Shown: positions 1 through 35,712 of the stretch, piece by piece | Numbering within the stretch: the stretch's first letter is position 1 | How the letters are laid out: each line of letters opens with the position of its first letter | Source of the DNA: an uncultured archaeon | GTDB lineage: Archaea > Asgardarchaeota > Lokiarchaeia > Sigyniarchaeales > SOKP01 | Length of the DNA stretch: 35,712 bases | Reading direction: 5' to 3' | NCBI GenBank assembly: GCA_964583985.1 | Contig: CAZOYD010000036.1 | Location: 1 to 35,712, forward strand | The notes under the pieces: model-generated | Database searches by the model: none | What the model was told of the DNA's origin: nothing | What the model saw: only the letters and a program-made list of their open reading frames with translations | Translations under genes and position numbers: made by a program

Positions 1-1
1 A

Positions 2-424
2 TCTCAAAAAAAATTAAAGGCTCTCAATGATCATCTCCTTCAAGAAGTCGAGGAAAGAACAAGGGAACTAAAGTTATCAGAAGAAAAATATAAAAAGATG
101 TTAAATGATTTGGATGTTGCATTTTATAAGGGAGAATTCAAGGGAAAATTGCTCATGCATAACCAAACGTTTAATAAAATCTTAGGTATTGAGCCTACAA
201 AATCTTTAATAGGTACTTCAACAATTCAATTTTTTTCGGATCCAAATACTCGTGATGAATATTATAAAAAATTACTAACCAATGGAAGCATTCATAATTT
301 TATTGCAGAGATTCTCATACCTTCAGGTGAAAAAATTCGGATACAATTAAACTCTCATTTAATTAGAGATAAAGATGGCAATCCAAAAGAAATCGAAGGC
401 ACTGCTATAAAAATTGAAACATGA
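2..424 (+). CDS. 3' end of a signal-transduction protein: coiled coil plus C-terminal PAS domain (5'-truncated by the window)
   Basis: The frame is open from base 2 (SQKKLKALNDHLLQEVEERTRELKLSEEKYKKMLND...), a typical helix preceding a PAS domain. PAS/PAC-like features follow (NQTFNKILG; LIRDKDGNPKEIEG). Confidence 0.75.
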   Translation, partial: SQKKLKALNDHLLQEVEERTRELKLSEEKYKKMLNDLDVAFYKGEFKGKLLMHNQTFNKILGIEPTKSLIGTSTIQFFSDPNTRDEYYKKLLTNGSIHNFIAEILIPSGEKIRIQLNSHLIRDKDGNPKEIEGTAIKIET

Positions 425-429
425 GTTTA

Positions 430-975
430 TTATGAATTAAATCTTTGTTTTTCTCTATATTCTTTTACTGAAATCTGTCTTTCGCTTAATCTATTGTTTT
501 TAATAAGGGTTTCTTCAATTAATTTTACTTCAGCTCTTGTAGATACTTTGAAATTTATTAATTTTTCTAAAATTTCTTTCTCTCCTAAACCAGCATTATA
601 TAATTTAGTAAAAGCTTCGATTGTTTTGTCATTGAAATAAATATATTGTTTATTAAGAAAAATTATCAACCCTCCTTTCTTTTTTTGTTTAATACTCATT
701 AAAAACATTTCTTCTTGAATCTTTTTCAGAGGCTTTTTTAAAAGTTTTGATATGGTTTTATCATCAATTGATTTATGCCCTTTAATGAATTTCTTAAACT
801 TCATTGAAAAAATTAAAGAAGGTACATCTGTGATTAAATATATAATAATCACTATCACGGTTATCCAAATGGCAGTTATGAGGTTATAAAAAGAGATAAT
901 GAAAATTATGAATGCTACGATTAAAATCCAATACTTTCTTAAAGATAAAAAGGCTAATTTAAACTTTTCTAGCAT
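430..975 (-). CDS. Hypothetical membrane protein (two N-terminal TM helices, basic soluble domain)
   Basis: 181-aa ORF with hydrophobic segments at about aa 15-57. No family recognised. Confidence 0.6.
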   Translation of the reverse strand: MLEKFKLAFLSLRKYWILIVAFIIFIISFYNLITAIWITVIVIIIYLITDVPSLIFSMKFKKFIKGHKSIDDKTISKLLKKPLKKIQEEMFLMSIKQKKKGGLIIFLNKQYIYFNDKTIEAFTKLYNAGLGEKEILEKLINFKVSTRAEVKLIEETLIKNNRLSERQISVKEYREKQRFNS

Positions 976-1087
976 GATTCATCTGGTAAAATAAAGAATG
1001 TTTCTGTATGTTGAATAGTTATTATTGATACCTTAAAAAAATTATTACTAAAATAGAGAAATTTAAAGTTAGAAAAATTATTAGCAC

Positions 1088-1279
1088 TTTAACCACAAAA
1101 AAGTCCAGATCGTAGCGAGACCGGGTATTTTCCTTGGAGACCATGACCGTAAGCGAGCTTACAGTTTGAAAGTTCCCACAAATTGAAATTGAAGTACTAT
1201 TTTCAACGTCAACAAGTTTAACTTCCGGGTTCGGATGGTTCCGGCGCCATGCGAAGCGCGTGGAAATTTTGTGGTTAAA
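1088..1279. repeat. 13-bp perfect inverted repeat bracketing the permuted 5S unit
   Basis: tttaaccacaaaa (1088-1100) and ttttgtggttaaa (1267-1279) are exact reverse complements. Confidence 0.85.
1116..1236 (-). rRNA. 5S rRNA(-like) gene in circularly permuted order (3' part 1236-1157, then 5' part 1154-1116)
   Basis: The minus strand reads AUCCGAACCCGGAAGUUAAACUUGUUGACGUUGAAAAUAGUACUUC...GUGGGAACUUUCAAACUGUAAGC-UC-GCUUACGGUCAUGGUCUCCAAGGAAAAUACCCGGUCUCG. It contains the 5S hallmarks CCGAAC, GGAAGUUAA and loop E UAGUAC/GGGAA. Helices I, II (two mismatches), III, IV and V can be drawn, and the two parts sum to about 119 nt. Confidence 0.8.
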
Positions 1280-1296
1280 ATTACCACCTCTAACCA

Positions 1297-1310
1297 TTTA
1301 TTAAGCTTGG
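1297..1310 (-). promoter_or_regulatory. Candidate TATA box for the 5S-like transcript
   Basis: Minus-strand TTAATAAA (1304-1297) would place a start near the distal inverted-repeat arm (about 1275-1280). The AT-rich background makes this weak. Confidence 0.3.
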
Positions 1311-1454
1311 CTATTTTATGATTAAATGCTTTACTTATTTGGTTATGAGTATGGAGAAATAATAAGAGCTAGTAATTAAAGTTTATCATCATGAAAGGTT
1401 AAGTTTAAAAGGAATAATGAACCACGCATTAGACATATTCTCCATTGATAAAAT

Positions 1455-3593
1455 TCATTCCCTAAAATCCTTTTTTTTTATACTGATGAAATTTGATAAA
1501 CTTAAGAGTCCAGCAAGACCAATTATCATGATTAGAGTAAAAATTAAAACATATTCAGTCAGAGGTGCAGCTATGCTAAAATTAAATGCATTATCGTAAT
1601 ATAATCGTGTCTTGTTGTTAAAATCTCTAATAACAACGGCGTAATCATATTCTCCTGGGTCCAATTTATTTAAGGTAAGAGTAAAGTTTTGAGCATTTTC
1701 AAGAATTCCATTTGAAACTTGAAAAGATTCAAAGCTCTTGAAATTATTTTGACTAAGAAGAAGAGTGATGCTTTCTACTCCCGATTGGTTATCATATCCT
1801 TCAAAATTAAATTGAATTTGATCATTAATTGTGGGATCAGTAGGATAGCATTCAATATTTCTCAATTCAGGAAGATAGGAATCTTCGGTTGTGTTGAAGT
1901 TAAAATGAGAAGGAATTAAATTATGACCCGTAATTGTCACATTGTATTTTTCATTTGCTTGAGCAGGTAAACGGAATTTTACTAATCCCTCTTTATTAGC
2001 ATAAGTAGTGAAATATTTACCATCCAATGAAGTAAGGTGTACTCTAGCATTTGGTACAATTTGTCCTTTATTATCGATGACAGAGAAAGAAACAAGTTGT
2101 CCCTCATAAATGGGTGAGCTAAAGTAATTGGGTACGGAAACAGGAATATCTGTATATATATCTACTTCTGGATCTCCCAATAAATCATACGTTAAGATAT
2201 TTTTTCTTTGCCATTCTAAGTCAATTGATGTTTCTCCCCTTTGAAAGTAATCACTATTTAAATATGCAACTTTGGAGTTGTATAATGCTTTTCCTTGTTG
2301 AAAATCCATTTCCTCAAAAAATTGTTTCCAAAATAATTTTGCATTCCCTCGATTTAATTTTTCTAAATAAGTGTCGTTATCTAAATACCATGTAACTCGA
2401 AGTCCACCAATATAACCTATTGCACCCGCATCTAATCGTTTGATCGATCTTTCTCCAATACTAAAATCTCCCTGATCATAAGAAGAAGTAGTGCACGCGT
2501 CAGCATATATTAATGAAGGCATGTTAATATTAGAACTTGAAAGGGCATCAGTATTAGAGTAATACGTGACACCACTATCATCGGTTATTACAGTAGGATC
2601 AGCATGACCAGCAATAATAATTGTTGAATATCCGTTATCTACACCAGTAATAAAGGAAGTGCCATTTAAATCATCTAAAATATTTGGTTCTGGGGGAATG
2701 GAAGCTGTAAAACTTGTGGTGGTCTTGACCAGATGCGTGAAATTCATGTTATTTAGAACATAATTTTGCCAAATGTATTCTGTTAAGCGTGCTTCATCTT
2801 CATCAGGGTCTAGATAAGAGGCATAAGAAGAAACCCCTCCTGCTAATAACATCTGATTCATCCATGTCCCTATTTCAGGATTATTCTCGTATTTTATAGT
2901 TTTGTTAACCATTATTTGAAGTTCATGAGCGTTACTGGCTGGTAATCTTCCTACATAAACATCTGGGCTCCAAATAATTTCATCAATACCATTCCCATTG
3001 TTTTCTGAGTTTTCTCCCCACTTCCCATCACCATCATCATCCCAAGTACCAGCAAGTGCACTATAATAAAAATCGGTTGGCTTGTAATACTCATTCCAGT
3101 TTGAATATTCCGAGTCTCCAACCACTACAGTATCTGGATTATAGGTGTATCTGATTGGAATTAAGTCTTCTTCAGCATCACCAGCAAGTAAGACCCATTG
3201 GATATTTTCATTTTCGTAATAATCTTTTATCATGTTTCTGATCTTCTCTGCGTTATCAGATCCTGTATATTCAGTGAAATTGCTCAATATAATAGTTTTT
3301 ACCCCTTTCTGATTTTTCCATTCCATCAATGGGATCAACTCATTGATAAAACTAGCGTTATTGGGAGCAATAATTATCATTTCTAATTTAGCGTTATACC
3401 ACTCATTATAAAGCGCTTCAAAATTCGAGGATGGTATTGATGCTATATCAATACTAAGTGAATCATCATCCAGATCTATTCTACTAGATGAAATAGGTAT
3501 TTCTGTTGTATGCATGATTGAAGTGAGAACTGGTAAAAAAATAAATATGAGAAAAAGAACTTGAATTACACGATTAATTTCAATTCTATCCAT
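1455..3593 (-). CDS. Peptidase C25 (gingipain-like) cysteine protease, exported and C-terminally membrane anchored
   Basis: WKNQKG, WVLLAGD, TDFYYS, VYVGRLP, candidate catalytic dyad AGH...ADAC, and YDLLGDP. N-terminal hydrophobic signal, Ig-like C-terminal domains and a final TM helix with basic tail. Confidence 0.88.
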   Translation of the reverse strand: MDRIEINRVIQVLFLIFIFLPVLTSIMHTTEIPISSSRIDLDDDSLSIDIASIPSSNFEALYNEWYNAKLEMIIIAPNNASFINELIPLMEWKNQKGVKTIILSNFTEYTGSDNAEKIRNMIKDYYENENIQWVLLAGDAEEDLIPIRYTYNPDTVVVGDSEYSNWNEYYKPTDFYYSALAGTWDDDGDGKWGENSENNGNGIDEIIWSPDVYVGRLPASNAHELQIMVNKTIKYENNPEIGTWMNQMLLAGGVSSYASYLDPDEDEARLTEYIWQNYVLNNMNFTHLVKTTTSFTASIPPEPNILDDLNGTSFITGVDNGYSTIIIAGHADPTVITDDSGVTYYSNTDALSSSNINMPSLIYADACTTSSYDQGDFSIGERSIKRLDAGAIGYIGGLRVTWYLDNDTYLEKLNRGNAKLFWKQFFEEMDFQQGKALYNSKVAYLNSDYFQRGETSIDLEWQRKNILTYDLLGDPEVDIYTDIPVSVPNYFSSPIYEGQLVSFSVIDNKGQIVPNARVHLTSLDGKYFTTYANKEGLVKFRLPAQANEKYNVTITGHNLIPSHFNFNTTEDSYLPELRNIECYPTDPTINDQIQFNFEGYDNQSGVESITLLLSQNNFKSFESFQVSNGILENAQNFTLTLNKLDPGEYDYAVVIRDFNNKTRLYYDNAFNFSIAAPLTEYVLIFTLIMIIGLAGLLSLSNFISIKKKDFRE

Positions 3594-3720
3594 TTTCCAT
3601 CTAATTCATTATAAATTTCCTTGATATAAAATAATTGGTAGAGAATAAAATATATGTATAAATATTATAACCAATTAAAAATAAGTTCTAAATTAATAAT
3701 AAATAAAAATTCTATTAATC

Positions 3721-3948
3721 ATGCCTCTTCGATTCAATACGTGTCCTCATTGCCAACAAAGAATTGTGTTTAAAATAGAAAATGAAGATATTGATCCTTC
3801 GCAATATCCTGCACCAGTCTACATCATTCATAAAGACAAATCTTGTGGTAAACTATCTACTTTTTATGTCGATAGTCTCTTGAGGGTTTCCTATAAAGAA
3901 CTTGAAAAGAAACCCGGTGGAATAAAAACCTTAGAGACCACAGGCTAA
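3721..3948 (+). CDS. Small putative zinc-binding hypothetical protein
   Basis: 75 aa with CPHC and HKDKSC. It fills an intergenic gap and has an ATG start. Confidence 0.6.
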   Translation: MPLRFNTCPHCQQRIVFKIENEDIDPSQYPAPVYIIHKDKSCGKLSTFYVDSLLRVSYKELEKKPGGIKTLETTG

Positions 3949-4058
3949 GATAAAATCTTATATTTGACAATTAATTTATTAAAAAAAGGATTCTTTACAT
4001 TACGTAGAGAAACTTAAAAAATCGTAGTTATTTTAAATTCATAAAACTCAAATTTTCA

Positions 4059-5621
4059 TTGAATATGATGGCAAGAGAATTAGAAGATGTACCGGGAATA
4101 GGAAAGGCAACTGCAGATAGATTAAGAGCTGCTGGAATCGAAACAGTCGAAAAGTTGGCTACTATTGAAGTGAAAGATTTAATCGAACTGAGAATTAAAG
4201 GGATTGGGGATTCCGCAGCATTAAAATATATTAATAGCGCTAAAGGTATATTTAATGAGAACAAATCTGATAACTCAAGTAAACCAAAACAATCGGAATC
4301 AGTATCTAAAAAAGAAAAGCCAAAAATAAAACAAGATGCATTGGCGATTTCTGAACTAAAGAATCTAATAAAAAAGCAAGCAGAGTGTAATATTGGATTG
4401 GTAGGTCACGTAGATCATGGAAAAACAACCTTGGTAAAAGCACTTACGGGTGATTGGACTGATAGACATTCAGAAGAACAAGAAAGGGGTATCTCAATAA
4501 AGTTAGGATATTCAAATGCCACAATTCTTTATTGTCCAACTTGTGATCAATATCTCACTACTTATATGGCTGAATTGGCAAGAGAAAAGGGAAAACCAAA
4601 ATATACTTGCGCAAAATGTGGAGGTCCTTTAGAATTTAAAAGAAATATCTCTTTCGTAGATGCTCCTGGGCATGAAATATTAATGGCAACAATGTTGAGT
4701 GGTGCGTCATTAATGAATGGCGCTTGTCTTTTAATCGCTGCTGATGAAAAATGTCCCCAGCCTCAAACTCGCGAACATTTAGCCGCTTTAAATATAGCTG
4801 GTATAACAAAGATAATAATCATTCAAAATAAGATCGATGCAGTATCCAAAGAGCAAACGCTTGAAAATTATCAAGAAATCAAAGAATTTATTAAAGGTAC
4901 TGTAGCTGAAAATGCTCCAATAATCCCAATTTCGGCTGTTTTTGGAGCAAATATTGATTTAGTAGTCAGAGCATTTCAAGAAATTATACCATCTCCAATA
5001 ATGAATGAAAATGACAAATTTCAATTCCTCATTGCACGTTCCTTCGATATTAATCGTCCTGGAACTTCAATTGAAAAACTAAATGGGGGCGTTATAGGGG
5101 GTTCTGTTTTGAAAGGAAGAATTGAAGTTGGCTCGAAAATAGAAATTCGTCCAGGGTTACATATAGAAAATAATTATGCTCCCATTATCTCCACTGTTGT
5201 TAGTATAAGTCAAGGGGATAATAGGTTAGATGCAGCAAGACCTGGTGGTTTAATAGGCCTAGGTACTAAATTAGATCCATCAATAACGAAAGGTGATTCC
5301 TTAATTGGACAATTAGTTGGAGAATTGGACTCTTTACCCGAAGTAATTTCTGAAGTCGAATTAGAAGTTAATTTATTGGAACGAGTAATAGGTACAGAAG
5401 ATCAAATTAAAGTACATGATCTTAGACATAATGAGAAATTACTATTGGTTGTAGGAACTGAAAAAACTGCAGGAACGGTTGTGAAAATATTGAAGAACTC
5501 TTATGTCCTAACTCTTAATCCTCCAATTTGCATACCCGAAAATTTTATTTTTGCTGTTTCAAGAATAATAAATAGGCGATATCGACTTATAGGTTATGGT
5601 AAATCTATTAATCATAATTAA
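4059..5621 (+). CDS. eif2g: Translation initiation factor 2 gamma subunit (aIF2-gamma) with an extra N-terminal helix-hairpin-helix domain
   Basis: GHVDHGKTT, TDRHSEEQERGISIKLGY, CxxC...CxxC zinc site, DAPGHE, PQPQTREHL, NKID, ARSFDINRPG, RLIGYG. The N-terminus LEDVPGIGKATADRLRAAGIETVEKLA is HhH-type. The true start is probably the ATG at 4065 or 4068. Confidence 0.95.
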   Translation: MNMMARELEDVPGIGKATADRLRAAGIETVEKLATIEVKDLIELRIKGIGDSAALKYINSAKGIFNENKSDNSSKPKQSESVSKKEKPKIKQDALAISELKNLIKKQAECNIGLVGHVDHGKTTLVKALTGDWTDRHSEEQERGISIKLGYSNATILYCPTCDQYLTTYMAELAREKGKPKYTCAKCGGPLEFKRNISFVDAPGHEILMATMLSGASLMNGACLLIAADEKCPQPQTREHLAALNIAGITKIIIIQNKIDAVSKEQTLENYQEIKEFIKGTVAENAPIIPISAVFGANIDLVVRAFQEIIPSPIMNENDKFQFLIARSFDINRPGTSIEKLNGGVIGGSVLKGRIEVGSKIEIRPGLHIENNYAPIISTVVSISQGDNRLDAARPGGLIGLGTKLDPSITKGDSLIGQLVGELDSLPEVISEVELEVNLLERVIGTEDQIKVHDLRHNEKLLLVVGTEKTAGTVVKILKNSYVLTLNPPICIPENFIFAVSRIINRRYRLIGYGKSINHN

Positions 5622-5623
5622 TA

Positions 5624-5956
5624 TTATGAGGAATAAGAGAGAAAAATTTCTCGAATTTTACCTTTTACTAAAACCAATGATTGATCTACTTGACTTATCA
5701 ATTTCTGCAAAGCAATTACACGTTTTTCAGTATCCATACCAGAGTCTTTCGTTTTAACTATTATTTGCTTTGTTTCATATAGGATTAAGTTATTCTCAAT
5801 CTTTGCAAGAAAATGAAGAATCATTTCAATATTATTCTTACTTAACAAGTCCGCTTGGGATTTAATTTCATTGAACTCATAGAAAATTTCATTCATGACT
5901 CGCTTTTCAATAAATTGAAGGAAATTTTCTATTTTATCTACGAAAATTACTATCAA
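5624..5956 (-). CDS. Hypothetical protein
   Basis: 110-aa ORF tightly packed between neighbours and apparently coupled to the upstream minus-strand gene. Confidence 0.6.
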   Translation of the reverse strand: MIVIFVDKIENFLQFIEKRVMNEIFYEFNEIKSQADLLSKNNIEMILHFLAKIENNLILYETKQIIVKTKDSGMDTEKRVIALQKLISQVDQSLVLVKGKIREIFLSYSS

Positions 5957-5958
5957 GT

Positions 5959-7677
5959 TTAACGTTTTCTATTTTTTAAATGAAGGATGTATCCAATAAA
6001 GATGATGATTCCGAAAAGGGAACTAAATGTAAGGATAACTGAAGGGAAATGAATAATCTCTGTAACAATATAATTTACATCTTGAAAAGGAGTAACATCT
6101 GCTTCCATTAACAGTTGATTATCTAAATAAATCTTCGCTTTATAGTTTCCATTTGGCACATTTGAGAGTATTAATTCACCATTTTCATTTGTAAAAGCAG
6201 GAGCCATGGGTTGATCCAAATCATTTGAAATATAGGTGCCATAGGGCTTATCAAAATAATAAAGTTCCAATTTTACGCTACTTAATGGCATATTGATATT
6301 ATCAGTGATGATAACTCTTAGATCTTTAGTCGCCTTATATGTTAAGATAAAGGGATCAGTTTCACCCTTAACTAAGTATGGTAGAAAGATTTTTAATCCC
6401 TTTTTCTTTACTGAGTTTTTGGTAAATATTAGGCTATGATCCAATTTATCTTGAATCGTAGTAACATTTGCATCAAAATATGATACAGATCTTCCAAATA
6501 TTGATCTATTACTCATCATTTGATCTAAAGTAATTGTACTTTCAAATAATGCGATATGACTAAGGATTATTCGATCTGGACCAGAGATAAGAGAAGGAAA
6601 ATAAATTCTTTCCCTAATATCCCTTTTTTCTACCAATCTATCTATTGCCCATGAAAAGTCAACTGGATTCTGAAATCTTAATGTAAAATTTGCTGAAAAT
6701 TGAATGTCAATCGTAATATAATCAGCGTAAGTTGTCACATTTATGAGATTATTACTACCCAAATAATTTGAAATTTCTAATTTAGAAACTAACATGGTAT
6801 AATTATATAAAACTTCTTTATCTGGTAGATTTACCTCGAGAAAAGCTTTGAGATTATAAGCGGGTATATTTATATGAGTCGATGTTTCATTCCATTTAAG
6901 ACCCCAAAACGTGAAATTATAGACAAACCTTGGAGAGAATGACTCCTCTTGAGTTCTTATCACGAGATTTTTACTAGTTTGGGTGAGTTCCCAATTATTG
7001 ATTGTGAGATCATATTCATATTTGATATATATGGTAAAATTATTTTCATAATTTTCGTCAATTTCATTAATTTGGAAATAATCATAATAGTTAAATATTA
7101 AAAAGTTTGAAGAATCAATCGAATATTGATTTTCATTCAGTTTATTTATAGGTTCTGTTGATTGATTATTGATAAATACTTCTTTTACTAAAATTGGAGT
7201 TAAACGAAAACCATATATTAAATAACCTTCCGCACCCGACTTTGAATAATTATATTCAACGCTAATAGATTCATTCAATACCACGGTAATTTTATTGTTA
7301 TAGGATGATTGATCTAAATTATCGTAGCGAGCTGATAATGATGTATAGAGATAAGAAGTATTTTGATAAGCCATTTTTAGAGCTCCCGTACTAAAATCAT
7401 CTTGTAAATCGGGATATTTCGCACTATTATTATAAAAACCCGCTTCATCAAATAAAATATTTGTTATAGTGATGTTACCAAGATTCTGGCTTTCATCTTC
7501 TAAAATTGGCTTATAATCTTCTAATGTAAAGGTAGTTGAATTCGGTAATTCTTTTATGGTATTATAATTCCCACAAGTTTTATTATCCTCGAAGATCTGA
7601 CTTGTTAGAATTGGGATTAATAATAAAATGAATAAAATCAAGATCGTCTGATATTTCTTGTATCGTAAAAGCATCAT
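5959..7677 (-). CDS. Exported beta-rich surface protein with a C-terminal carboxypeptidase-regulatory-like (transthyretin-fold) domain and TM anchor
   Basis: N-terminal signal/TM, many N-x-S/T sequons, FTNENGELILSNVPNGNY motif, C-terminal TM followed by KNRKR. Confidence 0.65.
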   Translation of the reverse strand: MMLLRYKKYQTILILFILLLIPILTSQIFEDNKTCGNYNTIKELPNSTTFTLEDYKPILEDESQNLGNITITNILFDEAGFYNNSAKYPDLQDDFSTGALKMAYQNTSYLYTSLSARYDNLDQSSYNNKITVVLNESISVEYNYSKSGAEGYLIYGFRLTPILVKEVFINNQSTEPINKLNENQYSIDSSNFLIFNYYDYFQINEIDENYENNFTIYIKYEYDLTINNWELTQTSKNLVIRTQEESFSPRFVYNFTFWGLKWNETSTHINIPAYNLKAFLEVNLPDKEVLYNYTMLVSKLEISNYLGSNNLINVTTYADYITIDIQFSANFTLRFQNPVDFSWAIDRLVEKRDIRERIYFPSLISGPDRIILSHIALFESTITLDQMMSNRSIFGRSVSYFDANVTTIQDKLDHSLIFTKNSVKKKGLKIFLPYLVKGETDPFILTYKATKDLRVIITDNINMPLSSVKLELYYFDKPYGTYISNDLDQPMAPAFTNENGELILSNVPNGNYKAKIYLDNQLLMEADVTPFQDVNYIVTEIIHFPSVILTFSSLFGIIIFIGYILHLKNRKR

Positions 7678-7958
7678 AATTCTCTAAAGATACAGTATTG
7701 AAAAGTAAAAATTAAATCAAATTAAATAATTTTTCCAAAGATTTTAACTTTAACATCAATTTTTAATCAAAAATAGATATTATAGCAATGTTTATATTTA
7801 TAGAATCTATCTTTATTTTATTTAAAACCTCTTTTCGAGATTGAATAAGATAAAATCAATTAAGATCATAATTATTATATGTCTACATGTATAGCTTAAC
7901 AATTAAAACTACCAAATCTATATTTTAGGTTTTTGAATTTTTATTATGACAGATGTGA

Positions 7959-9362
7959 ATGAGTATTAAACCAAATCAAAAGAAATTCTTGGCGGATCTT
8001 GACAATGCAGTAGATACTTTTATTGATAATTCAAATAGTTTTTATAATAATATCATCGCAATCACTCATAATGATGCTGACGGAATAAGTTCCTTGAAAA
8101 TTATTCAAAACCTTCTTCATAGAATGAAATTAGAACAAGATTATTTTATATATAATAGATCATCATCTTGGGCTACATATCTTAAAGGAATTCTACCCAA
8201 AAGTCATGAACGTAAAAATGCCTTCATCTTTACCGATGTTGGATCTTCATTAACAGAATTAATACCCATAATATCTTCAAGAAAAGAAGATTTTTACATT
8301 CTTGATCATCATGAAGTTGATGATAAGGTTGATCTTGAAGATTTACCGGAGAATTTATTTTTTGTTAATCCTACGATATACGGATATGATGGACTTGATC
8401 ATATCGCAGGAGCCACGCTAGCATATATGTTTGCAAAACGGATTAATCCAACCATAATTAAGCATGGATGGTTAACCGTTATTGGAATTGCTGGAGATTC
8501 GCTTAGATCTATGGATAAATTAAAATCCTTTAATAAGGATGTGTATGAAGCGATTGTTAATGAAGAAATTATCCAAGACAAGGAAGGATTGATTTTATTT
8601 GGCGCTATGAATGATAATATAAAAAATGGATTAAAGAATAGCATTCTACCCTTTGTAAAGGATTATGGAGGAGAGAATGATAATAAGATCAAATCATTAC
8701 TCAGTGAATTGGAAATAGATCCAAATAAGAAGATAGTCGATTTAAACCCTACAGAAATTAACTCAATTCTAATGAAAACTCATATATCCAAGGGAAATTA
8801 TGCAATAATTCCTCAAAAACAAGGCTTATTGCAACATGCTTTTGAACATGCTTTATTGCTCAATATCCTTTCATTTAAAAATATAAGTGCTGCTCTTTCA
8901 ATTATTCAACAGAAGTCAATAACTCGATATGCACAAGAAATTTATTTAGAATATATTACCACTCTTTCTTCGAATTTGAAAATATTATCAAATGAGCTTC
9001 CTCATATTGAAACGAAAAAAGCGATATTTATTGATGCAGGAAATGGAAAGATTCCTCCAAGTAATTGGTCAGATACAGCAAGTTTCAGTACAGTTAATGA
9101 ATTATTAAACCCTAATAAAATGTTATTTTTAGGAGGTCTCGAAAAGAAGACACAGATGATGAAGCTAAGTATTCGCTGTTCAAGGAATTTTTTAGAATCT
9201 AATGAAGGATATGGAGTTAATTCCGTCATTTCAAAAATAAAGGATAATTTTGGAGGAATGGGGGGAGGACATAAATTAGCGGGAGGTTTAAGATTATCAA
9301 TTCCTTCCTATAATAAACTAAAAGAAAATGTAGATAATCTTCTGAATAATGAATTTCATTGA
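7959..9362 (+). CDS. DHH/DHHA1 phosphoesterase, archaeal RecJ/GAN (Cdc45-related) family
   Basis: HNDADG, FTDVGS, LDHH, IGIAGD, and C-terminal KLSIR...GGGHKLAGG. Confidence 0.85.
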   Translation: MSIKPNQKKFLADLDNAVDTFIDNSNSFYNNIIAITHNDADGISSLKIIQNLLHRMKLEQDYFIYNRSSSWATYLKGILPKSHERKNAFIFTDVGSSLTELIPIISSRKEDFYILDHHEVDDKVDLEDLPENLFFVNPTIYGYDGLDHIAGATLAYMFAKRINPTIIKHGWLTVIGIAGDSLRSMDKLKSFNKDVYEAIVNEEIIQDKEGLILFGAMNDNIKNGLKNSILPFVKDYGGENDNKIKSLLSELEIDPNKKIVDLNPTEINSILMKTHISKGNYAIIPQKQGLLQHAFEHALLLNILSFKNISAALSIIQQKSITRYAQEIYLEYITTLSSNLKILSNELPHIETKKAIFIDAGNGKIPPSNWSDTASFSTVNELLNPNKMLFLGGLEKKTQMMKLSIRCSRNFLESNEGYGVNSVISKIKDNFGGMGGGHKLAGGLRLSIPSYNKLKENVDNLLNNEFH

Positions 9363-9657
9363 AATGAGATCGGAATTTGTATTTATCATAAACATACAAA
9401 TAAAACCTAATAGTAATAAACAAATCATTACAGAACCTAGTAAGAATGATGATCAAATCCTAATTTCTATTCGTTCAGAAGCTAGACAAAATAAGGCCAA
9501 TATCGAATTGCTAAATTTGATAAAAAAAAAATTAAAGGTGAGTATTCAACAACTCCAAATTATTTCAGGAAAGAAAAACCCGAATAAAAAAATAAAAGTT
9601 ACTTTTGATAAAAGCCATCAAAAAGATGAAATTTTAAATATGCTATTATTTAACTAA
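9349..9657 (+). CDS. DUF167 (UPF0235/YggU) family protein
   Basis: IKPNS...ARQNKANIELL...IISGKKNPNKKI pattern. The start may be the ATG a few codons downstream. Confidence 0.8.
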   Translation: MNFIEMRSEFVFIINIQIKPNSNKQIITEPSKNDDQILISIRSEARQNKANIELLNLIKKKLKVSIQQLQIISGKKNPNKKIKVTFDKSHQKDEILNMLLFN

Positions 9658-9666
9658 GTGGGATGG

Positions 9667-10023
9667 TTAACTACCAATTTTTTTCATTTTCCCACATTTT
9701 AAGCATGTGATAAAATGCGTCATTCCTTCATCAGCACTTCTTGTTTGACGTGTCTCAAGATGTGCTTTATCGTAACCACATCTTGGACATTTAAAATTTT
9801 TGATAGAACTCCGTAAGTTTTCTTCCTTCCAATCCATTACTTCTGTAAGATTAGTCACCTCATCCCTAATGGGATGCTTGATTCTGGTAGTTATTTTATA
9901 TGACTCTGATTTTTCTTCCAAAAAAGGTTTAGTAAAACCACATTTACATTTAAATATTTTTTGACCATTTATAGACGATGGAAACATTATTCCTCCACAT
10001 TCATCACAAAATTCCAAGTTCAT
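9667..10023 (-). CDS. tfs: Transcription factor S (TFS / RpoM / TFIIS-like)
   Basis: Two zinc ribbons (CDECG...CKCG; CPRCG...CLKCG) and the QTRSADEG acidic hairpin. Confidence 0.92.
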   Translation of the reverse strand: MNLEFCDECGGIMFPSSINGQKIFKCKCGFTKPFLEEKSESYKITTRIKHPIRDEVTNLTEVMDWKEENLRSSIKNFKCPRCGYDKAHLETRQTRSADEGMTHFITCLKCGKMKKIGS

Positions 10024-10086
10024 GCACCTTCATCTTTTTATATCAAATTTATGGGTATAACCCGAAAAAAATTTATCGTTTTTGAA

Positions 10087-11049
10087 TTAAAATCTTAAAC
10101 CAAATAGTAAAGCACAAAATATGATTCCTGCTATAATATCAGCAGTTGTCCCTGGATTCATTAGACCATTTTTAATACGCAACTTTTTATCCAATTTCAA
10201 AACAGATTTCATTCCATTCTTTGTTGCAATTCCTCCTAATTTTAAAACGCGGTCTGCAGCTTTGGATACCATTATTGCATTTATTAAACCCGACTTTCGC
10301 ATAATTAATGTATCAGTGTGATTAGATAGAACTTTTAAAAATGTATGCACAGTAGCGATATTTATATCTTTATATGTCTCATATGTGTTTAAATAATACG
10401 GTAATCCTTCATTTAAAATAATAGAAAAGTTAGTTGAATATTCCCTACTAATCAAATCATAATTCTTTGAAAGTTCAAAAATTTTTTTTAAAGTAATTTC
10501 GTCCTTTTTTATTTCATTGATCGAATTATCGTCATGTAAATCATATTTATCTATTTTACCTAAACCACCTGGATTACAAATATCAATTGCTTTATAAAGC
10601 GAAATCGTGTCGTTTATAGTAGTATCGTCTATAATTTTTTTTAATATTTCTTTAAATTTTACAAGATTAAGTAATTTTTGCTTGAAGCAAATGATGCTTG
10701 TTGCTACTAATGGTGCTAAAATAAGGATATGTCCTAACAATACATTACCACCTTGTTGCCATTGCATCATTTGATAAGATGAAGATTCAAAAAATTGCCC
10801 TAATTTGATGCATCTATAATCGGGCTCATCCTTGTCTAGATCTTCATAAATTCTCTCACAGAATAATCTGAAATTAGGTTGAATTGCGGAAATCCCCGCT
10901 AAAAAATGCTCAAATCTTGTAGATTCGAAATCCTTTGATCTATGAACATTACCCGGTTTGGGCCATCCAGAAAGTTCTAGTAAACTAGCTATATTTATAC
11001 ATCTCAATATGTCATCTAATGATTTAACAGAAATTAATCTAGAATTCAC
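10087..11049 (-). CDS. citG: CitG-family triphosphoribosyl-dephospho-CoA synthase-like protein
   Basis: LLELSGWPKPGNVHR, GGNVLLG, DTLIMRKSG, NPGTTADI. Confidence 0.88.
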   Translation of the reverse strand: MNSRLISVKSLDDILRCINIASLLELSGWPKPGNVHRSKDFESTRFEHFLAGISAIQPNFRLFCERIYEDLDKDEPDYRCIKLGQFFESSSYQMMQWQQGGNVLLGHILILAPLVATSIICFKQKLLNLVKFKEILKKIIDDTTINDTISLYKAIDICNPGGLGKIDKYDLHDDNSINEIKKDEITLKKIFELSKNYDLISREYSTNFSIILNEGLPYYLNTYETYKDINIATVHTFLKVLSNHTDTLIMRKSGLINAIMVSKAADRVLKLGGIATKNGMKSVLKLDKKLRIKNGLMNPGTTADIIAGIIFCALLFGLRF

Positions 11050-11089
11050 ATGTAAAATATAGAAATTATATTAATTAAAGTTTAAATAA

Positions 11090-11404
11090 TTAGTAATAAG
11101 ATAACTCAATTATTTTTTTCTCCAGCACCATGTATCCTATTTTATCATCAATACGGTATGAAATTGATCTAAATTTATCTTTTAATCCTTTTTGATGCAA
11201 GAATTTTTTTATTCTGAGTTTGATGGCCCGATTGGATAGATTTAAGGGTGTGGTCAGTTCTAGCTCGTTTCCTTTACGATTTACGTCTATTTGGGGAAGC
11301 ATTTCAGATAGAGATCTCATTAAATCATTTGTATATTCATCCTTCCATTTGCTGGTTGTTCCGCTAGCTTTTATATTAATAGTAACAGTTTTTGTTTCAC
11401 TCAT
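11090..11404 (-). CDS. rpl22e: Ribosomal protein eL22 (L22e) homologue
   Basis: LSNRAIKLRIKKFLHQKGLKDKFRSIS...ELSYY resembles eukaryotic eL22 (SKRYLKYLTKKYLKKxxLRDWLRVVA...YELRYF). The size also fits. Confidence 0.78.
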   Translation of the reverse strand: MSETKTVTINIKASGTTSKWKDEYTNDLMRSLSEMLPQIDVNRKGNELELTTPLNLSNRAIKLRIKKFLHQKGLKDKFRSISYRIDDKIGYMVLEKKIIELSYY

Positions 11405-11531
11405 AAAAGATCAATATAGAAAATTTATGATTCTATAAAATTTTTTTGATTTTCATTTTATTATAAGTAAGGGTAAAACATTTAAATGAAAATATTTTTA
11501 ATTCATTAATATAGACGCGAAATTAAAGGTA

Positions 11532-12818
11532 TTGAATAGTATGGTTGATTATATTAATTTACATTACGAACCAAATGAAAAGGACCTTGTGGTAATGTAT
11601 TACGTTGAAAAATCTGATGAGTGCAAAAGTTTAGAAAGCGCATCAGAAGAAATTGCAAAAGAAAGTTCCATTGGAACGTGGACTGAAATAGCTGCTTTAT
11701 CATCTGACATAGCTAATCGCTTGAAACCTTCAGTCTTTTATATAAATGAGGATAACGGAATAATCAAAATAGCATATCCAGAAGAATTATTTGAATTGAA
11801 TAATATTCCTCAAATTATGAGCGCTATTGCAGGTAATATTTTCGGAATGAAAGTAATAGAAAATTTAAGGTTAATTGATGTAATATTTCCAAAAAGCATT
11901 TTGGATGTTCATTATGGTCCTAAATATGGTATTAAGGGAATAAGAAAAATCCTTGGTATAGAAAATCGCCCTTTATTAGGAACCATTGTAAAACCAAAAG
12001 TCGGTTTAAATGAGATCGAACACGCCAGAGTTTGTAGGGATGCGTGGATGGGGGGTTTAGACCTGGTAAAAGATGATGAAAATTTGACCAACATGAAATT
12101 TAACACATTTCAAAAAAGAATTGTTGAAACTTTAAAAGTCCGGGATAAAATTGAGAATGAGACTAACGAAAAGAAGATTTACATGCCAAATATCACAGCT
12201 AAGATGGACATTATGAAGCAACGTGCCGATCATGTTATAGAAAATGGGGGAGAATACATTATGCTAGATATATTAACTGTAGGATTTTCAGCTCTACAAG
12301 AAATAAGAAGCTACCTTGATGATAAAAATGTAGTAATTCATGCTCATAGAGCAATGCACGCAGCACTTACCAGGAATAAAAAACACGGGATGACAATGCT
12401 CTTTTTAGCAAAAATTATGCGCTTAATCGGGATGGATCAACTTCATACCGGGACTATTGTAGGTAAAATGGAAGGTGGTAAACGTGAAGTCCAAGAGATT
12501 AATGAGGCAATCACCAAAAAAGAGGTTAAAGGGAATGATATTACGTTGTTAACTCAAAATTGGGGATCAATTAAACCTGTACTACCCGTAGCGTCTGGAG
12601 GATTAAGTCCTTTAAACATTCCAGATCTAATTGAGTTTCTAGGGAAAGATATGGTATTTCAATTTGGTGGCGGTTGTCACGGTCACCCCGATGGAACATT
12701 ATCTGGAGCGAAAGCCATAAGACAAGCTGTTGAAGCAACACTCGAAGGGATTAGTCTAATTGAGTATGCAAAAACACACAATGAGATAAAAAGAGCATTA
12801 AATAAATGGAAAATATGA
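11532..12818 (+). CDS. rbcL: Form III ribulose-1,5-bisphosphate carboxylase large subunit
   Basis: ESSIGTW, GTIVKPKVGL, GGLDLVKDDE, HAHRAMH, GKMEG, VASGGL, QFGGG. The catalytic residues are intact. Confidence 0.95.
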   Translation: MNSMVDYINLHYEPNEKDLVVMYYVEKSDECKSLESASEEIAKESSIGTWTEIAALSSDIANRLKPSVFYINEDNGIIKIAYPEELFELNNIPQIMSAIAGNIFGMKVIENLRLIDVIFPKSILDVHYGPKYGIKGIRKILGIENRPLLGTIVKPKVGLNEIEHARVCRDAWMGGLDLVKDDENLTNMKFNTFQKRIVETLKVRDKIENETNEKKIYMPNITAKMDIMKQRADHVIENGGEYIMLDILTVGFSALQEIRSYLDDKNVVIHAHRAMHAALTRNKKHGMTMLFLAKIMRLIGMDQLHTGTIVGKMEGGKREVQEINEAITKKEVKGNDITLLTQNWGSIKPVLPVASGGLSPLNIPDLIEFLGKDMVFQFGGGCHGHPDGTLSGAKAIRQAVEATLEGISLIEYAKTHNEIKRALNKWKI

Positions 12819-12823
12819 TCTTT

Positions 12824-13768
12824 TTAAACGACTAAATCAGGATACAGTTTTGCAAAATAATAATGTACATGACTACTTGCAAATATACCTGCTTCAGTTA
12901 TTAAGCCATCAATATATCTCCTACTTATGGTTTCAAACGCAGGATTTAAAATTGTCAAATTTTTTTGTTCATAGTCCCAAATTTCTTTAGGTTCTCTCAT
13001 TTCAATCTTTTCCAAGATTCCAAAATTAGTATCGGGATTATATTTCAATAATTGGGATGCGACATAAAATGGAACATGTTCTTCATGAGCTACTAGAGCT
13101 AAAAGGCGAGTTCCGATTTTATTGAGAACCGTACCTTCTGATGTTATAGAGTCTGCTCCCACAATTATCATATCAACTTTAAAATGATTTACAGCCCATC
13201 TCATTGCACTATCTGCTATATGAATTACTTTTATTCCTGCCGAAAGCAACTTTTTTGCCGTTTTTCTGCCTTGTAATCGAGGTTGTGTTTCTGTATTGAT
13301 GACTTTTAAATTATCTTTGCCTTGTTTTTTAGCTTCTAATAATATTGCTGATACAGCTGAACTATGGCAATGAGTCATTACGATAAAATCATCTTCACTT
13401 TCCATATCTGGTATTCTTCTTGCCCCAATTTCTGCAATTTTTCTCTTAGAAGCTTGAAACATTGATTTATATTCATTTTTTAAAGCCTCAATTATTGTTG
13501 GAATCTTCTTTACATCTAATTTATTTTTAGATTTTTCTATTTTGTTCATGATATAATTAAGTCCATTTCTCATTGCTGGCTCGGTAACTCTTGTTGCTTC
13601 CAATAATCTTTTTGCTTCTTGCAATTTTGTAATAGTATCCCCCAAATCCACACAATCAATTCTTTTAGCATATTGACTTAAAAAATGAATCGCACTTATA
13701 GCAACATTTGAGGCTCCTTGAATTTCCAAGGAACTTATTTTTTCAGCATCTTTTAATAATTGGTCCAT
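12824..13768 (-). CDS. Ribose-1,5-bisphosphate isomerase (eIF2B/IF-2B family)
   Basis: EIQGA, TRVTEPAMRN, MTHCHSS, TETQPRLQG, VGADSIT, NKIGT, NPAFE. It lies next to form III RuBisCO. Confidence 0.88.
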   Translation of the reverse strand: MDQLLKDAEKISSLEIQGASNVAISAIHFLSQYAKRIDCVDLGDTITKLQEAKRLLEATRVTEPAMRNGLNYIMNKIEKSKNKLDVKKIPTIIEALKNEYKSMFQASKRKIAEIGARRIPDMESEDDFIVMTHCHSSAVSAILLEAKKQGKDNLKVINTETQPRLQGRKTAKKLLSAGIKVIHIADSAMRWAVNHFKVDMIIVGADSITSEGTVLNKIGTRLLALVAHEEHVPFYVASQLLKYNPDTNFGILEKIEMREPKEIWDYEQKNLTILNPAFETISRRYIDGLITEAGIFASSHVHYYFAKLYPDLVV

Positions 13769-13782
13769 GATTTATTTTCACT

Positions 13783-13962
13783 TTAAATATCTCTTTCTTC
13801 ATTCTCTGTTGTGAGATCATCAGAATCTATTTCTAAATATAAAGAACCCATATAGTCACAATTTTTACATTCAAAATAATCTGGGGACAACCACCCCGAT
13901 ACATTAAATGCCGTTATTAGGGTAGGTTGTTTACATTTGGGACAAATCTTTACTTTCTTCAT
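13783..13962 (-). CDS. Small zinc-ribbon protein (59 aa; below the ORF-track cutoff)
   Basis: Read manually: MKKVKICPKCKQPTLITAFNVSGWLSPDYFECKNCDYMGSLYLEIDSDDLTTENEERDI*. It has CxxC...CxxC and ends 14 nt before the isomerase start. Confidence 0.8.
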   Translation of the reverse strand: MKKVKICPKCKQPTLITAFNVSGWLSPDYFECKNCDYMGSLYLEIDSDDLTTENEERDI

Positions 13963-14075
13963 ATTCTTCTTAATTATAAGAAATATTATTTAGTAAATTT
14001 ATTCCCTATAATAATTAAATACTAAACTAATTTAAAATAACTGTTATATGAGAATTTATTGTATTTTAGTGTGAT

Positions 14076-15905
14076 ATGAATAATCTAGAACTACAAAGAA
14101 AAAGCTTGCCAAATGAACCGGGGGTTTATACCTTCAAAAATAACAATGGTAAAATCATATATATTGGAAAAGCAAATGATCTTAGAAAAAGAGTTTCATC
14201 CTATTTTCTTAAAACATCATATAATGATCCATATTATGAAGAGAAAATTAAAGAATTGGTAAAAGAGATCCATTCAATTGAATACATCGTAACTGAAAAT
14301 GAAAAAGAAGCCTATATTTTAGAAAACATTCGAATTAAGAATTACCTCCCACGTTATAATGTATTTATGAGAGATTCTAAGTCATACCCATGGGTTGCTA
14401 TCTTTTACGGAGAAGATTTTCCAAGAATAAGAGTAATACGTAATCCTGAAAATTATTCTCAAAACACAGTATTTATTGGTCCATATACAGATAAAAAGGA
14501 GATAATAAGAATTCTTCGAGATTTACGTAAAACATTTCCCTATTGTTCATGTAAAAAGAAATTATCTAAAAGTAAAAGACCGTGTTTATATTATCAATTG
14601 AAATTATGTCCCGGTCCATGTATAAGTAAGATTACTTCTAAGGATTATCTAGAAAACATAATGGAAATAGAATTATTTCTTAAGGGAGAAAAGAACTTAT
14701 TAAAAAAACAAATTCAGAAAAAAATGGAAAAAGCTGCAGAATCTAAGAATTTTGAAACAGCTGCATTTTGGAGAGATAAATTGCAAGCAATTGAAAACTC
14801 AACCACATCTCAAAATGTAATCTTTGAAAATGAAGAAAATAAAGATATCTTGGGATATTTTTCGGATGAAGAACAAACATATTTTGCAATGACCATAATG
14901 CACATTAGAGAAGGACGTATTATGAATAAAAGTTCATTTACTATAGATTTGAGAGAAAAAGTAATCCAAAAAAATATGATATTTTCTTCTATTATGGAAC
15001 AATATTATCTATCCACAAATACCAATATTCCAATTACGATTGTTCTTCCACAATTATATGAGGGAATTGAAATATTTAGGGATGTTTTAATGAAATCAAA
15101 AAAGCAATTCCAAATTAGAGGAGCTCAAGATGAAGAATTTGGATTAATTAGAATTGCCCGGAAAAATGCCAAAGTCATTGTTGAACAAGAAATTAAAATG
15201 GAAGAAATTAAATTAGAGGATGGAAACCTCCGAATCGAATTATTGGAACAATTAAAAGAGATATTGGATCTTCCACGGACTCCTCGGATTATTGAAGGCT
15301 TTGATATATCAAATATTGAAGGTACTGATGCTACTGGTTCGATGGTTTATTTTCTTGAAGGAAAACCACATAAAAAAAATTATAGGTATTATAAGATTAG
15401 AACAAAATCGACACCCGATGATGTCGCGATGATGAAAGAAATAATAATGAGGAGATATTCTATGATTCTAGAAAATAATTTAGCATTACCAGATTTAATA
15501 TTAGTAGATGGAGGAAAAGGTCAATTAAATGCAGGTTTAACTGTTTTAAATGAATTGGGAATAGAAAATGTTCCCATAATAGGATTAGCAAAAAAAAATG
15601 AAGAAATATTTTTGTCTAATAGAAAAGAGCCCATTCTATTACCTCGAGACTCCCAAGTGCTACAATTGTTCCAACAAATAAGAGATGAAGCTCATAGATT
15701 TGCAGTAAAACTCCATAAAAAACAAAGAGAAAAAAAATTAAAAGAATCCATATTAGATCACATTAAGGGAATTGGACCTTCTACTAAGAATAAGTTATTA
15801 ATCCGTTTCGGAAGCGTAGAAGGGATTAAGAAAGCTTCTTTTGATGATGTTGCAAATCTTGTTGGACCTAACCTTGCCAATGAAATCAAGAAAGAATTCT
15901 CTTGA
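14076..15905 (+). CDS. uvrC: Excinuclease ABC subunit C
   Basis: GIY-YIG domain (PGVY...IIYIGKA..LRKRV), CLYYQLKLCPGPC, IEGFDISN, LILVDGGKGQ, IRDEAHRFA, C-terminal HhH. Confidence 0.96.
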   Translation: MNNLELQRKSLPNEPGVYTFKNNNGKIIYIGKANDLRKRVSSYFLKTSYNDPYYEEKIKELVKEIHSIEYIVTENEKEAYILENIRIKNYLPRYNVFMRDSKSYPWVAIFYGEDFPRIRVIRNPENYSQNTVFIGPYTDKKEIIRILRDLRKTFPYCSCKKKLSKSKRPCLYYQLKLCPGPCISKITSKDYLENIMEIELFLKGEKNLLKKQIQKKMEKAAESKNFETAAFWRDKLQAIENSTTSQNVIFENEENKDILGYFSDEEQTYFAMTIMHIREGRIMNKSSFTIDLREKVIQKNMIFSSIMEQYYLSTNTNIPITIVLPQLYEGIEIFRDVLMKSKKQFQIRGAQDEEFGLIRIARKNAKVIVEQEIKMEEIKLEDGNLRIELLEQLKEILDLPRTPRIIEGFDISNIEGTDATGSMVYFLEGKPHKKNYRYYKIRTKSTPDDVAMMKEIIMRRYSMILENNLALPDLILVDGGKGQLNAGLTVLNELGIENVPIIGLAKKNEEIFLSNRKEPILLPRDSQVLQLFQQIRDEAHRFAVKLHKKQREKKLKESILDHIKGIGPSTKNKLLIRFGSVEGIKKASFDDVANLVGPNLANEIKKEFS

Positions 15906-15978
15906 ACTATGTACGCTTTAACTATTTACAAGAATAAGTATTGCATCTGTTTATGAGCACTCGGTAGGGTTAAAATTT

Positions 15979-17403
15979 TTAAAAATCAGAAATTACTAAT
16001 TTTACAAGCTCCGCTGTGGTTTGGCAGTAAATTCTCGCCATTGGTGTGCTCCTTGATTCGGATATAACCCGAATAATCGGTTCAGTGTTAGAGGGATGTA
16101 TTAGGACAAACCATTCTTTAGATTTTCCAAATTTGAGATCATTATTGATTTGAGACACTTGTTCTCCTTCATTGCGTAATTCCTCATATATTCGGGAAAT
16201 CAAACGATTAACATTTAAGTTGTTTATTTTAATGTATTCTCTATGGGTATAATATTTAGGGAGTTTCGATACTAGTTTTGAGAGTTTTTCACCAGTGGTA
16301 GCTAATATTTCGATAATTTTCGCAGCAGCAAATATCCCATCTCGAGTATTATTAAATGAGGGAATTATAACTCCTCCACATGATCCTTCTCCTCCAAAAA
16401 TAAAATTCTTCTTAGAGATGTCTTCTTCTATTAACTTTCTCATTTTATCAACTAAAAATATTTCTCCTATTGAAGTTCTTATCACTCTTGCTCCATATTT
16501 CTCTGCAATAGCCTCAAACATTAATGAAGATGCAAGATTTGTGACAAATATCACATCTTCAAATCTGTTCTCTAAATTTTGAAGATAGAACTCCATGATA
16601 AGTGCTAAACCAATATCTTCAGAATAATAAATCCCTTCCTCTCCTATTATTGCTAATCTATCGGCATCACAATCATGTGCAAATCCGATATCATACTTCC
16701 CCTGCCATACTTCCATTATTAAATCATGCAAGTTATCAGCAATTGGTTCAATTCCTCGTGGGAATACGTTATCTAAATAAATTTCATCGTTAATGAGTTT
16801 AACTTCACAACCTAAATCCTTCAACAATTTAGGAGTAACCACCTTGCCAGCTCCAGCTCCTGTATCTAATACTACTCGTAGTTTACTTTTTCTCCTTTTT
16901 TTCATATTAATCTGTTTTTCTAAATCTTCTAAATATTCTGGAATAGGATTTAATAATACCACTTTCCCGACCCTCATTTTCTTTGGATGCGGGTTCAATT
17001 CAGCATGGTTCATTAATTCGCGAATATTTTTTAAATCCTCAGTATTCAAGTAATTATTTGATGAAAGAAGCTTTATCCCGTTCCATTCGGGAGGATTATG
17101 CGAACCAGTTATGATCAATCCTGCGGGGATTTTTAATTTATTTTTCATATAGATTAACACAGGAGTGGGACAGATACCGGCATTAATGACATCAAACCCT
17201 AATGATACTAAACCTTCGATTAAACCTTTCTCTATTTGCAATCCGCTTGGTCTTGTATCTCTTGCTATTATAACTTTTTTAATGTCTTTCTTTAGCCATG
17301 ATCCAAAAGCAATAGCAATTTTTTTTGCTATTTCCGTATTTAAATCTCGACCTACAATACCTCGTATTCCACTAAAGGTAAAAATCAAGTTCTTTTCTGA
17401 CAT
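15979..17403 (-). CDS. Phosphohexomutase (PGM/PMM/GlmM family)
   Basis: SGIRG, ARDTRPSG, TGSHNP phosphoserine motif, DCDADR metal loop, PSNTEP. Confidence 0.92.
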   Translation of the reverse strand: MSEKNLIFTFSGIRGIVGRDLNTEIAKKIAIAFGSWLKKDIKKVIIARDTRPSGLQIEKGLIEGLVSLGFDVINAGICPTPVLIYMKNKLKIPAGLIITGSHNPPEWNGIKLLSSNNYLNTEDLKNIRELMNHAELNPHPKKMRVGKVVLLNPIPEYLEDLEKQINMKKRRKSKLRVVLDTGAGAGKVVTPKLLKDLGCEVKLINDEIYLDNVFPRGIEPIADNLHDLIMEVWQGKYDIGFAHDCDADRLAIIGEEGIYYSEDIGLALIMEFYLQNLENRFEDVIFVTNLASSLMFEAIAEKYGARVIRTSIGEIFLVDKMRKLIEEDISKKNFIFGGEGSCGGVIIPSFNNTRDGIFAAAKIIEILATTGEKLSKLVSKLPKYYTHREYIKINNLNVNRLISRIYEELRNEGEQVSQINNDLKFGKSKEWFVLIHPSNTEPIIRVISESRSTPMARIYCQTTAELVKLVISDF

Positions 17404-17418
17404 AATATTAAAATATAT

Positions 17419-18411
17419 TTAAACCACTGTTGTATTCCCTTCTAACTTGTATTTAACTAATGTTAAAGCTCCTCTTATGCCAATTTCAGCGATATATTTT
17501 GTGACTTTTAGTTTAGGTGGATGATTAATGGTAAAAGGAAGAGGATCATTTTCAAATTGTTGAATTAAGGGAGGTAATATTAAATCTTGATCATTCATCA
17601 TCGCTCCACCAAAATATATTGAAGCACAGTCATAATAATTATTAACCATCCCTATTCCTATTTTTGAATAAAAGATACATTGTTCTATAATGCTTTTTGA
17701 AAATTTATCTCCTCCTCGAGCGGCCTGAAAAAGTTTCTTAGCCGTGATATTGGATTTATCATTATCAATCATAAACATCAATATCTTGGAAGACAAACTG
17801 CTATTCTCGATTAAGTCCAATGCTCTATTTCTTACACCTGTTCCCGAACTATAAACCTCCCAACATCCATGAGCTCCGCAGTTACATTGATACGTGCTTC
17901 GAGGATCAACAATGCCATGACCAATCTCAACAGCATTACCATCTTTGCCAAGTAATAAGTGACCATTACAGATCACGCCACCTCCTATTCCAGTAGATAA
18001 TGTTATGTAAACTAAATTATCTTTTTCATCCTCAGACGCTTCGAAAAAATGAACTCCCAATACTGAAGCGTTGCAATCATTAATTAGAAATATTGGAATG
18101 CCTGGAAATCTCTCTGATAATGGTGTTTTTAGCGGTATTTCTTTAAATCCTAGATTTGCATTATTAAAAATATACCCTTTAACTTGATCAATTGGACCAG
18201 CAGTTGCCAATCCAATTCCTAAGATTTGTTTGGAATCAATGCTATTTTCTACCAAGAATTCAGTTATAAGTAATATAATAGAGTTGACTATGGAAAACTC
18301 ATTTTGTTTTGGCGTTTGCATTGTCTTGATCTTGATGTCTTCTAAACTACTTGTTGCCATTGCTACACGAATTAAACTCCCTCCAACATCTACTCCAAAA
18401 ATTACTTCCAA
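17419..18411 (-). CDS. ROK-family sugar kinase (glucokinase-like)
   Basis: GVDVGG, NDCNA, TLSTGIGGG, EIGH, CNCGAHGCWE. TTG start preceded by GGTGAT. Confidence 0.92.
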   Translation of the reverse strand: MEVIFGVDVGGSLIRVAMATSSLEDIKIKTMQTPKQNEFSIVNSIILLITEFLVENSIDSKQILGIGLATAGPIDQVKGYIFNNANLGFKEIPLKTPLSERFPGIPIFLINDCNASVLGVHFFEASEDEKDNLVYITLSTGIGGGVICNGHLLLGKDGNAVEIGHGIVDPRSTYQCNCGAHGCWEVYSSGTGVRNRALDLIENSSLSSKILMFMIDNDKSNITAKKLFQAARGGDKFSKSIIEQCIFYSKIGIGMVNNYYDCASIYFGGAMMNDQDLILPPLIQQFENDPLPFTINHPPKLKVTKYIAEIGIRGALTLVKYKLEGNTTVV

Positions 18412-18457
18412 TATTACATCACCATATAATAATTAATTCAATTATAATAAAATTCAT

Positions 18458-19249
18458 TCAAAAAAAATTAATCTCAATATTTTTATTATCAATGATCTGA
18501 TTAAAAACATTCCTAATCTGATTCTTTTGATCTTCATCAATTGCATATACGAAATATTCTGCTGGAATTCTTGCAAGCGAATAAATTTGCACTTCATTAG
18601 GTTTTATCATTTTAATAGCTAATGCTAATCTTTCAATATTATCTGCATTAAAATTTGGAATATAATCCTTACGATGCGAATTTAGCATTATGCATTGAAG
18701 AACTAACTTATTAGAAATCATTTTATTTCGTAATTGAATGAGAGATTCAATAATTTTATCATTAGTAGGACATAATGAATGCGGACGATTCGTTCTAATA
18801 TAATCAGTTTGAGTTGCAACATCTAATTTTGCTAAAACAACTTCAAAATTCATAACTCTTTCCTGTATATTTTCAAAATATAACGTGCTAGAATTAGTAA
18901 AAAGTGTAAATTGAGGTGGTTTTCGTGTCCAATTTAAATCATTTCTTACTTTTAGAGCGATATCATAAAATTCCATTAAATTGTCATTTAATGTAGGTTC
19001 CCCATTGTAACCAAAAGTAATCGAATCTAAATGGGGGAAATATTTTAAAATATCTCTTAACTCTTTTTCAAATTTAGGGGAGAGGGGTGAATTTATACGA
19101 TAATTGGGCGGTACCAAGTTTACGGTATTACCTATTTCACAATAAACGCAATCGAATGTACATGTTTTAGTTCTAGGTAGAACATCAACCCCCAATGACA
19201 ACCCTAATCGTCTCGACGGAAAAGGGCCGTAAGTATATTCTCGTGGCAT
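18458..19249 (-). CDS. Radical SAM protein (COG0731-type)
   Basis: YGPFPSRRLGLSLGVD, CTFDCVYC, GEPTL, TNSS, AKLD. Confidence 0.88.
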   Translation of the reverse strand: MPREYTYGPFPSRRLGLSLGVDVLPRTKTCTFDCVYCEIGNTVNLVPPNYRINSPLSPKFEKELRDILKYFPHLDSITFGYNGEPTLNDNLMEFYDIALKVRNDLNWTRKPPQFTLFTNSSTLYFENIQERVMNFEVVLAKLDVATQTDYIRTNRPHSLCPTNDKIIESLIQLRNKMISNKLVLQCIMLNSHRKDYIPNFNADNIERLALAIKMIKPNEVQIYSLARIPAEYFVYAIDEDQKNQIRNVFNQIIDNKNIEINFF

Positions 19250-19256
19250 AATTTAT

Positions 19257-20018
19257 TTAAAAATATTTTTGTATAAAATCTTGAATAACTTTATTAAATT
19301 CCTCAGATTTCTCAAGCATTACCATGTGTCCTGCTTGCTTAATGATTTTGTAATCATTAATTTTTATATTCTCGTGAAAATAATTAGAATACCTAACGGG
19401 TGTCAATTTATCTTCAGCACCGACAATAATTAAGCATGGAATTTTTATAGATGATGTTTTTTCAAGCATATCAAACTTATCGCAAATCGAGAAATCTTGA
19501 TAAGTTACTTCAGAACCGATCGTAGAACTTTCTTTAATATATTCATTGATTATATTGGTTGGTGTTTTCCTTGAAAATGCACCAACGGGTAAATCATTTA
19601 GAAATTTATCATAATTCGTTTTTAACGATTCTAAAATGACTTGACTCACCTTTAATCTCGCTCCAGTCCCTACTAATATCAGCTTATTGACAAAATTAGG
19701 ATAATTAAAATAAAATGACTGAATAACTGCTCCTCCCAATGAATGACCACATAGGATCATCTTTTCATAATTTAACGATTCAATAAATTTCTTCAATACA
19801 TCAACATATAAATCTAAAGAGAGAGTTTCAAATTTATCTGATCTGCCATGGGAAGGTAAATCTAAGGCAATTATAGAATAATTAATATCAATATCAAATT
19901 GATGTTTCCATATGGAAGAATCTCCGCCAGAACCATGAATGAAAACTAAGAAATTATTAGATCCAGCTTTTCTAATTTTATAAAATAGTTTTTTACCATC
20001 ATAATTGAAAAAAATCAA
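19257..20018 (-). CDS. Alpha/beta-fold hydrolase
   Basis: FIHGSGG, LDLPSHG, GHSLGG nucleophile elbow, GAED, AGH. Confidence 0.92.
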   Translation of the reverse strand: MIFFNYDGKKLFYKIRKAGSNNFLVFIHGSGGDSSIWKHQFDIDINYSIIALDLPSHGRSDKFETLSLDLYVDVLKKFIESLNYEKMILCGHSLGGAVIQSFYFNYPNFVNKLILVGTGARLKVSQVILESLKTNYDKFLNDLPVGAFSRKTPTNIINEYIKESSTIGSEVTYQDFSICDKFDMLEKTSSIKIPCLIIVGAEDKLTPVRYSNYFHENIKINDYKIIKQAGHMVMLEKSEEFNKVIQDFIQKYF

Positions 20019-20227
20019 GATATTCTAACCTCGATACCATTCTATTATTTGAAAAGAAAAATAAAATAAAGATTTTATTTTAATAATCAGAAATAAAAAA
20101 GTACTAAAGATGTTTATCAAAATTATAGATTATTAAATTCTTAAAAGTCTGCTATTTTAACATCTTATAGTATATAAAACTAATTTTAATATGGTCCTTC
20201 AAGTTTTTTATCTAAGTTCAATGTAGA

Positions 20228-22990
20228 CTATAAGGATTCAATGTTCTCAACTGAAACATCCTTATATTGCATTTCGAGAAGATGTTTATAAACGCTATTT
20301 TCTCTAACTATTAGTTGCTCATGAGTACCTTGCTCCACGATACCTTTTTGATCTTGATCAAGCACCACAATCCAATCTGCATTTTTAATTGTAGATAAAC
20401 GATGAGCGATTATGAGTGTTGTTCGTCCTTCTCTTGCTCGATCAAGAGCATCTTGGATCAATGACTCTGTATAGGGATCCACAGATGAGGTTGCCTCATC
20501 AAGAATTAATATCTTTGGATTTTGGATCAGAGCTCGGGCAAATGCAATGAGTTGACGTTGTCCTATAGAAATATTCGATGCATTTTCCTTTAGTATAGTA
20601 TCATATTTTTTAGGAAGTGTTTCAATAAAATTATGGAGACCCAAAAATTTCGATACACCAATCATCTTCTCTTCTATTTTTTCTTTCATCTTGGGGTTTG
20701 ATACTTCTTCCTCATATCCATAGAGAAGGTTATCTCGGATGGTACCTGAGAATAGGAATGAGTCTTGAGGTACAAGACCGATCAAATTTCGAAGATTTTT
20801 TTTATCTAAAGTTTTTACATCTATACCGTCAATCAAAATCTTTCCATCAATTACATCATAAAATCGACAAATTAACTTGATGAAGGTAGTTTTTCCAGCA
20901 CCAGTCCTCCCAACAATAGCAATAGTTTTACCCTCATCGATTTTTAAGTCTAATTGTTTTAGGACATACCCAGTTGACATTTCATGTTCCATAAGAATTC
21001 GTTGCTCTTCAATAGCTTTCTTCACAATCTCTGGAAAATCTTTAGTAATTTCTTCAGGTAAAGAAATTACAGTTAGCATCCGAAGAAGCTGCGTACTGTT
21101 CATCCTCCCACCCGTTCCACCACCTATCATTTCTCCAGATTCACCACCCATTCCCCCTCCGCTTCCACTGCCCCTTGCCATAGTTGATTGACCTTTGAGA
21201 GTCATTTCTAACCCTCGAACTATTCGATTAATTTTTTCGGGATTATTTAAAAAATCTTTAAAGAATGGAGGTATATCTTGTACTATTGATTCTTTCCTTA
21301 TATCCGATATCTTTGCTAAATCTTCAAAATATTTTTTATTTTTAACGACTGGTCTCTCTTCTGTCATCGTTGATTTCTTAAAAGTTTGGGGGAAATTTGT
21401 ATTTAATTCTGGATGATCTTTCGCCTGTTGAGTTTCTGGAATTGCAAATCCAAATTTTGACAAGATCTCATCAATCTTAGTAGGAAAATCCTCAGGAGAT
21501 TTTCCCATTATATTTGTTATTATTTTTCGTCTAATTTCTTGAGGGATCTGAATAAAATTCTTTTGAATGAATAATTTATACGGTTCTGGAAGATTTGATA
21601 AAAAATGTTGAGCTTGTTGCATCATCTTCATAGGATTATGATCTTGAACTCTTTTTTGCATTTCTTGCGTCTTAATTTTATCAGATTTATTCGAAGTTAT
21701 AGGAACTTTTAGAGATCCCTTAGAAAATGAATTGAATTCTTCGATTCCATTGAACTTATAGCCGAAGCTGACATCCTCAAATTCAATGAGCCCTTTAGGA
21801 TTCTGAATGTATACAGGTTGTTCTGGATTGGGAAGATCAACCTCCTCATCTAAAACCGCATATATTCGATCAGCGGCAGCCATTGCACTTTCAATAACTT
21901 GCTGGATTTGAGTAAGATTCATAAAAGGCTGGAAAAAGTTTGACATATATTGAATGAATGCGGTAAGTATTCCTGCAGTAATCGCGATACCAAAAGGAGT
22001 AAAATTAATTAGAGTCACATACCCTCCAATCACAAGAACTGTTGCGGTTAAGACGGATGATAAGAATCTAATAAGTGGAAAGAAAGTAGCAAAAATTCTC
22101 CGTGCTCTAAATGAAGCTTCAGCATTCTCCAGATTTGCTCGATCAAATTCATCCCTAGCTTTTTCTTCTTGGCCAAATGCTTTAACGGTCTTTGCTCCTG
22201 TAATATTCTCTTGAATTGAAGAAGTAACTTTGCTAATCTTCTTCCGAGTTTCTTTAAAAGCACCTATCACTCGATTTCTAAACCATCTAGACATGAAATA
22301 GAAGACAGGAAAAACAATTAACCCGAATAATGCAAGGAAAGGACTCAATATAAACATAAATGTAATACTTAATCCGAGACTTATAATACTCGTAATAATC
22401 TGGACGAGTTGTCCACCCACTAATAAATTCATTTGATCAATATCATTCGTTGCTCTAGAGATTACATCACCCGAAGGATGTTTATCAAAATAAGCCATCG
22501 ACATGTTCTGAAGTTGTTCGAAAATATCATTTCGCATTGAAAAAACAACATTTTGTCCAATTTTCCCCAAGCCATAAGATCCAATATAATTTCCTATTGC
22601 CATAATTACCAAAAGCGTCATATAAAGGATGGAGATACTAAAAATTACTTGAGAATTTCTTTGAATAATTCCAAGATCTATCAAATTTCTAGTTAATAAT
22701 GGTGTAATAGAACTAATTACTGAACCTAATACAATAAGTATGGTATAAAAAATGAACAGTATCTTATGTTTAAAAAGATATGCATAAATCCAACGCCACA
22801 AAATACGTCGTGGATTTTCAAGTTTAACCTTTTCTCCAGTAAACGCCATCGGACCACGGCGATTGGTTACTTGGGGGCCAACGGGCCTTAATTCTCTTTC
22901 TTTCTCTATTTTTTCGAGTCGTTTCTTCTCTTCCAGATTTATTTTTTCTTCGGATAAATTTGAATTTTCTTGAATTTTTCTTTTCTTCAT
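20228..22990 (-). CDS. Heterodimeric ABC exporter subunit (TM288/LmrD-like) with a large insertion in the NBD
   Basis: TMD plus NBD: GRTGAGKT, degenerate signature ISIGQ, canonical LDEATS and IAHRL. About 260 extra aa lie between SFGY and VLKQLD. Confidence 0.92.
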   Translation of the reverse strand: MKKRKIQENSNLSEEKINLEEKKRLEKIEKERELRPVGPQVTNRRGPMAFTGEKVKLENPRRILWRWIYAYLFKHKILFIFYTILIVLGSVISSITPLLTRNLIDLGIIQRNSQVIFSISILYMTLLVIMAIGNYIGSYGLGKIGQNVVFSMRNDIFEQLQNMSMAYFDKHPSGDVISRATNDIDQMNLLVGGQLVQIITSIISLGLSITFMFILSPFLALFGLIVFPVFYFMSRWFRNRVIGAFKETRKKISKVTSSIQENITGAKTVKAFGQEEKARDEFDRANLENAEASFRARRIFATFFPLIRFLSSVLTATVLVIGGYVTLINFTPFGIAITAGILTAFIQYMSNFFQPFMNLTQIQQVIESAMAAADRIYAVLDEEVDLPNPEQPVYIQNPKGLIEFEDVSFGYKFNGIEEFNSFSKGSLKVPITSNKSDKIKTQEMQKRVQDHNPMKMMQQAQHFLSNLPEPYKLFIQKNFIQIPQEIRRKIITNIMGKSPEDFPTKIDEILSKFGFAIPETQQAKDHPELNTNFPQTFKKSTMTEERPVVKNKKYFEDLAKISDIRKESIVQDIPPFFKDFLNNPEKINRIVRGLEMTLKGQSTMARGSGSGGGMGGESGEMIGGGTGGRMNSTQLLRMLTVISLPEEITKDFPEIVKKAIEEQRILMEHEMSTGYVLKQLDLKIDEGKTIAIVGRTGAGKTTFIKLICRFYDVIDGKILIDGIDVKTLDKKNLRNLIGLVPQDSFLFSGTIRDNLLYGYEEEVSNPKMKEKIEEKMIGVSKFLGLHNFIETLPKKYDTILKENASNISIGQRQLIAFARALIQNPKILILDEATSSVDPYTESLIQDALDRAREGRTTLIIAHRLSTIKNADWIVVLDQDQKGIVEQGTHEQLIVRENSVYKHLLEMQYKDVSVENIESL

Positions 22991-24771
22991 TCTGGAATAC
23001 CCTTCGGTTTTTCTATTGATTTTATAACAAGTTCCTTCTGTTTTCGATAAAGTGTTTCAAAAATTTGTCGGTAAAGTACATTTTCATTAATTAAATTACT
23101 ATGAGTTCCGAATCCTACAATCCTACCTTTATCTAACACTAGGATCTCATCAGCATTACGAATAGTGGAAATTCGCTGAGTAATTATAAATGTTGTTGTA
23201 TTTTTCATAATGCGCTCAAGTGCTAGCTGGATCTTGTATTCCGTCTCAACATCAACAGAGCTTGTTGAATCATCAAAAATTAGTATCTTTGGTTTAAGGA
23301 TAATCGCTCGAGCTATACTTAAGCGTTGTTTTTGGCCCCCAGAAAGGCGAGTACCACGTTCTCCGACCATTGTTTGATAACCGTCTGGTAGACTTGTGAT
23401 AAAATCGTGAATATTTGCACTTTTTGCTGCTTCTATCACTTCTTTCATTGTTGCATTCTCCTTGCCATAAGTAATGTTTTCTTTAATTGTTTTATTAAAT
23501 AGAAAAGTATCTTGAGATACTATTGCTATATTTCCACGTAATTCTGAGATGTTATAATCTCTGACATCAACATCATCAATTTTGATGGCACCTTCACTCA
23601 CATCATAAAAACGAGGAATCAGATTAATAATAGTGGATTTTCCAGAACCAGTAGTTCCAATGATGGCAACTTTTTGTCCTGAAGGTACTTTAAACGTTAA
23701 ATTTATAAGCACACGGTTACTTGGAGTGTACCCAAAGGAAACATCATTAAATTCGATATATCCTTTAAGACTCTTAGCACTGATAGGATTTGGTCTCTCT
23801 TTAATTTCTGGAGCTGATTCGATCACTTCTCGTACTCGACGTAATGCTGCATCTGCTTGAACATACATGATCATTATCTGTCCAATAACTACAAGAGGGA
23901 AAGTTGTTAACCCTATATAGGATTGAAAAGTAACAAGAGTAGTCAATGACATTAGCCCTTGAACGACTAAATTCCCTCCAATAAAGAGAGTAAGGATGAT
24001 CATCAAGCCTAGTAATATGAGATTGATAGGCATATAAAGGGAGTTAATTTTTACGGAACGTACACTAGCATTATAAAATCTCTGGTTGTTTACCTTAAAT
24101 TTTCTGAATTCTTTTTCTTGCATACTGAACATCCGGACTACTTGTGATCCTACAATATTTTCTCGGATGGTATTAGTTAGCTCTCCAAAAGCCTCCCGAC
24201 TTTCATAATATATTGGACGAAGTTTCTTTGTAATAATTAAGGAAATCAAAAGTGAGGAAGGGATGAGAATTGCAAATATCCAAATCAATTGCGATCTAAG
24301 AACAAAAACCGCAATTAGAACTCCGAATAATTGGATGATACTTTGGACTCCTACCGCTAATCCAAAACCAAAAATCATATCTGTTTGTTCAACATCAGAA
24401 GTAGCTCGTGCAACTAAGTTGCCCGCCTCCATTTGGTCAAAATAAGCAAATGATTGGCGATTAATTGCATTATGTATGTCATTCCTGATATAATATAAAG
24501 CATTAGTCGATACTCTAGCACCCAATATCCGTGAATAACGAAAAATAATAAAAACCGCCAATCCAAGGAGAACAATGACAAAAAAGTCAAAAAACAATTC
24601 TGTCATACTAATTGGATTATTCGTATTGGGATCAAAGCGACCTACAATCTGTCCGATGTAAATGGGGATAATTAGTTGGAAAATTGTAGATACTATTTGC
24701 CAAATTAATGCTTTCGCAAAAATACCCTTACTTTTCAACCAATATTTTATAATCATATGTAACGAATTCAT
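22987..24771 (-). CDS. Heterodimeric ABC exporter subunit (TM287/LmrC-like, degenerate site)
   Basis: GTTGSGKS, LSGGQ, Walker B IFDDS (Asp for catalytic Glu) and switch ITQR (Gln for His). Overlaps its partner by 4 nt. Confidence 0.93.
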   Translation of the reverse strand: MNSLHMIIKYWLKSKGIFAKALIWQIVSTIFQLIIPIYIGQIVGRFDPNTNNPISMTELFFDFFVIVLLGLAVFIIFRYSRILGARVSTNALYYIRNDIHNAINRQSFAYFDQMEAGNLVARATSDVEQTDMIFGFGLAVGVQSIIQLFGVLIAVFVLRSQLIWIFAILIPSSLLISLIITKKLRPIYYESREAFGELTNTIRENIVGSQVVRMFSMQEKEFRKFKVNNQRFYNASVRSVKINSLYMPINLILLGLMIILTLFIGGNLVVQGLMSLTTLVTFQSYIGLTTFPLVVIGQIMIMYVQADAALRRVREVIESAPEIKERPNPISAKSLKGYIEFNDVSFGYTPSNRVLINLTFKVPSGQKVAIIGTTGSGKSTIINLIPRFYDVSEGAIKIDDVDVRDYNISELRGNIAIVSQDTFLFNKTIKENITYGKENATMKEVIEAAKSANIHDFITSLPDGYQTMVGERGTRLSGGQKQRLSIARAIILKPKILIFDDSTSSVDVETEYKIQLALERIMKNTTTFIITQRISTIRNADEILVLDKGRIVGFGTHSNLINENVLYRQIFETLYRKQKELVIKSIEKPKGIPE

Positions 24772-24837
24772 AATCTTCCATTTATTAAATTTGATTATCT
24801 TGATGGATTAAATTTGTTTTTAAAGGTACATCTCTAT

Positions 24838-25410
24838 TCAATTTTTTTCAATACTTTCTACTTTTCTTTTTAAATCTTCAATTCTATCATCGATTCTTTG
24901 AACTTGTTCTTTATGTCTTTCAATATTCCTAGTCAATATTGATTTTTGAAGTTCAAGGAATTCTAATTGTTCTTGTTCAGATCTTTCATCCAATCTTTTT
25001 AATATAAGATTTAAAGGATGTAGTTTCCTCATATTTTCGGGTAAGGTGGTGGCTTTATCTTCTCCTAACATAGCAGTTCTTAATGCTTCAAATGAACTTT
25101 CGATCAGACTCTTCTTATCCAACATAATTCTCAAGGTTGATTGCCCTTTTATAGTAGTTTCATAGATTTTTCTGTTTCTTCCCTCAACTTGTTCTTCTTT
25201 GAATGTAATTAATTGCTTCTCAGTCATATCTTTTAAAACAGTGTACATAGTTGAGGAAGGTATATCCCATAAACCTAAAGTCCTCTTTTCTATTTCTTTA
25301 GCGATTTTATAGCCATAAGAAGGATTTTTCTCAAGAATGATTAAAATAAGTGATGCTATAAAGCCATTTTTCATAGCTGATTCGAACTTCTCAGCAAATC
25401 TTTCAGCCAC
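24838..25410 (-). CDS. PadR-family transcriptional regulator
   Basis: LIILEKNPSYGYKIAKEI...STMYTVL...RNRKIYETTIKG winged helix, followed by a C-terminal coiled coil. It precedes the ABC pair. Confidence 0.92.
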   Translation of the reverse strand: MAERFAEKFESAMKNGFIASLILIILEKNPSYGYKIAKEIEKRTLGLWDIPSSTMYTVLKDMTEKQLITFKEEQVEGRNRKIYETTIKGQSTLRIMLDKKSLIESSFEALRTAMLGEDKATTLPENMRKLHPLNLILKRLDERSEQEQLEFLELQKSILTRNIERHKEQVQRIDDRIEDLKRKVESIEKN

Positions 25411-25445
25411 GTTATACCCCTTATTTTTAATAATAACTCAAGATC

Positions 25446-25457
25446 TGACATATGTCA
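25446..25457. promoter_or_regulatory. Perfect 12-bp palindrome TGACATATGTCA, candidate PadR operator
   Basis: Located 35 nt upstream of the padR start and about 20-25 nt downstream of a minus-strand TTTATATT box (25485-25478). Confidence 0.55.
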
Positions 25458-25634
25458 AAGAATAAAAATTTAATTATAATATAAAATAAGCTACTCTAAA
25501 AGTAATAAGCTATTATTTTCAATTTCAAAGTCAATCTTTTTCAATTTAAATAACTTATTAAAAATTGGTGATAAAAAATTTCTAATGTATATATTACTGA
25601 TACCTCAAGTTCAATAAGAAGTGCGGTAAATCAA

Positions 25635-26912
25635 ATGTTTTCTTATTTAGAAGAGAGTGAAATTCCCATCATCAAAAGTTCAAAAGAGGTCTATATTAAA
25701 GTAAATGGTATAGATTTTAAAAAACATTGCTATACATCTCCAGAAGTATTGGAAGCTGTAATTAATTACCTAAAAAATAAAGGCGCAAAAGTTAATGTTA
25801 TGGAAAACTCTACTCAAGGTAATATGACAAGAATAGTCTTTTCTATAAATGGGTATAAACAGGTTTGCGAAAGAACAGGAGCAAATATAATATATTTAGA
25901 TGAGGAAGATTTTCAAGAATTTGAATTTAAAGGAAAACGATCAATCGATGAAGATCCTAAAGGATATAACCTAAAAATTTTCAGATTACCTTCCACCATC
26001 GTCAAAATTATCGAAGAAAGGGAAACCATTACTTATATTAATTTGCCTAAATTAAAAACTCATTCTATGGCCCGAGTAACACTTGGAATCAAAAATCAAT
26101 GGGGTTTTCCTCAACATGCCGACAGAGGTAAAGATCATAACTATAATTTACATTCGAAATTGGTAGATGTATATGGAATTATTAGACCCGACATTACAAT
26201 TATTGATGGTTCAGGAGGAGGAACAATTCATGGGCACTATCCTCCTACAGCTTGGGAGGATGAATTAGTAATTCCATTTAACATATTAATTGGGGGTCAA
26301 GATACCTTGGCTGTTGATGTTGTTGGTGCACGGATCTTTGGTCTGACAATAGATGAAGTTCCTCACCTAAAAATAGCATATGAACGCGGATTAGGAGAAG
26401 GTGATATTGAAAAGATAAAGGTTATTGGTAAAGATTTAAGCGAGTACAAAGAGAAATATGAATGGAATTTAGTGCAAAAATTTCCGGATGATGTGAAAAT
26501 AGTTAAAGGAAAAGAAATGGTATGTATTGAAGGTTGTTTAAACAATCCTTTAGCAACCGTACAAGGTTTTGCATATGATTATCCTGATAAATTTAAAGGA
26601 AACTGGTTTTTAGTAATAGGAAAAGGTCATGATGAAAATTTAGTAGAAATGTTAAAAGAAGAAGGCTACACAAAAGGACTTGTTGCTGGGTTTTGCGCTA
26701 TTGACGAAGTTGGCGATAAGCTTGTTAAGGAATTTGGAAAAAGGAAGGTATTTTTCTCAGGAGATTGCAATAATTTAGCTGAAACTGTCAAAGCTGTTTT
26801 AAAATTAGCAAAAATGACCGTGTTAGATCTAGTTCCAATTTCTAATGATGAATTAATGGCACTTATCAACGAAGCTCAACAACATGGCAGTACTGCATTA
26901 ACACCCCTCTAA
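25635..26912 (+). CDS. DUF362 domain (Fe-S-associated) protein
   Basis: YIKVN..., TSPEVLEAV, INLPKLKTH, VTLGIKN, DTLAVDVVGARIFG, and later Cys residues (CIEGC, GFC, GDC). The frame extends upstream to ATT at 25578. Confidence 0.85.
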   Translation: MFSYLEESEIPIIKSSKEVYIKVNGIDFKKHCYTSPEVLEAVINYLKNKGAKVNVMENSTQGNMTRIVFSINGYKQVCERTGANIIYLDEEDFQEFEFKGKRSIDEDPKGYNLKIFRLPSTIVKIIEERETITYINLPKLKTHSMARVTLGIKNQWGFPQHADRGKDHNYNLHSKLVDVYGIIRPDITIIDGSGGGTIHGHYPPTAWEDELVIPFNILIGGQDTLAVDVVGARIFGLTIDEVPHLKIAYERGLGEGDIEKIKVIGKDLSEYKEKYEWNLVQKFPDDVKIVKGKEMVCIEGCLNNPLATVQGFAYDYPDKFKGNWFLVIGKGHDENLVEMLKEEGYTKGLVAGFCAIDEVGDKLVKEFGKRKVFFSGDCNNLAETVKAVLKLAKMTVLDLVPISNDELMALINEAQQHGSTALTPL

Positions 26913-27099
26913 TATCGTCAGAAATGAAATCAAAAAATCAAATTCCTTTCAAAATTCGCTATTAATTCAAATTAAACAACAATAATATTCTTTTATTTCA
27001 AAATTAAACTGAAATTCTTAAAGATATATTGATTATGTAAATAATTAAATAGAAAATTTGACACTAATAATTTAAAAAAATCAAAATATAAATCTGCAA

Positions 27100-28581
27100 G
27101 TGAAACATATGGAAGAAAATGAAAATCAATCAACACCAGAGGAGATTGAGAAGCAAAAAAAGATTGTCGTTCAGTTATATAAGAAAGAAAAAGAAGAACG
27201 GGAAGAATACTTTAAAGAATTCGAAGTGGAACGCAAAAAGAATTTCGAAGAAAGTATGGAAATGATCTCTGGGCTTATTTCAGAGAAGGCTTTCCTCCGT
27301 GATAGACATCGACAAGAAGATATACAGAGAATGGGATTAAATCCGCAAATAGAAAGTAAAGGAGAAGCAATTGAAAAAGACATTGAACAGAAGGCATTCT
27401 TAAGAGAAAAACAAAGATGTGAAGACTTACAACGAATGGAACTTAAACCAGATATCAAGGGTGTTGGAGAAATTATCACTAAATCTATCGATGAAAAAGC
27501 ATTTTTAATTGAGAAAAAAAGGGAATCTGATATCCAACGAGCAAAATTAAAACCTGATTTGGAAAAATCTATGGAAGCGATAAGTAAATCAGTTGATGAA
27601 AAAGCATTTATGATACAGAGAAAAAAAGAGGATGATGAAACGAGATTACAAATTAAGCCTGACATGGAGTCGACTGCTCAAGCAATCAGTAAAACGATTA
27701 ATGAAAAAGCCTATATCAGAGATAAACAACGAGAAGAAGATTTAAAGAGAATGGAAATTCATCCTGACTTCAGAACAACTGGTGAGGCTATTAATAAAAC
27801 CATCGCAGAAAAAGCATTTAGAATAGATAAGCAGAGAGAAACTGATCAAAATCGATTAAAGATTAAACCAAATATCGAGGAAGCTACTGATGCAATCAAA
27901 CAAACCATTGATGGAAAAGCATTTCGTATTGAAAAGCAGAGAGAATTAGATCAAAAGAGATTGGGATTACATCCTGAATTTGAAAAATCTGCTGAAGCCA
28001 TCAACAAGACTATCGCAGAGAAAGCATTTCTTAGAGAAAAACAAAGAGAAGATGATTTCAAACGGATGGAAATCCATCCAGAATTTAGAAAAACGGGAGA
28101 AGCCATCGATAAAACTATCGCAGAAAAAGCATTTAGGATTGATAAACAAAGAGAGATTGATCAGAAGAGATTAGGTGTAAACCCAGATAAGGAAAAAATA
28201 GGTCATGCCATTGAAAAAGTCATCGAAGAGAAAGCATTTCTTAGAGAAAAACAAAGAGAAGAGGATAGTAAAAGAGTTGCTATTAAACCAGATTTAGAAT
28301 CTGCAAGCAAAGCCATAAAGTCATCCATTGATGAAAAAGCGTTTAGAATTGAAAAGAGAAGAGAAATTGATAGTAAAAAAATGGAATTACATCCCGATTT
28401 TGAGAAAACAAGTGAAACCATTGAAAAAGTATTTGAAGAAAAAGCTTTTTATCGGGAAAAGCAAAGAGAAGAGGATCGTAGACGATTTGAAATTAAACCC
28501 GATATCAAAGGACTTGGAGAAAAATTAGAGAATAAAATTGAAAAAATCGAAGAAAAAAAACGAGAAGAAAGTCTTGATTAA
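27100..28581 (+). CDS. Highly charged tandem-repeat protein, 12 x 35 aa
   Basis: Consensus xEKAF(LR/RI)(E/D)KQRExDxKRxx(I/L)xP(D/E)xExxxEAIxKxI recurs with an exact 35-residue period. Confidence 0.9.
   Translation: MKHMEENENQSTPEEIEKQKKIVVQLYKKEKEEREEYFKEFEVERKKNFEESMEMISGLISEKAFLRDRHRQEDIQRMGLNPQIESKGEAIEKDIEQKAFLREKQRCEDLQRMELKPDIKGVGEIITKSIDEKAFLIEKKRESDIQRAKLKPDLEKSMEAISKSVDEKAFMIQRKKEDDETRLQIKPDMESTAQAISKTINEKAYIRDKQREEDLKRMEIHPDFRTTGEAINKTIAEKAFRIDKQRETDQNRLKIKPNIEEATDAIKQTIDGKAFRIEKQRELDQKRLGLHPEFEKSAEAINKTIAEKAFLREKQREDDFKRMEIHPEFRKTGEAIDKTIAEKAFRIDKQREIDQKRLGVNPDKEKIGHAIEKVIEEKAFLREKQREEDSKRVAIKPDLESASKAIKSSIDEKAFRIEKRREIDSKKMELHPDFEKTSETIEKVFEEKAFYREKQREEDRRRFEIKPDIKGLGEKLENKIEKIEEKKREESLD
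27280..28540 (+). repeat. Coding tandem repeat, 105-bp unit, about 12 copies
   Basis: Recurring gaaaaagcattt...aaacaaagagaa elements at 105-nt spacing. Confidence 0.85.
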
Positions 28582-28591
28582 GCATTTTATT

Positions 28592-29083
28592 TTAAAATCC
28601 ATAATCGTGTCTAAAATTAGTACTAAAGTTTGTAATTTCCAATCTTTTTTTATATTTAAGAATTGAAGGCTCAATACGACCATCAAAATGATTAATACTT
28701 CCTTCAAACCGTGTATAAAAATCCTGAACAATCTGTTTTAGAATTGATCTTTCAATATTTAAGCTTGTTTTTCGAGTAATTGCGATTACCAATAATCTTC
28801 CATATCGTTCATATAAAATTCTTGTTTCATCGAAATTGATTTCTTGAATCTCTTCAGACTTATTGCCAGGTTTTACCTCTTTAATGAATAGATTTAACGC
28901 ATTTAAAAACCCCCCAATTAAATCCATATCAATCGAACTATCAGGATTTAATGAATACTCTTTACTTAATAATAATGAACCTGTTATTTTATCTAAGAAA
29001 TATATTGCTAGAAATCGATTAGAATCTGCATCTTGTTGACTATCAGTAAAACCAAATGATCTGATATCTGAATTTCGATACAT
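28592..29083 (-). CDS. Longin-like domain protein
   Basis: AIYFLDKITGSLLLSKEY...DLIGGFLNALNLFIKEV...IQEINF...LLVIAIT...LKQIVQDFYTRF fits the beta-beta-alpha-beta-beta-beta-alpha pattern of Asgard longin-like proteins. Confidence 0.7.
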   Translation of the reverse strand: MYRNSDIRSFGFTDSQQDADSNRFLAIYFLDKITGSLLLSKEYSLNPDSSIDMDLIGGFLNALNLFIKEVKPGNKSEEIQEINFDETRILYERYGRLLVIAITRKTSLNIERSILKQIVQDFYTRFEGSINHFDGRIEPSILKYKKRLEITNFSTNFRHDYGF

Positions 29084-29308
29084 GGGCTACCATTTTGAGT
29101 TTGAATTTTTAGATTTAATTGCTATCACGCAATTAATTATTAAATATGATAAAGTACAAATGATCTGAACTTAACTCTGGTTTAAAAATTGAATGTTATC
29201 TTAATGACACCATTATATCTTATCTAAAAATAATAATATAAAAAACCAAAAATTAAAAACAAACGATTTTTATTATTAGACATATATTTTTTCAAATAAC
29301 CTTGGTTT

Positions 29309-29785
29309 TTGATAAAAATGGAAATTAATTCAAACGTAGATGAATATAAAAAAAAAATCTCAACCGGTTTAATTATTTCTAGAAAAATATTAGATCAAAC
29401 AATCTTTCCAGAAGAAATTAAACTAGAGATAGCTAAAACCCCTTACTACCTTCTTATATTTATTTCTCGGGAGGATGTTATAAAGATCAGCTGTTTTCCA
29501 ACCAAAACTAACTCAATTAAAAAGATTTTGATTAAATTAGAAGAATTTTCCCCAGAAATTGTAAAAGGTATCTCAGAAGTACTAAATAAGTTAAATTTAA
29601 TTAAAGATATCCTTCATACAACGGGAATATGTTATGAATTAGAAAATTGTTTTTATGAGACTTATTTAATTGGAGATCTCATCGATCAAAATTCCGATTA
29701 TAATGAAAAAATTGAACAAGAATTTATAAAATTACCGAGAGTTAATAGCGTTGTAATAGAGGATATACTAACTCAAGAAGGATAA
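29309..29785 (+). CDS. Hypothetical protein with a possible C-terminal ACT-like domain
   Basis: ILIKLEEFSPEIVKGISEVLNKLNL..ILHTTG...LPRVNSVVIE resembles ACT topology. Confidence 0.55.
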   Translation: MIKMEINSNVDEYKKKISTGLIISRKILDQTIFPEEIKLEIAKTPYYLLIFISREDVIKISCFPTKTNSIKKILIKLEEFSPEIVKGISEVLNKLNLIKDILHTTGICYELENCFYETYLIGDLIDQNSDYNEKIEQEFIKLPRVNSVVIEDILTQEG

Positions 29786-29818
29786 TGGAATTTCTAATCT
29801 GGAAAAAATTTTCTGCTT

Positions 29819-30229
29819 TTATCCACTTTTTTCATGTTCCATATTGGTTTTTATAGCACTCAGAGTTCTCCAAGTTTTCCAAAAAATTAGCAACATTATT
29901 GTAAAAATAAAAAGAGCGGTGATGAATGTATATCCTCCAATGAATGGATCTATTATTATCATAAAAAAAATACCAGCTACCGAAAAGCCTATCATGTAAG
30001 CATATCCCCAATAACGATCTTTTAAAGATATTATAATCGCTGGAATAAATGTTGTTAAAATTATTGATAAGAAAGCAAGGACCTCAACACTTCGAGGAGA
30101 ATTATAAATAAAGATCATATTAAACCACGAAATTACAGAACCAACAATACTCCATAATATCGTTTTAAAATTCACCGTAAATTCTGGTTCGGCGCCTCGA
30201 ATTCCTTGTTTTTTATCGTGATCATTCAT
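29819..30229 (-). CDS. Hypothetical integral membrane protein (about 4 TM)
   Basis: Four hydrophobic segments in 136 aa. Confidence 0.7.
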   Translation of the reverse strand: MNDHDKKQGIRGAEPEFTVNFKTILWSIVGSVISWFNMIFIYNSPRSVEVLAFLSIILTTFIPAIIISLKDRYWGYAYMIGFSVAGIFFMIIIDPFIGGYTFITALFIFTIMLLIFWKTWRTLSAIKTNMEHEKSG

Positions 30230-30419
30230 TGCATTTCTTACAAAAAAATCTAATTATGGTCAGTTCCGAAAATATCTATTTCTGTTCATGAATTATTTTA
30301 AATAGGTAGAAGGATATATATTACTTAAGATAAAAATTGAATTAAAATATTCGTAAATTTCTTATATAAAATTATACTATGAGAAAAAAAGAAGTAAATA
30401 ACGTAAAACCATTAAATAT

Positions 30420-30563
30420 GACTCCTGCCTCACCCTGGATTTTTGTCTTTTGGTAGCGCTTAATGCGCTCTTATTTCGCCCTCCAAGGTACGTGGCACAC
30501 GCGAACCTGGGGAATCCCCCTTTAATTTTTCTGACCTTATCATTAGGTCTCGGGGCAGGAGTC
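30420..30563 (-). ncRNA. Unclassified structured RNA (multibranch, about 145 nt); strand tentative
   Basis: GC-rich island closed by a terminal stem with 11 Watson-Crick pairs in 12 (30420-30431/30552-30563), enclosing several small helices. Minus-strand joiners are A-rich. Confidence 0.6.
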
Positions 30564-30855
30564 TCTCTTTCTTCCATCATTAAGTTTTGATTAATTACTT
30601 AAATTTTTGAATGAAAAAGAATTAGATTTTCATCAATGGGTATATATGATTAAAAAAAGGAAAGTTCTATTTTTCATAAAAGATTTTACGTTTCAATTAT
30701 ATCTGAAAAGAGAACAATTTAATTACTATCTGACTCTTCTTTAATAATACTTTTACAAATATGTTTGACGCGATTAAATTTTTAAGTAAAAAAGTGTTAT
30801 TTGATTAATTGAATATTTGTTCAAATAGAAATAAAATTGAAAAAAACTGATTCAT

Positions 30856-32556
30856 ATGACCGAAGAAATTATTAGACGTACGCGTAGCATTTGTCCAGAA
30901 TGCATGAAAACCATTGATGCAGAAATTTACGTTGATCCAAAGACAGATTTCGTCATGATGCGAAAAACATGCGAAGAACACGGAGAATTCAAAGATAAGC
31001 TCGCAAGAGAATCTGAAGAATACAAGTGGGGAGAAACTTTCACTGATGAGTTAGGATCTACTATTAGCAATTCAACAAAACCAGAATATATAAATTCTGG
31101 AATAAAGGACATCGTAAATGGATGCCCTAATGATTGTGGTTTGTGCGATCATCATCAATCCGCTCCAAATATCGCCCTAATTGATGTTACAAATCGATGT
31201 AATTTGACTTGTCCCATCTGCTTTGCAAATGCTAGTGCCAAGGGATATGTGGTCGAGCCTACATTCGATCAACTTGTACAAATAATGCAACATTTTAGGT
31301 CAATGAAACCCGTTCCTCCAGTTTTGTTACAATTATCCGGAGGAGAACCTACAGTGAGGGACGATCTTCCCGATATCATTCGAAAAGGTGTAGAATTGGG
31401 TTTTGTTGAAGTAATGGTCACTACTAATGGAGTAAGATTTGCTAAATCACCAGAATTTATGAAAAAATGTATGGATGCTGGCATGAAAGCCGTTTACTTG
31501 CAATTCGACGCAACTGATGATCCAGAAGTATGGAAAAAAATAAGAGGAGTCAATTTATGGCCTCTAAAGAAAAAAGTATTTGAAAACGCTCGAAAAATCG
31601 GATACTATGGAATTGTATTAGTACCTGTTATAGCTAAGGGAGTAAACGATCATCAAATAGGTCCGATAATGGAGTTTGCAAAACAAAATACTGATCTGGT
31701 TACAGGGATAGTATTCCAACCAGTTTCACTCTGTGGTCGTATAAGTTTCGAAGAATTAATGGATTTACGATATACTACTTCTGATTTGAAAGTAGCTATC
31801 AATGAAGCCACAAATAATGCAATTACGAGATTTTATCCCATAGCAACTACAGCTAAAATGACGAGATTACTAGCGTGGTTTGATGATGTGCCAGAATTTT
31901 CTATGACAAGCCATAAAGATTGTGGATTTGCCACCATTTGTATCGTCAATGACAAAGATGAATGGGAACCTCTTGATAAATATTTTGATGTGGAAGGATT
32001 AGTTAGATGGTCAAATAAGACCTATGATATGGTACAGAAACAAGAAATACCAAAACCAACTGGATTTTTAAAGAATATAAATCTTGAAGATTTAGGTGCC
32101 GTTCCTAATACTATCGGTAAATTTATTGATGATATGACAAATTTAGGATATCGTCAAATGATGAAAGCATATTATCTTGCCGGTTCAATGCGTTATGTCA
32201 AGAATCCAGCGAAAGTATTGACCAGTAAGACATTTCAAGGATTTGCTCGTTTGGTCATGGCCCCAAATCTATCCTCAGCAACCAACTTTTTACACACTCG
32301 AAATCTCTTAGTTAGTGCCATGCACTTTCAAGACGCATACAATTTTGATCTTGACAGGGTCTGTAAATGTTTAGTCCATTATGGTGTAATAGATCCAAAT
32401 GATCACACTAAAGTGTTAGAGATCCCCTTCTGTGCCATGAACACGATACACAGAGAGAGGATAGAGCTAGCTAACGCCATCCAAGGCGAAGAAGCCAAGA
32501 AAGCAGAAGTCATACAAGCTGAGATTGAAAACTTGATAAAAACCGTTGAAAAATAA
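30856..32556 (+). CDS. tes: Tetraether lipid synthase (Tes / GDGT-MAS; MJ0619-family radical SAM)
   Basis: N-terminal SICPEC...KTCEEHG, CPNDCGLC, DVTNRCNLTCPICFAN, C-terminal FQDAYNFDLDRVCKCLVHY...IPFCAMN. Confidence 0.88.
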   Translation: MTEEIIRRTRSICPECMKTIDAEIYVDPKTDFVMMRKTCEEHGEFKDKLARESEEYKWGETFTDELGSTISNSTKPEYINSGIKDIVNGCPNDCGLCDHHQSAPNIALIDVTNRCNLTCPICFANASAKGYVVEPTFDQLVQIMQHFRSMKPVPPVLLQLSGGEPTVRDDLPDIIRKGVELGFVEVMVTTNGVRFAKSPEFMKKCMDAGMKAVYLQFDATDDPEVWKKIRGVNLWPLKKKVFENARKIGYYGIVLVPVIAKGVNDHQIGPIMEFAKQNTDLVTGIVFQPVSLCGRISFEELMDLRYTTSDLKVAINEATNNAITRFYPIATTAKMTRLLAWFDDVPEFSMTSHKDCGFATICIVNDKDEWEPLDKYFDVEGLVRWSNKTYDMVQKQEIPKPTGFLKNINLEDLGAVPNTIGKFIDDMTNLGYRQMMKAYYLAGSMRYVKNPAKVLTSKTFQGFARLVMAPNLSSATNFLHTRNLLVSAMHFQDAYNFDLDRVCKCLVHYGVIDPNDHTKVLEIPFCAMNTIHRERIELANAIQGEEAKKAEVIQAEIENLIKTVEK

Positions 32557-32753
32557 GTTAATTTTATAATTTTTTACTCTTCTATTTTTATTCATTTTAG
32601 GAGTTTTCCTTTTTATGCGATGAATGCGATCTAGAGGGAAATTGTAAACCGTGGAAATCTATTTTCTTAAAGATATTTAAGTCAAGTTAAAAAATAAATC
32701 TTAAAAGCTTTAGCACGTCTTAAGATAGTAAGAATCGAAAATATTATTGATAT

Positions 32754-33386
32754 TTGATTCCATCTCATATTATAAGTAAAAATTACAATTACTTTTTTCA
32801 ATACATGACTGATAATTCTGACTTAATTGGGGAATACAAGGGGACAGTAAAAAATAGCGTTATAACCGCTTTATTGCAAGCGTATTTGGATTCCCTTGAT
32901 TATGACGGCATGAAGTCAATCTTAAGAGAAGCAGAATTATTAGAGTTGAAAGATACGAGAGATGTCAATCCAGATGGTGAAATTGATTTTTTTTCATTTA
33001 AAAAGTTAATTGCAGCTCAAAATTGTCTTCTATATGAATCTAATCAGTTACTTTATGAGATCGGAAGAAAATTTTCATTTTATTTGTTTCCATATGGGAA
33101 AAGTTTTATAGAAATAATTTCCGAGATAACCAAATTAATAAAAACTAATTGGGATGTTCAAATTAAAGAGAGTAACGAAAATCGATACGTTATAGAAATT
33201 AAAAAATGCGTATTTTGTTCTGAGATTGGAGTTTCTTGTGATTTATTCAGAGGTTTCCTTATCCATTCATTAGAGAAATCTCTTTCTTCAGAATATTCCC
33301 TCTTTTCAGAGGTAACAAAAGAAAATATTTTTGATCCAACACATAATTCTTTTATATTGATTTTAAATCTTGAAAAAAGAAAATAA
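32754..33386 (+). CDS. V4R-domain-like protein
   Basis: LYEIGRKFS, YVIEIKKCVFC, SCDLFRGFL. The likely start is the ATG at 32805. Confidence 0.65.
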   Translation: MIPSHIISKNYNYFFQYMTDNSDLIGEYKGTVKNSVITALLQAYLDSLDYDGMKSILREAELLELKDTRDVNPDGEIDFFSFKKLIAAQNCLLYESNQLLYEIGRKFSFYLFPYGKSFIEIISEITKLIKTNWDVQIKESNENRYVIEIKKCVFCSEIGVSCDLFRGFLIHSLEKSLSSEYSLFSEVTKENIFDPTHNSFILILNLEKRK

Positions 33387-33500
33387 AACAGCTATGAAGA
33401 AACATTAATAAAAGCAAAAATCAAAGAAAAATTATAAAAAATTTTTTGCAAAATTTATAATTAATAAAGTTGTAAAATAAAACTCTTAAGATATGATTTC

Positions 33501-34037
33501 ATGATGAATGAAGAACGTGAATATGTTTTTAAAATAACGCTTCTCGGCGATGCTGCAGTTGGCAAGACATCATTGATAAATCAGTTTGTCGAAAATACAT
33601 TTCAAGAAGATTATAAACCAACTCTGGGTGCAAATATCATCCGTAAAGATGTAATCTTAGAGGAATTTAATGCAAAATGTAGATTAATTGTGTGGGATTT
33701 GGCAGGACAAGAGAAATATAATGTTGTAAGAAGTTTATATTATCAAGGATGTGTTGGCGCTTTATTGGTTTATGATATTACTCGAGTTGTCACTTTTGAA
33801 AATATCGAGTCGAAATGGTTGAATGATTTTAAAAAATATGTGAAAAAAGAAGGCGTATATTTGTTAATCGGTAATAAAAGTGATTTAAATGAACAAAGGG
33901 TGATTCAAACCAGCGATGGAAATCAATTAGCCGAAAAAATTAAAGCCAGTAAATTCATTGAAACAAGCGCTAAATTTGGAGAAAATGTAAATAACGCTTT
34001 TAAAACACTTGTTTATCAAATTCTTGAAAACCAATAA
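33501..34037 (+). CDS. Rab-like small GTPase (Ras superfamily)
   Basis: GDAAVGKT, YKPTLG, WDLAGQEKY, YYQG, LLVYDIT, GNKSD, ETSAK. No C-terminal prenylation cysteines. Confidence 0.95.
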   Translation: MMNEEREYVFKITLLGDAAVGKTSLINQFVENTFQEDYKPTLGANIIRKDVILEEFNAKCRLIVWDLAGQEKYNVVRSLYYQGCVGALLVYDITRVVTFENIESKWLNDFKKYVKKEGVYLLIGNKSDLNEQRVIQTSDGNQLAEKIKASKFIETSAKFGENVNNAFKTLVYQILENQ

Positions 34038-34175
34038 AACAATTAAGTTAATTCTGGTTTTTAGCAAATTATAATGAAAATGCACCTATTTATCAATTAA
34101 AACATGGCTATTTCATTATCTCTATATTTATAAAATATTATGACCTTTAATTATCATCAATAGGATGCCATTCAC

Positions 34176-35327
34176 ATGAGAGAATTATCAACTAAAGTAT
34201 CAAAAGCACCACGTTCAAAAATTCGGGAATTAATGGATCTTGCAGCGGGAAAAAAAGATGTTATCAGTCTAGGTATTGGACAACCCGATTTTTCAACACC
34301 TGAGCCTGCAATAGAAGGCAACATTAACGCCTTACGTAAAAAAATCACTTATTATGCCCCAACTAGAGGAATTCCAGCACTTTTACAAGAATTAGAGAAG
34401 AAAATGAAACGTTCTAATAACATTCAATCCAATTGGAATGAAAATATTATCCTGAGTAATGGTGGTTCTCAGGCATTGACACTCGCTTATGCAACTTTAT
34501 TTAATCCAGGTGATGAGCTCATATTATCATCACCTAATTTCATTTCTTATTATTATTGTGCTTTATTTTTTGGAGTAAAAGTGATTGAAATTGAGAGGAA
34601 TGATGATTTTAGCACAAATATTGAAGAAATGGAAAGAGCTATAACTGAAAAAACCAAGGCGATTCTAATAAATTCTCCAAATAATCCAACTGGACATGCA
34701 TTAAGCTCTGAGGAATTAAATAAAATAATAGAAATAGTAAAAAAACACGATTTATATCTGATATCAGATGAGGTCTATGAAAATTACTTGTATGATGGTT
34801 ATACACATGCAAGTCCTGCTTCTTTTGATGGAATGTTTGAAAGGACTGTAACGATAAATGCTATGTCCAAATTATATTCTGCAACTGGATTTAGGTTGGG
34901 ATACGTGGTTGCTAAAAAAGAAATAATAGATTTAATGGAAAAATACCATCAATATACCGCTGCGGGAACAAATCACGCCGCTCAATATGGATTTCTAGAA
35001 GCTTTGAAAATGAATCCTCACTTTTTTGATAAGATTTTGGAAAGTTTTGATAAGCGCAGGTTATTTGTTTATAAACGTTTAAAGGAATTGAATTTTGATG
35101 TTGTGAAACCTAAAGGAGCGTTCTACATAATGCCCTCGGTCTCGCATTTCAATATGAAGGGTTCTGAATTTGCAGAAAGAGTCATGAAAGAAAAAGGGGT
35201 TGCTATCGTGCCTGGTAATATTTTTGGGTCTTATTCTGAAGATAAAATAAGAATATCTTATGCAACAGAGTTTAATCTATTAGTTGAAGCTTTTGATAGG
35301 ATTGAAAAATTCGTATTTGGGTTATGA
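34176..35327 (+). CDS. PLP-dependent aminotransferase class I/II (aspartate aminotransferase-like)
   Basis: ISLGIGQPDF, NSPNNPTG, SDEVY, SKLYSATGFRLG, GAFY, IRISYA. Confidence 0.94.
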   Translation: MRELSTKVSKAPRSKIRELMDLAAGKKDVISLGIGQPDFSTPEPAIEGNINALRKKITYYAPTRGIPALLQELEKKMKRSNNIQSNWNENIILSNGGSQALTLAYATLFNPGDELILSSPNFISYYYCALFFGVKVIEIERNDDFSTNIEEMERAITEKTKAILINSPNNPTGHALSSEELNKIIEIVKKHDLYLISDEVYENYLYDGYTHASPASFDGMFERTVTINAMSKLYSATGFRLGYVVAKKEIIDLMEKYHQYTAAGTNHAAQYGFLEALKMNPHFFDKILESFDKRRLFVYKRLKELNFDVVKPKGAFYIMPSVSHFNMKGSEFAERVMKEKGVAIVPGNIFGSYSEDKIRISYATEFNLLVEAFDRIEKFVFGL

Positions 35328-35350
35328 TATACTTCGCGCTTAATTGAAAC

Positions 35351-35710
35351 TTATTTTAAATAAGTAGAAATGAGGGATTTGGTTAAGAATTTAGTAGCAT
35401 TACACACATCTTTAACTTTTATTCGTTCATCACGAGCATGAATGAATTTTGGGTCTCCAGGACCAAAAATAATGAATGGAACAGAGCCTTTAGGATCTAC
35501 TAGATTTGCTGCGTCAGTTGCATACGGTAATCCTATAAGTTCTGTATTTACGATATTAAACAAATTTTTAATTAAAGGATGATCTACGTCTGTTTGGAGC
35601 GCGGGTAAATTTTTAAGCCTTTCAAGTTCAAGAACACAAGATCCTATATTAATTTGCTGCAATTTTTGAATAACCATTTCGGGATCTTCTTCTGGCACTA
35701 ATCTATAATC
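35351..35710 (-). CDS. C-terminal part of an M20 family metallopeptidase (ArgE/DapE-like), truncated by the window
   Basis: The frame is open to the window edge (DYRLVPEED...). It contains ATDA, FGPGD and HARDERI. Confidence 0.85.
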   Translation of the reverse strand, partial: DYRLVPEEDPEMVIQKLQQINIGSCVLELERLKNLPALQTDVDHPLIKNLFNIVNTELIGLPYATDAANLVDPKGSVPFIIFGPGDPKFIHARDERIKVKDVCNATKFLTKSLISTYLK

Positions 35711-35712
35711 TA

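What the first reader, a model, noticed from the sequence alone, without database searches (positions are those of the whole stretch)
1116..1236. Circularly permuted 5S rRNA gene
Seen: the minus strand first encodes the 3' ~80 nt of a 5S rRNA (loop C half AUCCGAAC, CCGGAAGUUAA, helix V UUGAAA/UUUCAA, loop E UAGUAC/GGGAA, terminal CUGUAAGC). After only UC comes the 5' ~39 nt (GCUUACGGUCAU...AUACCCGGUCUCG). The normal termini are thus joined as the hairpin CUGUAAG-CUCG-CUUACGG, with a YNMG-type tetraloop. Helix II (GUCUCCAAG/CUUGUUGAC, two mismatches) and helix III (ACCCGG/CCGG-AA-GU) form only between the swapped halves, and the total of about 119 nt is normal 5S size. Known: permuted tRNA genes (Thermofilum), permuted SRP RNA restored by circularisation (Thermoproteus) and permuted mitochondrial 5S rRNAs (brown algae) exist; I know of no permuted chromosomal 5S gene in a prokaryote. 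Inference: the product is either ligated at loop C into a circular 5S, or works with new ends at loop C, or is a 5S mimic that titrates uL5/uL18. Linear models would report only a partial hit.
Basis: partly seen in the sequence, partly recalled or inferred. Interest (0 to 1): 0.93.

Follow-up and report, generated by a model that had tools for sequence, protein, structure and literature searches.

The report
Back-to-front 5S rRNA gene, ring-forming
This Lokiarchaeia-type (Asgard) archaeon writes its only 5S ribosomal RNA gene with the back part before the front part, between cut signals of the tRNA-splicing enzyme. A normal 5S can therefore arise only by cutting the transcript and rejoining it, most likely into a closed 120-base ring.

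Summary
On the minus strand, 1238->1119 holds a complete 5S rRNA in circularly permuted order. Loop C, helix III 3', helix II 3' and helices V/IV come first. Helix I follows as a hairpin capped by CUCG, then helix II 5' and helix III 5'.

Rfam's 5S model scores the native locus at 20.2 bits (cut-off 38). The 100%-complete genome has no other 5S match. A profile of canonical archaeal 5S matches the reordered sequence end to end, but matches the native sequence as two pieces in swapped order.

Leader and trailer form a long stem that ends in a relaxed bulge-helix-bulge motif. Cutting after the second bulge base on each strand and joining the ends gives exactly the canonical loop C.

The layout is in 112 of 125 genomes sampled from the same family and in four further families of the class. 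Compensatory changes support both the 5S fold and the processing stem. The genome encodes an alpha/beta-type splicing endonuclease and RtcB.

I found no RNA evidence and no publication. This scan has already reported the same thing on other genomes. New here is that the cut point differs between close relatives.

The parts
1296..1304 (-). TATA-like box (UUAAUAAAU) about 16 nt upstream of the outer stem; probable archaeal promoter of the 5S transcript
   Evidence: Read. The block CTTAWNWAATGG is conserved at this position in the aligned relatives (columns 2-13). Its function is inferred.
1267..1280 (-). 5' arm of the outer processing stem (UUUUAACCACAAAA)
   Evidence: Pairs with 1100-1087. In 23 class II precursors the 14 pairs are 90% paired and 7 pairs show changes on both sides (helix 1). 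The stem is also in the minimum-energy fold.
1245..1249 (-). Outer helix h of the splice motif, 5' strand (UGGCG)
   Evidence: Pairs with CGCUA at 1117-1113. The three pairs next to the central helix are 100% paired in alignment A1, 2 of 3 with double changes (helix 3). Across 58 precursors there are 7 pair-triplet types, and 56 of 58 are fully paired.
1241..1244 (-). Central 4-bp helix, leader strand (CCGG). It is a decoy copy of the helix III 3' strand. Next come A1240 and A1239, then the predicted cut at 1239|1238
   Evidence: Pairs with CCGG at 1124-1121. 100% paired in A1 (helix 4). It changes to CUGG/CCAG and CUGG/UCAG in relatives.
1119..1238 (-). The 5S rRNA itself (120 nt) in permuted order: ring positions 37-120, then 1-36
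   Evidence: full-length match after reordering; canonical helices I-V 94.2% paired, 17 pairs with double changes.
1146..1165 (-). Helix I as a closed hairpin: 3' strand 1165-1158, loop CUCG 1157-1154, 5' strand 1153-1146
   Evidence: Eight pairs, 100% paired, 3 with double changes. The loop is always 4 nt and fits YNNG in 50 distinct loci: UUCG 20, UUAG 13, UUUG 10, UACG 3, CUCG 3, UAUG 1.
1121..1124 (-). Helix III 5' strand (CCGG). It doubles as the trailer-side strand of the central helix. Next come U1120 and C1119, then the predicted cut at 1119|1118; U1118 completes the 3-nt bulge UCU
   Evidence: In the precursor this strand can pair either with the decoy (1244-1241) or with the true helix III 3' strand (1228-1225).
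1113..1117 (-). Outer helix h, 3' strand (CGCUA)
1087..1100 (-). 3' arm of the outer processing stem (UUUUGUGGUUAAAG)

Best explanation
This is the organism's functional, and only, 5S rRNA gene, written in circularly permuted order.

Proposed pathway:
1. The primary transcript starts shortly before 1280. It folds so that leader and trailer form about 30 bp of stem: outer stem, UCCA/UGGA, then UGGCG/CGCUA.
2. The stem ends in a relaxed bulge-helix-bulge (bulge-helix-loop) motif. Its 4-bp central helix is a decoy CCGG in the leader paired with the true helix III 5' strand.
3. The splicing endonuclease, which here looks like an alpha/beta pair, cuts after the second unpaired base on each strand, at 1239|1238 and 1119|1118.
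4. RtcB joins the 2',3'-cyclic phosphate end to the 5'-OH end.
5. The join ...CCCGGUC-CCAUCCGAAC... recreates loop C. Helix III then forms with the true 3' strand.

The product is a canonical 5S fold whose normal termini are permanently closed by a CUCG tetraloop, that is, a 120-nt covalently closed ring.

Shown here: the permuted order, the fold and the motif, each with covariation; the exact restoration of the canonical sequence in silico; and the presence of the enzymes.

Inferred: cleavage, ligation, and persistence of the ring in ribosomes.
For: (1) Sole 5S.
- RF00001 finds only this locus in G000, at 20.2 bits; the genome is 100% complete.
- In the family, 2 of 130 genomes have a hit over the cut-off, and both are bacterial-type 5S on foreign-looking contigs.
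- The single-contig genomes G101 and G103 have only the permuted locus.

(2) Reordering restores a full-length 5S.
- Profile HMM: 55.5 bits over positions 3-114 after reordering, against split, swapped hits in the native sequence.
- The joined 31-nt stretch across the junction is identical to contiguous canonical 5S genes of other archaea.

(3) Fold across the swapped halves.
- 39 canonical pairs are 94.2% paired, against 33-43% when the partners are slid. 17 pairs show double changes.
- In a more diverse set the covariation score is 0.443 against 0.176 for shuffles.

(4) Splice motif.
- In 58 distinct precursors the helix h is fully paired in 56, with 7 compensatory types (GCG/CGC, ACG/CGU, CGC/GCG, AGA/UUU, AAA/UUU, CGU/ACG, ACA/UGU). 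Its pairing is not imposed by the extraction patterns.
- The central helix is 4/4 paired in 57 of 58. This is only partly independent, because my extraction patterns restrict both of its strands.
- The processing stem is 94.0% paired, with 10 pairs showing double changes.

(5) The cut rule is calibrated independently.
- Introns of 30-31 nt in relatives, at three sites in the gene, sit in BHB motifs of the same geometry, read by eye.
- Removing them by the same rule restores the intron-free sequence of relatives.
- All 38 reconstructed rings are 119-122 nt, whatever the break class or intron content.
- In G129 only the 'after base 2' register gives the conserved GAAGUU.

(6) Enzymes in the own genome.
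- EndA with a crenarchaeal-type catalytic subunit (best PDB match 3p1z_B).
- A second paralogue that lacks the Tyr and His aligned to the catalytic residues of 1a79.
- RtcB.

(7) The cap on helix I is always 4 nt and fits YNNG. This suits a permanent tetraloop, not a spacer to be trimmed.
Against: - I could obtain no RNA data. Two scans of metagenome contigs for the joined sequence found no RNA-derived contig.
- In this window the motif is relaxed. The leader-side 'bulge' AAC is followed by unpaired sequence, so there is no inner helix h'.
- The motif-bearing fold is 2.3 kcal/mol above the minimum-energy fold of leader plus trailer. In the relatives G023, G014 and G018 it is the minimum-energy fold.
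- A T6 run lies just before the 3' arm of the outer stem and could terminate some transcripts.
- Single-sequence folding of the AT-rich ring does not recover helices II and III. They rest on comparative evidence.
Confidence: 0.8

Rival explanations
1. The transcript is cut at the same two sites but not ligated. The ribosome then uses a linear, permuted 5S with its ends in loop C, held together by helices II and III.
For: The brown-algal mitochondrial 5S is permuted in the final product without ligation (PMC4267664). Nothing in the DNA proves ligation.
Against: - EndA products are the natural substrates of RtcB, and RtcB is present.
- Relatives carry BHB introns inside the same gene, which require ligation anyway.
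- Two different break points (33 class I and 25 class II precursors) give the same joined sequence. This is expected if the joined form is what selection sees.
- Loop C is a conserved protein- and rRNA-contact loop, and a nick there would be costly (general knowledge).
Confidence: 0.1
2. The ring is only an intermediate. It is re-opened at the helix I tetraloop to give a conventional linear 5S, as in permuted tRNAs of Cyanidioschyzon or circular pre-16S/23S.
For: Circular pre-16S and pre-23S are usually re-linearised (PMC12918454). Permuted tRNAs are matured from a circular intermediate (cited in PMC4267664).
Against: - The cap is invariably 4 nt and fits YNNG, and UUCG is the commonest. That is the signature of a structural tetraloop.
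- There is no spacer and no known nuclease motif.
- In the closest precedent, the Thermoproteus SRP RNA, the circle is the functional form (PMC4731332).
Confidence: 0.08
3. The locus is not a working gene: a pseudogene, a retro-copy of a circular RNA, a 5S mimic or an assembly artefact.
For: The RF00001 score is below the cut-off. A mechanical ORF, 1022-1297 on the minus strand, overlaps the locus.
Against: - It is single-copy and conserved, with compensatory changes, across 112 of 125 family genomes and further families.
- No alternative 5S exists.
- The layout appears in 58 independent assemblies, including the closed genomes G101 and G103.
- The ORF has no Pfam match, and 1-nt length differences among homologues break its frame.
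Confidence: 0.02

Closest known systems
Permuted, circularised SRP RNA of Thermoproteus tenax (Plagens et al. 2015, eLife, PMC4731332; abstract read)
   Same: A universal structured ribonucleoprotein RNA whose gene is circularly permuted. Its new termini lie next to a functionally important loop. [quoted passage not shown]
   Different: - Here the RNA is 5S rRNA, not SRP RNA.
- The host is an Asgard class, not Thermoproteales.
- The layout is found across many genera and several families, not in a few species.
- The break point differs between close relatives.
- The same gene also carries BHB introns in some species.
- Circularity is not yet shown here.
[quoted passage not shown]
   Same: A long leader/trailer stem with a BHB-type motif; excision and circularisation of an rRNA.
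   Different: - Those genes are co-linear with the mature RNA, so circularisation is not needed to restore order.
- That paper states that such processing concerns 16S and 23S 'but not 5S rRNAs'.
- Known 5S maturation routes use other nucleases (PMC10515664).
Circularly permuted tRNA genes (Cyanidioschyzon merolae, Soma et al. 2007; archaeal examples from my own knowledge), as cited in PMC4267664
   Same: The 3' half is encoded before the 5' half, a BHB forms from leader and trailer, and a circular RNA is formed by the splicing machinery.
   Different: tRNA circles are re-opened at the acceptor stem by RNase P and tRNase Z. Here the joined native ends form a 4-nt tetraloop with no spacer.
Permuted mitochondrial 5S rRNA of brown algae (Valach et al. 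2014, PMC4267664)
   Same: A 5S rRNA whose domain order departs from the universal one, with helix I replaced or closed by a hairpin.
   Different: - It is organellar.
- Its ends lie at the alpha/gamma junction, not in the beta domain.
- It stays permuted in the final linear RNA.
- It has no BHB motif and no restoration of the canonical sequence.
Circularly permuted 23S rRNA of Pyrococcus and Thermococcus (PMC7758197; bioRxiv 10.64898/2026.03.23.713588; titles and abstracts)
   Same: An archaeal LSU rRNA that passes through a BHB-made circle and ends with non-genomic connectivity.
   Different: There the gene is co-linear and the RNA becomes permuted. Here the gene is permuted and the RNA becomes canonical.

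Membership tests
5S rRNA (Rfam RF00001) | Match to the covariance model at or above the gathering score (38 bits) on the genomic sequence | tested here: not met
   20.2 bits, E 0.094, with low-confidence alignment of the 5' third. This is expected for a permuted gene.
5S rRNA (Rfam RF00001) | Full-length similarity to canonical 5S once the two parts are put in canonical order | tested here: met
   A profile HMM of 9 canonical Lokiarchaeia sequences plus crenarchaeal-type 5S sequences matches positions 3-114 at 55.5 bits after reordering. The native sequence gives split, swapped hits. Infernal itself could not be run on the reordered sequence.
5S rRNA (Rfam RF00001) | Three-way junction with helices I-V, supported by covariation | tested here: met
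   39 pairs are 94.2% paired and 17 have double changes. In the diverse set 33 pairs are 91.6% paired and helix II has 7 of 9 pairs with double changes.
5S rRNA (Rfam RF00001) | Conserved loop C and loop E sequence motifs | tested here: met
   The joined loop C/helix III stretch (31 nt) is identical to contiguous canonical 5S genes on 7 metagenome contigs. AGUAC and GGGAA are invariant in the alignments.
Substrates of the archaeal splicing endonuclease (hBHBh' / relaxed BHL motif) | Central helix of 4 bp | tested here: met
   CCGG 1244-1241 pairs with CCGG 1124-1121. It is 4/4 paired in 57 of 58 precursors, with CCGG/CCGG, CUGG/CCGG, CUGG/CCAG and CUGG/UCAG types. The extraction patterns partly fix these letters.
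Substrates of the archaeal splicing endonuclease (hBHBh' / relaxed BHL motif) | Two 3-nt bulges on opposite strands, each following the central helix | tested here: inconclusive
   The trailer side has a true 3-nt bulge, UCU, between the central helix and h. The leader side has AAC followed by unpaired sequence, so there is no h'. The motif is bulge-helix-loop type, not strict hBHBh'.
Substrates of the archaeal splicing endonuclease (hBHBh' / relaxed BHL motif) | Flanking helix h next to a bulge | tested here: met
   UGGCG/CGCUA in the window. Three pairs are conserved, with 7 compensatory types, and 56 of 58 precursors are fully paired.
Substrates of the archaeal splicing endonuclease (hBHBh' / relaxed BHL motif) | Cleavage by EndA at the predicted phosphodiesters | not testable with these tools
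   Only indirect support: the rule restores canonical sequence here and at three intron sites in relatives. The genome encodes a catalytic EndA and a non-catalytic paralogue.
Permuted RNA genes restored by circularisation (Thermoproteus SRP RNA type) | Gene order 3' part then 5' part, with the native ends joined | tested here: met
Permuted RNA genes restored by circularisation (Thermoproteus SRP RNA type) | Circular RNA product detected | not testable with these tools
   No RNA reads are available. Two metagenome-contig scans for the junction returned nothing RNA-derived. Earlier notes of this scan claim junction RNA from relatives; I did not verify this.
Permuted mitochondrial 5S (mtPerm-5S type) | Ends at the alpha/gamma junction, with the final RNA linear and permuted | tested here: not met
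   The ends fall in the beta domain (loop C or helix III) and are flanked by a splice motif. In one search only the best family of the 5S clan was kept, and it was RF00001.

The most novel reading that the evidence does not exclude
Ribosomes of most Lokiarchaeia carry a covalently circular 5S rRNA.

The gene's break point moves over evolutionary time. Class I and class II occur within single genera, and a third site occurs in another family.

The joined sequence on either side of a new break exists contiguously only in the ligated RNA or in an ancestral canonical gene. Break-point switching may therefore pass through reverse-transcribed ring RNA, or through duplicated copies that decay differentially. 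G108 carries a class I copy beside a degenerate class II-like copy.
Probability: 0.55. Interest if true: 0.93.

Novelty: new variant of a known kind. Interest (0 to 1): 0.88.

Why it matters
5S rRNA is a universal ribosome component and was thought to be encoded co-linearly in all prokaryotes. Recent papers state that archaeal rRNA circularisation concerns 16S and 23S but not 5S.

If this holds, several things follow:
- A whole major Asgard lineage, relatives of the eukaryotic ancestor, depends on the tRNA-splicing machinery to make a ribosomal RNA.
- Its ribosomes would contain a circular 5S.
- Standard annotation (Rfam, and MAG quality rules that ask for a 5S gene) systematically reports these genomes as lacking 5S.

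It also gives a natural system for asking how far BHB splicing has spread beyond tRNA in Asgard archaea, and how permuted RNA genes arise and move their break points.

Tried and rejected
- **Reordered sequence with Rfam cmscan.** Not possible: the tool reads only the window or loci, and Infernal is not in the script box. I used a profile HMM and pair counts instead.
- **Search for processed RNA in metagenome contigs.** A strict junction pattern found nothing. A relaxed one found 7 long genomic contigs with canonical 5S genes of other archaea.
- **Single-sequence folding.** The circular minimum-energy fold recovers helices I and V/IV but not II and III (z = -1.6). For this window the splice-motif fold is 2.3 kcal/mol above the minimum-energy fold.
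- **Canonical 5S hits in G015 and G071.** Checked and dismissed as bacterial-type sequences (GUGAAA-type helix III region) on contigs of higher GC.
- **ORF 1022-1297 (minus strand) as a protein gene.** Rejected: no Pfam match, and length variation among homologues breaks the frame.
- **G030 hit at 28.6 bits.** It looked like a degenerate fragment and was not pursued.
- **Mimic or decoy reading.** Rejected because no other 5S exists.

Full report
**What is in the sequence.**

Read on the minus strand, the stretch 1238->1119 holds all parts of a 5S rRNA, but in rotated order:
- It begins inside loop C (CCAUCCGAAC).
- It runs through the helix III 3' strand, AAGUUAAAC, the helix II 3' strand, helix V, loop E and helix IV.
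- It reaches the normal 3' end (…ACUGUAAG) and turns through the four bases CUCG.
- It continues with the normal 5' end (CUUACGGUCAU…), the helix II 5' strand and the helix III 5' strand (…ACCCGGUC).

Rfam's 5S model scores the native locus at only 20.2 bits, against a cut-off of 38. It finds nothing else in the whole 3.8-Mb, 100%-complete assembly.

**Reordering test.**

Infernal could not be run on a rearranged sequence. Instead I built a profile HMM from nine canonical 5S genes of the sister family plus crenarchaeal-type canonical genes.
- The in-silico reordered RNA matches profile positions 3-114 in one piece, at 55.5 bits.
- The native precursor gives two pieces in swapped order: positions 29-114 first (38.9 bits), then 3-34 (0.1 bits).

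The 31 bases that straddle the proposed join are letter for letter the same as contiguous canonical 5S genes on seven unrelated archaeal contigs.

**The flanks are a splice signal.**

Upstream and downstream sequences pair in three steps:
- an outer stem, 1280-1267 with 1100-1087;
- UCCA/UGGA;
- UGGCG (1249-1245) with CGCUA (1117-1113).

Next to this lies a 4-bp helix between a leader CCGG (1244-1241) and the helix III 5' strand CCGG (1124-1121). On the trailer strand a 3-nt bulge, UCU, separates the two helices. On the leader strand AAC follows the helix.

This has the geometry of an archaeal bulge-helix-bulge motif in its relaxed, bulge-helix-loop form. Cutting after the second unpaired base on each strand (1239|1238 and 1119|1118) and joining the ends gives …CCCGGUC-CCAUCCGAAC…. 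That is the canonical loop C, and it is exactly the sequence that close relatives encode contiguously.

The motif-bearing fold is 2.3 kcal/mol above the minimum-energy fold for this window. It is the minimum-energy fold in G023, G014 and G018.

**Comparative support.**

The organism belongs to Promethearchaeota/Promethearchaeia, formerly Lokiarchaeia. This is inferred from the record titles of 29 contigs that share the helix I junction pattern; records of the window's own genome may be left out of that list.

I extracted 58 distinct precursors from genomes of the same family.
- Helix h next to the bulge is fully paired in 56 of 58 and shows seven compensatory types.
- The central helix is fully paired in 57 of 58. 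This is only partly independent, because my extraction patterns constrain those letters.

On 23 precursors with the same break point as the window:
- The processing structure is 94.0% paired, with 10 pairs changed on both sides. With the partners slid it is 34-45% paired.
- The canonical 5S pairs that span the swapped halves are 94.2% paired, with 17 such pairs.

On a more diverse core alignment:
- Helix II, which can form only between the swapped halves, has 7 of 9 pairs with double changes.
- The covariation score is 0.443 against 0.176 for shuffles.

**Independent calibration of the cut rule.**

Several relatives carry 30-31-nt inserts inside the gene, at three sites:
- in the helix IV loop (G013, G021);
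- at another helix IV position (G061, G103);
- in loop C (G006, G022, G020, G009, G005, G016).

Each insert sits in a BHB motif of the same geometry, as I read the folds by eye. Removing each by the same rule restores the intron-free sequence of relatives.

All 38 reconstructed RNAs are 119-122 nt.

**Two break points, and more.**

Two break classes occur in the family:
- In 33 precursors the gene is broken 3' of helix III (…CCRGAA|GUUAAAC…). I call this class I.
- In 25, including this window, it is broken 5' of loop C. I call this class II.

Both classes occur within the window's genus and within genus g12.

The window's ring is 96% identical to those of G006 and G022, which are class I with a loop C intron. 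It is only 92% identical to that of G023, which is class II.

In both classes the central helix mimics helix III. A leader decoy pairs with one true helix III strand.

A genome of another family (G025) is broken between helices II and III. Genomes of other families in the class are broken class I-like, with their own central helices; I worked out one of them, G156, by eye.

**Distribution.**

A covariance model of the break-independent core (R1) gave these hits:

| Family | Genomes with a full-length hit |
|---|---|
| f1 (the window's family) | 112 of 125, one hit each with two exceptions (G083, G108) |
| f2 | 0 of 13 |
| f3 | 1 of 1 |
| f4 | 2 of 3 |
| f5 | 1 of 2 |
| f6 | 2 of 3 |
| f7 | 0 of 2 |

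Conversely, RF00001 passes its cut-off in 12 of 14 f2 genomes but in only 2 of 130 f1 genomes. Those two are bacterial-type contaminants.

Judged from genome sizes, f2 contains the closed genomes of the cultured strains. That would explain why the arrangement has gone unnoticed.

**Enzymes.**

The own genome encodes three relevant proteins:
- RtcB (556.9 bits).
- An EndA paralogue that best matches the catalytic subunit of crenarchaeal heterotetramers (3p1z_B, E 1e-36).
- A second EndA paralogue that has Phe and Ser where M. jannaschii EndA, in the alignment to 1a79, has the Tyr and His I recall as catalytic.

From established knowledge, alpha/beta heterotetrameric endonucleases accept relaxed motifs at non-canonical positions. 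This fits the bulge-helix-loop form seen here.

**Ring or re-opened?**

The cap on helix I is always four bases and fits YNNG, with UUCG the commonest, in 50 distinct loci. The three loop-proximal pairs are always formed. This looks like a permanent tetraloop rather than a spacer, so I favour a stable 120-nt ring, as in the Thermoproteus SRP RNA (PMC4731332). This step is inferred.

**Context.**

The locus sits alone in a 480-bp gap. On one side is an unannotated 181-aa ORF, and on the other a Peptidase_C25 protein. There are no tRNA or other rRNA genes in the window.

**Literature and earlier notes.**

Six full-text searches found no report of a permuted or circular 5S rRNA in archaea or bacteria. 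A 2026 paper states that circularisation concerns 16S and 23S 'but not 5S rRNAs'.

This scan's own notebook already holds several reports of the same phenomenon on other genomes. Two of them claim environmental RNA with the joined sequence. I formed the BHB reading before seeing them (note), and I could not reproduce the RNA evidence.

Noticed in passing
L051/L052 (G013, G021), L104 (G061), L099 (G103), L033/L034 (G006, G022), L041/L043/L044/L050 (G020, G009, G005, G016): BHB-type mini-introns of 30-31 nt inside the 5S gene of relatives, at three different sites (two in helix IV, one in loop C). I do not know of published introns in a 5S rRNA gene. Removing them by the bulge rule restores the intron-free sequence of relatives.
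   Followed up: partly
L140 (G108:C109) about 160-330 and 930-1060: One genome carries a class I copy with a loop C intron. About 700 nt away lies a second, class II-like copy with an intact helix I and 5' half, but its upstream part is degenerate or heavily interrupted. It may be a decaying duplicate, which bears on how break points switch.
   Followed up: partly
L012 (G025:C63, minus strand) about 1400-1590: A GC-richer genome of another family has the 5S broken at a third site, between helices II and III. Its motif is CCGA/UCGG with AAA bulges and a GCCCGC/GCG(C)GGC outer helix.
   Followed up: partly
L011 (G015:C263) and L105 (G071:C68): The only 'canonical' 5S hits in family f1 are bacterial-type 5S genes on contigs of higher GC. 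They are probably bin contamination.
   Followed up: yes
window 1455-3593 (-): A 712-aa protein with a Peptidase_C25 (gingipain-type) domain and weak, sub-threshold Ig-like and carboxypeptidase-regulatory-like matches lies directly upstream of the 5S locus.
   Followed up: no
window 1097-1102 (-): A T6 run lies inside the transcript, just before the 3' arm of the outer stem. It is conserved as a T-rich run in relatives. It pairs with the A-run of the 5' arm but could also act as an archaeal terminator.
   Followed up: no
own genome, other contigs (notes): First-stage notes report many BHB-type mini-introns in protein-coding genes of this same genome (uL11, EF-1alpha, RNase HII, gyrB and others). 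I did not check them. If they are real, the 5S case is part of a much expanded splicing system.
   Followed up: no

What the first reader, a model, noticed from the sequence alone, without database searches (positions are those of the whole stretch)
27100..28581. Nebulin-like 35-residue repeat protein: candidate actin-filament ruler in an Asgard archaeon
Seen: twelve gap-free 35-aa repeats, very rich in E/K/R and with little hydrophobic core. Each has one conserved Pro 14 residues before an (S/D/N/A/E)-E-K-A-(F/Y) motif (e.g. ISEKAF, INEKAY). Known: nebulin/nebulette/LASP modules are about 35 aa, have a Pro roughly 13 residues before an SDxxY motif, are extended, and bind one actin subunit each; Asgard archaea have actin filaments and actin regulators. 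Inference: a side-binding filament stabiliser or ruler spanning about 12 subunits, homologous or convergent. PPR repeats are also 35 aa, but their hydrophobic helical-hairpin pattern is not evident here.
Basis: partly seen in the sequence, partly recalled or inferred. Interest (0 to 1): 0.78.

Follow-up and report, generated by a model that had tools for sequence, protein, structure and literature searches.

The report
Lokiarchaeal 35-residue single-helix repeat protein
One family of Loki-type Asgard archaea has a real but unnamed gene for a string of 3-14 equal-length helices, grown by copying the tail of a 60-residue protein found in other Asgard groups; it resembles the muscle protein nebulin in layout only, and binding to actin is plausible but untested.

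Summary
In detail: twelve gap-free 35-residue units (lag-35 identity 0.44, shuffles at most 0.15). The host is a Lokiarchaeia genome that encodes Lokiactin. The gene is single-copy in the host and found in 108 of 133 genomes of its family; 502 of 506 unit spacings are exactly 35, but copy number runs from 3 to 14. AlphaFold2 gives a string of ~30-residue helices broken at the proline, with no compact fold (pTM 0.20-0.22), which argues against a PPR/TPR solenoid. It is not detectably a nebulin: the Pfam nebulin model misses the orthologues, no SDxxY motif occurs in 512 units, and distant orthologues have 32- or 37-residue periods, one without the proline. The N-terminal 60 residues match a stand-alone microprotein of Freyarchaeia, Jordarchaeales and probably Atabeyarchaeia, whose last motif was amplified in Lokiarchaeia. 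Best reading: an extended multivalent binder of a periodic protein partner. Lokiactin is the likeliest single candidate (about 0.3), as a convergent side-binder rather than a fixed ruler. No binding was shown. Earlier notes of this scan found the family in other genomes and suggested the microprotein origin, which I tested and confirmed.

The parts
27100..27103 (+). GTGA ribosome-binding-site-like element (overlaps the listed GTG start)
   Evidence: Kept about 5 nt before ATG/TTG in nearly all of about 45 orthologues, out of frame in L027 and L147; role inferred
27109..28581 (+). Repeat-protein gene, probable true extent (490 aa)
   Evidence: differences to orthologues concentrate at third codon positions (52/35/152 against L002); single copy in the genome
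27109..27297 (+). Head plus first core motif: homologous over its length to a stand-alone 59-68 aa Asgard microprotein
   Evidence: Profile built only from Lokiarchaeia repeat proteins hits 5/5 Jordarchaeales-family and 5/6 Freyarchaeia genomes; none of 500 shuffles per sequence reaches the real score
27277..28536 (+). Twelve 35-residue (105-bp) units; each one ~30-residue helix plus a 4-5 residue linker around I/L-K/H-P-D
   Evidence: coordinates; AlphaFold2; conservation
28537..28581 (+). Degenerate terminal half unit, charged tail and stop
28592..29083 (-). Convergent 163-aa neighbour, longin-like by eye, no Pfam hit
   Evidence: Present in 41 of 41 family loci compared; Pfam blank; fold guess from my own knowledge; synteny may be inheritance only
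25635..26912 (+). Upstream DUF362 gene; a 248-aa gene that usually lies between it and the repeat gene is missing here
30856..32556 (+). Tetraether-lipid-synthase-like radical SAM gene; a Tes gene also follows the microprotein in Freyarchaeia
   Evidence: 440 bits against a cut-off of 450; orthology of the two Tes copies unresolved

Best explanation
An extended, multivalent side-binder of a protein polymer, most likely the Lokiactin filament, that arose independently of nebulin. Shown: the gene is a 60-residue ancestral microprotein whose last motif (hydrophobic-x3-hydrophobic-x-E-K) was extended and copied 3-14 times in 105-bp steps; each unit is predicted as one helix with a narrow Ile stripe in its first two thirds, a charged last third and a short proline linker; no contacts between units are predicted. 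Inferred: each unit folds onto one subunit of a periodic partner through the Ile stripe and the nearly invariant Lys and Phe, while the charged part and linker set a spacing of about 4.5-6 nm, which brackets the 5.5-nm step along an actin strand; 12 units would line 55-75 nm of filament and stabilise or tether it. The single head would be an anchor or a second binding site. Variable copy number would tune avidity, not measure a fixed length.
For: Architecture: AlphaFold2 pTM 0.20 (full length) and 0.22 (four units, 110-row alignment); covariation over 525 two-unit segments is almost all local (low depth). Length is constrained: 502 of 506 spacings are 35, although units within a gene are only about 50% identical. 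Conserved polar residues inside the hydrophobic stripe (Lys17 99%, Arg/Lys25, Arg31) and an aromatic on the opposite face (Phe19 96%, Tyr 4%) suit a ligand-facing helix better than a self-packing core. A small residue four before the aromatic matches the position of the nebulin kink at Ser18. The host family has a 96-99% conserved Lokiactin, Lokiactin forms F-actin-like filaments in cells (PMC12993045), and every lineage with the head belongs to an actin-bearing phylum. No tubulin-level partner: the genome's two tubulin-family hits are FtsZ-sized.
Against: Nothing names the partner. No cytoskeletal gene lies in the conserved neighbourhood. The family was not found in about 250 other actin-bearing Asgard genomes searched, including a single-contig 4.4-Mb Lokiarchaeia genome (G209), so actin filaments do not need it. 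Periods of 32 and 37 residues, and irregular units, occur in distant orthologues. No WH2-type or SDxxY motif in register. The actin residue that pairs with nebulin's tyrosine (Lys68) is Met in this Lokiactin and Val or Ile in most other Asgard actins (numbering from my knowledge of actin). A 35-residue, mostly helical unit spans 5-6 nm whatever it binds.
Confidence: 0.3

Rival explanations
1. Multivalent scaffold for a non-actin protein: each helix docks one copy of a globular or oligomeric partner (as Sfi1 does with centrin, IQ arrays with calmodulin, or EPYC1 and CsoS2 with Rubisco), or lines another polymer such as FtsZ or ESCRT-III.
For: Same architecture evidence as the best explanation. 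An aromatic opposite the Ile stripe suits a helix clamped from two sides. Free copy number and tolerance of 32-37-residue periods fit beads on a string. The stand-alone microprotein has one such site.
Against: No candidate partner is fixed in the neighbourhood: the co-oriented upstream gene is missing in this genome and several relatives, and neighbours differ between classes. Exact 35-residue spacing within the family is stricter than a flexible scaffold needs.
Confidence: 0.28
2. Self-assembling helical rod or fibre: units pair through the Ile stripe as short coiled-coil segments (35 residues are five heptads) to form a segmented dimer or bundle that acts as a spacer or structural fibre.
For: Hydrophobic positions 3, 7, 10, 14, 21 follow a 4-3 heptad pattern; the best PDB sequence match is a designed antiparallel coiled-coil bundle (E 1.3e-4).
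Against: Heptad core positions 17, 24, 28 and 31 hold conserved Lys, Gln, Asp and Arg; Gly is common at 5, 7 and 15; the invariant Phe is off the stripe; periods of 32 and 37 break the five-heptad count.
Confidence: 0.18
3. Membrane- or nucleic-acid-binding amphipathic chain, like proline-punctuated apolipoproteins or gas-vesicle GvpC, possibly tied to lipid synthesis.
For: Weak sequence match to apolipoprotein A-IV (E 2.3e-4); many orthologues are basic; a Tes-like gene lies nearby in Lokiarchaeia, and the Freyarchaeia microprotein sits between inositol-phosphate synthase and Tes.
Against: The hydrophobic face is narrow and flanked by Glu; the Phe is on the polar face; near-invariance of single residues is not needed for lipid binding; pI ranges from 5.6 to 9.9; Jordarchaeales and f15 loci have no lipid genes nearby.
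Confidence: 0.12
4. A true nebulin homologue or a fixed-length ruler.
For: 35-residue period, Pro at the helix start, and S/G-E-x-x-F against S-D-x-x-Y.
Against: PF00880 gives no listed match on the gene in the host or in 134 family genomes; no SDxxY in 512 units; Pro to aromatic is 18, not 17; Glu lies where nebulin has Lys11; the unit derives from an Asgard microprotein; 3-14 units.
Confidence: 0.05
5. PPR- or TPR-like helical-hairpin solenoid.
For: 35-residue period; the weakest phmmer hits are TPR proteins sharing the short L-E-I-K-P-D loop.
Against: One long helix per unit and pTM 0.2; PF01535 does not hit the gene in five genomes; the second half of the unit has no hydrophobic packing residues.
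Confidence: 0.03

Closest known systems
Nebulin simple repeat (Pfam PF00880; nebulin, nebulette, LASP; structure in bioRxiv 10.1101/2021.10.06.463400)
   Same: About 35 residues per unit; one long predicted helix starting at a Pro; small residue, acidic residue, two residues, then a conserved aromatic; extended chain with no fold of its own; actin-bearing host.
   Different: No HMM match; no SDxxYK; conserved Ile stripe and invariant Lys that nebulin lacks; longer helix and shorter linker; no seven-unit super-repeat; 3-14 units; different ancestry (Asgard microprotein); binding untested.
Multi-repeat beta-thymosin/WH2 proteins (ciboulot, tetrathymosin, actobindin; PF01290, PF02205)
   Same: A small stand-alone charged helical peptide in some lineages and a tandemly repeated form in others; short look-alike words (K-P-D-M, P-S-x-E-x-I/V). 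Comparison from my own knowledge.
   Different: No LKKT-type motif in register; PF01290 does not hit the gene or the microprotein.
Linear multivalent helical scaffolds (Sfi1-centrin, IQ arrays, GvpC, EPYC1/CsoS2); from my own knowledge
   Same: Regularly spaced helical binding motifs on an extended chain with variable copy number.
   Different: No sequence similarity in Pfam; partner unknown.
PPR (PF01535) and TPR repeats
   Same: 34-35-residue period; a Pro-containing loop word shared with TPR.
   Different: Single helix per unit, no hairpin, no solenoid.

Membership tests
Nebulin repeat (PF00880) | Unit of 31-38, mostly 35, residues | tested here: met
   502 of 506 spacings are 35; definition
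Nebulin repeat (PF00880) | SDxxYK motif | tested here: not met
   0 SDxxY in 512 units; a relaxed S-[DE]-x-x-[YF]-[KR] in 21; Tyr 4%, Lys after it 2%
Nebulin repeat (PF00880) | Match to the family HMM | tested here: not met
   No match on the gene at E up to 10 in the host; none of the 150 best places in 134 family genomes falls on a known orthologue position (69 weaker places not listed)
Nebulin repeat (PF00880) | Pro at position 5 and conserved Asp3, Lys11, Lys30 in register | tested here: not met
   With Phe set on Tyr22 the Pro falls at 4; positions 3, 11 and 30 hold Lys/His, Glu and a variable residue; one orthologue has no Pro
Nebulin repeat (PF00880) | Extended, mostly helical unit without tertiary fold | tested here: met
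   (prediction only)
Nebulin repeat (PF00880) | One unit bound per actin subunit along the filament groove | not testable with these tools
   Needs binding assays or a structure
Beta-thymosin/WH2 | Amphipathic helix followed by an LKKT-type motif; HMM match | tested here: not met
   Only scattered out-of-register occurrences in 58 proteins; PF01290 blank on the gene and the microprotein
PPR (PF01535) | Two-helix hairpin per 35 residues stacking into a solenoid; HMM match | tested here: not met
   One helix per unit, pTM 0.20-0.22; no PF01535 match on the gene
TPR | 34-residue hairpin with small and large hydrophobic positions in both helices | tested here: not met
   Only the loop word is shared; second half of the unit is charged

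The most novel reading that the evidence does not exclude
The 60-residue microprotein is an unrecognised ancient Asgard actin-binding peptide, and Lokiarchaeia turned it into a nebulin-like filament side-binder by tandem amplification: the first prokaryotic filament-lining stabiliser of F-actin, convergent with nebulin and with all evolutionary steps (0, 2, 3 to 14 units) still visible.
Probability: 0.22. Interest if true: 0.85.

Novelty: new variant of a known kind. Interest (0 to 1): 0.46.

Why it matters
The Asgard actin regulators described in the papers I read are profilins and gelsolins; I found no report of a filament-lining stabiliser. If this protein lines Lokiactin, it would show that such a regulator evolved in archaea on its own, in the widespread uncultured Lokiarchaeia family. 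Even if the partner is something else, this is an undescribed family with an unusually complete record of how a microprotein becomes a repeat protein, and the 60-residue form, which is easy to synthesise, makes the partner directly testable.

Tried and rejected
No RNA holder was listed for the locus. Pfam and NCBIfam name no family; the scattered Pfam matches of single members differ from member to member and look like repeat and composition noise. The word-index protein search with the full protein found nothing. ESM Atlas feature searches and shape search were blank, Foldseek found no PDB match, and VIA-align gave only generic long helices at Z 6.3 or less; none of these blanks shows novelty. 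TPR proteins among the weak phmmer hits were rejected as loop-word matches. Weak head-profile hits at E above 2e-4 were set aside as chance where inspected, except G293, which is a real 59-aa ORF. Non-local covariation pairs involve near-invariant columns and were not trusted. The tree of head sequences is too short to root or order events; the direction of change rests on parsimony. Resemblances recalled to stathmin, IF1, ESCRT MIM1 and IQ motifs fail on spacing. Literature searches found no description of the family, and the Freyarchaeum locus tag is not in that paper's supplements.

Full report
Observation. The window encodes an open frame at 27100-28581 on the + strand. Twelve K-A-F/Y cores lie exactly 35 residues apart, and self-identity peaks only at multiples of 35. 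Lag-35 identity is 0.44, against at most 0.15 at any lag in 300 shuffles. The repeat is real. Eleven cores, not twelve, follow a Pro; the unit has a conserved Ile stripe; and the start is probably ATG 27109, because the GTGA just before it is kept as a ribosome-binding-like element across orthologues. Differences from orthologues concentrate at third codon positions, as expected of a coding gene under selection.

Host and distribution. The closest loci are labelled Promethearchaeota. The genome has a Lokiactin that is 96-99% identical across the family, a second close actin and several actin-related genes. A four-unit profile finds the gene in 108 of 133 genomes of the host family, 1 of 14 and 2 of 4 in two sister families, and none of the other roughly 250 Asgard genomes searched. 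Many of those are incomplete, so this means 'not found', not 'absent'. It is single-copy in the host. Complete orthologues have 3 to 14 units. Within the family 502 of 506 spacings are 35, and some genes hold identical units, which shows recent duplication or homogenisation. Outside the family the period is 37 without any Pro (G164), 32 with two units (P0044), or irregular (G386, G387).

Anatomy. AlphaFold2 predicts a 68-residue first helix, then helices of about 30 residues broken at the Pro linker, with pTM 0.20. A four-unit piece with a 110-row alignment gives the same picture at pTM 0.22. Counting from the Pro, positions 3, 10, 14 and 21 are Ile or similar and lie on one face with small residues at 7 and 18. 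Lys17 (99%) sits inside that stripe, Phe19 (96%) lies about 160 degrees away, and the last third of the helix is charged, with conserved Arg/Lys25, Glu26 and Arg31. Covariation is almost all between helix neighbours, at low depth. This pattern suits a helix that lies on or in a partner. That step is inference.

Origin. Earlier notes of this scan suggested descent from a small protein, and I tested it. A profile of the first 74 residues, built only from Lokiarchaeia repeat proteins, hits one short ORF in 5 of 5 genomes of one family and 5 of 6 of another at E 1e-8 to 1e-11. These are 65-68-residue genes of Freyarchaeum and Jordarchaeales. Iteration adds two complete genomes of about 2.8 Mb, by size probably Atabeyarchaeia, and a 59-residue gene in another order of the host's class. 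Real sequences score 18-47 bits; none of 500 shuffles each reaches that, and reversed sequences score about 0; the two 18-bit cases have the thinnest margin. The microprotein has a conserved N-terminal P-P-S/T-x-E-Q/E motif and ends in the hydrophobic-x3-hydrophobic-x-E-K motif that forms the core of every repeat. By parsimony the stand-alone form is older and the array is a Lokiarchaeia expansion; the short tree cannot prove the order.

Neighbourhood. In the family the order DUF362 gene, 248-aa gene, repeat gene, convergent longin-like gene, two small genes and a Tes-like radical SAM gene is nearly fixed, but the 248-aa gene is missing from this assembly. In Freyarchaeia the microprotein lies between inositol-phosphate synthase and Tes. 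Jordarchaeales and the f15 genomes have other neighbours. The host has two Tes-like genes, equally similar to the Freyarchaeia one, so this link is weak. No cytoskeletal gene is adjacent.

Comparison with nebulin. The published register has Pro5, Ser18, Asp19, Tyr22 and Lys23, a kink at Ser18, and conserved Asp3, Lys11 and Lys30. Setting Phe on Tyr22 gives a small residue at 18 and Glu at 19, which is a fair echo. But the Pro falls at 4, the other charged positions disagree, and no unit of 512 has SDxxY. The Pfam model misses the gene in the host and lists no orthologue among its best places in 134 genomes. The actin residue that contacts nebulin's Tyr is Met in this Lokiactin, while the acidic residue at 276 is kept. 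With the microprotein origin, homology is very unlikely. PPR, TPR and thymosin also fail their tests.

Mechanism. Thirty helical residues at 0.15 nm plus a short linker give 4.5-6 nm per unit, bracketing the 5.5-nm step along an actin strand (established values). Strict unit length with free copy number fits binding to a periodic surface, where more units add avidity. I therefore favour an extended multivalent binder (about 0.6 in total) and, within that, Lokiactin as the likeliest single partner (0.3), nearly level with an unknown non-actin partner (0.28). Self-assembly (0.18) and membrane or nucleic-acid binding (0.12) remain open. A fixed ruler is not supported, since closely related species differ from 9 to 12 units and the family spans 3 to 14.

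Verdict. A real, conserved, undescribed family with a traceable origin; a new variant of extended helical repeat binders; not a nebulin; partner untested. The scan has met this family before in other genomes. Interest 0.46; 0.85 if actin binding is shown.

Noticed in passing
L037:683-1825 (G000:C116) and G057:C58: A second close actin, 83% identical to the main Lokiactin, in this genome and one same-genus genome; it has Arg where the main copy has Met at the position of actin Lys68.
   Followed up: partly
L032:1418-2161 and orthologues; gap at window 26913-27099: An unnamed 248-aa gene lies just upstream of the repeat gene in 39 of 41 loci but is not found anywhere in this assembly.
   Followed up: partly
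L045, L046, L053, L084 C-termini: Some orthologues end in an extra short motif, E-K-W-L-D/E-Q, absent from the window's protein.
   Followed up: no
L157:6942-7118: This microprotein is labelled Deferrimicrobium, a bacterial genus, by NCBI, while its genome is placed in the host's archaeal class; probably a mislabelled bin.
   Followed up: partly
L160:5001-6453: An orthologue split by a frameshift just after the head; mutation or assembly error not resolved.
   Followed up: no
window 4059-5621: Translation factor aIF2-gamma with an N-terminal helix-hairpin-helix domain in the same frame.
   Followed up: no
window 20228-22990: ABC exporter subunit of 920 aa with about 320 residues between membrane domain and ATPase core, much longer than in its 594-aa partner.
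   Followed up: no
window 11532-12818: A Rubisco large-subunit gene.
   Followed up: no
window 30420-30563 and 1116-1236: Earlier notes propose a structured RNA and a permuted 5S rRNA here; Rfam lists nothing at gathering score in the whole window.
   Followed up: partly
window 33501-34037: A Ras-family small GTPase gene 5 kb downstream.
   Followed up: no
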